Of a DNA stretch of 64,000 nt, positions 1 to 64,000 are shown piece after piece (within the stretch, counting starts at the first letter, position 1; each line of letters opens with the position of its first letter). The position numbers and the translations under genes were made by a program. The DNA comes from an uncultured Rikenellaceae bacterium (GTDB lineage Bacteria; Bacteroidota; Bacteroidia; Bacteroidales; VadinHA17). Where the stretch lies: NCBI GenBank assembly GCA_964633195.1, contig CAZWFL010000003.1:69795-133794 (forward strand), given 5' to 3'. The notes below the pieces were generated by a model that saw nothing but the letters and a program-made list of their open reading frames with translations, was not told the DNA's origin and made no database searches.

Positions 1-75
1 GACAGCAGAACAGTAGCAGTAATACAATTCGTTTCATTACAGCATAATTTATTTTCACATCACAAATATAATAAT

Positions 76-954
76 CTAATTTCTTTTATCTGCGCCCCAC
101 ATCAGCTTATTTCTCAGTGTGCTGTAAAAATCAAATCCTTTCAGCATCACTGTTTTCAGTTTCTGCTGCGACCTTGAAATATATATCTCACGGTCGAAGG
201 GAAGCTTCTCCGATCTGAAATCACATGTTACCAGGTAACCGCTGCTCCGACCATCTATCTTCATCCTCAGACGGCTTCCACCCGATATCAATATCGGCCT
301 GATGGTAAGGTTATGTGGTGAGATGGGTGATATTATTATACTCTCGTCCCCCGGGGAGAGTATTGGTCCCCCTACACTAAGGTTATAGGCGGTTGATCCG
401 GTTGCCGTTGATACAATAAGCCCGTCGGCCCAATAGGTATTGAGATAAGCACCGTCAACATATACGCTTATTGTTACCATGCCCGGAGTATCCTTCTGTA
501 TTGTTATCTCATTCAGGGCGGTGGAGCCTCCGCCGTTAAAAAGGTCAGCCGGTTCAGTGATCTCAAGCAGAGACCTTTCTACAATCCCGAACTCACCCCT
601 GCACAGCAGCTCAACAGAATGAGTTATCTCATCGCCCGGGATATTGGCAAGGAACCCCATCCTGCCTGTATTAACTCCGGCAACCGGAATACCTGTGTCT
701 TTCACCTTCAGCATCGTTTCAAGAAAGGTACCATCGCCCCCGACACTGAGCACGAGGTCAGGAAGCTCCTGAAGACTTTCTATATCAGTAAAATAGCCGT
801 CAGGATCAGTTGCAGAACATGGTTTGCTCCCGGCACTCTTATGATAAATAAACGTTGGAATGCCCCGGCTGCAAAACTCTTTTACAAGTATAGCAACCCC
901 CTCTTCAGTCCTGGGATTGTTCTCCTTGCTGTAAATCGCCACTCTCTTCAGCAT
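76..954 (-). CDS. nadK: NAD(+) kinase
   Basis: 292-aa ORF with GGDGTFL and NTGRMGFL NAD-kinase motifs. Confidence 0.9.
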   Translation of the reverse strand: MLKRVAIYSKENNPRTEEGVAILVKEFCSRGIPTFIYHKSAGSKPCSATDPDGYFTDIESLQELPDLVLSVGGDGTFLETMLKVKDTGIPVAGVNTGRMGFLANIPGDEITHSVELLCRGEFGIVERSLLEITEPADLFNGGGSTALNEITIQKDTPGMVTISVYVDGAYLNTYWADGLIVSTATGSTAYNLSVGGPILSPGDESIIISPISPHNLTIRPILISGGSRLRMKIDGRSSGYLVTCDFRSEKLPFDREIYISRSQQKLKTVMLKGFDFYSTLRNKLMWGADKRN

Positions 955-960
955 CCTTCG

Positions 961-1626
961 TTACATGTTAAGATATTTCATAAGAAGATCGAATCTTTCC
1001 GAATAAAAACGGTCCATCGAGTCATCACTTGTGACCCATGTTTTAACATCATAATTATAGCGCTCAAACGTCTTTATAACTGATACCAGGTCAGTGCTGC
1101 TCACCTTCAGAGTCACTTCCAGCTTCGTTGAATCAGGCGGGGAAGTTAAATACATGCTTAGTACCTTTACATTATTACCCTCAATAATCTGTGCTATCTG
1201 CGACAGGGAATAATCCCTCTCTATCAGCTCAAGTACAATTATGCCCCCCGTCTGATCAAGGGATGAGATGCCTGCGATATGTCTGATGAGGTCGTTTGTT
1301 GTTATAACTCCTTTATAATGGTTGTTTGAATCGAGAACAGGGATTACCGAGAGCTTTAGCCTTGAGGCCAGACCAATAACCTCAAACAGATGCTGGTCGG
1401 TTGTGACATAGGGTTTAAGGAGTGTAAGAGGGTGATTTCCAATTGGTTCTTCAGGCTGATTGGTGTCATAAATATCAGAATCCGAAATAAGCCCCAGAAA
1501 ATCCTGATTATTTACAATGGGCAGATGTGAAACCCTGAAAATCTCCATCCAGTTGAGGGCGGTCTGTCCTGAATCTGATGTCTTCAGAGCCGGAACGATT
1601 TCTGAAATCAAGTCTTTTGCAACCAT
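961..1626 (-). CDS. CBS domain-containing protein
   Basis: 221-aa ORF; the N-terminal two-thirds reads as a CBS pair; the 6-nt gap to nadK suggests co-transcription. Confidence 0.7.
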   Translation of the reverse strand: MVAKDLISEIVPALKTSDSGQTALNWMEIFRVSHLPIVNNQDFLGLISDSDIYDTNQPEEPIGNHPLTLLKPYVTTDQHLFEVIGLASRLKLSVIPVLDSNNHYKGVITTNDLIRHIAGISSLDQTGGIIVLELIERDYSLSQIAQIIEGNNVKVLSMYLTSPPDSTKLEVTLKVSSTDLVSVIKTFERYNYDVKTWVTSDDSMDRFYSERFDLLMKYLNM

Positions 1627-1731
1627 ATCACCGATTGATCATTTAATTTTCATCTAAATTAGTAAAAAAAAAGCCAGTTCTTATAAATTTGCATCACAAT
1701 CAGATTACGTGAATTAATAATAAATATTATA

Positions 1732-2445
1732 ATGACAAGGCTAAGTGTTAACATAAACAAGATTGCAACGATAAGGAACGCCAGAGGTGGAAATATTCCG
1801 AATGTAAAGAGTGCCGCCATTAACTGTGAGCTTTTCGGAGCTGACGGTATTACTGTCCATCCGCGTCCCGACGAAAGGCATATACGCTTCAGGGATGTTC
1901 TCGAAATACGGCCTGTCATAAAAACTGAATTCAATATAGAGGGATATCCTTCCGACAGCTTCATCAACCTTGTTCTCTCGGTTAAACCTGATCAGGTTAC
2001 ACTGGTACCTGACAAGCACGATGCCATTACCTCGAATGCCGGGTGGGATACAGTTACATACAGGAATTTTCTGTCGGATATTGTTTCAGAATTCAGGAAA
2101 CAGGGTATAAGAACATCTTTGTTTGTTGATACCGGGCCCGTCAATATTGAAAATGCAAAATATACAGGTGCCGACAGGATTGAACTTTATACGGAGCCGT
2201 ATGCTGCTATGTTCAGCAGTGATGCCGTTGAAGCTGTCAGGCCATACATAAAGGCAGCAGAGATTGCCAGGGAAGCCGGGCTGGGGCTCAATGCGGGGCA
2301 CGATCTGAATCTCGACAATCTGAGGTATTTCCGTCAGGCCATCCCGTGGCTCGAAGAAGTATCTATTGGTCATGCACTGATTTCCGATGCACTTTATCTG
2401 GGGCTGGAGAATACGATACAGCTTTATAAGAGACAGCTGATCTGA
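1732..2445 (+). CDS. pdxJ: pyridoxine 5'-phosphate synthase
   Basis: [17 protein letters not shown] and [16 protein letters not shown] strings typical of PdxJ; 237 aa. Confidence 0.92.
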
Positions 2446-2456
2446 TCTGGTCTGCC

Positions 2457-3254
2457 ATGAAGCTCTACCGGAGGAAATATGGCTCAGGCCCCCCGCTGAT
2501 AATTTTGCATGCCCTTTACGGATCGTCAGACAACTGGGTGCATATCGCAAAGAGGTTGAGCGGCAGTTTTACATGCTATCTGCCTGATCAGAGGAACCAC
2601 GGGCGCTCTCCTCACAGCAGCGAACATAATTATCCGGTTATGAGCAACGATATTGATGAACTTGCCGTGGAGCTTCAGCTGGGAAAATTCTTTCTTGCAG
2701 GTCACAGCATGGGAGGCAAAACTGCCATACATTACGCACTGAAACATCCGGAAAAACTAAGCGGACTGCTTGTGGCCGACATATCTCCTTTCACAACGGA
2801 TACTCAATATCATAGAGCCTGCAAACAGCATATCAATATCCTCAGCACAATAATTGACAGCGACCTGAGGGGATTATCAACGCGGACAGAAGTCGAATCA
2901 CTGATTGGTGATAAAATAAAATCAGGAAAGATAAGGGACTTCATAATGAAGAATCTGGAGAGGAAGCCCGACAGCACCTTAGGCTGGAAATTAAATGCCA
3001 GGGCACTTTTTGATAATCTCAGCCATATTATGGAAGGTATAGAGCGGCCGGGAACCGACACGGAACCGGTAACCGGTTTTCCGGTAATATTTCTTAAAGG
3101 AGAACTGTCTGATTATCTCCCCGACACCGATTTCAGGGATATACAAAGAATCTTCCCTTCTGCGGAGCTGATAAAGGTCAGACAGGCAGGTCATTGGATC
3201 CAGGCCGACAGCCCGGATAAGGTTGCGGAGGGTTTATTAAGACTTCTCGGTTGA
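2457..3254 (+). CDS. alpha/beta hydrolase
   Basis: 265 aa; GHSMGG nucleophile elbow and C-terminal AGHW His motif. Confidence 0.8.
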   Translation: MKLYRRKYGSGPPLIILHALYGSSDNWVHIAKRLSGSFTCYLPDQRNHGRSPHSSEHNYPVMSNDIDELAVELQLGKFFLAGHSMGGKTAIHYALKHPEKLSGLLVADISPFTTDTQYHRACKQHINILSTIIDSDLRGLSTRTEVESLIGDKIKSGKIRDFIMKNLERKPDSTLGWKLNARALFDNLSHIMEGIERPGTDTEPVTGFPVIFLKGELSDYLPDTDFRDIQRIFPSAELIKVRQAGHWIQADSPDKVAEGLLRLLG

Positions 3255-3260
3255 ACCTCC

Positions 3261-3983
3261 TCAAAACAACGTGACAGATTCGACACGGTCAGCCTCAATA
3301 AGAGGCATATTCATGAATCTGAGCAGAACCTGGGCCACAGCAAGTACATCCTTCTCACAATAGCTGACTATCCTTTTTATATCCCTTTCGTTCCAGTAAA
3401 TCCCTGCCACCATACTCCCGTCAATATCATCCTTGGGGGTGGAGATCCCGAGCACCGACGTGAGCAGATCGAGTGATGTATAATTTCTATGATCCCCGAA
3501 TTTCCAGAGCTCCATTGTATCGAGAAGCCTGATCTCCCATGGTTTTTTCCCCGCATTGTCCAGAATACCCGGAATCTTCAGTCCGTTGATCAGCATCCTC
3601 CTTGCAATATACGGATAATCGAATTCCTTGCCGTTATGGGCACATAACAGTACATCCCTGTTACCCGCAAACTTATTTACCATCAGCGAGAATTCCGACA
3701 AAAGACTCTTTTCATCGTCGCCATAAAAGGACTTTATTCTGAGACCCGGTGGCTTTGAATCCGAAATCACTCCTGCAGAGATACAAATCACCTTACCAAA
3801 TTCGGAATATATTCCTGCCCTCTCGTATACATCAGCAGGTGACTGGCTGTCATTCCTGAACTGCTTTGATTTTTTATCCCAGAGCATCCGGAAAGCCGGG
3901 TCAAGATCGTCGAAAGAGTGCTGCACCGGCACTGTTTCAATATCCAGGAACATAAGATCCCCGGGTTTGATATTTTCAAGCAT
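3261..3983 (-). CDS. RNase H-like 3'-5' exonuclease (PolB-exonuclease-like)
   Basis: 240 aa; FLDIETVP (ExoI-like acidic motif) and CAHNGKEFDYPY motifs. Confidence 0.7.
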   Translation of the reverse strand: MLENIKPGDLMFLDIETVPVQHSFDDLDPAFRMLWDKKSKQFRNDSQSPADVYERAGIYSEFGKVICISAGVISDSKPPGLRIKSFYGDDEKSLLSEFSLMVNKFAGNRDVLLCAHNGKEFDYPYIARRMLINGLKIPGILDNAGKKPWEIRLLDTMELWKFGDHRNYTSLDLLTSVLGISTPKDDIDGSMVAGIYWNERDIKRIVSYCEKDVLAVAQVLLRFMNMPLIEADRVESVTLF

Positions 3984-3987
3984 TGTC

Positions 3988-4608
3988 TTAGGTTTTTTCT
4001 GTTAAAAGGTGTTTCTCTATTATAGATATCAGGGCTTCAATACCTGTCCGATTCTCTCCTCCACCGGGGATAATAAGGTCGGCATATCTTTTTGAAGGCT
4101 CAATAAACTGAAGATGAGAAGGTTTTACGGTGTCGTGATATCTCTCCAGCACCTTCATCAGAGTCCGTCCCCTTTCGGCTATATCACGCTGAATGACCCT
4201 GCCTAGCCGGTCGTCGGCATCAGCATCAACAAATACCTTCAGATTGAAGATGTCGCGAAGAGCAGTATCGGTCAGAATCAGAATACCTTCCACCAGTACG
4301 ACCCTTGCCGGCTTTATCTGTATTGTTTCCGGTGACCTCACGCAGGTCAGGAATGAATATACAGGCATTTCTATCGAAAGACCTTTTTTAAGCATCTCCA
4401 GGTGTTGTGCCAGCAGGCTGAATTCCACCGAACCGGGATGATCAAAATTGATTCTTTGCCTCTCTTCCAGCGTAATGGCACTGTTATCCCTGTAATAGGC
4501 ATCCTGGGGCAGAACGACCACCTGGCCGGCAGGTAAGGCTTCCATTATCTTCCTCACCACAGTGGTCTTGCCCGAACCGGTGCCTCCTGCTATTCCAACA
4601 ATAAGCAT
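3988..4608 (-). CDS. udk: uridine kinase
   Basis: 206 aa; P-loop GIAGGTGSGKTT and uridine/cytidine-kinase-like sequence throughout. Confidence 0.9.
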   Translation of the reverse strand: MLIVGIAGGTGSGKTTVVRKIMEALPAGQVVVLPQDAYYRDNSAITLEERQRINFDHPGSVEFSLLAQHLEMLKKGLSIEMPVYSFLTCVRSPETIQIKPARVVLVEGILILTDTALRDIFNLKVFVDADADDRLGRVIQRDIAERGRTLMKVLERYHDTVKPSHLQFIEPSKRYADLIIPGGGENRTGIEALISIIEKHLLTEKT

Positions 4609-4724
4609 CCTCTTTATCTCTGTTTATGAACATCAAAAATAATAATTTACAGAACAAGGCGCCTAAAAAACAACAGTAAGCTTCGCCATTTAAGGTGAAA
4701 ATGTGCAGCGACAATAATTATGCT

Positions 4725-4732
4725 TATCTTTG
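4725..4732 (+). promoter_or_regulatory. Bacteroidota -7 promoter box TATCTTTG (manA)
   Basis: Exact TAnnTTTG match ~60 nt upstream of the ATG at 4792. It lies inside the ORF-track N-terminal extension, which argues for the downstream start. Confidence 0.4.
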
Positions 4733-4791
4733 TTATAGTATGCCGATTGATAACAACAAGGATCTTAACACTTCAAACTCCCGACTTACTC

Positions 4792-5778
4792 ATGTCAGAA
4801 TTATACCCGCTGAAATTTGAACCTCTGCTGAAAGAAAAGATATGGGGTGGGGAAACCCTGTCAAAGCACTACGGGAAGAGCCAGAACGGGTCAGGAAAAA
4901 TAGGCGAAAGCTGGGAAATATCAGCTGTTTCGGATAATTTATCAGTTGTAAGCAACGGATTTCTTGCGGGAAATAATATTGAAGAGCTAATTGAAGTCTA
5001 CCTGGGCGACATTACCGGGGATCAGATTTATGAGAAATTCGGTGCCGAGTTTCCGCTTCTTATCAAACTTGTCGAGGCAAGGGAGAATCTGTCTGTTCAG
5101 GTTCATCCGGGAAACGATGCCGCAAGAGAGCGGCACGGCGCATATGGCAAGACCGAGATGTGGTACATTATTGAAAGTGAAACAGATGCTAAAATATATA
5201 CAGGATTCCGGGAGCCTGTAACCAGGGAAATTTACACGGAAGCACTGGAAAAAGGAGAAATTGTGAATCTTCTCAATGCGGAGGATGCCCTTCCGGGAGA
5301 TACCTTCTTCACTCCTGCCGGAAGGATACATGCAATTGGCGCAGGCATTCTTCTTGCTGAAATACAGCAGACATCAGACATAACCTACAGGATTTATGAC
5401 TGGGGCAGAATCGGTCCGGGCAATAACGTAAGGGAACTTCATAATGATCTTGCACCCGGAGTAATTGATTTTAATGCGGCAGGAGAAACTGCTGTCAGAA
5501 AGAGACCCCTGCTCAATAAAAGTGAGAACCTGGTAAGTTGTGAGTTTTTTACAACCAATATTATGCAGTTTGACAGGCTTATTGGCAAAAACTATAACCT
5601 TCTTGATTCATTTGTTGTGTACCTTTGTACCGAAGGGAGATTCCGGGTAAAATGGAAAAATGGTGAAGAAATACTCATAAAGGGAGAAACATGCCTCCTC
5701 CCTGCCTGCATCAGAGAGGTTATTCTGGTTCCGGAGACCAGATCAACAGTACTTGAGATTTACATTGAAACAACCTAA
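4792..5778 (+). CDS. manA: class I mannose-6-phosphate isomerase
   Basis: MSELYPLKFEP... N-terminus and QVHPGND...GKTEMWYI cupin metal-site strings. Start moved from 4720 to the ATG at 4792. Confidence 0.85.
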   Translation: MSELYPLKFEPLLKEKIWGGETLSKHYGKSQNGSGKIGESWEISAVSDNLSVVSNGFLAGNNIEELIEVYLGDITGDQIYEKFGAEFPLLIKLVEARENLSVQVHPGNDAARERHGAYGKTEMWYIIESETDAKIYTGFREPVTREIYTEALEKGEIVNLLNAEDALPGDTFFTPAGRIHAIGAGILLAEIQQTSDITYRIYDWGRIGPGNNVRELHNDLAPGVIDFNAAGETAVRKRPLLNKSENLVSCEFFTTNIMQFDRLIGKNYNLLDSFVVYLCTEGRFRVKWKNGEEILIKGETCLLPACIREVILVPETRSTVLEIYIETT

Positions 5779-5807
5779 AATAATTAATTATCAAACACAT
5801 ATCTGTC

Positions 5808-6575
5808 ATGAGATTACTACCAGGATTATTATTTATTGTTTTTTTTACAGCTCTTGCGGCATGCACCGGCAGGGGTACAGGCAGCAAGCAGGCTGAAACT
5901 GAGGCTGACACCGTAACCGTTCCCGATACAGGCTACACAGGTATTAAGCAATATTTCAGTAAACAGTTGCTGCTGAAGGAGGTAACATTCAAGAATGGCA
6001 TCAGGCACGGTGAGACCAAGACTTATTATGCTGACGGCAAACTGTACCAGACTTTCTGGTACGAGAACGGGTTAAGACAGGATTCGGCAAGGTGGTATTA
6101 TCCTGAGGGGCAGGTCTTCCGGTCAACCCCTTTTAAAGATGATACCATACACGGTATACAGATGCAGTATTACAGAAACGGGACCAAAAGGGCAAGGCTG
6201 GAATATGCAAAAGGGTTCAGAACAACCTTTTTTGAGGAATACACACGCGATGGCAGGCTGATAAAAGGTTATCCTGAAATAGTGGCCGATATCCGCGACG
6301 ATTATAATGCTAAAGGCGTTGTAAGGGTAAATCTGTCATTATCAAACCAGGGTACAAGAGTAAAATTCTTCGTGGGTGAATATTATAATGGTGTTTTTGA
6401 TACATCGAAACTGACGATGCTTCCCGTGAGAGACGGTAAGGCATATGTTGATCTCAGGAAAACAGGTACTCCCCAGAAAAATTACATGAGCGTTATTGCC
6501 CAGATTCTGACGGGCCTTAGCAATAACTATCTGGCATACAAAAGGATTGATTTGCCATATAACGATCTGATATAA
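5808..6575 (+). CDS. MORN-variant repeat (YwqK-like) lipoprotein
   Basis: 255 aa; signal peptide with lipobox LAAC, followed by repeated G-x-x-x-G-x-x-K-x-YY-x-x-G units. Confidence 0.65.
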   Translation: MRLLPGLLFIVFFTALAACTGRGTGSKQAETEADTVTVPDTGYTGIKQYFSKQLLLKEVTFKNGIRHGETKTYYADGKLYQTFWYENGLRQDSARWYYPEGQVFRSTPFKDDTIHGIQMQYYRNGTKRARLEYAKGFRTTFFEEYTRDGRLIKGYPEIVADIRDDYNAKGVVRVNLSLSNQGTRVKFFVGEYYNGVFDTSKLTMLPVRDGKAYVDLRKTGTPQKNYMSVIAQILTGLSNNYLAYKRIDLPYNDLI

Positions 6576-6585
6576 ACGGATTAAT

Positions 6586-7194
6586 ATGATAATCCGGTCT
6601 GCCACATTCATAAAAAGCAGTCTCGCACCGGGTGATTATCCTGCCCCGTTTAAACCTGAATTCGGGTTTATAGGAAGATCCAATGTAGGTAAGTCATCGC
6701 TCATAAACATGCTTACAGGGGTGCCCCGTCTGGCAAAAACCTCCGGCCAGCCCGGTAAAACAAAAACAATCAATCATTTCTCCGTGGATGACATATGGTA
6801 CATAGCCGATCTGCCCGGGTACGGATATGCAAAGGTACCTGTTAAGATGAGGGAGGAATGGACAGCACTGGTCAGGAGATATATCCTTGAAAGAAAGAAC
6901 CTGGTGAGTCTTTTTGTCCTTATCGACTCACGATTAAAACCTCAGAGGTCAGACCTTGAATTCATGGATTTTCTTGGAATGAGCCAGGTATCTTTTGCAA
7001 GAATCTTTACAAAAAGTGATAAATTGTCAGAAACAGTGCTGAAAAAGAGCATTCTTTTATATGACAATGAGATGCTTGAAAGATGGGAAACGCTGCCTGT
7101 TACTATTATTACCTCGGCAGTTACCCGCAGAGGGAAAACTGAAATACTTGATTACATAAAAGAATCTATCAACAAGTTTTCATCCGGAGGCTGA
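6586..7194 (+). CDS. engB: ribosome biogenesis GTP-binding protein YihA/EngB
   Basis: 202 aa; G1 GRSNVGKSSLIN, G3 DLPGYG, G4 TKSDK. Confidence 0.9.
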   Translation: MIIRSATFIKSSLAPGDYPAPFKPEFGFIGRSNVGKSSLINMLTGVPRLAKTSGQPGKTKTINHFSVDDIWYIADLPGYGYAKVPVKMREEWTALVRRYILERKNLVSLFVLIDSRLKPQRSDLEFMDFLGMSQVSFARIFTKSDKLSETVLKKSILLYDNEMLERWETLPVTIITSAVTRRGKTEILDYIKESINKFSSGG

Positions 7195-7210
7195 TTTTAT
7201 CCGGAATTTA

Positions 7211-7218
7211 TAATTTTG
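7211..7218 (+). promoter_or_regulatory. -7 promoter box TAATTTTG (prs)
   Basis: Exact TAnnTTTG match ~45 nt upstream of the prs start. Confidence 0.4.
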
Positions 7219-7262
7219 TAACAGCAAAAAATCTGAAAAATCCTTAGCAAAACTGCTGAAAA

Positions 7263-8201
7263 ATGTACGGAAAAGCACCTATGAAATTGTTTTCATGCCG
7301 CTCATCAAGAGATCTGGCAGAGAAGATAGCCGATCAACTGGGTATCGGGCTGGGACAAAGCTCAGTAACCGAATTCAGTGACGGTGAGTTCCAACCATGT
7401 TTTGATGAATCGGTAAGGGGCGAAATGGTTTTTATAGTGCAGTCAACAAATCCCCCTGCAGACAACCTCTTTGAATTGCTCCTGATGATTGACGCAGCCA
7501 AGAGGGCATCTGCATACAAGGTTATTGCCGTTATTCCATATTTCGGCTTTGCCCGGCAGGACAGAAAAGACAGGCCCAGAGTCTCTATCGGATCCAAGCT
7601 TTCTGCTGACCTCCTGAGCACGGCAGGTGTCGACAGAGTAATAACTATGGATCTTCACGCTGACCAGATACAGGGATTTTTTGACGTGCCTGTTGATCAC
7701 CTCTTCGGATCTGCAATATTTGCACCCTATATAGAGAACCTCAACCTTAACAACATTACCATATCAGCTCCCGATATGGGTGGATCTAAAAGAGCAAATG
7801 CCTACTCTCGCCATCTCCAGACCGAGATGGTTCTCTGCTACAAACTCCGCAAGAAACCCAATGTAGTCGAAGAGATGTCCATAATAGGTGATGTGGACGG
7901 GAAGAACGTGATAATAGTTGACGATATGGTTGATACAGCCGGTACTATGGTTCTGGCCGCCCAGAAAATGGTTGAGTGCGGAGCAAAGAGCATCCGGGCT
8001 TTTGCAACTCATCCAATCCTGTCAGGTAACGCGGTCGAAAGAATTAACAACTCACCAATTGAGGAGCTGGTAGTAACCGACTCTGTCCCACTAAGGATAA
8101 TATCCGATAAAATCAAGGTGCTCTCTATAGCCGATATTTTTGCCAAAACAATCCAGGCTGTTAATCAGAATCTTTCTATCAGCACCAGTTTTGTTTTCTG
8201 A
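7263..8201 (+). CDS. prs: ribose-phosphate pyrophosphokinase
   Basis: 312 aa; DLHADQIQGFFDVPVDHL and the PRPP-binding loop VIIVDDMVDTAGT. The start could alternatively be the ATG at 7281. Confidence 0.93.
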   Translation: MYGKAPMKLFSCRSSRDLAEKIADQLGIGLGQSSVTEFSDGEFQPCFDESVRGEMVFIVQSTNPPADNLFELLLMIDAAKRASAYKVIAVIPYFGFARQDRKDRPRVSIGSKLSADLLSTAGVDRVITMDLHADQIQGFFDVPVDHLFGSAIFAPYIENLNLNNITISAPDMGGSKRANAYSRHLQTEMVLCYKLRKKPNVVEEMSIIGDVDGKNVIIVDDMVDTAGTMVLAAQKMVECGAKSIRAFATHPILSGNAVERINNSPIEELVVTDSVPLRIISDKIKVLSIADIFAKTIQAVNQNLSISTSFVF

Positions 8202-8220
8202 TTCCTTTGTGATATATTTG
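8190..8220 (+). promoter_or_regulatory. TTTG-N19-TATATTTG promoter (rplY-pth)
   Basis: TTTG at 8190-8193 and TATATTTG at 8213-8220 with 19-nt spacing. This implies a ~170-nt leader before rplY. Confidence 0.45.
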
Positions 8221-8395
8221 CAGGCCAATTTTTTCAATTATTAACCGTGTAATGCAGGCTTTTCTGAAATTATTCTGAAGAAATAATTCTGTCTTTTTAC
8301 AAAGGTAGTACCGGTATTTTCCGAAAAAAATCCCGATGATAAAACACCGGAAGAGACAGTGAGAGCCTGAGTAGCACAATAACACAAAAAAAAAA

Positions 8396-9019
8396 ATGAA
8401 AACCTTAGAGATTAAAGGAGCATCAAGAGAAGACCTGGGAAAAAGAGCATCGCTGAAGCTGAGAAAAAAAGGAAATGTGCCCTGTGTTATTTACGGCGCC
8501 AGTGGAAATACCCATTTTTATACTCATGAAAACAGTTTCAAAAACCTTGTTTACACACACGAAACTCATCTGGTAAAACTGAATATCGATGGAAAAGAGA
8601 TCAAAACTGTAATGAAAGATATTCAGTTTCACCCTGTTACAGATAAAATAATACACATCGACTTCATTGAAGTATTTGACAACAAACCCGTTATAATCAA
8701 TATACCGATTAACGTCACGGGCGATTCTGCAGGGGTTAAGGCAGGAGGTAAACTAAGGATGAAGAGAAGAAATCTCAAGGTTAAGGGTTACACCAACGAT
8801 ATACCTGATTTTCTGACAGTCGATATTACCAATGTCATAATTAATCAATCGGTAAAGGTAGGTGACCTGGCATTCGATAAGCTGGAACTGCTTGATCCTA
8901 AGACCTCTACCATACTTACAGTTGCCTCATCCCGTGTTGCACTTAAGAGCGAGGCAGAAATCGGAGAGGAGAGCCCTGAAACCGCTGAGAAGCCTGAGGA
9001 GGCACCTGCCGGGGAATAA
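8396..9019 (+). CDS. rplY: 50S ribosomal protein L25/general stress protein Ctc
   Basis: 207 aa; bL25/Ctc two-domain sequence with an acidic C-terminal tail; followed by pth, as is common. Confidence 0.9.
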   Translation: MKTLEIKGASREDLGKRASLKLRKKGNVPCVIYGASGNTHFYTHENSFKNLVYTHETHLVKLNIDGKEIKTVMKDIQFHPVTDKIIHIDFIEVFDNKPVIINIPINVTGDSAGVKAGGKLRMKRRNLKVKGYTNDIPDFLTVDITNVIINQSVKVGDLAFDKLELLDPKTSTILTVASSRVALKSEAEIGEESPETAEKPEEAPAGE

Positions 9020-9050
9020 GCTAATCATTTTTCAATATTAAACAGGCACA

Positions 9051-9686
9051 ATGAAATATCTGATAGTTGGCCTGGGGAACAGAGGCCGTGAGTATACCGA
9101 TACACGGCACAATATAGGCTTCACCATGCTTGACAGGATGGCTGAAATCAATAGTGTATCATTTGAGGACAGGCGATACGGAGAAGTATGTGAGATCAGG
9201 CATAAGGGGCGAATCTTTATCCTGCTCAAACCCTCTACATATATGAACCTGAGCGGCAATGCCGTACGCTACTGGATGAAAAAAGCAAAAGTACCTCTGG
9301 AAAATATTCTGATCATAGTTGACGATATTGCCCTTCCAACGGGGAGCTTCAGAATGAGGCCGGGAGGAAGCGACGGAGGACATAACGGACTTGCTCATAT
9401 CAACTCTGTAATGGGAACAGACAGGTACGCAAGAATAAGGATTGGTATCGGCAGCAGTTATCCCAGAGGCTCTCAGGTTAATTACGTACTGGGCCGATGG
9501 ACTCAGAAGGAAAAGAAACTGATTGATGAAAGGATCTCCGTTGTGATTGAAATGATAATCACTTTCGCCACATCCGGGATCGAACTCGCAATGACAAGAT
9601 TTAACAAAACCGGGAAAGATATCAATGCGGAGAAAGGTCATGAAGATTCAGCCGGACAAACGCCCGGGGTAAATCAGGACAATTAA
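9051..9686 (+). CDS. pth: aminoacyl-tRNA (peptidyl-tRNA) hydrolase
   Basis: 211 aa; LIVGLGNRGREYTDTRHNIGF N-terminus typical of Pth. Confidence 0.93.
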   Translation: MKYLIVGLGNRGREYTDTRHNIGFTMLDRMAEINSVSFEDRRYGEVCEIRHKGRIFILLKPSTYMNLSGNAVRYWMKKAKVPLENILIIVDDIALPTGSFRMRPGGSDGGHNGLAHINSVMGTDRYARIRIGIGSSYPRGSQVNYVLGRWTQKEKKLIDERISVVIEMIITFATSGIELAMTRFNKTGKDINAEKGHEDSAGQTPGVNQDN

Positions 9687-9698
9687 AAGTATAATCAG

Positions 9699-10094
9699 AT
9701 GGAAGGCAGGACGACAGTACGGACAGATAAGTTCCTGTGGGCAGCAAGACTCTACAAAACAAGGAGTATGGCCTCTGAAGCCTGCAGGAAAGGTAAAATA
9801 CTTATCAACGGCATTGAAGCCAAACCATCAAGGATAATATCGGAAGATGATATCCTCGTGGTCAAAAAACTTCCTGTAACCTATACTTATAAAGTTCTGA
9901 AGCCTGCCGGTAACAGGGTCTCTGCGGCGATAGTCCCGTCACTGATTGAGGACCTCACGCCGGAAGAAGAAAAATCGAAGCTGCTCTTAAGGAAATCGCT
10001 TATTGGCGGATACAGGGAAAAAGGTGCCGGCCGGCCTACAAAAAAGGAAAGGAGATCACTCGACAGGCTGAGTGATGGAATAAACCATCTGTGA
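9699..10094 (+). CDS. S4-domain RNA-binding protein (Hsp15-like)
   Basis: 131 aa; VRTDKFLWAARLYKTRS S4-fold N-terminus and a basic C-terminus. Confidence 0.75.
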   Translation: MEGRTTVRTDKFLWAARLYKTRSMASEACRKGKILINGIEAKPSRIISEDDILVVKKLPVTYTYKVLKPAGNRVSAAIVPSLIEDLTPEEEKSKLLLRKSLIGGYREKGAGRPTKKERRSLDRLSDGINHL

Positions 10095-10248
10095 TGGTGG
10101 TATAAAGACCTATTCTTTGCAGAATTTGTCATTAAATTAACCCGGTACCTGAAATATCAGCCTCTATTTTTTTTAAATTGCAGTCAGCCTGACACTTTTC
10201 CGATCAGGAACCAGAAGTATCCTTTGAACGTGTATTGAAGCTTAACCT

Positions 10249-11577
10249 ATGGGAAGGGATAATATTGAAAAATATTCAGCGGGATATGCTTTGCTGAAGA
10301 GGTCCGCCGGATTCTGGCATAATAAGATATTCTACAGGAAAGTGATAGTGCTTGGTCGCGAGAATATTAATCCGGATAACCATTTGATATTTGCTCCCAA
10401 TCATCAGAACGCACTGATGGATGCTCTCGCTGTTCTGTTCACTCACAAGGGTCAGCCTGTTTTTCTTGCGCGGGCCGATATCTTCAGGCGCAAACTGACA
10501 GCCTCAATACTCTATTTCCTCAAGATACTTCCCGTTTACAGGATGAGAGATGGCTTCAGCAGTCTGAAATCCAATGATCAGATCTTTGAAAAAACGATCG
10601 ATATTTTAAAGAACAAGAATGGCCTGGTGATCCTCCCGGAGGGGGATCATGCAGGATACAGAAGGCTCAGGCAGCTGAAAAAGGGTATCTGCCGTGTTGC
10701 CTTCCATGCTGATGAGGCAACCGGATTCAGTCTTGGCATCAAGATCATCCCTGTAGGAATTGAGTTCTCCAACTACAGCCGGTTCAGACAGGTACTTACA
10801 GTTGTTTATGGGAAACCCATTGAGATCGCAGAATACCACGACCTTTACAGGGAGAACCCCGAGAAAGCCCTTCTAGAACTCCGTAACAAGCTATCGAAAG
10901 AGATCAAGAACCTTATGGTTCACATTGAATCGACAGAGGACTATGAAGCCATCGATGAACTAAGAAGTATTGTAAACGGCAGGTTCAGCGATGATATTAA
11001 GCGACCCAAACTATTCAGGGACAGGACACTTATAGAAAAAATGAACCGCCTCAAAGAGCTGAATCCATCCGTTTATGAAAGAATATGTAATCTGAGCATT
11101 ATCGTTAAGAAAAAAGCAGAAGACCTGAAAACAAGCTATCGCCTGCTTGAAAAGAAAAAGCATTCACTCGGCTGGCTGATCAGCGGGATGGCCGGATTAT
11201 TTCTTACTTTGCCTCTCTTTCTTTTTGGAAATATCTTTACACTCACATTCATCCGCCTTCCTGAGTTCAGGGTGCGGAAAATACAAGACATCCAGTTTCA
11301 TGGCTCATTCCGATATGTCCTTTCCCTGGCTCTCGCATTCGTCTTTTTACCAATATACCTGATAATATCACTGATAATTTTTAAACCCTTATGGCTGGGA
11401 CTGGCAATCTTTACCACAATCCCGTTGGCAGGAATTTTTTCCTGGAACTACAATATCCTGTACAGAAGAATAATTGGAGGATTCAGGGTAAGGAACTATC
11501 TAAACAGCGGCAATGAAAATTATTCCAGGCTCAAAAACAGTTATGACGAATTGATAAGACTTGTAAACAGCTTGTAG
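10249..11577 (+). CDS. PlsC/LPLAT-family acyltransferase with C-terminal membrane domain
   Basis: 442 aa; NHQNALMD acyltransferase block I, ILPEG block III, and two or three hydrophobic helices near the C-terminus. Confidence 0.7.
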   Translation: MGRDNIEKYSAGYALLKRSAGFWHNKIFYRKVIVLGRENINPDNHLIFAPNHQNALMDALAVLFTHKGQPVFLARADIFRRKLTASILYFLKILPVYRMRDGFSSLKSNDQIFEKTIDILKNKNGLVILPEGDHAGYRRLRQLKKGICRVAFHADEATGFSLGIKIIPVGIEFSNYSRFRQVLTVVYGKPIEIAEYHDLYRENPEKALLELRNKLSKEIKNLMVHIESTEDYEAIDELRSIVNGRFSDDIKRPKLFRDRTLIEKMNRLKELNPSVYERICNLSIIVKKKAEDLKTSYRLLEKKKHSLGWLISGMAGLFLTLPLFLFGNIFTLTFIRLPEFRVRKIQDIQFHGSFRYVLSLALAFVFLPIYLIISLIIFKPLWLGLAIFTTIPLAGIFSWNYNILYRRIIGGFRVRNYLNSGNENYSRLKNSYDELIRLVNSL

Positions 11578-11587
11578 ATCCCTGATA

Positions 11588-12391
11588 ATGAAGAATAATA
11601 TATTTTCCGGAAAAATAGTCTGGATAACAGGTGCCTCATCCGGCATCGGGGAAGCATTGGTGTACGAGTTCGCAGGCAGGGAGGCACTTGTGATTGCATC
11701 TTCAAACGATGAGAGAGGCCTCCTTAGGGTAAAGGAATCAGCCGGCCGCTATTCAGAAAATATTTTCTGTGTTCCCTTCGATCTTTCCGAAACAAGAGGT
11801 ATCAGCGATCTGGTAAGGGAACAGGTTGACAGGTCAGGCAGGATCGATTACCTTTTGAACATAGGCGGAGTAAGCCAGAGAAGCAGGATAGACGAGACTC
11901 CCATGTGGCTCGACAGAAAAATCTTTGAGATCAACTACTTCGGAACCATTGCTCTTACCAAGGCCATCCTGCCTTACATGATTAAGCAGAGATCGGGGCA
12001 TGTGCTCGCAACCAGCAGTATATCAGGAAGATTCGGCTTCCCTCTCAGATCTGCTTACTCAGCCTCCAAGCAGGCGCTGCACGGATTCTTTGAGACCCTC
12101 TACCTCGAGAATAAGAAATTTAACATACGCTCTTCCGTAATAATTCCCGGAAGAGTAAAAACAAACATATCTTTGCACGCTCTTGACGCCGAAGGCAGGG
12201 AGCACGGGAAAATGGACAGCGGACAGGCTGCCGGTATCACACCTGAAAAAGCGGCAAGGATAATAATCAGGGGCATAGTAAAGGATAAAAGGGAGATACT
12301 CGTTGGAAGCAGAGAGATGATCCTGCTGCATATCAGGAGATTTTTCCCTTTTCTGTTCTTCAGGATAGCCGATAAAATTAAATCAATGTAG
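11588..12391 (+). CDS. SDR family oxidoreductase
   Basis: 267 aa; TGASSGIGEA cofactor motif and YSASK catalytic motif. Confidence 0.85.
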   Translation: MKNNIFSGKIVWITGASSGIGEALVYEFAGREALVIASSNDERGLLRVKESAGRYSENIFCVPFDLSETRGISDLVREQVDRSGRIDYLLNIGGVSQRSRIDETPMWLDRKIFEINYFGTIALTKAILPYMIKQRSGHVLATSSISGRFGFPLRSAYSASKQALHGFFETLYLENKKFNIRSSVIIPGRVKTNISLHALDAEGREHGKMDSGQAAGITPEKAARIIIRGIVKDKREILVGSREMILLHIRRFFPFLFFRIADKIKSM

Positions 12392-12403
12392 GAGAAACCA
12401 TTT

Positions 12404-13480
12404 ATGAAGAAATTTCTGATTAGCGGAATACAGCAGATGGGAATAGGGGTCTGCAACGTACAAGAATCGTGGAAGTGGTATATCAAAGAGTTCGGAATGG
12501 ATTGCCGTATCTTTGAAGAAGAAGCCGAGGCATATCTTATGCTGCCGTTTACAGGGGGAGAGCCACGCAGGAGGCACGCCATTCTGGCCCTTAATCTTCA
12601 GAGCGGGGGAGGATTTGAAATCTGGCAGCATCTGGGAAGAGAACCCTTAATGCCTTCGTCGGAGATTATGATCGGAGATCTTGGCATACTCGTGTGCAAG
12701 ATGAAAGTTAAGAAATTGTCTGATGCTTACAATCACTACCGATGCAACGGTTCGGGATTACTGGGAAGTCCTGCAGAAGATCCTTCAGGAACAGAGAGCT
12801 TTTTCTTAAAAGATCCTTACGGGAACATCTTCCAGATCCTTGAAGCTGATGACTGGTTCATGAATGAAAAAAAGATTTCCGGAGGATCATACGGAGCGAT
12901 GATCGGAGTATCGGATATCGAAAAGTCAAGAATTGTTTACTCTGACATATTGGGCTACGATGAAGTTGTGTATGATGAGACAGGCTTCTTCCCTGATCTG
13001 GAACATGTACCGGGGGGAAGCCGAAAATGCAGAAGGGTACTCCTGCGCCGGTCAGAGCCTTTTGCAGGACCTTTCAGCAGGATATTCGGCAATAGTGTTA
13101 TCGAACTGGTAAGCACACCGGGAAATCCGGGTAAAAAAACCTATGAGGGCCGGTTATGGGGCGATCCCGGATTTATGCATCTCTGCTTCGATATCAGAGG
13201 AATGGATGCCCTGAGAGAACACTGCGACACAATAGGATTTCCCTTTCTTGTCGACAGCATGAGCAGCCAGTCGGGAAGCAGTTTCGATATGGGTGAAGCG
13301 GCAGGACACTTTGCCTACGTCCAGGATCCTGACGGCGTCCTGATCGAGTTTGTTGAGACACATAAGATTGCTCTCGTTAAAAAGCTGGGCTGGTACATCG
13401 ACCTTCGTAAAAGAGACCAGTTCAAACCATTGCCGGACTGGCTGCTCAGATTCCTGAGATACTCAAGGTTCAGGGGCTGA
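12404..13480 (+). CDS. VOC (glyoxalase/bleomycin-resistance) family protein
   Basis: 358 aa; two beta-alpha-beta-beta-beta-like modules ending in DPDGVLIEFVE-type strands. The assignment is tentative. Confidence 0.55.
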   Translation: MKKFLISGIQQMGIGVCNVQESWKWYIKEFGMDCRIFEEEAEAYLMLPFTGGEPRRRHAILALNLQSGGGFEIWQHLGREPLMPSSEIMIGDLGILVCKMKVKKLSDAYNHYRCNGSGLLGSPAEDPSGTESFFLKDPYGNIFQILEADDWFMNEKKISGGSYGAMIGVSDIEKSRIVYSDILGYDEVVYDETGFFPDLEHVPGGSRKCRRVLLRRSEPFAGPFSRIFGNSVIELVSTPGNPGKKTYEGRLWGDPGFMHLCFDIRGMDALREHCDTIGFPFLVDSMSSQSGSSFDMGEAAGHFAYVQDPDGVLIEFVETHKIALVKKLGWYIDLRKRDQFKPLPDWLLRFLRYSRFRG

Positions 13481-14678
13481 CAGAAGCGACCTTTTCAACT
13501 TCGCGGAACACCCTCATGAGATTTCCTCCCCATATCTTGGCGATATCTGCTTTGGAGTAGCCACGGCGCAGAAGTTCAATGGTTATATTCTTCATCTCGG
13601 AAACATCCCTGCATCCATCCACTCCTCCTCCTCCGTCAAAGTCGGTGCCGATACCCACATAATCAATACCTGTCACCTGTACAACATGATCTATATGATC
13701 CACAACATCCTTTACAGTGGCAAGCTTCTCATGTTTTTTCTGGACAGCTCTGTATTCGCTCCTCATCTGTTTTTTCATATCTTCCGTAAGATCATTATAG
13801 TCCCCGTACTTTGACCTTATTTCCTTCAGTTTTTCATTCAGTTCGGGATTGGGCTCTGGTGCCTTTATGTAACTGCTGAGTATACAAATCTGTATCACAC
13901 CCTGATTTTCACGCAGTGCCAGAAGCATATCGTCGGTCAGATTACGCGGACTTTCACAAAGTGCCCTGCAGGATGAATGGGAAGCAATGACAGGTGCCCC
14001 GGATATTTCAAGGACATCATAAAAAGCCTTATCTGATATATGGGAAACATCTACCATCATCCCTATCCTGTTCATCTCCTTCGCAACCTCAGCACCAAAG
14101 GCTGAAAGGCCGTTATGCTCAGGACCTGACGAGTCGGTCGAAGAATCACATATATCATTGTTCTTCGAATGGGATAGTGTTATATACCTTGCTCCAAGAT
14201 CATAGTACTCCTTGATTTTCCCGATATCGAGTCCAACCGGATAACCGTTCTCAACACCTATGAAGGCGGCTATCTTACCTGACTTCTTCAGCCTGTAAGC
14301 ATCATCGGGCGATAATGCTATCTCAGCCATATCATTATTCTTCCCCACATTATCGTGTATTGCTCTGAAAATACCCAGGGCTTTCTGATGATTTGCCTCA
14401 TAAGCAGAATCATTCCTGGGTCCCTGCCCTATAAATACCGCAAAAAACTCAGCATCCAGTCCCCCTTCCTCCATCCGCGGGAAATCAACACATCCCTCCT
14501 CATTTCTTACACCAAGGTCAAAATCAGGATCTGAAAAACTCATCGGTGTATCACAATGTGTATCAACAGTAAGTATGGATGAGTGTATCCTGTCAGCTCT
14601 CCTGATCAGCTTCTCTTCTTCAGTTCCGCAACCTGTAACAAGTAAAAGCAGCAGTGGAATAACTATTAACTTTCTCAT
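13470..14678 (-). CDS. membrane dipeptidase (peptidase M19) lipoprotein
   Basis: DTHCDTP and downstream M19 metal-site strings. Start moved to the ATG at 14678 (MRKLIVIPLLLLLVTGC signal/lipobox). Confidence 0.88.
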   Translation of the reverse strand: MRKLIVIPLLLLLVTGCGTEEEKLIRRADRIHSSILTVDTHCDTPMSFSDPDFDLGVRNEEGCVDFPRMEEGGLDAEFFAVFIGQGPRNDSAYEANHQKALGIFRAIHDNVGKNNDMAEIALSPDDAYRLKKSGKIAAFIGVENGYPVGLDIGKIKEYYDLGARYITLSHSKNNDICDSSTDSSGPEHNGLSAFGAEVAKEMNRIGMMVDVSHISDKAFYDVLEISGAPVIASHSSCRALCESPRNLTDDMLLALRENQGVIQICILSSYIKAPEPNPELNEKLKEIRSKYGDYNDLTEDMKKQMRSEYRAVQKKHEKLATVKDVVDHIDHVVQVTGIDYVGIGTDFDGGGGVDGCRDVSEMKNITIELLRRGYSKADIAKIWGGNLMRVFREVEKVASVSP

Positions 14679-14833
14679 AATCCTGTTAGGAATTTGTGCC
14701 GCAAGATATATAAAATAAGATCTTCCGTTATCCTCATTCCCAAACATTTAACACTATTTAACAGTGATACCTGGTTCTCTCCCATGAATAACTGCAGCAG
14801 AACAATCCGGCAGGACGATTGTTTAATGAAAAG

Positions 14834-14864
14834 TCCGGAACTGTTACCGGAGTCACTTTTTTTT
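14834..14864 (+). terminator. orphan hairpin followed by a T8 run
   Basis: TCCGG-aactgtta-CCGGA followed 5 nt later by TTTTTTTT. There is no same-strand gene upstream. Confidence 0.3.
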
Positions 14865-14902
14865 AGTACCTTATACCTTGTTTAATTTTAATACAGAATA
14901 AT

Positions 14903-15331
14903 ATGAGTAAACATTACGCAAATGCAGAATGGGAAGGTAACCTTACTGAAGGAAAAGGCAAATACCACCTCAGAACGAGTGGATATGAGGGTAATTTGAA
15001 GTTTACATCCCGTTTTGAAGAGGACAAATCAGCATCAAGCCCCGAGGAATTGATTGGTGCAGCCCTGGCCAGCTGCTATTCAATGGCACTGGCACATGCC
15101 CTTGATAAGGCCGGGAACAAACCTGAAAAAGTTGAAACATTGGCTCAGGTAACCCTCGACAAGACAGCAGAAGGATTTTCAATAACCGAAATTCTTTTGA
15201 AAACCAAAGTCAAAGCTAATGGTCTTGAAAAGGATAAATTTCTCGAAACAGCTGAACAGACCAAGAAAGGCTGCCCTGTATCCCGTGCACTGACAGGTAC
15301 GAACATAAAGCTGGAAGCAGAACTTTCCTGA
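14903..15331 (+). CDS. osmC: OsmC family peroxiredoxin
   Basis: 142 aa; OsmC-subfamily layout with two conserved Cys (ALASCYS, KKGCPVS). Confidence 0.88.
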   Translation: MSKHYANAEWEGNLTEGKGKYHLRTSGYEGNLKFTSRFEEDKSASSPEELIGAALASCYSMALAHALDKAGNKPEKVETLAQVTLDKTAEGFSITEILLKTKVKANGLEKDKFLETAEQTKKGCPVSRALTGTNIKLEAELS

Positions 15332-15342
15332 GCTGAAACATA

Positions 15343-15371
15343 AGCCCCGTCCGCCGGCCGGTCTGCTTTTT
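15343..15371 (+). terminator. GC-rich hairpin plus T-run after osmC
   Basis: AGCCCCG...CGGTCTGCT imperfect stem followed by TTTTT, 12 nt after the osmC stop. Confidence 0.45.
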
Positions 15372-15390
15372 ATACACATCTTATAAACCA

Positions 15391-15428
15391 GGAGGTTTAC
15401 CCCGATCAATCGGGGGGTTCCAACAATA
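15391..15428 (+). repeat. left copy of the direct repeat flanking the TA cassette
   Basis: GGAGGTTTACCCCG-atcaat-CGGGGGGTTCCAACAATA; about 26 of 31 alignable positions are shared with 16351-16400. Confidence 0.6.
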
Positions 15429-15604
15429 CTGCAATCCTGCAGGACATAATACTCTATGTTGGAGGCTACGCTCAGGATGACAGGACTAAATGGTTGTACA
15501 ATAGAGGGACTGAATTTTTCAGATCATTCCCTTATTTCCGATTATCACATACATACTAATCAAAACGACGACAGACTGAAATGAAATTTGATTAAATTTG
15601 AATC

Positions 15605-15895
15605 ATGAAAACAAGATCAGAGATAGAGAATAAATTGAGAGAATTAAAACCCGTTTTATTCCAGAAGTATTCTGTGGACAAGATTGGATATTTTGGTTCT
15701 TTTTCAAGAAGTGAACAGACAAATGACTCTGATATTGATATTTTAGTTTCTTTCAGAAAACCAATTGGATGGGATTTTTTTGATCTGCAGGAATTTCTGG
15801 AAAACGAATTGAAATTGAAGGTTGATTTAGTATCAGAAAAAGCATTAAAAGAGCAATTAAAGCAAATAATTCTAAAAAGTGTAAAGTATATATGA
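15605..15895 (+). CDS. mntA: MntA-type nucleotidyltransferase antitoxin
   Basis: 96 aa; minimal NTase motif GYFGSFSRSEQTNDSDIDILV; 4-nt ATGA overlap with the downstream HepT gene. Confidence 0.85.
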   Translation: MKTRSEIENKLRELKPVLFQKYSVDKIGYFGSFSRSEQTNDSDIDILVSFRKPIGWDFFDLQEFLENELKLKVDLVSEKALKEQLKQIILKSVKYI

Positions 15896-16263
15896 GTCCG
15901 GTTAAAAGAGAATTTATCCTTTACCTTGAAGATATGTTACTATCAATGGAAAGAATTGAAGAATATCTTGGTGACCTTGACTTTAATGAATTTAAAAAGA
16001 CCTGCATTGTTGTGGATGCTGTTATAAGGAACTTTGAGATTATTGGAGAAGCGTCAAAAAAAATCCCAGAAGCAATACAGGGAAAATATCCTGAAATTCC
16101 CTGGGGAAAAATGTACGGACTCAGGAACTTAATTACCCACGAATATTTTGGAATTGACTACGAGCTTATTTGGGAAATTGCAAAAAATAATCTTCCACAA
16201 AACCGAACAGATTTACAAAAGATCATAGAAAAAGAAAAGCAACAGCGAGTTAGCAACATGTAA
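15892..16263 (+). CDS. hepT: HepT-like (DUF86/HEPN) ribonuclease toxin
   Basis: 123 aa; HEPN R-x4-H-x-Y motif in GLRNLITHEY. Confidence 0.85.
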   Translation: MSPVKREFILYLEDMLLSMERIEEYLGDLDFNEFKKTCIVVDAVIRNFEIIGEASKKIPEAIQGKYPEIPWGKMYGLRNLITHEYFGIDYELIWEIAKNNLPQNRTDLQKIIEKEKQQRVSNM

Positions 16264-16281
16264 TCCTTCAAACAGTATTAG

Positions 16282-16329
16282 CTCCCCTTCTCCCCTTCTC
16301 CTTTTCTCCTCTTCACCCCTTCTCGCCCT
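16282..16329 (+). repeat. degenerate 8-nt-period polypyrimidine tract
   Basis: CTCCCCTT CTCCCCTT CTCCTTTT CTCCTCTT CACCCCTT CTCGCCCT; almost pure C/T on the + strand. Confidence 0.8.
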
Positions 16330-16350
16330 CCCGCTGAGTGGAATCTGCAC

Positions 16351-16400
16351 GGAGTTTATCCCGGAGAACCTGCCCCGTTTAACGGGGATTCCACCAGTAA
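16351..16400 (+). repeat. right copy of the direct repeat flanking the TA cassette
   Basis: GGAGTTTATCCCG-...-CCCCGtttaaCGGGGATTCCACCAGTAA; same orientation as 15391-15428, with a longer central segment. Confidence 0.6.
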
Positions 16401-16409
16401 TAAGCGAAA

Positions 16410-16431
16410 GCCCCGACGTTGAAGTCGGGGC
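16410..16431. other. 8-bp GC-rich stem-loop
   Basis: GCCCCGAC-gttgaa-GTCGGGGC; no clear U-run on either strand. Confidence 0.5.
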
Positions 16432-16605
16432 AGCCATGAAAAGAATGGAAAAATTGCTTTTGGACAGTAAAAGCTTCTTTTTAAAGCATTACAACTTTAT
16501 GTATCTCAAATAATTTAGTTCCCTTTTAAGACCAACGATCAAATTCACCTGTAAATATAATATGTTTTTTCATGAAATGCAATAAAAATCATTCTTATCT
16601 TCAGG

Positions 16606-16613
16606 TAATTTTG
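16606..16613 (+). promoter_or_regulatory. -7 promoter box TAATTTTG (lnt)
   Basis: Exact TAnnTTTG match ~55 nt upstream of the lnt start. Confidence 0.4.
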
Positions 16614-16665
16614 ACTTTTTATCCAAAAGATAGTCAGGCATAATATATTACTGGCTATCTGTTTA

Positions 16666-18294
16666 TTGCAACACATGAACAAATATACTCTGATAATACT
16701 ATCCATTACAGGGGGATTTTTTTCAGGACTCGCCTGGACCGATTGGTGCCCGGGACTGGTTCTGCTGATCGGATTTACACCTTTCTTTTTAATAGAACAT
16801 CATATATCTGAAAACAGGGAGAGATACACAGGGAATGCATTTTTTATATTCCTGATACCGGGTTTTGTCGTGTTCTGTCTTATAACCCTCGGATGGATAA
16901 GAGCCGTGAGTATGGTTGCTACTCTGACAGTAATTATCACCCTCTCCTTCATGATGTCCTTTAGCCTGTGGGCTGCATCTGTTGTAAAAATGAAAAGGGG
17001 CATTTTTGCAGGTTGGCTCTCCTTTGCAGCATTCTGGCTAACATTCGAATTCATCTTCTTATCCTTCGATCTTTTCTCACCATGGGTCAACCTGGGCAAC
17101 GGACTGGCAAAAGATATCAGATTTATACAGTGGTACGAAATAACCGGAACATCAGGAGGAACTTTGTGGATCATTGCCTCAAACCTGATACTTACATCCA
17201 TAATTACCGGATCTCTTACAGAAAAAATAAAAAGAAAAAGGCTGATAATTCTATGGCTTTCCATTTTAATCATCCCCTCAGTTGCATCATTATACAGATA
17301 TGAAACTATAAAGCCGGCTGATTACAGGCAGACCGAGATCCTCATAGTCCAGCCTAATATGGATCCATTTACTCAGAAATTCACGATACCCTTTGAAGAA
17401 CAGGTTGAAAAAGTCGTCTCAATGGCAAAACCTGAAATAACCGGGGAAACAAAGTGGCTGGTGGCCCCGGAAACGACTGTAGATGACCCTGTTAATGAAA
17501 GTAACCTGCAAGGTGATAAATATATCAGGATGATGAAAAGTGTAGTAATGGATAACCCCGGTTTATGCATTGTAACCGGAATGGTTACCTTTAAATCTTC
17601 TGTTGCGGATACTGATAATATTACTTCAATATCTGATACAGTCCAACCCATGCAAAATACCGATATTTATAATTCTGCCCTTCTGATTGATACCGGGAGC
17701 AGAGTAGGTATCTATCATAAAACAAAGCTTGTGGCGGGTTTTGAGACCGGATTCTTTCCCGCAGCGGCAAAGCTTCTTGACAGAGTCCTGCCCCAGCTTG
17801 GTGGTTCCAGCCGTAATTACTCAAAAGATAAAGAGATCATTAATTTCCGGCATCCAATAACTAATGATAACGCAGCACCTATAATCTGCTTTGAATCGGT
17901 TTTTGGAAAACATGTTGCCGGCTTTGTTAAAAAGGGAGCAAATATGCTCTTTATTATTACCAACGACGGCTGGTGGAAAAACACCAATGGGTATAAGCAA
18001 CACCTTTACTACGCTTCCCTGAGGGCAATAGAGACCCGCCGGCCGGTTGCCCGGGCTGCAAATACCGGAATATCATGTTTTATTGACATAAGAGGGAAAA
18101 TCACGGCCACTACCGGCTGGTGGACCAGTGAGACCCTCAGGGGTAATATTGTCCCTGAGAAAAGAATCACTCCATATGTAAGATATGGAGACTATATCTT
18201 TTATGCCGGGGTAATCATCAGCTTGTTAATAATTGTCAAATTATTTATCTTTAATTTCTTAAGAAATATTTTTACACACTCCGGCAAATCCTGA
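16666..18294 (+). CDS. lnt: apolipoprotein N-acyltransferase
   Basis: 542 aa; N-terminal polytopic membrane domain plus a CN-hydrolase domain with ICFESVF catalytic Cys. TTG at 16666 or ATG at 16675. Confidence 0.88.
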   Translation: MQHMNKYTLIILSITGGFFSGLAWTDWCPGLVLLIGFTPFFLIEHHISENRERYTGNAFFIFLIPGFVVFCLITLGWIRAVSMVATLTVIITLSFMMSFSLWAASVVKMKRGIFAGWLSFAAFWLTFEFIFLSFDLFSPWVNLGNGLAKDIRFIQWYEITGTSGGTLWIIASNLILTSIITGSLTEKIKRKRLIILWLSILIIPSVASLYRYETIKPADYRQTEILIVQPNMDPFTQKFTIPFEEQVEKVVSMAKPEITGETKWLVAPETTVDDPVNESNLQGDKYIRMMKSVVMDNPGLCIVTGMVTFKSSVADTDNITSISDTVQPMQNTDIYNSALLIDTGSRVGIYHKTKLVAGFETGFFPAAAKLLDRVLPQLGGSSRNYSKDKEIINFRHPITNDNAAPIICFESVFGKHVAGFVKKGANMLFIITNDGWWKNTNGYKQHLYYASLRAIETRRPVARAANTGISCFIDIRGKITATTGWWTSETLRGNIVPEKRITPYVRYGDYIFYAGVIISLLIIVKLFIFNFLRNIFTHSGKS

Positions 18295-18364
18295 TGTAAC
18301 CCTTTACAGGTTTATCCGTCTTTATAAGAGTCAGAGCATTTATTTGAATAACACCTTACAGACA

Positions 18365-19468
18365 ATGAATATTATAAAACTATCCGCAAGTCTGATTCTG
18401 CTCTCATTTACTCTTGCCCTTTCAGCCCAGAATGTTACAGAAACGAGGAGCTATTTTCGGTCCGTGCCTGCATCGGGGGAGACAACTCTCGAACTGTCAA
18501 ACAGGTTTGGATCAATTCATCTTACCAGCTGGAGAAAAGACAGCATATCCATAAAGACGGAGATAGAAGCTTATGGTACGAACGAAGAATATTTCAGGAA
18601 AATATTCGACGGTATCACGATCAACATGTCAGAAACCAGTCAACTGGTCAGGGTGGAGACACACTTCGAGCAGAATATAAGCATGTTGTTTGAGAGTTTC
18701 AAAGGGATTACAGATCGGTTTATAGACTACAGCTCGGGAGTTGAGATCAACTACTATATCACAATACCTGAATATCTTGACCTCAGGATCGAGAACCGTT
18801 ACGGCGATGTTTTCATGGAAAACTGCAGTGGCAACTTTACCGCCACACTTACTAACGGCGATTTCAGGGCCGGATCGCTGGAAGAGGAGTGCTCCCTGAC
18901 CCTCAGTTTCTGCAACGCTTCAGTCAGATCTCTTGCCTCAGGAAAAATAGATGCTTCCTTTTCTGAGATATCGATTGAAAAATGTGGAAACCTGAGAGTA
19001 AATTCCTTATCGTCACGATTTGACCTCACCGAAACAGAAAGCCTTAATGCAGAATCGCGCAGGGACAAATTCTATATTAATACCATCTCATCACTCTCGG
19101 GTAACTCCTACTTTACCGATTTCAGTATTGAAGAAATGCTGACAGGAGCCGATATTAATACCCGGTACGGAAATTTTAGTATCGAAAGAATTAGTCCGCG
19201 GTTCGGAAATATTAATATCATATCCTCCTATGCAGATGTAACACTCACCTACGACCCCGATGCAGCTTTCTCGCTTGAAATAGAATATATGAATGCAAAT
19301 GTTAATTTACCCGGGCGCAATATAAAAAGCAGGAAGGAGGCACTAAACGAGGAGAGAAGAGAGTATTTTATTTCCGCAACAATAGGAAGGAATCCGGGAA
19401 GCAGGAAAACAGCAATAAATGCCACAAGGGGCAATATTTACATCAGGCAGCCCGGATTAAACTTATAA
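18365..19468 (+). CDS. DUF4097-like beta-strand-repeat protein, secreted
   Basis: Signal peptide MNIIKLSASLILLSFTLALSAQ, then repeated short G-D/N-hydrophobic beta-strand units. Start moved to the ATG at 18365. Confidence 0.55.
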   Translation: MNIIKLSASLILLSFTLALSAQNVTETRSYFRSVPASGETTLELSNRFGSIHLTSWRKDSISIKTEIEAYGTNEEYFRKIFDGITINMSETSQLVRVETHFEQNISMLFESFKGITDRFIDYSSGVEINYYITIPEYLDLRIENRYGDVFMENCSGNFTATLTNGDFRAGSLEEECSLTLSFCNASVRSLASGKIDASFSEISIEKCGNLRVNSLSSRFDLTETESLNAESRRDKFYINTISSLSGNSYFTDFSIEEMLTGADINTRYGNFSIERISPRFGNINIISSYADVTLTYDPDAAFSLEIEYMNANVNLPGRNIKSRKEALNEERREYFISATIGRNPGSRKTAINATRGNIYIRQPGLNL

Positions 19469-19474
19469 TTTGTT

Positions 19475-21454
19475 TTACTTCAAGGCATTAAACAGCTCCA
19501 GTCCTTCATCGAGCCATTGCTTATATTCCCCAATATTCATATTTGTTCCCATCGGAGTGTTCAGGGAATTACCTTCGTGGTCTGTTATAACATAAAGGGG
19601 AATTGTATTGGTCCTGAACATCGATATTTCCAGATCTTCATTCACCTTCCCGATAGTTTTCTTAACCTTTCCGTCCACCGCAGATACAATCCACTCCTCC
19701 TCGGGGAGTTGGTTTCTGTCGTCAACATAGAGGGCAACTATCACGAAATTATCCCTGAGCCTTTGAAGTATTTCAGGATCGGACCATACCCTGGCTTCCA
19801 TCAACTTGCAGTTTGAACAGGCATGGCCCTTAAAATCGAGCAATACCGGTTTGCCAAGCTGGCGCGCACATTCCAGTCCCTGCTTATAGTCAAAGTATCC
19901 TGTAAGCCCGTGAGGCATGTAAAAAATATCTGCGTGACGTGGAGTTGCACAGGGAGTACCTGAGCTTAAAGGATCGGAGGCAGAGAACAGTGCGGGATTG
20001 CCCTGTCCGGGGGGTGTTGCTGAAAGGCTTACTGCAGGAGTTGATGAAGAAGGAAGAAGAGGAGCAAGCCTTTTCAACGGAGCTCCGAATAATCCTGTAA
20101 CAAGAATGACAACGAATGAGAAGACAGAAATTATGAGGAATAATCTGAAGGTCCCTATATATGGCAGGTCACTGTCGTGTGCGAATTTAATCCTGCCCAT
20201 CAGGTAAAGCCCCAGAAGGGAAAAGATAACTATCCAGATTGCCAGATAAATATCTCTCGATAGTATCCTGAGAGAGTAGACAGCATCGATGGTCATCAGG
20301 AACTTCATGCTGAATGCCAGCACTATAAAGCCAAGGACAACCTTTACCGAGTTAAGCCATCCTCCCGATTTAGGTAATTTGCCAAGGACCTGGGGGAAAA
20401 GTGCGAAAAGCGTAAAAGGCAGTGCAAACGCGAGGCCGAATCCGAACATGCCAACTGTGGGTCTCAACACATCTCCTGCGGCTGCTTCGACGAGCAGGAC
20501 TCCTATTATCGGACCTGTGCAGGAGAAAGAGACTACAACCGTTGTGAGTCCCATAAAGAAGGTTGACAACACCCCTCCTCTGTCAGCTTTTGAATCGGCG
20601 CCGGCAACCCATTTGTTTGGCAGAACTATCTCAAAAGCACCAAAGAAAGATATGGCAAACACGACGAATAAAGAGAAGAACAGGATATTGGGGATCCAGT
20701 GTGTACTGAGGGTGTTTGCAAATCCGGCTCCGGCACTGGTCAATGAGACTATTATCCCGAGAGAGGAGTAGATGAGCATTATGGAGAGTCCAAAAGCAAC
20801 TGCCTTAAAAACTGCCCTGCTCCTGTTCTCCGATCCCCTTGAGAAGAAAGCAACAGTCATTGGGATCATCGGGAAGACACACGGTGTAAGGATGCCGGCA
20901 AAACCAGCAAGCATCGAAATGATGAAAAATCTGAGCAGACCCCCTCCGGATCTTCCGGGAACCGCATCCTCTGCCTGTATAAGGGAACGACTTTCACCCG
21001 CGGCACCAATCCTGATCTCAAATTCAACATCTTTTGGAGGAGAACAGGTAAGGTTATTGCACGACATATAGTTCACCACGCCCCTTACCGTAAAAGAAGG
21101 TGAAACGGCAGTTATCTTCTGCCTGAACTCCGCGGTATTACTGAAGGTTTTTATCCTGAATCCGAATGCTTCATCAAATTTTTCAACTGATTCAGTAACT
21201 TCAAAGGGCTTGCCGTCAGGAATATACTCATTAGTGGTATCTATTACAATGGTTGTTGGTATTGGTCCCCCATCGGGCACGTCCATTGCATATATATATG
21301 ATCCCTTCTCTATCTGTGCATTCAGGACAAGCTCATACTGATTATCACTCTTTTTTTCATAACCGAATTCCCATGTAACAGGATCATATATCTGGCCGTA
21401 AGATAAGCCGGTGGCCAGTAACAATATGGCAATCGGAAAGATTTTTCTCATCAT
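19475..21454 (-). CDS. dsbD: thiol:disulfide interchange protein DsbD family
   Basis: 659 aa; N-terminal periplasmic domain, CVFPMIPMT membrane core and a C-terminal thioredoxin fold with CSNC. Confidence 0.85.
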   Translation of the reverse strand: MMRKIFPIAILLLATGLSYGQIYDPVTWEFGYEKKSDNQYELVLNAQIEKGSYIYAMDVPDGGPIPTTIVIDTTNEYIPDGKPFEVTESVEKFDEAFGFRIKTFSNTAEFRQKITAVSPSFTVRGVVNYMSCNNLTCSPPKDVEFEIRIGAAGESRSLIQAEDAVPGRSGGGLLRFFIISMLAGFAGILTPCVFPMIPMTVAFFSRGSENRSRAVFKAVAFGLSIMLIYSSLGIIVSLTSAGAGFANTLSTHWIPNILFFSLFVVFAISFFGAFEIVLPNKWVAGADSKADRGGVLSTFFMGLTTVVVSFSCTGPIIGVLLVEAAAGDVLRPTVGMFGFGLAFALPFTLFALFPQVLGKLPKSGGWLNSVKVVLGFIVLAFSMKFLMTIDAVYSLRILSRDIYLAIWIVIFSLLGLYLMGRIKFAHDSDLPYIGTFRLFLIISVFSFVVILVTGLFGAPLKRLAPLLPSSSTPAVSLSATPPGQGNPALFSASDPLSSGTPCATPRHADIFYMPHGLTGYFDYKQGLECARQLGKPVLLDFKGHACSNCKLMEARVWSDPEILQRLRDNFVIVALYVDDRNQLPEEEWIVSAVDGKVKKTIGKVNEDLEISMFRTNTIPLYVITDHEGNSLNTPMGTNMNIGEYKQWLDEGLELFNALK

Positions 21455-21543
21455 CAGCAGTGAATATTAATAAAAAATTAAAACTGTATATCCAACAACT
21501 CTTAACGAAAAACCCTGGCAAATGGTTCACTGATACAATTAAA

Positions 21544-23103
21544 TCAGGCAAGATCTATCTCATTGCCATCATGGTCGTAGAAGTGATGTTCGAGCATGTG
21601 GTATGATGCAACAGCCTGTACCTTAAGCCATACCTTGTATTTAAGGTTCCATTTCATAAAAAGGGGAAAAAATCCATGTTTGAGAAATGCTGCAACATAA
21701 GGATGCACATTAAGCAGTATATTCCGGGTCTTTATCCTGCCGAGGATAAAATCGAGGGTTCTTTCAAGTTCGTCTGTAAAGAGTATGGCAGGTCTCGTTA
21801 CTCCTGTTCCGAGGCAGGAAGGGCATTTCTCGTTGGTTACAATATTCATTTCGGGTCTCACTCTCTGCCTCGTTATCTGCATGATCCCAAATTTTGAAAG
21901 AGGGAGTATATTATGTTTGGTCCTGTCGCCGGCCATCACCTCCTTCATCCTGTCAAAGAGCTGTTGCTTGTTCTCGGCCGACTGCATATCAATAAAGTCT
22001 ATTATGATTATTCCACCCATGTCCCTGAGGCGCAGTTGCCTGGCGATCTCGGTGGCCGCTTCAATGTTTACCTGGAGGGCATTTGCTTCCTGGTTATTGC
22101 CGGTTCTGGCCCTGTTGCCGCTGTTAACGTCGATAACATGAAGTGCCTCGGTGTGTTCAATAATAAGGTATGCTCCGTGTTTGAATGAAACTGTTTTGCC
22201 GAAAAGCGCCTTTATCTGCTTGTTAATGCCGAAATGGTCGAAAATCGGCAGAGTCCCCTTGTAGATCTTGACAATCTTCTCTTTTTCGGGCGCTATCTCC
22301 CTGATATATTTTCTCACCTCTTCGGCAAGAACAGAGTCGTTAATATGAATACTGCTGAACGTAACATTCAGCATATCCCTAAGTATGGTGGATGTCCTGT
22401 TCATCTCACCAATAAAGAGCCGTGGAGTTTTTGTCTCCTTTCGGATTGAACTGAAGGCAGATTCCCACCTCCTGACCAGTTCACGCAGTTCAGCATCAAG
22501 AACAGCAACTTTTTTACCTTCGGCTACCGTTCTTACAATAATACCGTAATTCTTCGGTTTTATGCTCTGGAGAAGGGTCTTGAGCCTGTTTTTCTCCTCG
22601 GCACTCTCAATTTTTGACGAGATTGACACCTTATCTGAGAAAGGTATCAGTACGAGGTTCCTTCCGGCGAGTGAAATCTCAGATGCCAGTCTGGGCCCTT
22701 TGGTGGATATCGGTTCCTTGGTTATCTGAACGATAACCGTCTGACCGGCAGTCAATACATCTGCTATTCTGCCATCCTTGTTTATATCTTCCTCGGATTT
22801 TATTTTGTGCAACGGGGGGATCCTCCCCTGCCGCTGAACAGCCGACAGATAATACTTATGCTGTGTCCTGAACTGAGCTCCAAGGTCAAGATAATGAAGA
22901 AATGCATCGCGCTCGTATCCAACATTAATAAATGCAGCATTAAGCCCGGGCATTATTTTCTTGACCTTTCCCAGGTATATGTCCCCAACTGAGAACCTGA
23001 TGCTGCGCTTCTCCTTGTTTAACTCTGTTAACTGCTTGTCTTCCAGCAGAGCCAGGGCAACTTCCGATTCACCGACATCAATGATTAAATCCTTGCTTAT
23101 CAC
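21544..23103 (-). CDS. rng: ribonuclease E/G family (RNase G)
   Basis: 519 aa; S1 domain (GDIYLGKVKKIMPGLNAAFINVG) plus the RNase E/G catalytic core; GTG start. Confidence 0.9.
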   Translation of the reverse strand: MISKDLIIDVGESEVALALLEDKQLTELNKEKRSIRFSVGDIYLGKVKKIMPGLNAAFINVGYERDAFLHYLDLGAQFRTQHKYYLSAVQRQGRIPPLHKIKSEEDINKDGRIADVLTAGQTVIVQITKEPISTKGPRLASEISLAGRNLVLIPFSDKVSISSKIESAEEKNRLKTLLQSIKPKNYGIIVRTVAEGKKVAVLDAELRELVRRWESAFSSIRKETKTPRLFIGEMNRTSTILRDMLNVTFSSIHINDSVLAEEVRKYIREIAPEKEKIVKIYKGTLPIFDHFGINKQIKALFGKTVSFKHGAYLIIEHTEALHVIDVNSGNRARTGNNQEANALQVNIEAATEIARQLRLRDMGGIIIIDFIDMQSAENKQQLFDRMKEVMAGDRTKHNILPLSKFGIMQITRQRVRPEMNIVTNEKCPSCLGTGVTRPAILFTDELERTLDFILGRIKTRNILLNVHPYVAAFLKHGFFPLFMKWNLKYKVWLKVQAVASYHMLEHHFYDHDGNEIDLA

Positions 23104-23157
23104 CTCACCGCATTAATCTGCATTTCTTTCAATAGGCTCCCGACATGCTTATATAAC

Positions 23158-23187
23158 AAACCTAAAGATCATCAGACCTTTAGGTTT
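23158..23187 (-). terminator. 10-bp hairpin downstream of the hup/small-ORF pair
   Basis: AAACCTAAAG-10 nt-CTTTAGGTTT, 33 nt after the stop of the 29-codon ORF. Confidence 0.45.
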
Positions 23188-23220
23188 ATCTATTTTTCTT
23201 ATGACCACAAGCCGACCCTT

Positions 23221-23310
23221 CTATTTCTTCTTATGCCTGTTCTTGCGCAAACGCTTCTTGCGCTTGTGCGTGGCCATCTTATGTCTTTTTCTCTTTTTTC
23301 CGCTTGGCAT
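23221..23310 (-). CDS. 29-aa highly basic peptide (bS22-like small ribosomal-type protein?)
   Basis: Hand-translated: MPSGKKRKRHKMATHKRKKRLRKNRHKKK, then TAG. ATG start 6 nt after the hup stop; too short for the ORF track. Confidence 0.6.
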   Translation of the reverse strand: MPSGKKRKRHKMATHKRKKRLRKNRHKKK

Positions 23311-23316
23311 GGAGGA

Positions 23317-23604
23317 TTACTTCTTAACTTTTGATTTAACCTTTGTAATGAATGATTTCGCCGGTTTAAAAGCTGGAATATTATGGGCAGGAATTATTAT
23401 TGTAGTATTCTTGGAGATATTCCTGGCTGTCTTTTTAGCCCTTTTCTTTACAATGAAGCTTCCAAAACCTCTCAGGTACACGTTATTACCACCGACCATC
23501 GAGTCTTTTACAGTTTCCATGAAGGCTTCAACAGTTTTCTGTACTGTCACCTTTTCAATACCAGTGTTCTTGGCAATTTCATTTACAATGTCTGCTTTAG
23601 TCAT
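23317..23604 (-). CDS. hup: HU family DNA-binding protein
   Basis: 95 aa; MTKADIVNEIAK...LRGFGSF...ARNISKNT...IPA...PAFKP HU signature. Confidence 0.92.
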   Translation of the reverse strand: MTKADIVNEIAKNTGIEKVTVQKTVEAFMETVKDSMVGGNNVYLRGFGSFIVKKRAKKTARNISKNTTIIIPAHNIPAFKPAKSFITKVKSKVKK

Positions 23605-23661
23605 TTTCGTGAAGTTTAAAATTCAACAAATTATTTTGAGTATTCGTTTTTTTCAACTGTG

Positions 23662-23669
23662 CAAATATA
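23662..23669 (-). promoter_or_regulatory. -7 promoter box TATATTTG (hup)
   Basis: The reverse complement of caaatata is an exact TAnnTTTG match ~58 nt upstream of hup. Confidence 0.4.
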
Positions 23670-23893
23670 AAAATATTATTTATTTAAAAAGAAACACTTA
23701 CGTAATAATTTTAATAAATATTTTTTTATTAAAGCCTTAATCACAATGAAATAGAAAAATCACAATAAACCTGAATCCTTTCAGATAACCATAAACTGTA
23801 AAGATACAGATTTCTGCATGAATTTATAATACACTGAAAATATGGTTTTTCGTGTAAATATGGTATGTTGATGGTATAAAGCTGTTTTTTTGT

Positions 23894-23901
23894 TAAATTT
23901 G
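23894..23901 (+). promoter_or_regulatory. -7 promoter box TAAATTTG (ssb)
   Basis: Exact TAnnTTTG match 40 nt upstream of the ssb ATG. Confidence 0.4.
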
Positions 23902-23940
23902 CATATCTGAATGACTGGTAACATTTAATTAAATACCTCT

Positions 23941-24498
23941 ATGTCAATAAATAAAGTTATTCTTGTTGGCAATGTCGGGAAAGATCCCGTGATTCGTTAT
24001 TTTGACAGAGGCGTTGCCAAAGCAACTTTCCCTCTGGCAACAAGCGAAACATACACAAACCAGCAGGGTGAGACAATCACCACAACTGAATGGCATAACA
24101 TAGTCCTCTGGCGCTCACTGGCTGAAGTTGCCGAGAAAACGATAAAAAAAGGGACACAGGTTTATATTGTCGGAAAGATCAAGACAAGATCATATGTCGA
24201 TAAGGACGGAAACAATAAATATATTACAGAGATACTTGCTGATACTTTCCTTGTTCTTGACAGGAAGCAGACCAGCCCGGGGAGCTCCGGTTCAATAACC
24301 GGCCAGGGTGGAAAACCCGCCCGGGAGAGCGAGCAGGGATTCTCCGAAATGAATGAACCTTCTTCCTCATATAATACCAGTGAAAATTTGAATAACAGTC
24401 CCGGAACGGGTAATTCTCAGCCGGCGGATGATGATCCGGGGTCCGAAGGATCATATGATAAATTAAACGGCAAAGGCGAAGACGATCTGCCTTTTTAG
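23941..24498 (+). CDS. ssb: single-stranded DNA-binding protein
   Basis: 185 aa; OB-fold N-terminus (NKVILVGNVGKDP...TEWHNIV), a disordered tail and the terminal DDLPF. Confidence 0.93.
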   Translation: MSINKVILVGNVGKDPVIRYFDRGVAKATFPLATSETYTNQQGETITTTEWHNIVLWRSLAEVAEKTIKKGTQVYIVGKIKTRSYVDKDGNNKYITEILADTFLVLDRKQTSPGSSGSITGQGGKPARESEQGFSEMNEPSSSYNTSENLNNSPGTGNSQPADDDPGSEGSYDKLNGKGEDDLPF

Positions 24499-24549
24499 TA
24501 TTTCCAAACAGAGATTCACTTGGTACCTCAATTACCATTCCTCTATTTA

Positions 24550-25860
24550 ATGTCTCTTTCAGAGATCACTTACCATGCCCTTGATGTGAAGCTGCTAACG
24601 GGATTCGCTGTTCTGACACTGCTCCTTTTTTGCTCCGCCATGATCTCAGGATCAGAAGTTGCCTTTTTCGCACTTACACCTGAAGATATTAACAAACTAA
24701 AGATTTCAAGATCAAGACGCTCAGCTCTTGTGCTGCAACTCCTGAAACTACCCGACAGGCTCCTGAGCACAATCCTGGTCGCAAATAACGTCGTTAATGT
24801 TGCTGTAGTACTCCTTGCAGCATACCTGAGCACCAGAATGTTCAATTTCCATGATAATCCTGTACTCGTATTCATACTCAAAGTAGTGGCAATTACTTCT
24901 CTGCTGCTCTTTTTCGGCGAAATACTACCCAGGGTATATGCCACAAAAAATCACCTGCAGGTAGCTCTGTTCATGTCAAAACCATTCATAATACTCGAGA
25001 AGATATTCAGCCCGGTTGCTTCCCTGCTTATCAGTTCAGCATCAGTAGTGAAGAAGAGGGCCCTGTTCAGACATAAGAATATAAGTATGGACGTTCTCTC
25101 CGACGCTCTTGAACTTGCTTCGGAGGATAATAATGAAGATGAAAAAATCCTGAAAGGTATCGTAAACTTCGGTAATATCTACGTCAGTGAAATAAAGTGT
25201 CCCAGAATTGATGTTACTGCAATAGAGATCAAAACCAGCTTCAGCAAGATCATACCCCTGATAATTGAATCGGGCTTTTCGCGAATCCCCGTCTATTCAG
25301 GGTCATTTGATACGGTGAAAGGGATATTGTACGCCAAAGATGTTCTGCCACATACAGATAAACCCGATACTTTTAACTGGCAGTCATTGCTGAGACCTCC
25401 CTATTTCGTGCCGGAAACAAAAAAGATAAACGACCTGCTCAAGGAGTTCCAGGTTAACAAGATACATATGGCTGTTGTGATTGACGAATATGGAGGTACC
25501 TCAGGAATCATAACACTTGAAGATATCCTTGAAGAGATTGTTGGTGAAATAACCGACGAAAGTGACGAGGAAGAGAATCACTACAGGAAGATAGATGAGA
25601 ACACCTTCATTTTTGAGGGTAAAGTCCTGCTTAATGATTTCTGTAAAATTATCGGGGCTGATAATGATCCCTTTGAAGAAGCAAGAGGAGAATCGGAGAC
25701 TCTTGCAGGGTTACTGCTGGAGTTAACGGGGGAGATCCCTCAGAAAGGGAGGGTAATAAGCCATGGAAGATTCGTTTTCAGGATTGAAGCGGCAGACAAG
25801 CGAAGAATAAAGGAGATAAGAGTTGAAATAAGCGATGATGAGAATGCTCCGGAGAATTAG
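24550..25860 (+). CDS. gldE: gliding motility-associated protein GldE (DUF21-CBS-CorC family)
   Basis: DUF21 membrane domain, CBS pair and CorC_HlyC C-terminus; immediately upstream of a GldD-like lipoprotein. ATG at 24550 is preferred over TTG at 24520. Confidence 0.8.
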   Translation: MSLSEITYHALDVKLLTGFAVLTLLLFCSAMISGSEVAFFALTPEDINKLKISRSRRSALVLQLLKLPDRLLSTILVANNVVNVAVVLLAAYLSTRMFNFHDNPVLVFILKVVAITSLLLFFGEILPRVYATKNHLQVALFMSKPFIILEKIFSPVASLLISSASVVKKRALFRHKNISMDVLSDALELASEDNNEDEKILKGIVNFGNIYVSEIKCPRIDVTAIEIKTSFSKIIPLIIESGFSRIPVYSGSFDTVKGILYAKDVLPHTDKPDTFNWQSLLRPPYFVPETKKINDLLKEFQVNKIHMAVVIDEYGGTSGIITLEDILEEIVGEITDESDEEENHYRKIDENTFIFEGKVLLNDFCKIIGADNDPFEEARGESETLAGLLLELTGEIPQKGRVISHGRFVFRIEAADKRRIKEIRVEISDDENAPEN

Positions 25861-26437
25861 CATCCCGATACTGTTTTTGCTGTCATTTCTGTGCGGATGC
25901 AGGGAAGTGGCCGTTCCAAAGCCCAGGGGTCATTTCAGGATTGATCTGCCGGTACATGAATACAGGCAATATGTTGAAGAAACCTCTGCTGAAGGAAAGA
26001 TCCCTCTTACATTCGAATATCCTGCCTATGGTGAGATCTCTTACAAATCGGACAATGCTCCGGAACCGGGCTGGTTCAATATCGAATTTCCGAAATACAG
26101 GGCCAGGATATACCTTACATACAAAGCTGTTAATAACGATCTGGCAGGTCTTATAGAACAGTCATACCGCATGAACGTCAGGAACCACATTATTAAAGCC
26201 GATGCAATAAACGAACAGATCATAACCGACTATGAGAGAAATATATATGGAATCTTATATGACCTCAGGGGTAATACTGCAACCTCGGTACAATTTTTTG
26301 TGACCGACAGCAATAATCATTTCCTGAGAGGATCGCTCTATTTTGATGCGGAACCTCACGCCGATTCCCTTGCACCCGTCACGGAGTTCTTCAGGGAAGA
26401 TATTATTCATCTGATTGAGACCCTGAGATGGAAATAA
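25835..26437 (+). CDS. gldD: gliding motility lipoprotein GldD
   Basis: 200 aa; lipobox LSFLCGC, with FRIDLP...FEYPAYG...IYLTYK strings as in GldD; 26-nt overlap with gldE. Confidence 0.7.
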   Translation: MMRMLRRISIPILFLLSFLCGCREVAVPKPRGHFRIDLPVHEYRQYVEETSAEGKIPLTFEYPAYGEISYKSDNAPEPGWFNIEFPKYRARIYLTYKAVNNDLAGLIEQSYRMNVRNHIIKADAINEQIITDYERNIYGILYDLRGNTATSVQFFVTDSNNHFLRGSLYFDAEPHADSLAPVTEFFREDIIHLIETLRWK

Positions 26438-26455
26438 CTTAACTTTGACAAGCTT

Positions 26456-27106
26456 ATGGGGTGTATCACAAAACATTATCTTAACGAAAATTCATTACTT
26501 GGGGTATGGAAGATAGAGGAGGATCTGGATACTCTTCTTCAAATGGTTGAAATGGATGCCGAAGATAAAAAAAGATACAGGGTTTTTGCCAGTACATCGC
26601 GTAAACTTGAGTTTCTCAGTGTTCGTGCATTGCTCCAGGAACTGATTGGCAGAAATGCAAGAATCGTTTATAACAAGAATAACAAGCCCTTCCTCAAAGA
26701 TGGTTCAAGATTCCTGAGCATAACCCATTCAAATAAGCTAACAGCCATCCTCCTCAGCACTAACGAAAAGGTTGGGATCGACCTGGAATACATGAGGGCA
26801 AATATCAACTCAATAGCCTTCAAATTCATCAACCGAAAGGAAAAGATAACCAGCAGGGAACCGGAAACCAGAAAATATCAGTTGTATCTGCACTGGTGCG
26901 CCAAAGAAGCTCTTTACAAAATATGTGACAAGGAAGGGATCAGCATCAGAAGGAATATTACCATCGAACCGTTTGAGGTGAAAGATTCGGGTGAAATAAA
27001 AGGATTTGTTCATACAAAGAAGATAAATGATTCTTTCGACCTGTTCTATACAAGATATGATAATTATGCCATAGTATGGACAAAGAAGAATTATGATAAA
27101 GAGTGA
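26456..27106 (+). CDS. 4'-phosphopantetheinyl transferase (Sfp-type)
   Basis: 216 aa; GIDLE and WCAKEALYK PPTase motifs. Confidence 0.8.
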   Translation: MGCITKHYLNENSLLGVWKIEEDLDTLLQMVEMDAEDKKRYRVFASTSRKLEFLSVRALLQELIGRNARIVYNKNNKPFLKDGSRFLSITHSNKLTAILLSTNEKVGIDLEYMRANINSIAFKFINRKEKITSREPETRKYQLYLHWCAKEALYKICDKEGISIRRNITIEPFEVKDSGEIKGFVHTKKINDSFDLFYTRYDNYAIVWTKKNYDKE

Positions 27107-27827
27107 CTTCCCAAAGAAAAAGAGTATAGGTCTTCTGCTCGATCCGGATAAGATCACAGATGAATCGCTCCGCGTTATTCTGCTTGTTGCCGCAGAATGC
27201 AGGGCCGACTATATTCTTGCCGGAGGGAGCATTACCTTCAACAGCATCGATCATCTGATCGGCCTGGTGAAAGGGTCGTGTTCAATACCGGTGATTCTGT
27301 TCCCCGGAAATCTGCTACAGCTAAGCCTGAAAGCTGACGCCATCCTCCTTCTTTCGCTCATCTCAGGACGCAACTCCGAACTTCTTATCGGCAACCACGT
27401 CATTGCCGCTCCATATCTGAGAAGCGTTAAGGAGAGACTCATATCAGTCGGTTATATCCTTATCGGATGCGGCACAAAAACATCTGTGGAGTATATCAGC
27501 CAGACCGAAGCTATTCCTGCCGACAAGAACGATATCGTTGTGGCCACTGCCCTTGCGGGTGAGATGCTGGGGCTTAACATGATCTACCTTGAGGCAGGCA
27601 GCGGTTCGGTTACTCCCGTTCCTGCCGGAATGATAGAAGCAGTGAGGGAAAACGTGGAAATCCCGATAGCTGTTGGTGGAGGCTTAAAGAAGGGATTGGA
27701 CATCAGAAACGCCTTTGAAGCAGGAGCTGATCTCATTATACTCGGCAACGGCTGTGAAAAGAATCCCGACCTCCTGGCAGAAGCGTGCAGAATTAGAGAC
27801 TCTCTCAGAGGTCAATCCTCTACCTGA
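27093..27827 (+). CDS. geranylgeranylglyceryl/heptaprenylglyceryl phosphate synthase family (PcrB/GGGPS)
   Basis: 244 aa; TIM-barrel GGGPS-like sequence with YLEAGSG and IAVGGGLKKG phosphate-binding strings; overlaps the PPTase gene by 14 nt. Confidence 0.8.
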   Translation: MIKSDFPKKKSIGLLLDPDKITDESLRVILLVAAECRADYILAGGSITFNSIDHLIGLVKGSCSIPVILFPGNLLQLSLKADAILLLSLISGRNSELLIGNHVIAAPYLRSVKERLISVGYILIGCGTKTSVEYISQTEAIPADKNDIVVATALAGEMLGLNMIYLEAGSGSVTPVPAGMIEAVRENVEIPIAVGGGLKKGLDIRNAFEAGADLIILGNGCEKNPDLLAEACRIRDSLRGQSST

Positions 27828-29475
27828 AAAGTTCGAAGAGCGGCTCTCCGGAACAGGCATTGGGATTGGGAACCCTGCAGAGCGACGACAGAGTCGCCGC
27901 AATATCAGTCATGTTGACCCTCCTTGTCACGGTAGCCCTGTTAACGGTCCATCCGTACCAGATAAGCGGAACATGGGAATCATATTCATACGGGGAGTTG
28001 TGATTGGTAACATCATCCCCCTCTTTTTCTATCCAGCCGGGATTGAGGATTATTATCACATCACCCGATCGCTGCGGACTGAAATTATTTATTATCCGAC
28101 GCAGATTACCGTTGCTGAAATCATTTGCCTCAAAAGCAGAATAGGGATATGCAGAGTTGACACCCGAAAATTGTACCATAAATCGTGCAACCCTCCTCTG
28201 AATATCCTCAAGAGGAATCTTCGCATCTTCTATCAGAATCCTGTTAAGGAAGATCTGCTTTTCTGAATACCCTTTAACCCAGTTACCTTCACCATAAACG
28301 GCATTGAGGTAACTTCTCAGCAGCTGAAGCGCCTGATTCTGCCTGAAATAACCTGATGGTATCCTGTTGCTTTCAAGAACTGTCGGTGTTTCGGAAATCC
28401 CGTGCGCAGCCGTCAGGTAAACAAGGACATTCCGCTTACCGATATTTTCATTGAGATAGTTTAGCAGTAGTTCTATCTGATGGTCAAGCCTCAGTATGGC
28501 ATCCGCCATCTCGACCGACGAGGGGCCGAACCTGTGACCGATATATTCGGTCGACGAGTAGCAGATAGAGAGGTAGTCGGGCGTATCGTCCCTTCCGAGT
28601 CCTTCCTTATCAATCAGCTTAATGGCAAAATCGGTGGTGTAGGAATCTGCAAAAGGAGTTTCCCGCAACAGCGAGTAATCTATTCTCGACCCTCTGGTTT
28701 TCCCCGAGCTTATCTTCTTCAGGTCGTACGGGAAATAGTTCTGTCCCGAAAAACCTGCCTCATGAATGTTTGTATCAGGCAGACAGTCGGCATAGTAACT
28801 CCCGGGCCGGTAAAGAAGCCATGATGAGTTGAGATATGTTTCTGCACCCTTCATCCCGTTGAACTCTTCCGCCCAGAAAGGAAGGTTATTCATATAATAA
28901 GTGCACGACATCCATGTGCCCGTTGTATTGTCGTACCAGAAAGCACCGTCGGCAGAGTGTCCTGCAGCCAGAATCGAAGCGTACTCCTTCATACCTATCG
29001 CAAATACTTTTGACTTTCCTTTTGATGCCATCCTCAGTTCATCAGAGAATGTTGAAGCCATAAGATTGACCGGTGAATGGAGCCCCGCCTCAAAACTTCC
29101 TCCTACAGGATTTACCGATATATCCTTCGTGCAGAAGATAAGTTCATTCTTCAACGGCACATACCAGTTATCCGAGGTGATACCATGAAATGCAGGTTCA
29201 GTACCGGTAGATATGGTCGCAAAACCCGGTGCACCCTGTGTAAGTATATACTGAAAAGAGGCGTTCCTGAAATAAGTGCCTTCATTGATAAGCCTCTTAA
29301 TACCATTGTCCGAGAGCCTGTCCCTGAATTTTTCAAGCAGATCGTACCTGAACTGTTCAACAACTATCCCGATAACCAGCCTGGGTTTGTCAGGAGGCAG
29401 GTAAGCACCCTGACCTGCCAGCCTTAATGCCATACAAAGTGCAAATACAATTGTAAAATATCCCTTTTTTATCAT
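27820..29475 (-). CDS. alkaline phosphatase superfamily protein (nucleotide pyrophosphatase/phosphodiesterase-like)
   Basis: 551 aa; signal peptide and AP-superfamily core strings (YLTAAHG, NHNSPYEYDSHVPL). Confidence 0.78.
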   Translation of the reverse strand: MIKKGYFTIVFALCMALRLAGQGAYLPPDKPRLVIGIVVEQFRYDLLEKFRDRLSDNGIKRLINEGTYFRNASFQYILTQGAPGFATISTGTEPAFHGITSDNWYVPLKNELIFCTKDISVNPVGGSFEAGLHSPVNLMASTFSDELRMASKGKSKVFAIGMKEYASILAAGHSADGAFWYDNTTGTWMSCTYYMNNLPFWAEEFNGMKGAETYLNSSWLLYRPGSYYADCLPDTNIHEAGFSGQNYFPYDLKKISSGKTRGSRIDYSLLRETPFADSYTTDFAIKLIDKEGLGRDDTPDYLSICYSSTEYIGHRFGPSSVEMADAILRLDHQIELLLNYLNENIGKRNVLVYLTAAHGISETPTVLESNRIPSGYFRQNQALQLLRSYLNAVYGEGNWVKGYSEKQIFLNRILIEDAKIPLEDIQRRVARFMVQFSGVNSAYPYSAFEANDFSNGNLRRIINNFSPQRSGDVIIILNPGWIEKEGDDVTNHNSPYEYDSHVPLIWYGWTVNRATVTRRVNMTDIAATLSSLCRVPNPNACSGEPLFELFR

Positions 29476-29547
29476 CTCTTAATCTCAAAATAATTACCAA
29501 CCAGTGCCGAAGAGATTCATAGTCTCCTCCCTCCTGCAACAAAGGGG

Positions 29548-29555
29548 CAAATGTA
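29548..29555 (-). promoter_or_regulatory. -7 promoter box TACATTTG
   Basis: The reverse complement of caaatgta is an exact TAnnTTTG match ~73 nt upstream of the start at 29475. Confidence 0.35.
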
Positions 29556-29600
29556 GCTTTTTTAAGATCAGCTGCAACAGGTAAACACAAAAACCGTTCA

Positions 29601-31307
29601 TCAGTGCCGCACTGCCACAACAAACCGTCCCGTTGATATAAAACCCGTGACCCGGTTCCTGAACCGGACCAAATAGATTCCCGGTGGCATAGCCGTTATA
29701 TCAATAATGACCGGACTCCCGTCATTTGCCTCAATGTCGTAATCTCTTATCCTTACCCCCGCTATATCATATATCGCTATATTGAGGTTCCCTCGCAGGT
29801 CCTCTGGTATAACTGCGTTAATACAGGATGCAGCCGGGTTCGGATATAATAACGGCAAGGAATGAGTGGTAGTATCCACAGGATCCGGAATACGTTCCAT
29901 CTGAACCATCAGGTCGTACCTTTGCCTTGAACCGGCAACAACGCCGGTCACGACTGTGTCCCTGTAACCATCTGCACTGAAGGTCAGGCTCCACGAGCCG
30001 GAACCGATAAGTCTGATGAATCTTCCTGATAAAGTGTCAGAATATATATGCGAACTATCCCCGTCGTGCCCCTCAATAAAGATTCTGGCAGGGACCGGGT
30101 CACCACTTCTGCTGTCAGTTACTTTCCCGTGAATTCCATATAATGCATTTTCAAGATAACCGGTCAGCGCTTCCCTGTTATATTCCCACAGATCATCCAG
30201 CCTCCCCGGCGGTGTAACATAGTCCCTGTCAAGTTCGATGGTTACCTCCCTGCCCTGCAATTCATACACTATGTAGTCCTGCCTTCCGCCATATATCTGA
30301 TACCACTCGTAACCGTTGGTAATGCCGTTATTGAACATTGTCATATAATCAGCTTCCGAGTAATTATGCACCGTGTCGGCGTAAGCTTCAGAGATATCGT
30401 AGAACCAGCTGTTATCGGCATGGTATCTTTGCCATCTGTCCCAGGGATAATTCACAACCTCGGCACCCGAATGAAAGTTGGCTGACAGAACAAAGCGATG
30501 TTTTGAAAGGAATTTCATCATATCGAGAGTCTCCTTCTGCCTTGGCGGATTAACTCCGGCAGGATCCGGAAAATTCCTGTTAAGGTCATACCCGTTTGCG
30601 TTGAATCTTACGGGAGAAGTGATTGTATCGCTTATGTTATAAGTTCCATCGGGATTTGCCAGAGGATTAATCCATATCTGAAGGTTATCCATAAGGTTCC
30701 TGATCGTGCCTCCGGCGCTGTAACCTGTGAGCAGATAATCAGCCAAACGGAGCATCAGGACAAATCCACCGGTCTCATCACCATGTATTGTTGAAGAGAA
30801 GAAAACATCCGGCTCATCCTCCTCGTCCTCAGCAGCATTATCAGATATCTTAAGGGCATATACTATTCTGCCGTTTATGCTGGTCCCGATTGTGTCGAGC
30901 CTGCACAGACCGGGGAAGCTGTCAGCGTAATAATTCATTATCGAATCATACTGCTGCCATGTAGGGTAGGTGTTCCACTCCATGGCTTCAGCTTTGTTGC
31001 GGGCACTTGTTCTTCCCTTGTGTTCCTCCGGAACCTTTATTTCATACCGGTACTGCTGATTGGTAAACCAGGCAGCGGTAATACGGGAAAGTATGATATG
31101 AACCCGGCCACCAATTACTTTACTTATGGAGACATTACGGGTAAGCAGGTCGAAAGCTTTCTGTCCCGGGTAACCAATAATCACTTCAGCCTGGCCCCTT
31201 TCACTTATTATTTCCAGCAGATCCTGATCCTGATGGTTTGGCTGAGAATAGGACGGATGAAAACAGAAAGGAAATATTAAGATTGATATGATCAGCCACC
31301 TTGTCAT
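29601..31307 (-). CDS. M14 zinc carboxypeptidase with T9SS C-terminal sorting domain
   Basis: HGDE zinc motif (STIHGDETGG), SANFHSGAEVVNYPWD, and a C-terminal LYPNPA...IYDIAG...GIYLVR Por-type CTD. The ATG at 31307 avoids overlap with ychF. Confidence 0.85.
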   Translation of the reverse strand: MTRWLIISILIFPFCFHPSYSQPNHQDQDLLEIISERGQAEVIIGYPGQKAFDLLTRNVSISKVIGGRVHIILSRITAAWFTNQQYRYEIKVPEEHKGRTSARNKAEAMEWNTYPTWQQYDSIMNYYADSFPGLCRLDTIGTSINGRIVYALKISDNAAEDEEDEPDVFFSSTIHGDETGGFVLMLRLADYLLTGYSAGGTIRNLMDNLQIWINPLANPDGTYNISDTITSPVRFNANGYDLNRNFPDPAGVNPPRQKETLDMMKFLSKHRFVLSANFHSGAEVVNYPWDRWQRYHADNSWFYDISEAYADTVHNYSEADYMTMFNNGITNGYEWYQIYGGRQDYIVYELQGREVTIELDRDYVTPPGRLDDLWEYNREALTGYLENALYGIHGKVTDSRSGDPVPARIFIEGHDGDSSHIYSDTLSGRFIRLIGSGSWSLTFSADGYRDTVVTGVVAGSRQRYDLMVQMERIPDPVDTTTHSLPLLYPNPAASCINAVIPEDLRGNLNIAIYDIAGVRIRDYDIEANDGSPVIIDITAMPPGIYLVRFRNRVTGFISTGRFVVAVRH

Positions 31308-31314
31308 CCGGGGT

Positions 31315-32412
31315 TTAGACGTTAAACCTGATATGCAGTAAATCTCCGTCTTCAACGATATAATTCCTGCCCTCTATCAACAATCTGCCGGCCTCTCTGC
31401 AGGCATGTTCCGAATGGAGTTCCATGAAATCGTTGTATTTTATTACCTCGGCCCTGATAAAGCCCTTTTCGAGATCGCTGTGTATAACACCTGCTGCCTG
31501 TGAGGCAGTCATACCTTTTTTTATGGTCCAGGCCCTTATTTCCTTTGGCCCGATGGTAAAAAAAGTCTGAAGATTCAGCAATCTGTATGCAGCTCTTACC
31601 AGTTTATCAACTCCCGGCTCATCAAGTCCTGCGTCTCTGAGGAAAGCCATTCTGTCTTCATTATTATCAAGCTCGGCTATTTCAGCCTCAAGTGCGCCGG
31701 CAATCACCAGTATTTCCGATCCGCTTCCCTTCATATGAACTCTTACACTATCAACATAACGGTTGCCACTTAAAGCCGATTGTTCATCAACATTGCACAC
31801 ATATATAACGGGTTTCATCGTGAGCAGGAAGAGGTCGTCGATATATTTACGGTCTTCATTCTTAATCTCCAGTGTCCGGGCGTTATTCATATTACCGATA
31901 TGGTCCCTGAACTTATAAAGCACCTCACATCCCTGTTTTGCATCCTTTTCTCCTGCCCTTACAGCCTTTTCAAGCTTTTGTATCTTTTTCTCCACAGATT
32001 CAAGGTCCCTGGCCTGAAGCTCGAAATCGATTGTCTCAAGGTCCCTCACCGGATCGACAGATCCGTCTATATGCTGAAGGGTATCGCTGTCGAAACACCT
32101 GAGAACATGCATTATCGCATCGGTGTTCCTGATATCTCCCAGAAACCTGTTCCCGACACCTTCTCCATGACTTGAGCCCCGGGCAAGACCGGGAACATCA
32201 ACGATCTCCATTGTGGTATGAACGATTTTTTCAGTTACCTGGTATTTTGCCAGCTCATAAAGTCGTGGGTCGGGAACCTGAACGATTCCCATGTTTGATT
32301 TAGTGGCGCTGAAAGCGTATGAGCTCACCTCTCCCCTGGTCCCCGATATACAATTGAAGATCGTTGTCTTACCAACATTTGTGACTCCCGTAATGCCGCA
32401 CTGCAATGCCAT
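31315..32412 (-). CDS. ychF: redox-regulated ATPase YchF
   Basis: 365 aa; G1 GITGVTNVGKTTIFN and TGS-domain C-terminus; start overlaps the hisS stop (TGATG). Confidence 0.93.
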   Translation of the reverse strand: MALQCGITGVTNVGKTTIFNCISGTRGEVSSYAFSATKSNMGIVQVPDPRLYELAKYQVTEKIVHTTMEIVDVPGLARGSSHGEGVGNRFLGDIRNTDAIMHVLRCFDSDTLQHIDGSVDPVRDLETIDFELQARDLESVEKKIQKLEKAVRAGEKDAKQGCEVLYKFRDHIGNMNNARTLEIKNEDRKYIDDLFLLTMKPVIYVCNVDEQSALSGNRYVDSVRVHMKGSGSEILVIAGALEAEIAELDNNEDRMAFLRDAGLDEPGVDKLVRAAYRLLNLQTFFTIGPKEIRAWTIKKGMTASQAAGVIHSDLEKGFIRAEVIKYNDFMELHSEHACREAGRLLIEGRNYIVEDGDLLHIRFNV

Positions 32413-33791
32413 CAGTTCGTCATTTTAAGATTGTTCGCGGCAAAAAGGTCCAGTTCATTCAGTGTCATTCTGATCTGCTCACCTGTCTCCATTACCTTTA
32501 CAGTCACTTCATTATTACGGATCTCTTCCTCTCCGGCAAGAACTACAAAGGGTATCCTGTTGGAGTCGGCGTAAGACATCTGCTTCCTGATCTTCACGGG
32601 GTCGGGATATATTTCTGAGCTTATATTCCTGTTTTTAAGCAGGTCCGATAATCTGAGTGCATAAGCTGTCTCTTCTTCACCAAAATTAAGGATCAGAACC
32701 CTTGTTGCAGATGAACTGATTTCCCCGAAAAGGTTCAGATGCATCATGACATCATAAATCCGGTCGGCCCCGAACGAGATACCGACACCGGAGACACCTT
32801 CCATCCCAAAGACTCCTGTCAGGTTATCGTACCTGCCTCCTCCTGCTATGCTGCCAATTGCCATATCCTTTGCCTTCACCTCAATTATTGCTCCGGTATA
32901 ATAATTCAGGCCCCTTGCCAGAGTAAGATCAAATTCCAGCTCCGAAACCAGCCGGGCCGGTTCCAGAAGGTCAAATAGGGTTCTCAGTTCCTTAACACCA
33001 TTCATGGCTGTCTCGTTTCCGGCCACTATACTCTCCAGTTTCTTTAGTTTTGATGCAGTGTCGCCTTTCAGATTCAGAACCGGTTCCAGTTTCCCTATTG
33101 CAAAATCGGGGATCCCCTTGCTTCTGAGTTCTTCCTTAACCGACTCAATGCCTGTCTTGTCCATCTTGTCAATGGCAACGGTTATGTCAATGATCCTGTC
33201 TGCCTCACCGATATAAGCCGCAAGTCCTGCAAGTACTTTTCTGTTGTTAATCTTTATACCAGCGGCTATACCAAGCCTCTTAAAGATATCATCTGTAATC
33301 CTGATGAGTTCATATTCATTTAGTAACGAATCACTTCCTATAATATCCGCATCGCACTGAAAAAATTCCCTGTACCTCCCTTTCTGCGGCCTGTCAGCCC
33401 TCCACACAGGCTGTATCTGGTACCTCCTGAATGGAAAGACTATCTCGTTCCGATGCTGAACGACATACCTGGCAAACGGCACGGTCAGATCATAACGTAA
33501 CCCTTTCCCGCACATCTTCAGTGAGAGCCTGTTAAGATCCCTTCCTGCCAGCTCATCATCACCTATCTCCGAAAGGAAATCCCCGGAGTCAAGTATTCTG
33601 AAAATAAGCCTGTCGCCCTCATCACCATACTTGCCGAGAAGTGTGGTAAGATTCTCCATTGCGGGGGTTTCGATCGGCTTGTAACCATAAAGCCTGAAAA
33701 TCTGTCTGATCGTATCGAAAATATAATCCCTTCCCAGCATCTCTCCTGCCGAGAAATCCCTCGTTCCCTTTGGTATGGATGGTTTGGACAT
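32412..33791 (-). CDS. hisS: histidine--tRNA ligase
   Basis: 459 aa; class II aaRS motifs ([39 protein letters not shown]). Confidence 0.93.
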
Positions 33792-33792
33792 A

Positions 33793-33848
33793 GATTAAAG
33801 ATAAAAGACAAAAGTAAAAAGATAAAAGTAAAATGGTAAAAGTAAGAT
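33793..33848. repeat. degenerate 7-nt-period A-rich array (GATAAAA-like x8)
   Basis: gattaaa gataaaa gacaaaa gtaaaaa gataaaa gtaaaat ggtaaaa gtaagat, immediately upstream of the hisS ATG. Confidence 0.7.
33809..33816 (-). promoter_or_regulatory. -7 promoter box TACTTTTG (hisS)
   Basis: Exact TAnnTTTG match on the minus strand 17 nt upstream of the hisS ATG, embedded in the 7-nt-period array. Confidence 0.35.
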
Positions 33849-33885
33849 ACCGGTCAAAGGTATTAAAGATAGGGGGAAATAAAAA

Positions 33886-33941
33886 GTGGTGAGTGGTGAG
33901 TGGTGAGTGGTGAGTGGTGAGTGGTGAGTGGTGAGTGGTGA
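33886..33941. repeat. perfect heptanucleotide microsatellite (GTGGTGA)x8
   Basis: Eight identical tandem 7-mers followed by one degenerate unit (GTAGTCT); starts 7 nt beyond the stop of the DUF4870 gene. Confidence 0.95.
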
Positions 33942-33948
33942 GTAGTCT

Positions 33949-34305
33949 CTACTGGATGAAGGGGATGGAGATCGGATACCTGTATTCTTCACCCTTTGAA
34001 GCCCTGATGCTTGCAATGATTATGCATATTATCTCAAGCACCCCCAGGAAGATGATAATAGGTATACCTATAATAATAATGGAGAGAGGGGCAGCCAGGA
34101 TCATATACAGGAGTATCGAAAGCTGGAAATTCAGTGAAGCTTTTCCGTTCTGGTTTACCCACTGCGATTCATCTTTCCTGGATAACCAGCAGATCAGGGG
34201 GCCTATCACTCCCCCGAAAGGGAAGAAGTAGCCTGCAAAAGCGGAGAGATGGCACAGCATTGCCCAGTTCCGTTCCGGTTCCGATAATTCCCTTATTTCT
34301 CTCAT
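33949..34305 (-). CDS. DUF4870 domain-containing membrane protein
   Basis: 118 aa; ERNWAMLCHLSAFAGYFFPFGGVIGPLICWL...NFQLS... pattern typical of DUF4870. Confidence 0.78.
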   Translation of the reverse strand: MREIRELSEPERNWAMLCHLSAFAGYFFPFGGVIGPLICWLSRKDESQWVNQNGKASLNFQLSILLYMILAAPLSIIIIGIPIIIFLGVLEIICIIIASIRASKGEEYRYPISIPFIQ

Positions 34306-34356
34306 GACAATCTTGTGTTTACAAAAAGACGGTAAAATTCGTTAAATGATGCATGG

Positions 34357-35205
34357 TCAGAATCTTGACAGGCGCTTCAGATCTGAAGGCAGCAGGCCCC
34401 CGGGATTATTTCTGTCGATCCTGTGCTGGTTATAGTAATACATCTCTGAATCGTCTGTCCCTATCAGCATCTTGAAACAGTATCCTGCATTTCTCCCCTC
34501 CGGTGGACCAACCATATGAAGAATAACGGTGTTGGGAGACTTATCACTGACTGCCTTTATTATCTCTTCTTCCGTAACAATCTCAATCTTACTGCTGTAG
34601 AAAGATTTTATACTCTCTGCAGTGTTTATGGCGGGAGAGAGGTCCTCCTGAACGACCAGGATCGTTTTTTCTGCAACCCGGGGTATATTCTTGTTATAGT
34701 ATGTCAGAAACCGTCTGCCTGATACTGATGGCTCGGCAGAGATGAGCCTGGCATGGTTTTGCATGAACATCAGGATCGCACCGAGCTTGTACCCGTATTC
34801 AAGGTCCTCCTCACCGGCAAATGCGAGCGGAACGGCGCAAATCTCAGGCATCTCATTCAGCTGCCTGACCTTCTTCCCCTGAAGAAGATTGATAAAGTAA
34901 AAGCTTGAATTCGATTTATCCCTGTCGAAACTTGTTTCTGTTACAAGAATAAACGACCATGACGGATCGGCACGACGCGCTTCAAACTCCTCCTCACCTA
35001 TGAATTCGTAAGGCGTAATGGTCCAGAAATCATCCATAGCCTGCCTTATGTAAAGATTAAAGGGCGAGAAAGGATCACTATCAGAGACAACGCACGTTGT
35101 TGACTCTGTAAACTGCCTTATCTCACTGCTGCCCGGAAAAGGAGCCTGCCCATTTGTTGCCGCAACAATGCACAACAATACAATGAATGCCGGAATTCTT
35201 TTCAT
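34357..35205 (-). CDS. hypothetical secreted protein
   Basis: 282 aa; signal peptide MKRIPAFIVLLCIVAATNGQ; no recognisable motif. Confidence 0.6.
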   Translation of the reverse strand: MKRIPAFIVLLCIVAATNGQAPFPGSSEIRQFTESTTCVVSDSDPFSPFNLYIRQAMDDFWTITPYEFIGEEEFEARRADPSWSFILVTETSFDRDKSNSSFYFINLLQGKKVRQLNEMPEICAVPLAFAGEEDLEYGYKLGAILMFMQNHARLISAEPSVSGRRFLTYYNKNIPRVAEKTILVVQEDLSPAINTAESIKSFYSSKIEIVTEEEIIKAVSDKSPNTVILHMVGPPEGRNAGYCFKMLIGTDDSEMYYYNQHRIDRNNPGGLLPSDLKRLSRF

Positions 35206-35254
35206 CAGATAAAAAGCTAGTGTTAATTACAGGAGACAAAACTAATGTTTTATA

Positions 35255-36022
35255 TCAGTTTGCGGGAAGAAACAGAGGATTCTTTTCGTTAAACCTTCTG
35301 ATAAATACGAACAACTGCTCTCTCTTTTTCTTTCTTGAGAGTCTCATATATTCATCGTGCAGCTCGCCATCCTTCATGAGCAGCATCTCTGCATTCTTGA
35401 TGTCATACTCCAGTATCCTGCCTGATTCAAATTCAATAAGATACTGTCTTGCTTCATTTCTGACGACATTCTGCCGGTACGGAGAATACATTGATCTGTA
35501 TGGTGAATAGTAACCTCCGTAGTAAGATGGCGAGTAGTAAGATGAATAAGGAGAATAGTAAGGGGAATAGTAAGGATCGTAATAACCATAAGGTGAATTG
35601 TAGTTGCGGTTATCATAATAAGAGACATCCGCGACAAAATGACTGATGCTGCCAACATAGGTAATCCTGTTGAAAATTCCCTGAACCTGAATATAAAGGA
35701 CGCCGTTCCGGGAATAACCCCAGATACTATTGGTCTCAATCTCCTGCCTCAGCCCCATGCCATCGTAAAAATAGACCTTCTCGGTTGAGAGTACCTTTTT
35801 GAAGAAATCTTTATCGTTGTAATCAGCAGATGTCAGAATCTTGGCCTTGGGTATGGGATTGTTAAGCTTAACCTGTTCGAAATTCATATAAATACCCTCC
35901 TTAAACCTGAAATCGGGAGTGAATCTAACCAGATCCTCACCATCCTGACCATTGATAATCAAGGGACAAGCTATAGAAAACAGAAACAGTGCCAGAATAT
36001 GTTTCAAATAAACCCTCCTCAT
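35255..36022 (-). CDS. hypothetical secreted protein with Tyr/Ser/Pro-rich core
   Basis: 255 aa; signal peptide; residues ~135-182 are YYDNRNYNSPYGYYDPYYSPYYSPYSSYYSPSYYGGYYSPYRSMYSPY. Confidence 0.65.
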   Translation of the reverse strand: MRRVYLKHILALFLFSIACPLIINGQDGEDLVRFTPDFRFKEGIYMNFEQVKLNNPIPKAKILTSADYNDKDFFKKVLSTEKVYFYDGMGLRQEIETNSIWGYSRNGVLYIQVQGIFNRITYVGSISHFVADVSYYDNRNYNSPYGYYDPYYSPYYSPYSSYYSPSYYGGYYSPYRSMYSPYRQNVVRNEARQYLIEFESGRILEYDIKNAEMLLMKDGELHDEYMRLSRKKKREQLFVFIRRFNEKNPLFLPAN

Positions 36023-36169
36023 GATTTGCCGTTATTTAATAATTAAGGAACAAATTTTATACCATTTTTGCTCCAATTTTGTCAAAAATACTCATTTTCA
36101 TGCTAAGTTAGTTAATCATGAAATGTGTTAATTACAATATATTTTATATTTTTACGATACTGCAAACAG

Positions 36170-37522
36170 ATGTCGATGATTGATAATCCGGGAAAAAACA
36201 GGAAAACAGATGATATAAATCAGCTCTCAGACCGGTTATTCTCCGGAAGGATGAAAAACCTTGAGATCTATTCGGTAGCAGGAATTATATGCCTGATTCT
36301 TGCTGTTATTCTCATCTCCTTCGGACAAAGGCTGATTGCGGGCTCTCTTGTGATAGGGGGAGCTGCGATGATTGTCGTTGTGATGAAGAAAGCCTCAGTC
36401 ATGATCAGGAACCTGAAGGAATCGCTTAATGAAGCTGCTGAGGAAAATGAGAAACAGGGCAATGTAATATCTGTTTTCTCACACAAGATACGGGAGCCTC
36501 TCAATAACCTTGTCATTATCATCGACCTGCTTATGGCATCGGATCTCCAGAAGAAACAGAGGGAGCTTCTCGACACCTTTGTTGCCTCCACCAACAATAT
36601 GGTGAATACAGTCAATGAGCTGACCATGAAATCGGCGGCCGGGATTAAGTATGAACCAAGAAAGAATATTAAATTCAGCATAATACCCACTCTCAGGAAT
36701 ACTATTGAGCTTTTTAACCTGAAGGAGGATGCCAATATTGATTTCATCCTGAACAAGAAAGAGTTCTCCGACATGGAATTCACCGGAGATCCGGTGGTAA
36801 TGAAGCAGATATTCCTCGACATTTTCAATAACATTGAGGCTTCAGCTTCCGCTGACCGGCCGGTAAAGGTCACAATAAGTCTTAAGCAGGAGAAAGAAGT
36901 GAGAAATGAAATATTTATCGGATTCAGGATCCAGGCTGACAGAAAAATCGTTCTTACTAATGAAAATGGTTTAATCAACCTGAATGCAGTAAAGCTGATA
37001 TCATCAATAAATGGCAGTTTCAGTCAGGAGTCGGGCAGCAACTATACTGTAATCAATATTATCCTTCCATTCAGTAATCCCCGGGCCGAGCCGGATATCC
37101 CGATGCCGAAGGCTGAGGCTGTCGTAAAGAGAGCAAGGGTAAAAAAGGAGCTGAAAGATGTAAGGCTTCTGCTGGTGGAAGATAACCTGATCAATCAGAA
37201 GATCACTCATCTGACGCTTAAGCCTCTGGTCAACAGCATCGACACGGCCTCTAACGGAAGGGAGGCCATAGAGAAATTCAAGCCTTCCAGATATGACCTT
37301 ATACTGATGGATATCCAGATGCCGGTGATGAACGGACTTGTGGCAGCAGAAAAGATAAGGGAACTGGAAGCCGGCACAGATTCACATGTTCCCATTATAG
37401 CCATTACAGCCAATGCGATGCTTGGTGATAAGGAAAGATGCATTTCAGCCGGCATCGATGACTATATCAGTAAACCCTACCAGCCGGCATTGCTAATCGA
37501 CAAGATCAAGAACATCCTCTGA
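36170..37522 (+). CDS. hybrid sensor histidine kinase/response regulator (degenerate ATPase domain)
   Basis: One TM segment, H-box FSHKIREPLN and a C-terminal REC domain (LLLVEDN...LILMDIQMPVMNG...K). The G1/G2 ATP-lid motifs are not recognisable. ATG at 36170 preferred. Confidence 0.72.
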   Translation: MSMIDNPGKNRKTDDINQLSDRLFSGRMKNLEIYSVAGIICLILAVILISFGQRLIAGSLVIGGAAMIVVVMKKASVMIRNLKESLNEAAEENEKQGNVISVFSHKIREPLNNLVIIIDLLMASDLQKKQRELLDTFVASTNNMVNTVNELTMKSAAGIKYEPRKNIKFSIIPTLRNTIELFNLKEDANIDFILNKKEFSDMEFTGDPVVMKQIFLDIFNNIEASASADRPVKVTISLKQEKEVRNEIFIGFRIQADRKIVLTNENGLINLNAVKLISSINGSFSQESGSNYTVINIILPFSNPRAEPDIPMPKAEAVVKRARVKKELKDVRLLLVEDNLINQKITHLTLKPLVNSIDTASNGREAIEKFKPSRYDLILMDIQMPVMNGLVAAEKIRELEAGTDSHVPIIAITANAMLGDKERCISAGIDDYISKPYQPALLIDKIKNIL

Positions 37523-39415
37523 GATAAAGTCGCGCCCCCTGCGGTGCAGCTTTTTGTAACGGAGCGATGGAGAAGGATAGAAATCTTCAAAGCCCATAAA
37601 ACCCCACTTATTATTTATACTGTCTATGGTATCTGTATCGGAGCATACTACATTGGGCCATTTCCGGGAAAACCCGTCCCTGCGGTAATACTTGATGGTC
37701 CCGTCGACAAGGAGAGTCGCGGGGTTGATATAGAAATGATCTCTCACAGGATCGGAGTTTCCCAGCACCTGCCATGCTACCATATAAAGGTCATTCACAT
37801 CAACCGTGTGATCAACGGCAATTATCAGTCCTGCGGCCTTTTCGCCTGCCGTCTTCCTGATCTCTTCAGCCACCCTCTCAACAATACCCGGGGACTGTGA
37901 CGGATTGACGGAAATAACCACAACGGGAATGCCATCAGTAAGCAGCCCGGTATTATGATCGTCTGTCAAATTCCGGTCTGCAAGTGTTTTTATCCATTCA
38001 CAGTCAATGGCTTCATCACCGGGAATCAATACATTGCGGCCTCTTCCTTCCCTTTCCTCGGGCAGCTTGATTGTAGCGTCGATTCCCGCCTTTCCCCCGT
38101 AAGAGAAGCTGTCGGACGAATGATCGAGCACATCGAGAGGTCCCCTGGTGAAAAGGATGTCACGTTCGAAACAGGTGTTAATAAAAATATTATATAACAG
38201 TTCCCTGTAATTCCTGATATCTACATCACCGCTTACCACAGCCAGGTATTTGGTAAACATCATCTGGCCTGCTCCCAGGAGAGAGCTTATTACTTTCATT
38301 CCCTGACCGGGATAACTCTTGTTGATCTTAACAATAACAAGGTTATGCGCCACTCCCGGTTCGGGCATATGAAGATCTGTCAGTTCAGGCAGGAATGCTA
38401 TTTTCATCGGGGTCAGAAATATCTGTTCAGTTGCCTTTGCTAACCACGCATCCTCCTGCGGCGGTATCCCTACCACTGTGGCGGGATAAATGGCATTATG
38501 GCTGTGCGTGATACATGTAACATTAAAGACGGGATAGGTATCAGCGAGCGAATAGAAACCAGTGTGGTCTCCGAAAGGGCCCTCGGTGACTGTACCGGCT
38601 GCCGGGTCAATAAATCCCTCAATGACAATGTCGGCGTCATCCGGCACATAAAGGTCGCAGGTTATGCATTTTACAAGGTTCACTCTTCTCTTTCTGAGAA
38701 AGCCGGCAAGGATGTATTCGTCGATGTTTTCGGGGAGAGGTGCCGTGGCAGCAAAGGTATAGACCGGATCACCTCCGAGAGCGACGGCCACAGGCATTAT
38801 TTTTCCGCTTCTTTCCCATTCCCCGAAATGAGCCGCGCCTGTTTTATGCCTCTGCCAGTGCATTGCGGTGCTGTTCTTTCCAAGTATCTGCATCCTGTAC
38901 ATCCCCACATTGGTCTTGCCCGTTTCGGGGTGCCGGGTATGGACCATAGGCAGTGTTACAAATCGCCCGCCATCGTAGGGCCAGCACTGAAGTACAGGTA
39001 GTATGCCAAGGTCGGGATTTTTCACAATCACCTGCTGGCATAAGCCTCTCCTTCGAAGCTTTACAGGCATATAGCCGGCTGTTTTGCCAAGCTTAAGCAA
39101 CTTAAGGATTTTTCCGGCGATCCCTCCGCTTGTGTCAGACAGTGAATCGATGATATCCAGTATCTCGCTGCCTGCCTGGCCCGGATCTTCCCTGCCCAGT
39201 GCCATTGCCATCCGTTTTTTTGATCCGAAGGCATTCATCAGTACCGGAAAATCCGTTCCGTTGTTTTCAAACAGAAGTGCCTTCCCCCGGTTTTTGGCAA
39301 TACGGTCGGCAATCTCTGCCATTTCAAGTACCGGATCAGCGAAAGTATTAATCCGGTGAATCTCCCCGGCCTTTTCAAGGGCATTTACAAATTCAGATAA
39401 TCCGGTCCAGGACAT
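37493..39415 (-). CDS. UbiD-family (menaquinone biosynthesis-type) decarboxylase
   Basis: 640 aa; UbiD-like sequence throughout (…GPFGDHTGFYS…); long C-terminal region. Confidence 0.82.
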   Translation of the reverse strand: MSWTGLSEFVNALEKAGEIHRINTFADPVLEMAEIADRIAKNRGKALLFENNGTDFPVLMNAFGSKKRMAMALGREDPGQAGSEILDIIDSLSDTSGGIAGKILKLLKLGKTAGYMPVKLRRRGLCQQVIVKNPDLGILPVLQCWPYDGGRFVTLPMVHTRHPETGKTNVGMYRMQILGKNSTAMHWQRHKTGAAHFGEWERSGKIMPVAVALGGDPVYTFAATAPLPENIDEYILAGFLRKRRVNLVKCITCDLYVPDDADIVIEGFIDPAAGTVTEGPFGDHTGFYSLADTYPVFNVTCITHSHNAIYPATVVGIPPQEDAWLAKATEQIFLTPMKIAFLPELTDLHMPEPGVAHNLVIVKINKSYPGQGMKVISSLLGAGQMMFTKYLAVVSGDVDIRNYRELLYNIFINTCFERDILFTRGPLDVLDHSSDSFSYGGKAGIDATIKLPEEREGRGRNVLIPGDEAIDCEWIKTLADRNLTDDHNTGLLTDGIPVVVISVNPSQSPGIVERVAEEIRKTAGEKAAGLIIAVDHTVDVNDLYMVAWQVLGNSDPVRDHFYINPATLLVDGTIKYYRRDGFSRKWPNVVCSDTDTIDSINNKWGFMGFEDFYPSPSLRYKKLHRRGRDFISEDVLDLVD

Positions 39416-39515
39416 AAGAAAGCATTAATGAGTCATAAAGATATTCAATAAACCTGTTCCAGCTCATCAAACAGGAATAAACAGGAGGGTGTATAAACGG
39501 GTAATGCAGGTATAT

Positions 39516-40004
39516 AAAAACAGTAATGGGAACTATTCCTTGGATTAGTTCCCATTCACCTTGTGCAACCGAAGCCGCACAGGGCGTCAGGTTACTGTTA
39601 TTTTGACCGGTTGCATTTCACGACCGAAATCATGTTGTGCAACCCTGAGCTTTCAGGTTTTGCCTGTTACAGCAGCACCTTCCGGCTGTCCTTTCTCCCG
39701 CTTGCGCAGGATTCCGGGACGAAGCGTCAGTCAGGCCCTTTAGTCATTCCCCGAAGGGTTTGTCATTAAGTTTCAGAGGATTGAAAGCCGGAGCTTTTTT
39801 TCCTCTTCAGCCCTGTGACCCAGTCTTTGAAAGATCGTTTCCGGTTTTCGCTGACCTGCCGAACATCCGGGACCTGAGTCCCTTTGTTCAGGCTTCGGCT
39901 CTTCACACATGCAGACCCGGAGGTCTGACCGAAACAGATCGTGTTTCATTTAAGATTCACATTCTGTTTCCATGCAATCTGAGCAGTCTTTTATCGCTCA
40001 CCTG
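39516..40004 (-). ncRNA. candidate large structured RNA or leader, class unknown
   Basis: No credible ORF; G+C-rich compared with other spacers; a -7 box at 40011-40018 and a terminator at 39525-39556 bracket at least 9 tetraloop-capped helices plus a 12-bp long-range pairing. Confidence 0.4.
39525..39556 (-). terminator. 11-bp hairpin followed by a U-run
   Basis: Minus strand reads AAUGGGAACUA-auccaaggaa-UAGUUCCCAUU, then ACUGUUUUUAUAU. Confidence 0.6.
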
Positions 40005-40010
40005 ATGAAA

Positions 40011-40018
40011 CAAATATA
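40011..40018 (-). promoter_or_regulatory. -7 promoter box TATATTTG (candidate RNA)
   Basis: Exact TAnnTTTG match on the minus strand just downstream of the eno terminator; no clear -33 TTTG. Confidence 0.35.
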
Positions 40019-40033
40019 GTGTAAAAAGGGGAA

Positions 40034-40055
40034 GGACACATAATTTTTGTGTCTC
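40034..40055 (-). terminator. eno terminator-like hairpin
   Basis: Minus strand reads GACACA-aaaauua-UGUGUC, then CUUCCCCUUUUUAC, ~50 nt after the eno stop. Confidence 0.45.
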
Positions 40056-40102
40056 TAATTATACACGGGAAATAAACAGGGGTTATTAACAATTGTTGAT
40101 AA

Positions 40103-41386
<1,284 letters not shown>

Positions 41387-41407
41387 TTATTTTAAAAAAT
41401 TTAACAA

Positions 41408-41935
41408 TCAGTCGTTTGTCTCTGAACCTGATCCTTCTGCTCCGGGTTCCTTTTCAGGCTCCGGCTTGCTCTTTTTAGTTTTGGCAGGCTCAGCTGCTGC
41501 TGTTGCAGCACTCTTCTTTGATGATCGCCTTCTCCTTGCCGCCTTCGGTTTTGCTGCAGTTCCGCCAAGCATGTTCTCGTTAAAATCGACGAGCTCCAGA
41601 ATACACATTTCAGCATTGTCTCCGATCCTGTTTCCTGTCTTCAGTATACGGGTATAACCGCCCGGCCTCTCGCCGACTTTTGGCGATACTTCCCTGAAGA
41701 GTTCTGAAACGGCTTCCTTGTCTTTCAGGTAACTGAAAGCGACTCTCCTTGAGTGTGTTGTATCTTCCTTTGACTTTGTTATAACAGGCTCCACAAAACT
41801 TTTCAGGGCTTTTGCCTTGGCAACAGTTGTTGTTATCCTCTTGTGAATAACAAGTGAAGCAGCCATATTGGACAACATGGCTTTCCTGTGGGAACTTTTC
41901 CTCCCTAAATGGTTAATAACTCTTCTATGTCGCAT
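41408..41935 (-). CDS. rplQ: 50S ribosomal protein L17
   Basis: 175 aa; [26 protein letters not shown]-terminus, with a ~45-aa A/K/E-rich C-terminal tail. Confidence 0.95.
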
Positions 41936-41962
41936 CTCTCTTTATCCTCAAAACTATTCAAA

Positions 41963-42955
41963 TTAATCTCTATCAAGCTTATACCTGACCACATCCATCC
42001 CGAACGACAGGCTCATGGATTCGAGCAGCTCATCAAGTTCGGTGAGGGACTTCTTCCCAAAGTTCCTGAATTTGAGAAGGTCGTTCTTGTTGAACTTGAC
42101 CAGGTCGCCAAGTGTTTCGACTTCTGCCGCCTTAAGACAGTTAAGTGCCCTGACCGAAAGGTCAAGGTCGATCAGTTTTGTCTTCAGGAGCTGGCGCATG
42201 TGCAGTATCTCTTCATCAAACTCTTCATTTGCCATCTTCTCATCCGAATCGAGAGTAATTTTCTCATCCGAGAAGAGCAGGAAATGATATATCAGAATTT
42301 TTGCAGCTTCCTTCAGGGCCTCCTTTGGATGGATCGATCCGTCGGTCTCAATTTCGATCAGCAGTTTCTCGTAGTCGGTCTTCTGTTCGACCCGGAAGTT
42401 TTCGACCGTATACTTCACATTTTTTATGGGTGTGAAGATTGAGTCGAGTGCAATAAGTCCGAACTCGCTCTCCTCAGGCTGATTCTCTTCGGCAGGCACA
42501 TAACCTCTTCCCTTGCTGATTGACAGCTCCATGGTCAGCTTAACATCAGGTTCCATCCGGAAGATTATAAGCTCCGGATTCAACACTTCGAAACTGCTCA
42601 TAACGGAGTTAAGATTGCCGGCCTTGAATACCTCCTGACCACTTATCTTAATAACAACCTTCTCCTCATCAATGTCCTCAACTATTCTTTTGAATCTAAC
42701 CTGTTTAAGCTTAAGTATTATCTCGGTTACGTCTTCAATAACGCCTGTGATTGTTGAGAATTCATGGTCAATCCCTTCGATCTTAACCGTTGTGATGGCA
42801 AATCCCTCGAGGGAAGAGAGAAGAATTCTTCTCAAAGCATTTCCTACCGTAATGCCATAGCCTGGTTCCAGGGGACGGAATTCAAATTTCCCGTACCTGT
42901 CGCTGGCTTCAAGCATTATGACTTTGTCTGGCTTCTGGAATGATAATATGGCCAT
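41963..42955 (-). CDS. rpoA: DNA-directed RNA polymerase subunit alpha
   Basis: 330 aa; NTD and CTD ([22 protein letters not shown]) sequences; alpha-operon position. Confidence 0.96.
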
Positions 42956-42973
42956 AGAGTTTGTCTTATGTGG

Positions 42974-43582
42974 TTATTTTGAATATAATTCAATAATAAA
43001 TTGTTCCTTGATATTTTCAGGTATATCTGCACGGTCGGGCATATTCATGAATTTACCTGCCATCTGAGTATCGTCCCATTCAAGCCAGGAAAGCTTTGAA
43101 TATCTGCGGGATGACAGAGAGTTGACAATTGACTCGAGTGATTTTGATTTCTCCCGTACACCGACAATATCACCCGGTTTGAGCTGATAAGACGGGATAT
43201 TTATTACTTTCCCGTTTACCGTGATATGCTTGTGTGACACCAGCTGGCGGGCACCTGCCCTTGAAGGGGACACTCCGAAACGGTATACAACATTATCGAG
43301 CCTTGCTTCGAGCATCTGAAGAAGTACTTCACCTGTAACGCCCTTGCTTCTTGAAGCTTTCTCGAATGTATTCCGGAACTGCCGTTCCAGGATTCCATAG
43401 GTATATTTAGCCTTCTGTTTTTCCTGGAGCTGTAAACCATACTCAGAACTCTTCTTTCTCTTCTTGTTGATCCCATGCTGGCCTGGCGGGAAATTTTTTC
43501 TTTCCAGGTGTTTATCGGGACCAAAGAGTGGTTCACCGAACTTCCTGGAGATTTTTGATTTGGGGCCAATATATCTTGCCAT
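42974..43582 (-). CDS. rpsD: 30S ribosomal protein S4
   Basis: [16 protein letters not shown] start. The ORF-track N-terminal extension to 43654 overlaps rpsK and was trimmed. Confidence 0.95.
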
Positions 43583-43623
43583 CTGAAATTTAATTTTTTC
43601 TATTAATACCCTTTTTCTTTCTC

Positions 43624-44013
43624 CTATACTCTTCTCCTGCCGGGAGGTCTGCAACCGTTATGGGGCAGTGGAGTAACATCCACTATCTCAGCAATCTCAA
43701 TTCCAGTGTTACTTATTGATCTTACTGCCGATTCACGGCCTGAGCCAGGACCTTTCACAAATACTTTGACTTTTCTTAATCCAAGGTCGTAGGCGATCCT
43801 GGCACACTGTTCCGATGCCATCTGGGCTGCATAGGGGGTATTCTTTTTTGAGCCCCTGAATCCCATTTTACCTGCAGATGACCACGATATTACCTGCCCG
43901 GAATTATTGGTCAGGGTAATAATTATATTATTGAATGATGAATGAATATGAGCCTGTCCGTTCGGTTCTACCTTAACGATCCTTTTCTTTGATGCTCCGG
44001 TTTTCTTTGCCAT
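43624..44013 (-). CDS. rpsK: 30S ribosomal protein S11
   Basis: 129 aa; uS11 sequence; operon position. Confidence 0.95.
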
Positions 44014-44023
44014 ATTAAATTAT

Positions 44024-44401
44024 CTATTTGGTAGCTTTCTTCTTGTTTGCGACAGTCTTTTTCCTGCCCTTGCGCGTACGGGCGTTGTTCTTTGTACTCT
44101 GACCCCTTACAGGAAGGCCGATCCTGTGGCGCACACCCCGGTAACAGCCGATATCCATAAGCCTCTTGATGTTCATCTGAGTTTCTGAACGCAGTTCACC
44201 CTCAAGCTTAAAATTGTCGTTCAGAATCCTGCGGATGGAATTGATATCATCGTCGGTCCAGTCCTGAACTTTCATGTTTCTGTCAACACCTGCCTCGTCA
44301 AGTACTTTTTGCGCTATACTTCTGCCCACTCCGTAAATATAGGTAAGCCCAACCTCACCTCTTTTATTTCTCGGTAAATCAACACCAACAATACGTGCCA
44401 T
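44024..44401 (-). CDS. rpsM: 30S ribosomal protein S13
   Basis: 125 aa; [14 protein letters not shown] start. Confidence 0.95.
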
Positions 44402-44438
44402 ATTAACTTTTCTTAAATAAGTTGCAAAATTAATTAAA

Positions 44439-44555
44439 TTATCCCTGTCTTTGTTTGAACTTGGGATTTTTCTTGTTTATAACGTAAATGCGACCCTTGC
44501 GCCTGACTATCTTGCAGTCGGTGCTCCGCTTTTTTACAGATGTTCTTACTTTCAT
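44439..44555 (-). CDS. rpmJ: 50S ribosomal protein L36
   Basis: Hand-translated: [38 protein letters not shown]. Lies between infA and rpsM; below the ORF-track length cutoff. Confidence 0.92.
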
Positions 44556-44569
44556 TATCTTACTGTTTC

Positions 44570-44788
44570 TTATTTGTATCTGAACGTAATTCTTCCTTTT
44601 GTCAAATCGTATGGTGACATTTCAACCTTAACCCTGTCACCCGGCAATATTTTAATATAATGCATCCTCATCTTCCCGGAGATGTGTGCAGTAATAACAT
44701 GTCCGTTTTCGAGCTCAACCCTGAACATTGCGTTCGAAAGGGCTTCAATGATAGTCCCATCCTGCTCTATTGATGGTTGTTTTGACAT
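44570..44788 (-). CDS. infA: translation initiation factor IF-1
   Basis: 72 aa; S1-like IF-1 sequence ([20 protein letters not shown]). Confidence 0.95.
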
Positions 44789-44792
44789 TGGT

Positions 44793-45572
44793 TTATAATT
44801 TATTTAATACTTCCTCAATATATTCGAACGTTGACAATACATCTGCCCTTCCGCTATTCACGGCAACAGCATATTCGAAATGTGCTGACGGCTTTCCGTC
44901 AACTGTCCTGATGGTCCACCCGTCACGCATCTGTTTTGTCTCTTTTCTCCCCATGTTGATCATTGGTTCGATGCAGATGACAAGTCCTTTCTGCATCTTT
45001 TGACCCGATCCCCTTTTTCCAAAGTTTGGCACCTCGGGTGGCTCATGCAGTCTCCTTCCCAGACCGTGACCTACCAGTTCCCTTACTACAGAATATCCTC
45101 CGCTTTCAGCTTTCGACTGTATGGCATAAGAGATATCCCCTATCCTGTTTCCCGATACTGCTTCCTTTACCCCCTCCTCGAGTGAGGCCCTGGTGTATTC
45201 AAGAAGGCGTCTGGCCTTATCATCGATATTACCAACGGGGAATGTGTATGCGGTATCGCCATACCATCCGTTAAGGATCACGCCGCAGTCGACTGACAGG
45301 ATATCTCCGTCGTTGAGAGGATTGTCGGAAGGGATACCATGGACAACTTCGTCGTTGACAGATGTACAGAGGGTTGCGGGGAATCCTCCATATCCCTTGA
45401 ATCCGGGGACTCCTCCGTTATCGCGTATGAACGCTTCGGCTATCCCGTCGAGATATCTGGTTGTCACCCCCGGCCTGATGAATCCGGCTATCTCCGCGAG
45501 TGTTCTGGATACTAGCAGATTAGCCTCTCTCAGCAATTCTATCTCTTCATCAGTCTTGAAATACAACATCAA
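44793..45572 (-). CDS. map: type I methionyl aminopeptidase
   Basis: 259 aa; VVHGIP, DxGxxxxGxxGD and HGLGR metal-site strings. Confidence 0.94.
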
Positions 45573-45589
45573 AGAACGTTAATCTGTTT

Positions 45590-46918
45590 TTAACCTGTCG
45601 TAATGGCGCCAGATCTTCCTTTAATACGGCCCGACTTCATCAGACCGTCGTAATGACGCATCAGCAGGTGGCTCTCTATCTGCTGGAGCGTGTCGAGCAC
45701 AACTCCCACAAGTATCAGGAGGGATGTCCCCCCATAGAACTGAGCAAACTGCGGCGTTACTCCCGCTCTTACCGCAATGGCCGGCAGAATTGCGACCAGA
45801 GCCAGGAAGAACGAACCCGGGAGGGTGATCCTCGACATTACGGTGTCAAGAAACTCCACAGTTTTCCTGCCGGGTTTAATGCCGGGAATGAACCCCCCGT
45901 TCTTTTTCATATCTTCGGCCATCTGAACGGGATTGATCGTAACGGCCGTATAGAAATATGTGAACAGAATGATCAGTATGGCCGTTACAAAGTTATACCA
46001 GAACCCGTACATATTTGAGAAAGCTATCATAAATCCTGACCCTGACTGGGAATAACCTGCAATAATTATCGGCAGCATCATAATCGCCTGCGCGAAAATT
46101 ATCGGCATTACTCCTGCGGCATTAACCTTGAGAGGTATGTACTGACGTACACCGCCGTACTGCTTGTTACCTACGATTCGCCGCGCATATTGCACCGGAA
46201 CCCTTCGTGTTCCCTGAACGAGTAATATTGTCCCGAGGATCACGACGAAAAGGATAAGCACCTCGGCAACAACAGCTATGAGTCCTCCTGCCCCGCTTAT
46301 CCTTGTGCCGGCCTCAAAGACGAAGTTTGCAGGCAGACGGGCTATAATACCAATCATGATAATAAGTGAAATACCGTTCCCTATACCCTTGTCCGTAATC
46401 CTCTCACCAAGCCACATCACGAACATTGTGCCAGCCGTAAGGATAATCACCGACGAGAACTTAAAGAAAAAACCCGTCAGGATGAATGCGCTGGGCGGCA
46501 GCTGAGCTGACAGGTTCACCAGATATGTCGGAGCCTGGAGAACGAGAATACCCACCGTGAGATACCTTGTATACTGATTCATCTTCCGCCTTCCGCTCTC
46601 TCCTTCCTTCTGGAGCTTCTGGAAATAGGGAAAGACTATACCAAGGAGCTGCACAACGATTGATGCCGAGATATAAGGCATGATACCCAGAGCAAATATT
46701 GAAGCCTGGGAGAAGGCTCCTCCTGAAAACATATCAAGAAGACCCATAATTCCCGAGGAGGTCTGGCTCTTGAGTCCCGCTAGCTGGGACGGATCAATAC
46801 CCGGAAGTGAAATATATTTTCCCAGCCTGTACAACAGAATGATTCCCAATGTATAAATCAGTCTTGCACGAAGGTCTTCAATCTTAAAGATGTTCTTTAT
46901 GGTCTGGATCAGTCTCAT
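45590..46918 (-). CDS. secY: preprotein translocase subunit SecY
   Basis: 442 aa; 10-TM SecY sequence; operon position. Confidence 0.95.
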   Translation of the reverse strand: MRLIQTIKNIFKIEDLRARLIYTLGIILLYRLGKYISLPGIDPSQLAGLKSQTSSGIMGLLDMFSGGAFSQASIFALGIMPYISASIVVQLLGIVFPYFQKLQKEGESGRRKMNQYTRYLTVGILVLQAPTYLVNLSAQLPPSAFILTGFFFKFSSVIILTAGTMFVMWLGERITDKGIGNGISLIIMIGIIARLPANFVFEAGTRISGAGGLIAVVAEVLILFVVILGTILLVQGTRRVPVQYARRIVGNKQYGGVRQYIPLKVNAAGVMPIIFAQAIMMLPIIIAGYSQSGSGFMIAFSNMYGFWYNFVTAILIILFTYFYTAVTINPVQMAEDMKKNGGFIPGIKPGRKTVEFLDTVMSRITLPGSFFLALVAILPAIAVRAGVTPQFAQFYGGTSLLILVGVVLDTLQQIESHLLMRHYDGLMKSGRIKGRSGAITTG

Positions 46919-46922
46919 GAAA

Positions 46923-47369
46923 TTAAATTTTTACTGCAGTTCCCTCTTTAGCTTTTATTGCTTCTTCAGCAGATTTGCTGAAGGAGTGGGCATGTACTTC
47001 CAGCTTCCTTTCAAGGGTGCCGTTGCCAAGTATCTTGACAAGGTCATTTTTCGAAATGAGCCCTGCCTTCATAAGCACCTCCAGATCAATCCTTTCCAGG
47101 TTATTTTTCTCAGCCAGGCTCTGAAGAGTACTGATATTGATACCCTTGTATTCCTTCCGGTTGATATTCCTGAAGCCATACTTCGGAACACGACGCTGAA
47201 GTGGCATCTGTCCGCCTTCGAAACCAATCTTTTTCGAATATCCCGATCTGGATTTTGCTCCTTTATGGCCCCTGGTTGATGTTCCTCCTTTTCCGGAACC
47301 CTGTCCGCGCCCCAGCCGCTTTCCTCTCTTAATTGATCCTTTAGCAGGTTTTAAATTGCTCAAATCCAT
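46923..47369 (-). CDS. rplO: 50S ribosomal protein L15
   Basis: 148 aa; GRGQGSGKGGTSTRGHKG glycine-rich N-terminus. Confidence 0.95.
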   Translation of the reverse strand: MDLSNLKPAKGSIKRGKRLGRGQGSGKGGTSTRGHKGAKSRSGYSKKIGFEGGQMPLQRRVPKYGFRNINRKEYKGINISTLQSLAEKNNLERIDLEVLMKAGLISKNDLVKILGNGTLERKLEVHAHSFSKSAEEAIKAKEGTAVKI

Positions 47370-47395
47370 TTCTTTAATAATAATATCGTTTGTAA

Positions 47396-47575
47396 TTAAA
47401 TCTTTTCAATCCTGACAAGGTGTTTCACTTTTTCCACCATGCCAATGATCTGGGGTGTGGCTTCATGTTCGACACATTGATTCATTTTTCTGATACCCAA
47501 TGCCTCAAGTGTCCTTTTCTGTCTCTCGGGTTTGCCGCTTTTGCTCCTTATCTGTGTGATACGAATCTTTGCCAT
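47396..47575 (-). CDS. rpmD: 50S ribosomal protein L30
   Basis: Hand-translated 59 aa: MAKIRITQIRSKSGKPERQKRTLEALGIRKMNQCVEHEATPQIIGMVEKVKHLVRIEKI. Below the ORF-track cutoff. Confidence 0.92.
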   Translation of the reverse strand: MAKIRITQIRSKSGKPERQKRTLEALGIRKMNQCVEHEATPQIIGMVEKVKHLVRIEKI

Positions 47576-47590
47576 AGTGATCCAGTTTTA

Positions 47591-48106
47591 CTAACCGTTA
47601 AAAACTTTGTCCATGCTTATGCCCCTGTGTCCGGCAACAGTAAATGCGTCGCGCATCTCCAGAAGAGCTTCGAATGTTGCCTTCACCAGGTTATGGGGAT
47701 TGGAAGATCCTTTCGACTTGGCAAGCACATTTCGTACTCCGACGCTTTCGAGGACTGCACGCATGGCACCTCCTGCCTTAACACCGGTACCGGCTGCTGC
47801 AGGTTTGAGAAAGACCTTTGCTCCGCCAAATTTGGCAACCTGTTCATGGGGTATTGTACCATTTATTACCGGAACCTTGATAAGGTTTTTCTTTGCATCT
47901 TCTATTCCCTTGGCAATAGCAGTTGTCACCTCACCTGCCTTGCCGAGCCCGTGACCCACAATACCATCCTCGTTACCCACGACAACAATTGCCGAGAAGC
48001 TGAATGTACGACCACCCTTGGTGACCTTTGTAACCCTCTGAATGCTGACGAGCCTGTCTCTTAGCTCGAGATCGCTGGTCTTAACTTTTCTAATTCCGCT
48101 TGTCAT
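47591..48106 (-). CDS. rpsE: 30S ribosomal protein S5
   Basis: 171 aa; uS5 sequence; operon position. Confidence 0.95.
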
Positions 48107-48112
48107 ATCCTG

Positions 48113-48472
48113 TTAAAATTTTAATCCCCCCTCACGGGCGGCGTCAGCCAGTGATTTCACCCGGCCATGATATTTGTATCCGCTTCTGTCGAAGACAACA
48201 TCTTCAATACCTTTCTCCCTGCATTTCCCGGCCATCAGTTTCCCGACAAGCTTAGCCTGTTCTGTTTTGCTGATACCTGTTTTCGCGGCAACCTCTTTCT
48301 CTCTTGAAGATGCAGAAAGCAGGGTAACCCCGTTCAGATCATCAACAGCCTGAACATAGATCTGCCTGTTGCTGCGGTACACTGCAAGCCTGGGTTTAGC
48401 GGCGGTGCCGCTTATTTTTTTCCGGATCCTCATCCTGATCCTCGTTCTTCTTTCTAACTTAGTCAAAGCCAT
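48113..48472 (-). CDS. rplR: 50S ribosomal protein L18
   Basis: 119 aa; uL18 sequence; operon position. Confidence 0.95.
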
Positions 48473-48505
48473 CTTTATACAGTTTTTGCCATTTTCAAAT
48501 AGACC

Positions 48506-49060
48506 CTACACACTGGCTGATTTCCCGGCCTTTTTCCTCAGCTGTTCACCGACAAACTTGATGCCCTTACCTTTGTATGGCTCAGGTGGCCTGAGAGATC
48601 TTATCTTTGCTGCCACGTGGCCTATAAGCTGCTTGTCGATGCTTCTCAGGGTGATCACAGGATTGCTCCTTCTCTCCGTTTTGGTTTCAACCTTAACCTC
48701 TTCGGGCAGCTCGATAATGATCTCGTGCGAATAACCCAGGCTCATCTCCAGTTGCTGACCTTTTGCCTCGGCACGGTAACCGACTCCCACAAGCTCAAGC
48801 TCTTTCTTGTATCCTTCCGAAACGCCTGTAATCATGTTTGCGATAAGTGCCCGGTAAAGGCCATGCATCGACTTGTGGCTTTTCGATTCAGTTGGTCTCG
48901 ACACAATCACATTATTGTCAACAACTTCCACTTTAATATCCCTGTGAACTGCCCGGGAAAGCTCTCCCAGCGGACCTTTAACGCTCACCACATTAGTATC
49001 GCTGACACTAACAGTGACATCTTTTGGCAGGGGTACCGGTAATTTTCCTATTCGTGACAT
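48506..49060 (-). CDS. rplF: 50S ribosomal protein L6
   Basis: 184 aa; MSRIGKLPVPLPKDV start. Confidence 0.95.
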   Translation of the reverse strand: MSRIGKLPVPLPKDVTVSVSDTNVVSVKGPLGELSRAVHRDIKVEVVDNNVIVSRPTESKSHKSMHGLYRALIANMITGVSEGYKKELELVGVGYRAEAKGQQLEMSLGYSHEIIIELPEEVKVETKTERRSNPVITLRSIDKQLIGHVAAKIRSLRPPEPYKGKGIKFVGEQLRKKAGKSASV

Positions 49061-49076
49061 AGATCAATCCTTCTTT

Positions 49077-49475
49077 TTAGTAAACGTAACATAAAACTTC
49101 TCCGCCGATATTCTCTTTTTTCGCCTCCTTGTCAGTCATCAGGCCCCTCGAGGTGGAAATAATCGCTATACCGAGTCCGTTAAGAACCCTTGGCATTTCA
49201 TCAGCTCCGATATATTTTCTTAAACCCGGGCGGCTTACTCTCATGATGCTTTTTATAGCCGGAGTCTTGCTTCTGGGGTTATACTTCAGGGCTATCTTAA
49301 GGGTGCCCTGCTTTCCCTCTTCCTCAACAACCTTGTAGCTCAGTATATAACCTTTTTCATACAATATTCTTGCTATCTCTTCCTTGAGCTTTGAGGCTGG
49401 CGCTTCAACAACTTTATGACCGGCCATTATCGAGTTCCTAATTCTGGTCAGTAAATCTGCTATCGGATCAGTCAT
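49077..49475 (-). CDS. rpsH: 30S ribosomal protein S8
   Basis: 132 aa; [14 protein letters not shown] start. Confidence 0.95.
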
Positions 49476-49508
49476 CTTATATTAATTAATATAGTTTATA
49501 TTCAGCTG

Positions 49509-49778
49509 TTACCAGCTGGCTTTTTTTATTCCCGGAATAATTCCGAATGATGCCATCTCCCGGAATGTGATTCTGCTTATGCCGAACTGCCTCATATAAC
49601 CTTTCGGGCGGCCGGTTATCTTACACCGGTTATGTAACCTGACAGGGTTTGAGTTTCTTGGCAGGCGGCTCAGTCCTACATAGTCGCCTTCAGCTTTCAG
49701 CCTGGCACGTTTGGCAGCATACTTTTCAGCCAGCCTGGCACGCTTGACCTCGCGGGCCTTCATTGATTCTTTAGCCAT
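49509..49778 (-). CDS. rpsN: 30S ribosomal protein S14 (long, non-zinc form)
   Basis: 89 aa; uS14 sequence without a CxxC pair. Confidence 0.94.
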
Positions 49779-49782
49779 ATAA

Positions 49783-50334
49783 TCAGTTCTTTAAGTTTCT
49801 AAAAGGTAATCCGAAGTGTTTTAAAAGGGCAAGTGCCTCTTCATCGTTTCTGGCTGATGTTACAAAGGTTATCTGCAATCCCATAATCTTGGCAATCTTG
49901 TCGAGGTCGATCTCCGGGAATATTATCTGCTCCGTTATTCCCAGAGTATAGTTTCCGTGCCCGTCAAGTTTGCTGCTGACACCCTTGAAGTCGCGTATAC
50001 GCGGCAGGGCAACGGCAATAAGCCTTTCAAGAAATTCGTACATCCTCTCCTCTCTCAGAGTTACTGTTACTCCGATGGGCATGTTCCTTCTCAGCTTAAA
50101 ATTGGAGATATCTTTTGTGGAAAAGGTCTGTACGGCTTTCTGTCCGGCTATTTCTGTCATCTCCCTGACACTGAACTCTAATAGTTTCTTGTCGGCAATA
50201 GCCTGTCCGACACCCTGATTAAGGACAATCTTCTTCAGCCTGGGCACCTGCATCACGGTAGAGTAACCAAACTCCTTCATCAATGCAGGAACGATCTCTC
50301 CTTTATACTTGGTTTTTAACGAAGGTGTATACAT
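49783..50334 (-). CDS. rplE: 50S ribosomal protein L5
   Basis: 183 aa; uL5 sequence; operon position. Confidence 0.95.
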
Positions 50335-50657
50335 TACTTGATCTCCTCTCCTGATTTTTTTGAATAACGTACTAATTTGTTCTTGGCATTGAGTTTTTTA
50401 CCTATCCGGGTCGGTTTTCCTGTAGCCGGGTCGACAAGCATGAGGTTTGATATATGTACAGGAGCCTCCTTGCGTATAATTCCACCCTGAGGCGACTTGG
50501 CATTGGGCTTGGTATGCTTCGAAACCAGGTTGACACCCTCCACGATAGCTCTCTCTTTGCTTCTGTCGACTTCAAGAGTTCTTCCTTTCTGACCTTTGGA
50601 TTCACCGGTTATCACCATAACCGTATCCCCCTTTTTTATATGACATTTTTTCTGCAT
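50334..50657 (-). CDS. rplX: 50S ribosomal protein L24
   Basis: 107 aa; [20 protein letters not shown] motif. Confidence 0.95.
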
Positions 50658-50674
50658 TGGTAATCCATTTTATA

Positions 50675-51040
50675 TTACAACACTTCAGGTGCGAGCGAAA
50701 CGATTTTCATATAGCGGTCACGGAGCTCCCTGGCCACCGGGCCGAATATTCGTGTTCCGCGCACCTCATCGAGGTTGGTGAGCAGTACCACTGCATTATC
50801 GTCAAACCTGATGTATGAACCATCCTGTCTCCGGATCTCCTTTCTGGTTCTCACCACCACCGCCTTGCTGACGGATCCCTTCTTTGCATCGCCGGAAGGA
50901 ATCGCGCTCTTAACGCTTACAACAATCTTATCGCCTATGGTGGCGTATCTCTTTTTACTGCCGCCAAGCACCCTGATGCACAATACCTCTTTTGCTCCAG
51001 AGTTGTCGGCCACGCTTAATCTGCTCTCCTGCTGTATCAT
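50675..51040 (-). CDS. rplN: 50S ribosomal protein L14
   Basis: 121 aa; [17 protein letters not shown] start. Confidence 0.96.
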
Positions 51041-51042
51041 GA

Positions 51043-51297
51043 CTATTTAGCTCTTTCAATTATTTCAACCAGTCTCCAGGTTTTATTCTTGCTCAGAGGC
51101 CTGGTCTCCGATATACGGACGGTATCGCCGATATTGCATGCATTCTCTTCATCATGAGCCATGAGCTTCTTTGTCCTGTGGATGAATTTTCCGTAGATGG
51201 GATGCTTGACCCTTCTCTTAACTTCAACAACGATTGATTTGTCCATCATTGCACTGACAACAATCCCTGTCCTTTCTTTTCTTAATTTCCTTTCCAT
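51043..51297 (-). CDS. rpsQ: 30S ribosomal protein S17
   Basis: 84 aa; uS17 sequence; operon position. Confidence 0.95.
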
Positions 51298-51308
51298 TGG
51301 TGGTCCTG

Positions 51309-51512
51309 CTATTTTGTTTTCTCATTCAGCTCCCTGACCCGCAATTCAGTTATCAGCCGTGCAATCGTCAGCTTCTGCTGCCTGATCTTTTGCGGATTGT
51401 CGAGAGGTGTAATTGCATGGTTCAGCTTCATGCGTACCAGCATTGTCCTCTCGGTGTCAATACGTTCGAGAAGATCCGGTGTGCTTAGTTCCCTTATTTC
51501 CGATATTTTCAT
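51309..51512 (-). CDS. rpmC: 50S ribosomal protein L29
   Basis: [18 protein letters not shown] start preferred; the ORF track allows an ATG 9 nt upstream at 51521. Confidence 0.92.
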
Positions 51513-51524
51513 TTGTCGCACTAT

Positions 51525-51947
51525 TTATTCATGAACATAATCGCGTCTCACAACGAATTTTGTTGTGATCGGTAGTTTCTGAGCTCCGAGACGAAGAGCC
51601 TCTTTTGCCACTTCATAAGGCACTCCTTCGGCTTCAAAGAGGATCCTTCCGGGTGTAACGGGCACGACAAAACCCTCAGGTGCTCCCTTCCCTTTTCCCA
51701 TTCGCACTTCAGCAGGCTTCTTGGTAATTGGCTTATCGGGAAAAACCCTGATCCATAACTGACCTTCACGTTTCATGTAGCGTGTTACGGCCTGACGGGC
51801 TGCCTCGATCTGGCGACCAGTTATCCAGGACTCTTCAAGGGCTTTAACCCCGAAAGATCCGAAAGCGAGCTGGTTTCCTCTCTGAGCATTGCCCTTCATC
51901 CTTCCCTTCTGGGCTCTTCTGTATTTGGTTCTCTTCGGTTGTAACAT
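51525..51947 (-). CDS. rplP: 50S ribosomal protein L16
   Basis: 140 aa; [19 protein letters not shown] start. Confidence 0.96.
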
Positions 51948-51984
51948 GGCTCAAAAATTAATATATTGTAAGAATCCTTCCCTG

Positions 51985-52683
51985 TTATTTTCTTGTTTTT
52001 CTTTTCAGTCCTTTGCTCTTTGCGTTCCTTGCACCAATATTGGGACTGAGGTCCCTTTTCCCGTATATCTCCCCGTTACAGATCCAGACTTTTATTCCGA
52101 TACGGCCCACTTTGGTGTGTGCTTCGGCCAGGGCATAATCGATATCGGCACGGAAAGTATGCAGAGGTATTCTACCCTCTTTATAGGTCTCACTGCGTGC
52201 CATCTCTGCACCTCCCAGGCGGCCTGATATCAGCACCTTGATGCCTTCGGCACCCATCCTCATGGTGGAGGCAATTGCCATTTTTATTGCCCGGCGGTAG
52301 GATATCTTACCCTCTACCTGTCGCGCAATATTATTGGCGACGATATTTGCATCAAGTTCGGGACGCTTTACCTCAAATATGTTAATCTGAACCTCTTTCT
52401 TTGTTATTTTCTTGAGCTCTTCCTTGAGCTTGTCAACCTCCTGTCCTCCCTTTCCGATAATTATTCCGGGCCGGGCCGTGTTTACAGTTACGGTTATCAG
52501 CTTGAGGGTACGCTCAATAATAATCCTGGAGATACTGGCTTTTGCCAGACGTGCATTCAGATATTCCCTTATCCTGGTATCTTCAACCAGTTTTCCGGAG
52601 AAATCTTTTCCCCCAAACCAGTTTGAATCCCACCCTTTGATGATGCCAAGCCTGTTACTTATCGGATTTACTTTTTGTCCCAT
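51985..52683 (-). CDS. rpsC: 30S ribosomal protein S3
   Basis: 232 aa; [14 protein letters not shown] start, with KH and S3-C domains. Confidence 0.96.
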
Positions 52684-52688
52684 CTATA

Positions 52689-53108
52689 TTATTTTGTGCT
52701 GTTTTCAATTTCATTTTTCATGCTGTCGAGTACCAGAGTGACATGATTAGATCTTTTCCTTACCCGGTATGCCCTCCCCTGCGGAGCTGTCTGCAGCCTT
52801 TTAAGCATACGGCCTCCATCGACACTGATCTCCTTAATGAAGAGTCCGCTCTCCTCTACCCTGACGCCTTCGTTTTTTGCCTGCCAGTTAGCTATTGCCG
52901 ACAACAGAAGTTTTTCAAGCCTGCGTGATGCTTCCTGGGGAGAGAACTTCAGCACGTCAAGCGCCCTGTTAACTTCCATACCGCTTATCATGTCCGTTAC
53001 AAGCCTCATCTTCCTCGGGGATGTGGGACACTCTCTGAGAACCGCCTGATATCTGCTCTTCGCTGCTTCCTTGCGCTCTTCTGCTCTGTTTCTTTTTCTT
53101 GCACCCAT
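52689..53108 (-). CDS. rplV: 50S ribosomal protein L22
   Basis: 139 aa; uL22 sequence; operon position. Confidence 0.95.
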
Positions 53109-53139
53109 TTCTGCTAGTTTTTCAAAGTACTATATCCCC

Positions 53140-53403
53140 TTATTTCTTACCTGCGTGTCCCCTGAAGATACGGGTTGGCGAAAACTCACCAAGCTTATGA
53201 CCAACCATATTCTCAGTAATATAGACCGGTATAAACTTGTTCCCGTTATGAACTGCTATTGTTTGACCCACAAAATCCGGAGAGATCACAGATCTTCTCG
53301 ACCATGTCTTGAGTACTGTTTTCTTATGTCCCTGGTTCATCTCAAGGATCCTCTTCTCGAGTTTATAATCGATAAACGGTCCTTTTTTAATAGATCTGCT
53401 CAT
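53140..53403 (-). CDS. rpsS: 30S ribosomal protein S19
   Basis: 87 aa; [15 protein letters not shown] start. Confidence 0.96.
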
Positions 53404-53413
53404 GATGTATCAG

Positions 53414-54238
53414 TTATTTCTTCCTTCTTTCAATTATATGCTTCGCCGAGTATTTCTTTATATTGCGGGTTTTATATCCCTTGGCCGGCATTCCCTTTCT
53501 TGATCTCGGATGGCCTCCTGATGCTCTTCCTTCGCCTCCGCCCATAGGATGATCGACCGGGTTCATGGCAACGCCTCTCACCCTTGGCCTGCGCCCCTGC
53601 CAGCGCGAACGTCCGGCTTTTCCCGACCTCTCGAGGTTATGATCAGGATTCGACACCGTTCCGATAGTGGCCCTGCATGAGGTAAGGATAGCTCTTGTTT
53701 CTCCGGAGGGCAGCTTTATCGTGGCATACTTTCCTTCGCGTGCCGACAGCTGGGCATAGGTACCGGCACTTCTTGCCAGCGATCCGCCCCTGCCCGGCTT
53801 CAGTTCTATGTTATGTACAATGGTTCCGAGAGGTATATCGCTAAGAAACAAGGCATTGCCTATCTCGGGAGGTGCTTCCCTGCCCGACATCACCGTCTGC
53901 CCTTTCAGAAGGCCCGCCGGAGCGATAATATATCTTTTCTCGCCGTCTGCATAACATACCAGAGCTATGCGTGAAGACCTGTTGGGATCGTACTCTATTG
54001 ACTTCACTGTGGCCGGCATACCATCCTTATCCCTCCTGAAATCAATCACTCTGTACATCCTTTTATGACCGCCCCCGATATATCTCATGGTTTGCTTACC
54101 GTTAACGTTCCTTCCCCCGGATTTCTTTAAAGGCCGCAGGAGGGATTTCTCCGGCAGAGTGCCGGTAAGGGTGTCAAATGCACTGATGATCTTGTGTCTC
54201 TGTCCTGGTGTAACAGGTTTTATCTTTCTGACTGCCAT
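53414..54238 (-). CDS. rplB: 50S ribosomal protein L2
   Basis: 274 aa; uL2 sequence ([26 protein letters not shown]). Confidence 0.96.
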
Positions 54239-54246
54239 AAAGCTGT

Positions 54247-54537
54247 TTAAATATTGCTGTAGAAATCAATTTTATTGCCCTCTGCAAGGGTTACGACTGC
54301 CTTTTTAGTGGTTGCCCTTCTTCCGGCCAGTACCCCGGACTTTGTATTCCGGGTCATTACTTTTCCACCGTAGGTCATTGTATTCACGGATTCAACAGTA
54401 ACACCGTAGAGCTCCTCTACAGCTCTTTTGATCTGTATCTTGTTGGCACTCCTGGCAACAATGAATCCGTAGCGATTAAACACATCGCCCTGTTTCGTCA
54501 TCTTTTCCGTTACTATCGGTTTAAGTAAAATATTCAT
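54247..54537 (-). CDS. rplW: 50S ribosomal protein L23
   Basis: 96 aa; uL23 sequence; operon position. Confidence 0.95.
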
Positions 54538-54550
54538 CGTTCAAAATTTT

Positions 54551-55180
54551 CTAATTTCCAAAAGTTGACTGCAAAACGTCAACTGCTCTCTCCGTTAGTA
54601 TAAGTGTTGAAGCTTTCATAATTGCATATGTACTTAATTCACTGGCAATTATAACCTCGACGCCTTGCGCATTTCGGGATGACAAATATATATTTTTATT
54701 TTGTTCCGGTAAAACAAAGACTGAATTTTTCTTGATCAGGTTGAGACTGGTTCCAATTTTCAGCATCTCTTTTGTTTTGGGGGCCTCCAGCGAGAAATCC
54801 TCAAGGATGATGATATTGTTGGATGTCGCTTTATAGGAAAGTGCTGATTTTCTTGCCAGTTGCTTGACTTTACGGTTAAGCTTGAATCCGTAGAATCTGG
54901 GGCTGGGACCAAAGATACGGCCACCGCCGCGGAAAAGGGGGTTTTTTATACTGCCGGCCCGGGCTGTCCCTGTACCCTTTTGCCTTTTAATCTTTCTTGT
55001 ACTGCCAGCTATCTCTCCCCGTTCCTTTGATTTATGGGTTCCCTGCCTGTTAGTGGCAAGAAATTGTTTTGTATCAAGGTAAATAGCATGGTCGTTAGGT
55101 TCAATACCGAAAATGGAGTCATTCAGACTTATTTTTCTCCCGGTCTCTTTTCCTTCAATATTAAGAATCGCTAATTCCAT
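54551..55180 (-). CDS. rplD: 50S ribosomal protein L4
   Basis: 209 aa; uL4 sequence; operon position. Confidence 0.95.
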   Translation of the reverse strand: MELAILNIEGKETGRKISLNDSIFGIEPNDHAIYLDTKQFLATNRQGTHKSKERGEIAGSTRKIKRQKGTGTARAGSIKNPLFRGGGRIFGPSPRFYGFKLNRKVKQLARKSALSYKATSNNIIILEDFSLEAPKTKEMLKIGTSLNLIKKNSVFVLPEQNKNIYLSSRNAQGVEVIIASELSTYAIMKASTLILTERAVDVLQSTFGN

Positions 55181-55800
55181 TATTTTGTAATTATTACGTA
55201 ACCACCATTTGGTCCCGGAACCGCTCCCTGTACTAAAAGCAGGTTATTCTCCGGCATAAGTTTTATAATTTTCGCGCTCATCGCCATCACTTTTCGGCCT
55301 CCCATACGGCCCGCCATTCTCATACCGGGAAATACGCGTGAAGGGAATGATGAAGCTCCGAGAGAACCCGGTGCCCTTCCCCTGTTATGCTGTCCGTGTG
55401 TCTGGCCTCCAACGCCTGCGAATCCATGACGTTTTACCACTCCCTGGAATCCCTTGCCTTTTGACCATCCCCTTACATCAAGCCATGTATCGGGCCTGAA
55501 GAGTTCGGCTGTCAGCACATCTCCCGGTTTAACTTCTCCCGCCGGAAAGCCTGTGAACTCGACAAGTTTCCTTTTCGGTGTTACACCTGCCTTTTGGAAG
55601 TGGCCCATTTCTGCTTTGGTCGTGTGCTTCTCCTTCTTCTCATCGAATCCCAGCTGCACAGCATTGTAGCCGTCATTCTCCACTGTCTTTACCTGCGTGA
55701 CCATACACGGACCGGCCTGAAGCACGGTACAGGGTATAAGCCTTCCGTTCTCATCAAAGACGGAGGTCATTCCTACTTTTTTTCCAATTAATCCCTGCAT
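55180..55800 (-). CDS. rplC: 50S ribosomal protein L3
   Basis: 206 aa; [15 protein letters not shown] start. Confidence 0.96.
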
Positions 55801-55821
55801 ATCTCTCTAACTTTTCTGGTT

Positions 55822-56127
55822 TCACACTTTAATTTCAACCTCAACCCCGCTCGGGAGCTCAAGCTTCATCAGAGCATCGATGGTCTTTGGCGTTGAGCTG
55901 TAAATATCAAGCAACCTTTTATAAGAAGAAAGCTGAAATTGTTCTCTTGCTTTTTTGTTCACAAACGGAGAACGGAGAACAGTATAAATCTTCTTGTGAG
56001 TAGGAAGCGGTATCGGGCCGCTCACCACAGCACCGGTTGATTTTACCGTTTTTACGATCTTCTCGGCAGACTTGTCCACCAGGTTGTGATCGTAAGATTT
56101 CAGTTTAATACGAATTTTCTGACTCAT
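55822..56127 (-). CDS. rpsJ: 30S ribosomal protein S10
   Basis: 101 aa; [18 protein letters not shown] start. Confidence 0.96.
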
Positions 56128-56136
56128 ATCTTTTCA

Positions 56137-58239
56137 TTAAAAAAATTTTCCTTTTGTAATTTCAATTATTCTTCTGGCTATTTCACCCGGGACCTCTTCA
56201 TAATGAGAAAATTCCATTGTCGATGTTGCTCTGCCTGAGGTGATTGTCCTGAGAACTGTAACATAGCCGAATTTTTCGGCCAGAGGTACCTTGGCCCTTA
56301 TTACCCTTGAGCCTGCTTTGGTCTCCATTCCTTCAACCTTTCCACGTCTTCTGTTAAAATCGGCTATAACATCCCCGACATACTCTTCGGGTGTCACAAC
56401 CTCTGTTGACATAATAGGTTCGAGAAGGACCGGATTGCATTTTCCCGAATATTTTCTGAAGGCCTGTTTTGCGGCTATCTCGAATGACAGTGTATCGGAG
56501 TCGACCGGGTGCCACGAGCCATCCTTAAGCAGCACCTTAAGGTTATCCATCGGGAATCCGGCAAGCGGGCCGTTAGACATCGCCTCCCTGAATCCTTTCT
56601 CCACAGAAGGGATAAACTCTTTCGGGATATTACCTCCCTTCACTTCATTGATAAACTGAAGTCCTCTTATATTATCTTCGGCTGGCATAAGGGTGAAAGA
56701 TATATCGGCAAATTTTCCCTTCCCTCCTGTCTGTTTCCTGAACACTTCGCGAAAATCGGCCTGTAAGGTGATAGCCTCTTTATAGGCAACCAGCGGGACT
56801 CCCTGGTTGCATTCCACCTTGAATTCCCTTTTGAGGCGATCGACCAGTATCTCGAGGTGAAGTTCTCCCATACCGTTGATAATTGTCTGTCCACTGTCGG
56901 GATCAGCTTTTACCTGGAAAGTGGGATCCTCTTCTGCAAGCTTGCTTAGGGCAATCGAGAGCCTTTCCACATCAGCCTGCGTTTTTGGTTCAATTGCCAC
57001 TCCTATCACCGGCTCGGGGAAATCCATCGACTCCAGCAGAATAGGTTTATGTATTGCACACAGGGTATCGCCTGTTTTAAGGTCTTTGAATCCTACACCG
57101 GCGCATATATCCCCGGCTGAGATAGAGTCTCTCGGACTCTGCTTGTTGGCATGCATCTGGAAAAGCCGGTTTATCCTTTCCCTCTTTCCTGTTCTGATAT
57201 TCAGTACTATGTCGCCCGCTTTCAGGATACCGGAATAGATACGCAGGAAGACGAGCCTCCCGACAAAGGGATCGGTGGCTATCTTAAATGCAAGAGCTGC
57301 AAATGGATCATTATCATCAGGATTGCGTACTATTTCGTTGTCGTTCCTCGGATCAATTCCCTTCACCGCTCCAATGTCGACCGGTGACGGCAGAAATGCG
57401 GCAATTGCGTCAAGAAGACTCTGTATACCTTTATTCTTAAAAGCAGCACCGCATGTTACCGGTACGATATTTCCCCTGATTGTTGATAGTCTCACTGCAT
57501 TGAGTATCTGCTCATCGGTAATCGAATTGTGATCCTCAACGTACCCGGCCAGAATTACATCATCAGTATCTGCTATGGCGTCAATTAGTTTGTGTCTCCA
57601 CTCATGTGCTTCATCCATAAGCTCTTCAGGGATATCCTCAATCTCAAAACCGGAGCCCGTAATATCGTTTTCATAATATACTAAGGCTTTCATTCTGATG
57701 AGATCGACCACACCCCGGAATTCATCTTCCGAGCCTATCGGTATCTGTACGGGAACCGGTCTGGCTCCCAGTTTTTTCTTTATCTGGTGTACCACCCCTG
57801 AAAAATCGGCACCGGCACGGTCCATTTTATTTATAAAGGCAAGCCTCGGCACCCCGTACTTATTTGCCTGCCTCCAGACTGTTTCTGACTGGGGCTCAAC
57901 ACCTCCGACGGCACAAAAGACAGCGACAGCACCATCGAGCACCCTGAGGGATCTTTCAACCTCTACAGTAAAATCAACATGCCCGGGTGTGTCGATAATA
58001 TTTATCTTATACTCTTCCCCCCTGTATTTCCAGTAGGTTGTTGTTGCGGCTGATGTTATGGTTATACCCCTCTCCTGCTCCTGAATCATCCAGTCCATCT
58101 GAGCATTGCCATCATGTACCTCACCCATTCGATGCGTACGACCGGTGTAGAACAGAATACGTTCTGTCGTGGTGGTCTTTCCGGCATCGATGTGAGCCAT
58201 GATTCCGATGTTTCTGGTATATTTCAGGTTGCTGTTCAT
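56137..58239 (-). CDS. fusA: elongation factor G (canonical)
   Basis: 700 aa; intact G motifs [23 protein letters not shown] and NKMD; lies between rpsG and rpsJ. Confidence 0.96.
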
Positions 58240-58265
58240 ACTTCTTCTGCCAGCCGAATTTAAAA

Positions 58266-58742
58266 TCAGAAACGGAAATGGGCAAAGGCTTTGTTGGCCT
58301 CAGCCATCCGGTGTGTATCTTCTTTCTTCTTATACGCCCCGCCTTCAAGTTTGTAAGCAGCCATCAGCTCAGCGGCAAGCCTTTCAGCCATCGAATGTCC
58401 TGCCCTTTTCCTGGCAAAGGATATCATGTTCTTTATGCTGATGCTTACCTTCCTGTCGGGACGTATCTCCATCGGGACCTGAAATGTTGCACCTCCTACG
58501 CGGCGGGCTTTTACCTCAACCTGGGGCGTTACATTATCCAGGGCCTGCTTGAAAATCTCGAGCGGGGTCTTGTCTTCACCCTTCAATTTATCACCAACAA
58601 TTTCAAGGGAATCATAGAAAATCTTAAAAGCGAGGTTCTTCTTTCCATCATACATAAGATTATTTACAAACCTTGTCACATACGGATCGTTGTATTTCGG
58701 GTCCGGTAACAGAATCCTCTTCTTTGGTTTTGTTTTTCTCAT
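58266..58742 (-). CDS. rpsG: 30S ribosomal protein S7
   Basis: 158 aa; uS7 sequence; str-operon position. Confidence 0.96.
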
Positions 58743-58764
58743 TATCGTATTCCTTTAACTGTTG

Positions 58765-59139
58765 TTATTTCTTTGGCCTTTTGGTGCCATATTTTGATCT
58801 CCGCTGGGTACGGCCGTCAACACCAGAGGTGTCGAGAGCTCCCCTTACAAGGTGATATCTTACGCCGGGCAGATCCTTAACCCTTCCGCCCCTGATAAGT
58901 ACTATGGAGTGCTCCTGAAGATTATGCCCCTCGCCGGGGATATAGGCATTGACTTCCTTCTGATTGGTAAGCCTTACCCTGGCCACCTTCCTCATGGCAG
59001 AGTTGGGTTTCTTCGGCGTGGTTGTATAAACACGCACACAAACGCCTCGTCTCTGAGGACATGAATCCAGAGCAGGAGCCTTACTTTTATCTACCAGCTT
59101 CTTCCTGCCTTTTCTTACTAACTGCTGAATTGTCGGCAT
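58765..59139 (-). CDS. rpsL: 30S ribosomal protein S12
   Basis: 124 aa; [14 protein letters not shown] start and [16 protein letters not shown]. Confidence 0.96.
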
Positions 59140-59184
59140 AAATCCAATTATTTAAGCTTTAATTAACTCTGAAAAAATGGTTTG

Positions 59185-59192
59185 CAAAGGTA
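59185..59192 (-). promoter_or_regulatory. -7 promoter box TACCTTTG (str operon)
   Basis: The reverse complement of caaaggta is an exact TAnnTTTG match 46 nt upstream of the rpsL ATG. Confidence 0.4.
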
Positions 59193-59489
59193 TTGTTTTT
59201 ATTTCTTATTTCACAAGTTTGCAATTCAAATTTTTTATACCAGTCTTCATTCCCGGCACCAAATGCAATATCACCAGCATTAATGAGCCGTTGAGCCTGA
59301 TCTTAACCCGATATTTCTTAACAATGATGTAAGTTGTTAACAGGTTCCTTCCCGACTTTCTCCTGATGAAAATTTTTGTAAACTTACCTTGAAGAAAAAA
59401 CCGGTACTCCTGGTTTTCAAAAAACTGATGCAAAGAAAATAATAATTTTGGAATTACACCATCTTTCCACAACTGATTCAAAAAATTAT

Positions 59490-59497
59490 TATTTTTG
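59490..59497 (+). promoter_or_regulatory. -7 promoter box TATTTTTG (EF-G paralog)
   Basis: Exact TAnnTTTG match 55 nt upstream of the ATG at 59552. It overlaps the TTG used as start by the ORF track, which argues against that start. Confidence 0.4.
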
Positions 59498-59551
59498 TCC
59501 CCTCAAATTCCGCATGACACTAATTATTATAAATATAACATCCGGAACGAT

Positions 59552-61708
59552 ATGAAAACATACCAGACCGACCAGATAAGGAACATTGCCCTTCTGGGAA
59601 ACTCAGGTTCAGGGAAGACCACTCTGGCTGAAGCTATGCTCTTCAATGGCGGCATTATTGAGCGCAGAGGTACGGTGGAATCAGGGAATACTGTATCAGA
59701 TTACAGGCCTATTGAACAGGAGAACGGAAATTCAGTCTTTTCAACAGTCTTGTATACTGAAATCCAGAATAAGAAAATTAATATCCTTGACACTCCCGGG
59801 CTCGATGATTTCAGCGGAGGAGTCATTTCTTCACTCTATGCTGCCGAGTGTACGGTACTTGTTGTTAATGTACAGAATGGTGTGGAGGTCGGGACTGAGA
59901 TCCACTTCCGCCATGCGGAGAATATGAATAAACCCTTAATAATTGTTGTCAACGGCCTCGATCATGAGAAAGCCAACTTTGAAAAGTCGGTGGAGATGAT
60001 GAAGGAGCGCCTGAGCAATAATGTAATGCTTACACAGTATCCTGTCAATGAAGGAGTTGGATTTAATTCGGTGATTGACATCTTTCTGATGAAGATGCTG
60101 CAGTATCCGAAAGAGGGGGGAGTCGGGAAGGTCTCCGAAATACCTGCCGATCAACTTGACAGAGCCACAGAACTGCATAATGAACTTGTCGAGAAAGCCG
60201 CCGAGAGTGACGAGTCGCTTATGGAATCGTTCTTTGCAAACGATACCCTCACCGAGGAAGAGATAAGGAAGGGAATTGCCAGAGGGATCCAGACCAGATC
60301 GGTTTTCCCGGTATTCTGCATCTCTGCAAAGCATAATACGGGTATTGACTCCCTCGCAGGATTCATAATAAACGAGGCACCTGCCATAACCGATATGCCT
60401 CCACCTGTCAACAGTAAAGGGAATGAAGTCAAACCCGCAACCAGCGGACCGGCATCAGTATTTATCTTCAAATCATCCATTGAAGAACATATTGGCGAGA
60501 TCAACTATTTCAAGGTCCTTTCGGGCAAAGTAACCGAGAACCTCGATGTGATTAACAGCAACAACGGAACCCGGGAGAGGCTCTCACAGCTTTATGTATG
60601 CGCCGGAAAGAACCGTGCAAGGATTTCTGAACTCTATCCGGGAGATATCGGAGCCTTTGTTAAGCTGAAGAACACAAAGACCGGACATACTCTCAATGCA
60701 CCGGGCAACGACTGGAAGTACGAAGGGATGAAATTCCCCGAACCCAAATACCGGGTTGCAATAAAGGCACAGAGCGAGAGTGATGACGAGAAGCTGGGGG
60801 AGGCACTTAACAAGATTCACCTTGAGGATCCGACAATAATAATCGAATATTCCAAAGAGCTGAAGCAGATTATCGTGCATGGTCAGGGAGAATATCATCT
60901 GAACATAATGAAGTGGCATCTTGACAATATCTATAAGATCCCGTCAAATTTCAATGTTCCCAAAATACCATATCGCGAAACAATCACCAGGTCAGCCCAG
61001 GCCGATTACCGGCACAAGAAACAATCAGGAGGTGCCGGCCAGTTTGGAGAGGTGCACATGATCATAGAGCCTTATGAAGAGGGGTCTCCGGAGCTGTCAG
61101 TATCCCGGACAGGGGGCAAGGAAATAAAGCTTTCAGTGAGGGACAAGGAGGTCATCGAACTTCAGTGGGGAGGTAAGCTGGTATATGTGAATTGTATCGT
61201 CGGAGGATCAATTGATGCCCGTTTTATGCCTGCAATCCTTAAGGGTATAATGGAAAAGATGGAAGTAGGGCCGCTTACCGGCTCCTATGCAAGAGACATC
61301 AGGGTTTATGTGTATGACGGTAAGATGCACCCCGTTGATTCAAACGAGATCTCTTTCAGGCTGGCAGGCCGTAACGCTTTCAGCATGGCATTCAAAAATG
61401 CCGGTCCCAAGATCCTTGAACCTGTTTATGATGTTGAGATAATGGTTCCCTCCGACCGTATGGGAGATGTTATCAGCGACCTGCAGGGAAGGAGGGGGAT
61501 GGTGCTGGGAATGTCGAGCGAAAAGCGGTTTGAGATTATCAAGGCCAAGGTCCCTCTGGCAGAAATGAATAAATATTCGACAGCCCTTAGCTCAATAACA
61601 GGAGGAAGAGCTTTCTATACCATGAAATTCGCCGATTATACACAGGTTCCGTCCGACGTTCAGGAAGCTGTTATCAAAGCCTACTCTGAAGAAGAAGAGG
61701 AGGAATAA
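59552..61708 (+). CDS. EF-G paralog with degenerate GTPase motifs (EF-G2-like)
   Basis: 718 aa from MKTYQTDQIRNIALLGNSGSGKTT; EF-G five-domain layout, but with DTPGLDDF (His->Leu), NGLD (for NKxD) and no switch-I Thr. Confidence 0.85.
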   Translation: MKTYQTDQIRNIALLGNSGSGKTTLAEAMLFNGGIIERRGTVESGNTVSDYRPIEQENGNSVFSTVLYTEIQNKKINILDTPGLDDFSGGVISSLYAAECTVLVVNVQNGVEVGTEIHFRHAENMNKPLIIVVNGLDHEKANFEKSVEMMKERLSNNVMLTQYPVNEGVGFNSVIDIFLMKMLQYPKEGGVGKVSEIPADQLDRATELHNELVEKAAESDESLMESFFANDTLTEEEIRKGIARGIQTRSVFPVFCISAKHNTGIDSLAGFIINEAPAITDMPPPVNSKGNEVKPATSGPASVFIFKSSIEEHIGEINYFKVLSGKVTENLDVINSNNGTRERLSQLYVCAGKNRARISELYPGDIGAFVKLKNTKTGHTLNAPGNDWKYEGMKFPEPKYRVAIKAQSESDDEKLGEALNKIHLEDPTIIIEYSKELKQIIVHGQGEYHLNIMKWHLDNIYKIPSNFNVPKIPYRETITRSAQADYRHKKQSGGAGQFGEVHMIIEPYEEGSPELSVSRTGGKEIKLSVRDKEVIELQWGGKLVYVNCIVGGSIDARFMPAILKGIMEKMEVGPLTGSYARDIRVYVYDGKMHPVDSNEISFRLAGRNAFSMAFKNAGPKILEPVYDVEIMVPSDRMGDVISDLQGRRGMVLGMSSEKRFEIIKAKVPLAEMNKYSTALSSITGGRAFYTMKFADYTQVPSDVQEAVIKAYSEEEEEE

Positions 61709-61716
61709 ATTTAATG

Positions 61717-61742
61717 TAGGGGCATTGCATGCAATGCCCCTA
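61717..61742. terminator. perfect palindrome / bidirectional terminator-like hairpin
   Basis: TAGGGGCATTGCATGCAATGCCCCTA lies between the convergent stops at 61708 and 61751. Confidence 0.55.
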
Positions 61743-61750
61743 ATACCCCC

Positions 61751-62044
61751 CTATACCGTCTGCACAATATCCCACACGAATGCCCGGATGCCGACATCCT
61801 CGCTTACCGAGTCAATCTTCTTAACCTTGTCGAGTATCTTCCCTACAAGGTCATCTTCAACCACAGTAAGCAGACTTTTATTTATCTCGGGCCAGGTATG
61901 GGTGCCCAGGTGAGGGACACCGGTACCGGTGCCCCTGCCCTGTACATTTTCCCAGAGCGTATAGCCCCTTACACCAAGCCTGTCAAGAACATACTCTACT
62001 TTTTCGGTATGTGCCTGGTTATATATAATCATTATAGCTTTCAT
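61751..62044 (-). CDS. P-II-like small protein associated with an RND transporter
   Basis: 97 aa; beta-alpha-beta-beta-alpha-beta-like sequence with a GRGTGTG loop; immediately downstream of the RND permease gene. Confidence 0.6.
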   Translation of the reverse strand: MKAIMIIYNQAHTEKVEYVLDRLGVRGYTLWENVQGRGTGTGVPHLGTHTWPEINKSLLTVVEDDLVGKILDKVKKIDSVSEDVGIRAFVWDIVQTV

Positions 62045-62064
62045 ATACTTGCTTCTTAAATTGT

Positions 62065-64000
62065 TTATTCAGCGTTGCCGTTATTACCGTTCAGGTACTG
62101 CAGTTCGCTGTAGGCTTCACGGTATTTCCACCTTTCTTTCCTTGTAACGAAAATGGCATATACAACAGGTACAAGGACAAGCGTTACGAACGTTGAGAAG
62201 ATTAGTCCGCCTATAACCGCAATCCCCATCGGCCGCCAGAGCTCAGCCCCCGAGCCTGCGCTTATTGCAAGAGGGAACATTGCCAGTATGGTTGTGGCAG
62301 AGGTCATCAGAACCGGCCTCAGACGCGATCTACCCGATATGAGTATGGCGCTGTAGAGATCGTTGCCCCTTTCGCGCATGAGATTGATGAAGTCAACAAG
62401 GACTATGGCATTCTTCACCACTATCCCAATCAGCAGCACTGCTCCCATAGCCGATATCACACTTAACGGCGTGCTGGTGAAAAAGAGCCCCATCGCCACA
62501 CCGGAGAAGGCAAAAGGTATCGAGAACATTATTATCAGCGGCATCCTCAGCGATTCGAACTGTGAGGCCATTACCAGGTAGACAAGAATAAGACTTACTA
62601 TTAACAGCATCCCAATATCCATAAATGCTTCCATCTGTTCTTCAATCGCTCCTGATATCTGAACCATCACCCCTGAAGGCTTTGGAGTCGAGTCAATTGC
62701 TTTCTGTATCTCCCTTTGCAGATCGGTAAGTGAACGCTGATATGGCGTCAGCGACACTGTCACTATCCTCTCCTTCCGCTTGCGCTCTATCTGAGGCGGA
62801 GCCCAGTATTCCTTTATCTCGGCTATCTCGCCAAGTCTCACTATCCTTCCCATAGGATTGGTTATCCCTATATTCTCAATATCGGTGAGTGAACTCCTTG
62901 CGTCTTTTGTAAACCGTACAACAATATCATATTCATTGCCCGACTGCCTCAATCTGGTTGCCGTAAGTCCGTCGACCCTGTTCCTGACAGCTGTGGCAAC
63001 AGTGGCAGTGTTGAGTCCGTTGCTTATCATCTTTGCCTGATCAAGAATGATCTGAAGCTCAGGTTTCGACTTGTCGCGGCTGATTGTTACATCCGTTGCA
63101 CCCTGAATGACCCGGATCTTGTCTGCAAGTTCCTGTGCGACGATATTTGTGGCTGCAATATCGTAGCCATAAACCTCAACATCAACAGTATTTCCTCCAA
63201 AACCGCCCCCACCGTCACCCGTTGTAACGTTATAATTAATGATCTCAGGGTAAACGGAAAGGTCGTTGCGTATCTCTTCAGCGATTTCCCAGACATCCCT
63301 TTCACGTTCATCGACCGGGACCAGTCTCAGGCTATGGGTTATAATATGTGTGCCGCCGGCTCCGAATATCGAGGAGAAGCCTCCCTGATCATCACTTCCC
63401 GTAGAAGTTGATATAAGATCTATCTCGGGGTATCTTGCGGCAAGGAGACTGTCAATCCTGTCGGCAACCCTGATACTGTTATCCACCCGGGTTCCGGTCT
63501 GCAACTCTATGTTTATCGATATCCTGGATTCATCTGCCTCAGGAAAAAACTCGGTGTCAACAAAAGTGAAGAGACTCATCGATCCTACGAAAACCACGAG
63601 GGCAATAATTGATACAAACGTTTTATGATGCAACGCCCAGTTAAGCGTCTTCTCATAGAAATTGTCAAACTTATCAAGGCCCTTTCTTATGCTGCCGTCA
63701 TAGCTCCAGAAAGAGGCATCTTGTTTTATCGGAGAAAGTCTCAGCATCAGCGAGCTGAGTGTAGGCGTGAAAGTAATGGCAGCAATTGTCGAGGTGACCA
63801 CCGTAATGGTCACTATCATACCGAGCTGCTTGAAAAGTACACCGGTGAGACCCTTTACAAAAGTAAGCGGGAAGAAGACTGCAACGACAGTGAGAGTGGT
63901 TACAATAACAGCAAGCCATACCTCGTTAGTGGCGTAAATGGCTGCTTCGCGCGGCCTGCTGCCCCTTTCAATATGCTTGGTGATATTCTCAAGAACCACA
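62065..64000 (-). CDS. efflux RND transporter permease subunit (AcrB/CzcA family), N-terminus outside the window
   Basis: More than 644 aa of open frame running off the window end; RND periplasmic loop and C-terminal TM bundle sequence. Confidence 0.88.
   Translation of the reverse strand, partial: VVLENITKHIERGSRPREAAIYATNEVWLAVIVTTLTVVAVFFPLTFVKGLTGVLFKQLGMIVTITVVTSTIAAITFTPTLSSLMLRLSPIKQDASFWSYDGSIRKGLDKFDNFYEKTLNWALHHKTFVSIIALVVFVGSMSLFTFVDTEFFPEADESRISINIELQTGTRVDNSIRVADRIDSLLAARYPEIDLISTSTGSDDQGGFSSIFGAGGTHIITHSLRLVPVDERERDVWEIAEEIRNDLSVYPEIINYNVTTGDGGGGFGGNTVDVEVYGYDIAATNIVAQELADKIRVIQGATDVTISRDKSKPELQIILDQAKMISNGLNTATVATAVRNRVDGLTATRLRQSGNEYDIVVRFTKDARSSLTDIENIGITNPMGRIVRLGEIAEIKEYWAPPQIERKRKERIVTVSLTPYQRSLTDLQREIQKAIDSTPKPSGVMVQISGAIEEQMEAFMDIGMLLIVSLILVYLVMASQFESLRMPLIIMFSIPFAFSGVAMGLFFTSTPLSVISAMGAVLLIGIVVKNAIVLVDFINLMRERGNDLYSAILISGRSRLRPVLMTSATTILAMFPLAISAGSGAELWRPMGIAVIGGLIFSTFVTLVLVPVVYAIFVTRKERWKYREAYSELQYLNGNNGNAE

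Follow-up and report, generated by a model that had tools for sequence, protein, structure and literature searches.

A Candidate Class of Large Ornate RNA, about 490 Nucleotides in Length, in Environmental Bacteroidales and Prolixibacteraceae

Introduction

Few bacterial RNA classes that exceed about 400 nt are known to us (i.e., the rRNAs, RNase P RNA, tmRNA, self-splicing introns, OLE, GOLLD, ROOL and HEARO), and every one of these has proved to be catalytic, to form the core of a ribonucleoprotein or to assemble unexpectedly from RNA alone. OLE RNA (RF01071) of the Bacillota works as a ribonucleoprotein and sits next to oapA. It is about 500-600 nt in length, ornate and encoded as a single chromosomal copy, combines many covarying helices with invariant unpaired stretches, and is confined to one lineage of largely anaerobic or environmental bacteria. 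RNase P RNA (RF00010/RF00011) is universal, with Bacteroidota normally carrying the canonical type A form; it is 350-500 nt, single-copy and vertically inherited, and its multi-domain core is closed by terminal helices and includes invariant junction nucleotides. ROOL and GOLLD (RF03087, RF01998), likewise large and ornate, show strong covariation, have no known function and are encoded by phages and prophages, often near tRNAs. The raiA motif RNA (RF03072) is about 200 nt and widespread in Bacillota and Actinomycetota, where it is independently transcribed with its own promoter and terminator and is of unknown biochemical function. ROOL, GOLLD and OLE form RNA-only homo-oligomers (PMC12286853).

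Here we describe a locus within a 64-kb stretch of Bacteroidota DNA (hereafter the window) that is predicted to encode a structured RNA of about 490 nt and that resembles each of these systems in part. The features listed above for OLE RNA, from its size and single chromosomal copy to its restriction to one lineage, are shared by the new RNA, and the biochemical function is unknown for both; the two differ in phylum and in helix architecture, have no match in sequence or structure, and only OLE RNA has a conserved adjacent partner gene. The new RNA is likewise similar to RNase P RNA in size, copy number, vertical inheritance, invariant nucleotides at junctions and the closing of a multi-domain core by terminal helices, but it is restricted to one clade, reveals no pseudoknot by covariation and has no match to either model at E≤10. 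It appears to have none of the conserved regions of RNase P RNA and no tRNA-like domain. Its large size, ornate fold and strong covariation are reminiscent of ROOL and GOLLD, from which it differs by a conserved chromosomal position and by the lack of any match in the viral, phage and plasmid collections searched. A predicted promoter and terminator of its own and a wide distribution are in common with the raiA motif RNA, and no model of either of these groups was matched.

Results and Discussion

The spacer at 39416-40102 of the window is flanked by genes encoding enolase (eno, 40103-41380, minus strand) and a UbiD-family decarboxylase of 640 aa (ubiD, 37493-39415, minus strand), with rpsD-rpoA-rplQ located upstream of this eno-spacer-ubiD segment. 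The original prediction proposed that the spacer specifies an undescribed structured RNA in the minus-strand sense, that it is high in G+C for a spacer and that it has no credible reading frame. The G+C content was found to be 0.475-0.53 across 39500-39900, compared to 0.38-0.42 in the flanks and 0.21-0.29 in a comparison spacer at 23600-23900, in agreement with that proposal. Folding of the RNA region on the minus strand gave a minimum free energy of -184.8 kcal/mol (z = -6.5 versus dinucleotide shuffles), and the plus-strand fold of the same region gave a z of -5.2; these z-scores indicate that the RNA observation is real and beyond chance expectation. One copy of the RNA was detected in the 64-kb window.

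Homologues were collected starting with seven loci of UbiD relatives (62-72% protein identity), which together with the window gave 8 syntenic loci. In all seven fetched loci, rpoA-rplQ-eno was followed by a spacer of 670-980 nt, by ubiD and by a HisKA/REC gene in convergent orientation, and the spacers aligned over about 500 nt at a mean nucleotide identity of 83% (8 loci), compared to 62-72% identity for the UbiD proteins of these loci. A scan for the exact 5' block GGTGAGCGATAAAAGACTGC across one genome per species retrieved 104 stretches in 103 genomes. The RNA was detected by nhmmer in 104 of the 104, and the matches were full-length except where the end of a contig or locus truncated the copy. 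A metagenome scan that was independent of the 5' block and used only a pattern of the 3' hairpin retrieved at least 119 contigs, and all 119 listed were found by nhmmer to carry the RNA. The total is at least 223 homologous loci (104 from genomes and at least 119 from metagenomes). Each scan was conditioned on one invariant block, such that the invariance of that block is inflated in the set it retrieved and the other set serves as its control; GAGCGAUAAAAG was almost invariant in metagenome members that were retrieved by the 3' hairpin alone. An apparent 270-nt insertion in one locus (L060) was found to be a run of N.

The carriers are mostly metagenome-assembled genomes of uncultured Bacteroidales from soil, fen and peat, lake and marine sediment, digesters and activated sludge. 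At least five are cultured members of the Prolixibacteraceae (Maribellus maritimus, Sunxiuqinia indica, S. dokdonensis, S. rutila and S. elliptica). The RNA is single-copy and vertically inherited in this mostly uncultured environmental Bacteroidales clade and is present in cultured Prolixibacteraceae.

With these homologues in hand, the reading frames of the spacer could be judged. Only chance ORFs were detected in 39416-40102 (81, 60 and 68 aa on the plus strand and 58 aa on the minus strand), and none was shared by the 102 homologues, among which the longest ORF (median 79 aa) was found on either strand and shifted in frame and position. The absence of a credible ORF was thus confirmed. That the spacer instead holds a decayed protein gene or a small-protein gene, with its structure incidental, is an explanation to which the 58-81 aa ORFs of the window copy lend some support. 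It is contradicted by the shifting position of the longest ORF, by indels among the homologues that are not multiples of three, by helix substitutions that are compensatory and by the finding that no relative examined has an intact protein gene at this spacer. We consider it the least probable of all readings weighed here, with hardly any chance of being correct.

We analyzed the secondary structure by covariation, using alignments that were built with MAFFT and were sequence-based rather than structure-guided. In the first alignment (102 distinct sequences, mean identity 76%, minimum 52%), RNAalifold predicted 107 pairs. By this model, 96.8% of cells were paired, compared to 91.0% after column shuffling and 24-46% when the 3' partners were slid, and 63 pairs were changed on both sides compared to 37.6 in shuffles (0/500). 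Central helices emerged after realignment of the main group and gave a 142-pair model of roughly 30 helices, of which a few in the central P4 region are tentative because the divergent members are poorly aligned there. When this model was examined with a larger alignment of 139 sequences from both scans (all below 93% identity), 93.1% of cells were paired (86.4% shuffled, 28-44% slid), 103 of the 142 pairs had changes on both sides (68.1 in shuffles) and 1239 cells carried such changes (357 in shuffles). None of 500 shuffles attained the observed value on any of five measures. As an independent check, APC-corrected mutual information was calculated, and 15 of the 20 strongest column pairs were found to be pairs of the model. 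The uncorrected values were left unused, as they were swamped by the Sunxiuqinia subgroup. A search for pseudoknots by the corrected measure detected no run of non-nested covarying pairs, with a single pair (39716/39692) as the sole extra candidate. Taken together, the 142-pair secondary structure is strongly supported by covariation in the aligned sequences.

Eleven helices had been proposed originally, and 8 of these were confirmed by covariation among the 102-139 homologues. Included were the helices at 39912-39927, 39861-39889, 39775-39806, 39749-39758, 39697-39710 and 39559-39584, the outer part of the helix at 39609-39644 and the 3' hairpin. The remaining three were unsupported in the 102 sequences. 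A 12-bp long-range pairing (39833-39845 with 39928-39940) was paired in 71.7% of cases with breaks that were uncompensated, and two hairpins, CAG/CC-GGAA-GG/CUG and (in its inner part) AACCUGA-AAGC-UCAGGGUU, were replaced by the element termed P6. The nucleotides of all three pair elsewhere in covarying helices, and the true closing helices are P1 (UCAGGU/ACCUGA) and P2 (GACU/GGUC) instead of the long-range pairing.

By this model, P1 and P2 are long-range helices that join the 5' end to RNA position ~410-427 and close a core of five branches (P3 to P7), with the P8 hairpin and a terminal hairpin located 3' of this core. All elements are on the minus strand. The RNA opens with a near-invariant 5' block, CAGGUGAGCGAUAAAAGACUGCUC (39981-40004), that was invariant in the first 8 syntenic loci. 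P1 is formed by 40000-40005 with 39587-39592, and its pair types included U-A 98/U-G 28/C-G 11/G-C 2, A-U 123/G-C 15 and G-U 68/G-C 62/A-U 9. P2, which closes the five-branch core, is formed by 39985-39988 with 39605-39608 and varied at its second pair as A-U 93/G-C 32/G-U 11. P3 (39898-39984, helices 3-9) has a GCUC/GAGC stem that leads to a three-way junction, whose two hairpins are capped by the loops CUUAAAUG and UCCG, and most pairs of P3 were found to change on both sides. P4 (39721-39896, helices 10-26) has a GAAG/CUUC stem around four hairpins, one of which is the invariant CG-GAAA-CG; it is the most variable region of the RNA and is expanded in the Prolixibacteraceae. Examples of its variation are pair 39887/39861 (A-U 104/G-C 20/G-U 14) and pair 39794/39787 (G-C 84/A-U 51). 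P5 (39688-39720, helices 27-28) consists of a GUCC/GGAC stem, an internal loop and a hairpin that varies among members and reads CCUGC-GCAA-GCGGG in the window, with both-side changes in 5 of 5 pairs of the distal stem. P6 (39649-39686, helices 29-30) has GC...GC, GGUG/AACC and GCU/GGC stems capped by a conserved hexaloop, GUAACA, and all of its pairs (8/8) changed on both sides. P7 (39609-39644, helices 31-32) has a GGUUGC/GCAACC stem and a distal hairpin of the UUCG type. P8 (39557-39586, helices 33-35) is outside the core and is composed of CGCCCU...AAGGUG with GCGGC-UUCG-GUUGC.

About ten invariant junction and loop stretches are distributed over this architecture. The stretch between P2 and P1, AAAAUAACAGUA (39593-39604), is invariant and unpaired and was found as AAUAACAGUA in about 95% of members. 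Its alternative pairings, with the 5' GCGAUA or with the 3' tail, revealed no compensatory change in either case. The pairing of AACAGUAA with the 3' tail UUAyUGUU was 95-100% possible in the first alignment, and in the larger one its breaks were uncompensated; the competing pairing with the 5' GCGAUA was invariant.

The RNA is bounded by candidate elements of transcription. An exact -7 box had been predicted at 40011-40018 on the minus strand and is present as TATATTTG, which conforms to the consensus TAnnTTTG, the -7 element of the Bacteroidota primary sigma factor. In 101 of 101 distinct loci, this motif was detected upstream of the RNA at one fixed offset, also where the genomic context is unrelated. 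Conservation in the homologue alignment begins just past the box and ends after GUUUU. A transcript of about 490 nt at 39517-40006 is predicted, with its 5' end placed from the -7 box and its 3' end from a hairpin and U-run. This 3' hairpin, which had also been foreseen as bracketing the RNA, was present at 39516-39556 as AAUGGGAACUAAUC...GAAUAGUUCCCAUU followed by the U-rich tail ACUGUUUUU, and it resembles an intrinsic terminator. It is a 14-bp, interrupted helix (AAUGGGAACUA/UAGUUCCCAUU) that is numbered 36 in the model, with 5 pairs that never vary and 7 that vary on one side only. Both its sequence and its pairing are invariant, unlike those of an ordinary terminator, which suggests that the hairpin has a second role as a binding site besides termination.

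The -7 box also bears on whether the RNA may be a processed 3' UTR of the transcript of eno or of the ribosomal-protein/rpoA operon and not a primary transcript. In most loci the RNA does follow eno or rplQ directly, with the same orientation, as this explanation would have it. However, the offset of the box was constant in all loci, also where other genes are upstream, and the RNA also occurs where neither eno nor rplQ is nearby. Processing from an upstream transcript is therefore rated as very improbable.

The gene context was compared across loci. The order rplQ-eno-RNA-ubiD was observed in about 90% of the loci listed, and in about 90% the RNA shared its strand with ubiD and was 80-250 nt upstream of it, such that some read-through coupling is possible there. 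Two loci (L099 and L032) had the order rplQ-RNA-ubiD, without eno. All of the cultured Prolixibacteraceae and about 24 metagenome contigs among the matches listed had no eno or ubiD within several kb of the RNA. Neighbours in these unrelated contexts included icd with a citrate-synthase-like gene, Crp-like and nspC-like genes, alaS, guaB and others. A neighbouring gene that recurs across contexts, as a partner gene would, was searched for and none was found; nspC-like and saccharopine-dehydrogenase-like genes recurred in one Prolixibacteraceae subgroup only. The RNA gene is independent of any one neighbouring gene.

Proximity to ubiD raises an alternative in which the RNA is a giant cis-acting leader, similar to a riboswitch or attenuator, that controls the gene of the UbiD-family menaquinone decarboxylase by its terminator hairpin. 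In about 90% of the loci listed, ubiD follows on the same strand after 80-250 nt, and this location and the terminator-like hairpin at the RNA end would both suit such a leader. By contrast, the complete RNA is found where ubiD is absent within several kb (in the Prolixibacteraceae and the 24 or so contigs noted above), and its contexts differ (ubiD, Crp-like, guaB and others). The interval from the RNA terminator to ubiD was not conserved except for a second -7-type box (TAnnTTTG/A) located 25-30 nt before the ubiD start. As this separate box is downstream of the RNA terminator, ubiD need not depend on read-through. No conserved, covarying anti-terminator alternative was found for the terminal hairpin. 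With 490 nt and about 30 helices, the RNA would also be far above the size of any riboswitch known to us. A leader function is considered unlikely, although it is the foremost of the alternatives discussed here. We prefer the reading that 39517-40006 (minus strand) is a free-standing gene, and from these sequence features it is probable that this gene specifies a stable, trans-acting structured RNA of about 490 nt.

The RNA was also considered as part of a phage or mobile element, either as a relative of GOLLD or ROOL or as the guide RNA of a transposon (omega RNA, HEARO or bridge RNA), since these are known bacterial RNAs that approach it in size and ornateness. Two independent patterns were used to scan 2.9 million viral contigs, with zero matches, and blastn against phage and plasmid records detected no match. 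No TnpB, IscB, IS110, integrase or tRNA was found among the neighbours examined, and the RNA is single-copy in conserved chromosomal synteny beside the ribosomal-protein/rpoA operon. GOLLD and ROOL were rejected by these absences, by the lack of an Rfam match and by the absence of tRNA from the window; HEARO/omega RNA and the IS110 bridge RNA were rejected based on housekeeping neighbours, one copy per genome and no Rfam match. A mobile-element origin is judged about as improbable as the 3' UTR reading.

We compared the RNA to known families by cmscan with Rfam 15 (4227 models). At gathering thresholds, no match was found across the 64-kb window or in 18 homologous loci. At a permissive threshold (E≤10), 39300-40200 gave three chance matches only, all with E>1, and the divergent Sunxiuqinia copy gave likewise only chance matches with E>1. 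These matches (RsaOG, mir-3817, Plant_U3, snoZ267 and KCNQ1OT1 for the two together) were far below gathering. ARAGORN detected no tRNA and no tmRNA in the 64-kb window.

These searches address whether the RNA may be a highly divergent housekeeping RNA (RNase P RNA, tmRNA, 6S or SRP RNA) that was missed by standard models. Such an identity would fit the single copy, vertical inheritance and high conservation of the RNA, and its size is that of a housekeeping RNA. However, chance matches aside, 0 of the 4227 models was matched at E≤10 by the window or the divergent Sunxiuqinia copy, the 18 loci had no match at gathering thresholds, no tmRNA was found by ARAGORN, and the fold is a five-branch core closed by P1 and P2. 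This explanation is rated slightly below the cis-acting leader and is likewise unlikely. RNase P RNA of types A and B was rejected for want of a covariance-model match at gathering or at E≤10, and tmRNA for want of an Rfam match and of a tRNA-like domain with tag frame by ARAGORN. The 490-nt multi-branch fold stands in contrast to the ~180-nt rod with central bubble of 6S RNA, for which there was no Rfam (6S, 6S-Flavo) match. Group I and II introns were set aside as the RNA lies between genes, is bounded by a promoter box and terminator of its own, has no ORF and has no Rfam match. OLE RNA was rejected based on no RF01071 match, Bacteroidota carriers, and neighbours that are eno and ubiD or unrelated genes.

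A search of the openly accessible, published literature by topic, taxon and sequence strings found no description of the RNA, and none was found in GC-IGR surveys (PMC11109978, PMC8632094) or in a cryo-EM paper on ornate RNAs (PMC12286853). Because no Rfam relative was detected, all testable features of membership in the families compared here were lacking and the literature was negative, the RNA is rated as a new RNA family. At the level of sequence and covariance models, it is without detectable relation to any catalogued RNA family. It does fit the descriptive grouping of large ornate bacterial ncRNA, being about 490 nt and non-coding, with covarying helices and invariant unpaired nucleotides, in at least 223 loci. 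The outcomes of the Rfam, homologue and covariation analyses support the undescribed minus-strand RNA of the original prediction, as none of the three results named beforehand as refuting it (a known family, a protein gene in relatives or a lack of compensatory substitutions) was obtained. We assign a probability of about 0.9 to a genuine structured RNA family that is encoded independently and has no entry in Rfam 15.

A working model can be proposed for this RNA. It would be initiated from its own Bacteroidota-type promoter, end at the hairpin and U-run, and act in trans through a compact tertiary fold. The roughly ten invariant junction and loop stretches may form a core that contacts one or more proteins or another RNA, similar to OLE, with the invariant 3' hairpin doubling as terminator and recognition element. 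The ribonucleoprotein idea draws on analogy to OLE, RNase P and similar RNAs, as no recurrent partner gene was found. Alternatively, the invariant core may build an active site and catalyse a reaction, or the RNA may self-assemble. Contacts or an active site made by invariant unpaired stretches would follow the example of RNase P RNA and OLE RNA. For a trans-acting mechanism of the ribonucleoprotein or catalytic-core type, we put the odds at about even. An RNA-only homo-oligomer, as in ROOL, GOLLD and OLE (PMC12286853), is a further possible mode of action.

Conclusions

We lean slightly towards the view that this locus represents a previously undescribed class of large ornate RNA in a broad environmental clade of Bacteroidales and Prolixibacteraceae, which would compare with OLE or RNase P RNA in size and complexity and may act as a ribozyme, form the core of a new ribonucleoprotein or self-assemble into a particle. 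More than 200 genomes and contigs carry the RNA, and their sources include soils, peat, sediments, sludge and the sea. The depth of alignment is now sufficient for a covariance model and for the design of cryo-EM constructs, and the RNA is directly testable in cultured species. With approximately 30 helices supported by covariation and some ten junction stretches that are invariant, it is a strong candidate for new RNA biochemistry.

Variation within the RNA

Corrected mutual information (APC-corrected) between alignment columns was compared with the 142-pair secondary-structure model of the predicted ~490-nt RNA (39517-40006, minus strand). The column pair 39716/39692 (minus strand), which is absent from the model, was found to have the ninth-highest value, with C.A in 95 sequences, G-C in 19, and U-G and C-G in 5 each. 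This pair would extend the GUCC/GGAC stem of the P5 domain (39688-39720) by one pair.

Lineage-specific expansions were observed at hairpin tips of the RNA in the P4 domain (39721-39896), and the homologous loci (L-numbers, from other genomes or metagenome contigs) listed for them were L086, L188, L127, L156, L215, L147, L202, L128, L186, L160, L164 and L203, together with L168 and loci of Prolixibacteraceae. The hairpin at 39861-39889 was found to be longer by ~15 nt (CUGGUCCCAGACCAA) in one subgroup, an insertion of ~50 nt bearing additional UUCG hairpins was detected in L168, and the central domain was expanded by 40-60 nt in Prolixibacteraceae. Stems of variable length are typical of structured RNAs. 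An apparent 270-nt insertion in L060 (7297-7563) was rejected, as this stretch consists of consecutive N characters, from either masking or a gap in the scaffold.

Flanking elements and neighboring genes

A semi-conserved element was detected at 40056-40073 (minus strand), ~45-60 nt upstream of the -7 box of the RNA (40011-40018). The window copy is ATTTCCCGTGTATAATTA, that of L099 is ATCAGGTTTATAACAAC and the Sunxiuqinia version is CAGGTTGATTTAAAAC. The element occupies a matching position in L099, L036, L013, L062 and other loci, is similar to the 5' end of the RNA itself (ATCAGGTGAGCGATAA) and may serve either as an upstream promoter element or as a site for a regulator. Farther upstream, a palindrome, GTTATCAACAATTGTTAATAAC (40082-40103, minus strand), begins with the final base of the TAG stop codon (40103-40105) of eno (40103-41380, minus strand). 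This palindrome is kept in the close relatives L008 and L010 and could be either an AU-rich terminator hairpin of eno or a protein-binding operator.

Downstream of the terminator of the RNA (39516-39556), the sequence TATCTTTA (39436-39443, minus strand; TATCTTTG in relatives) forms part of a conserved block (TGAATATCTTT) that precedes the start of ubiD by 25-30 nt, and looks like a -7 promoter box belonging to this gene. The UbiD-family gene (37493-39415, minus strand) overlaps tail-to-tail by 30 nt (37493-37522) with a HisKA/receiver hybrid gene (36125-37522, plus strand), and this overlap is called likewise in relatives.

Across the entire 64-kb window (1-64000), no tRNA or tmRNA was detected and no Rfam family reached its gathering threshold.

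Contig ends at the RNA locus

Many real contig ends were found to lie within the RNA or precisely at its ends across homologous loci (including L005, L006, L007, L009, L108, L120, L121, L128, L155, L163, L184 and L185). The RNA locus seems to be an assembly break point, like rRNA genes, likely because near-identical stretches are common to co-occurring species and because the 3' hairpin is a nearly perfect palindrome.
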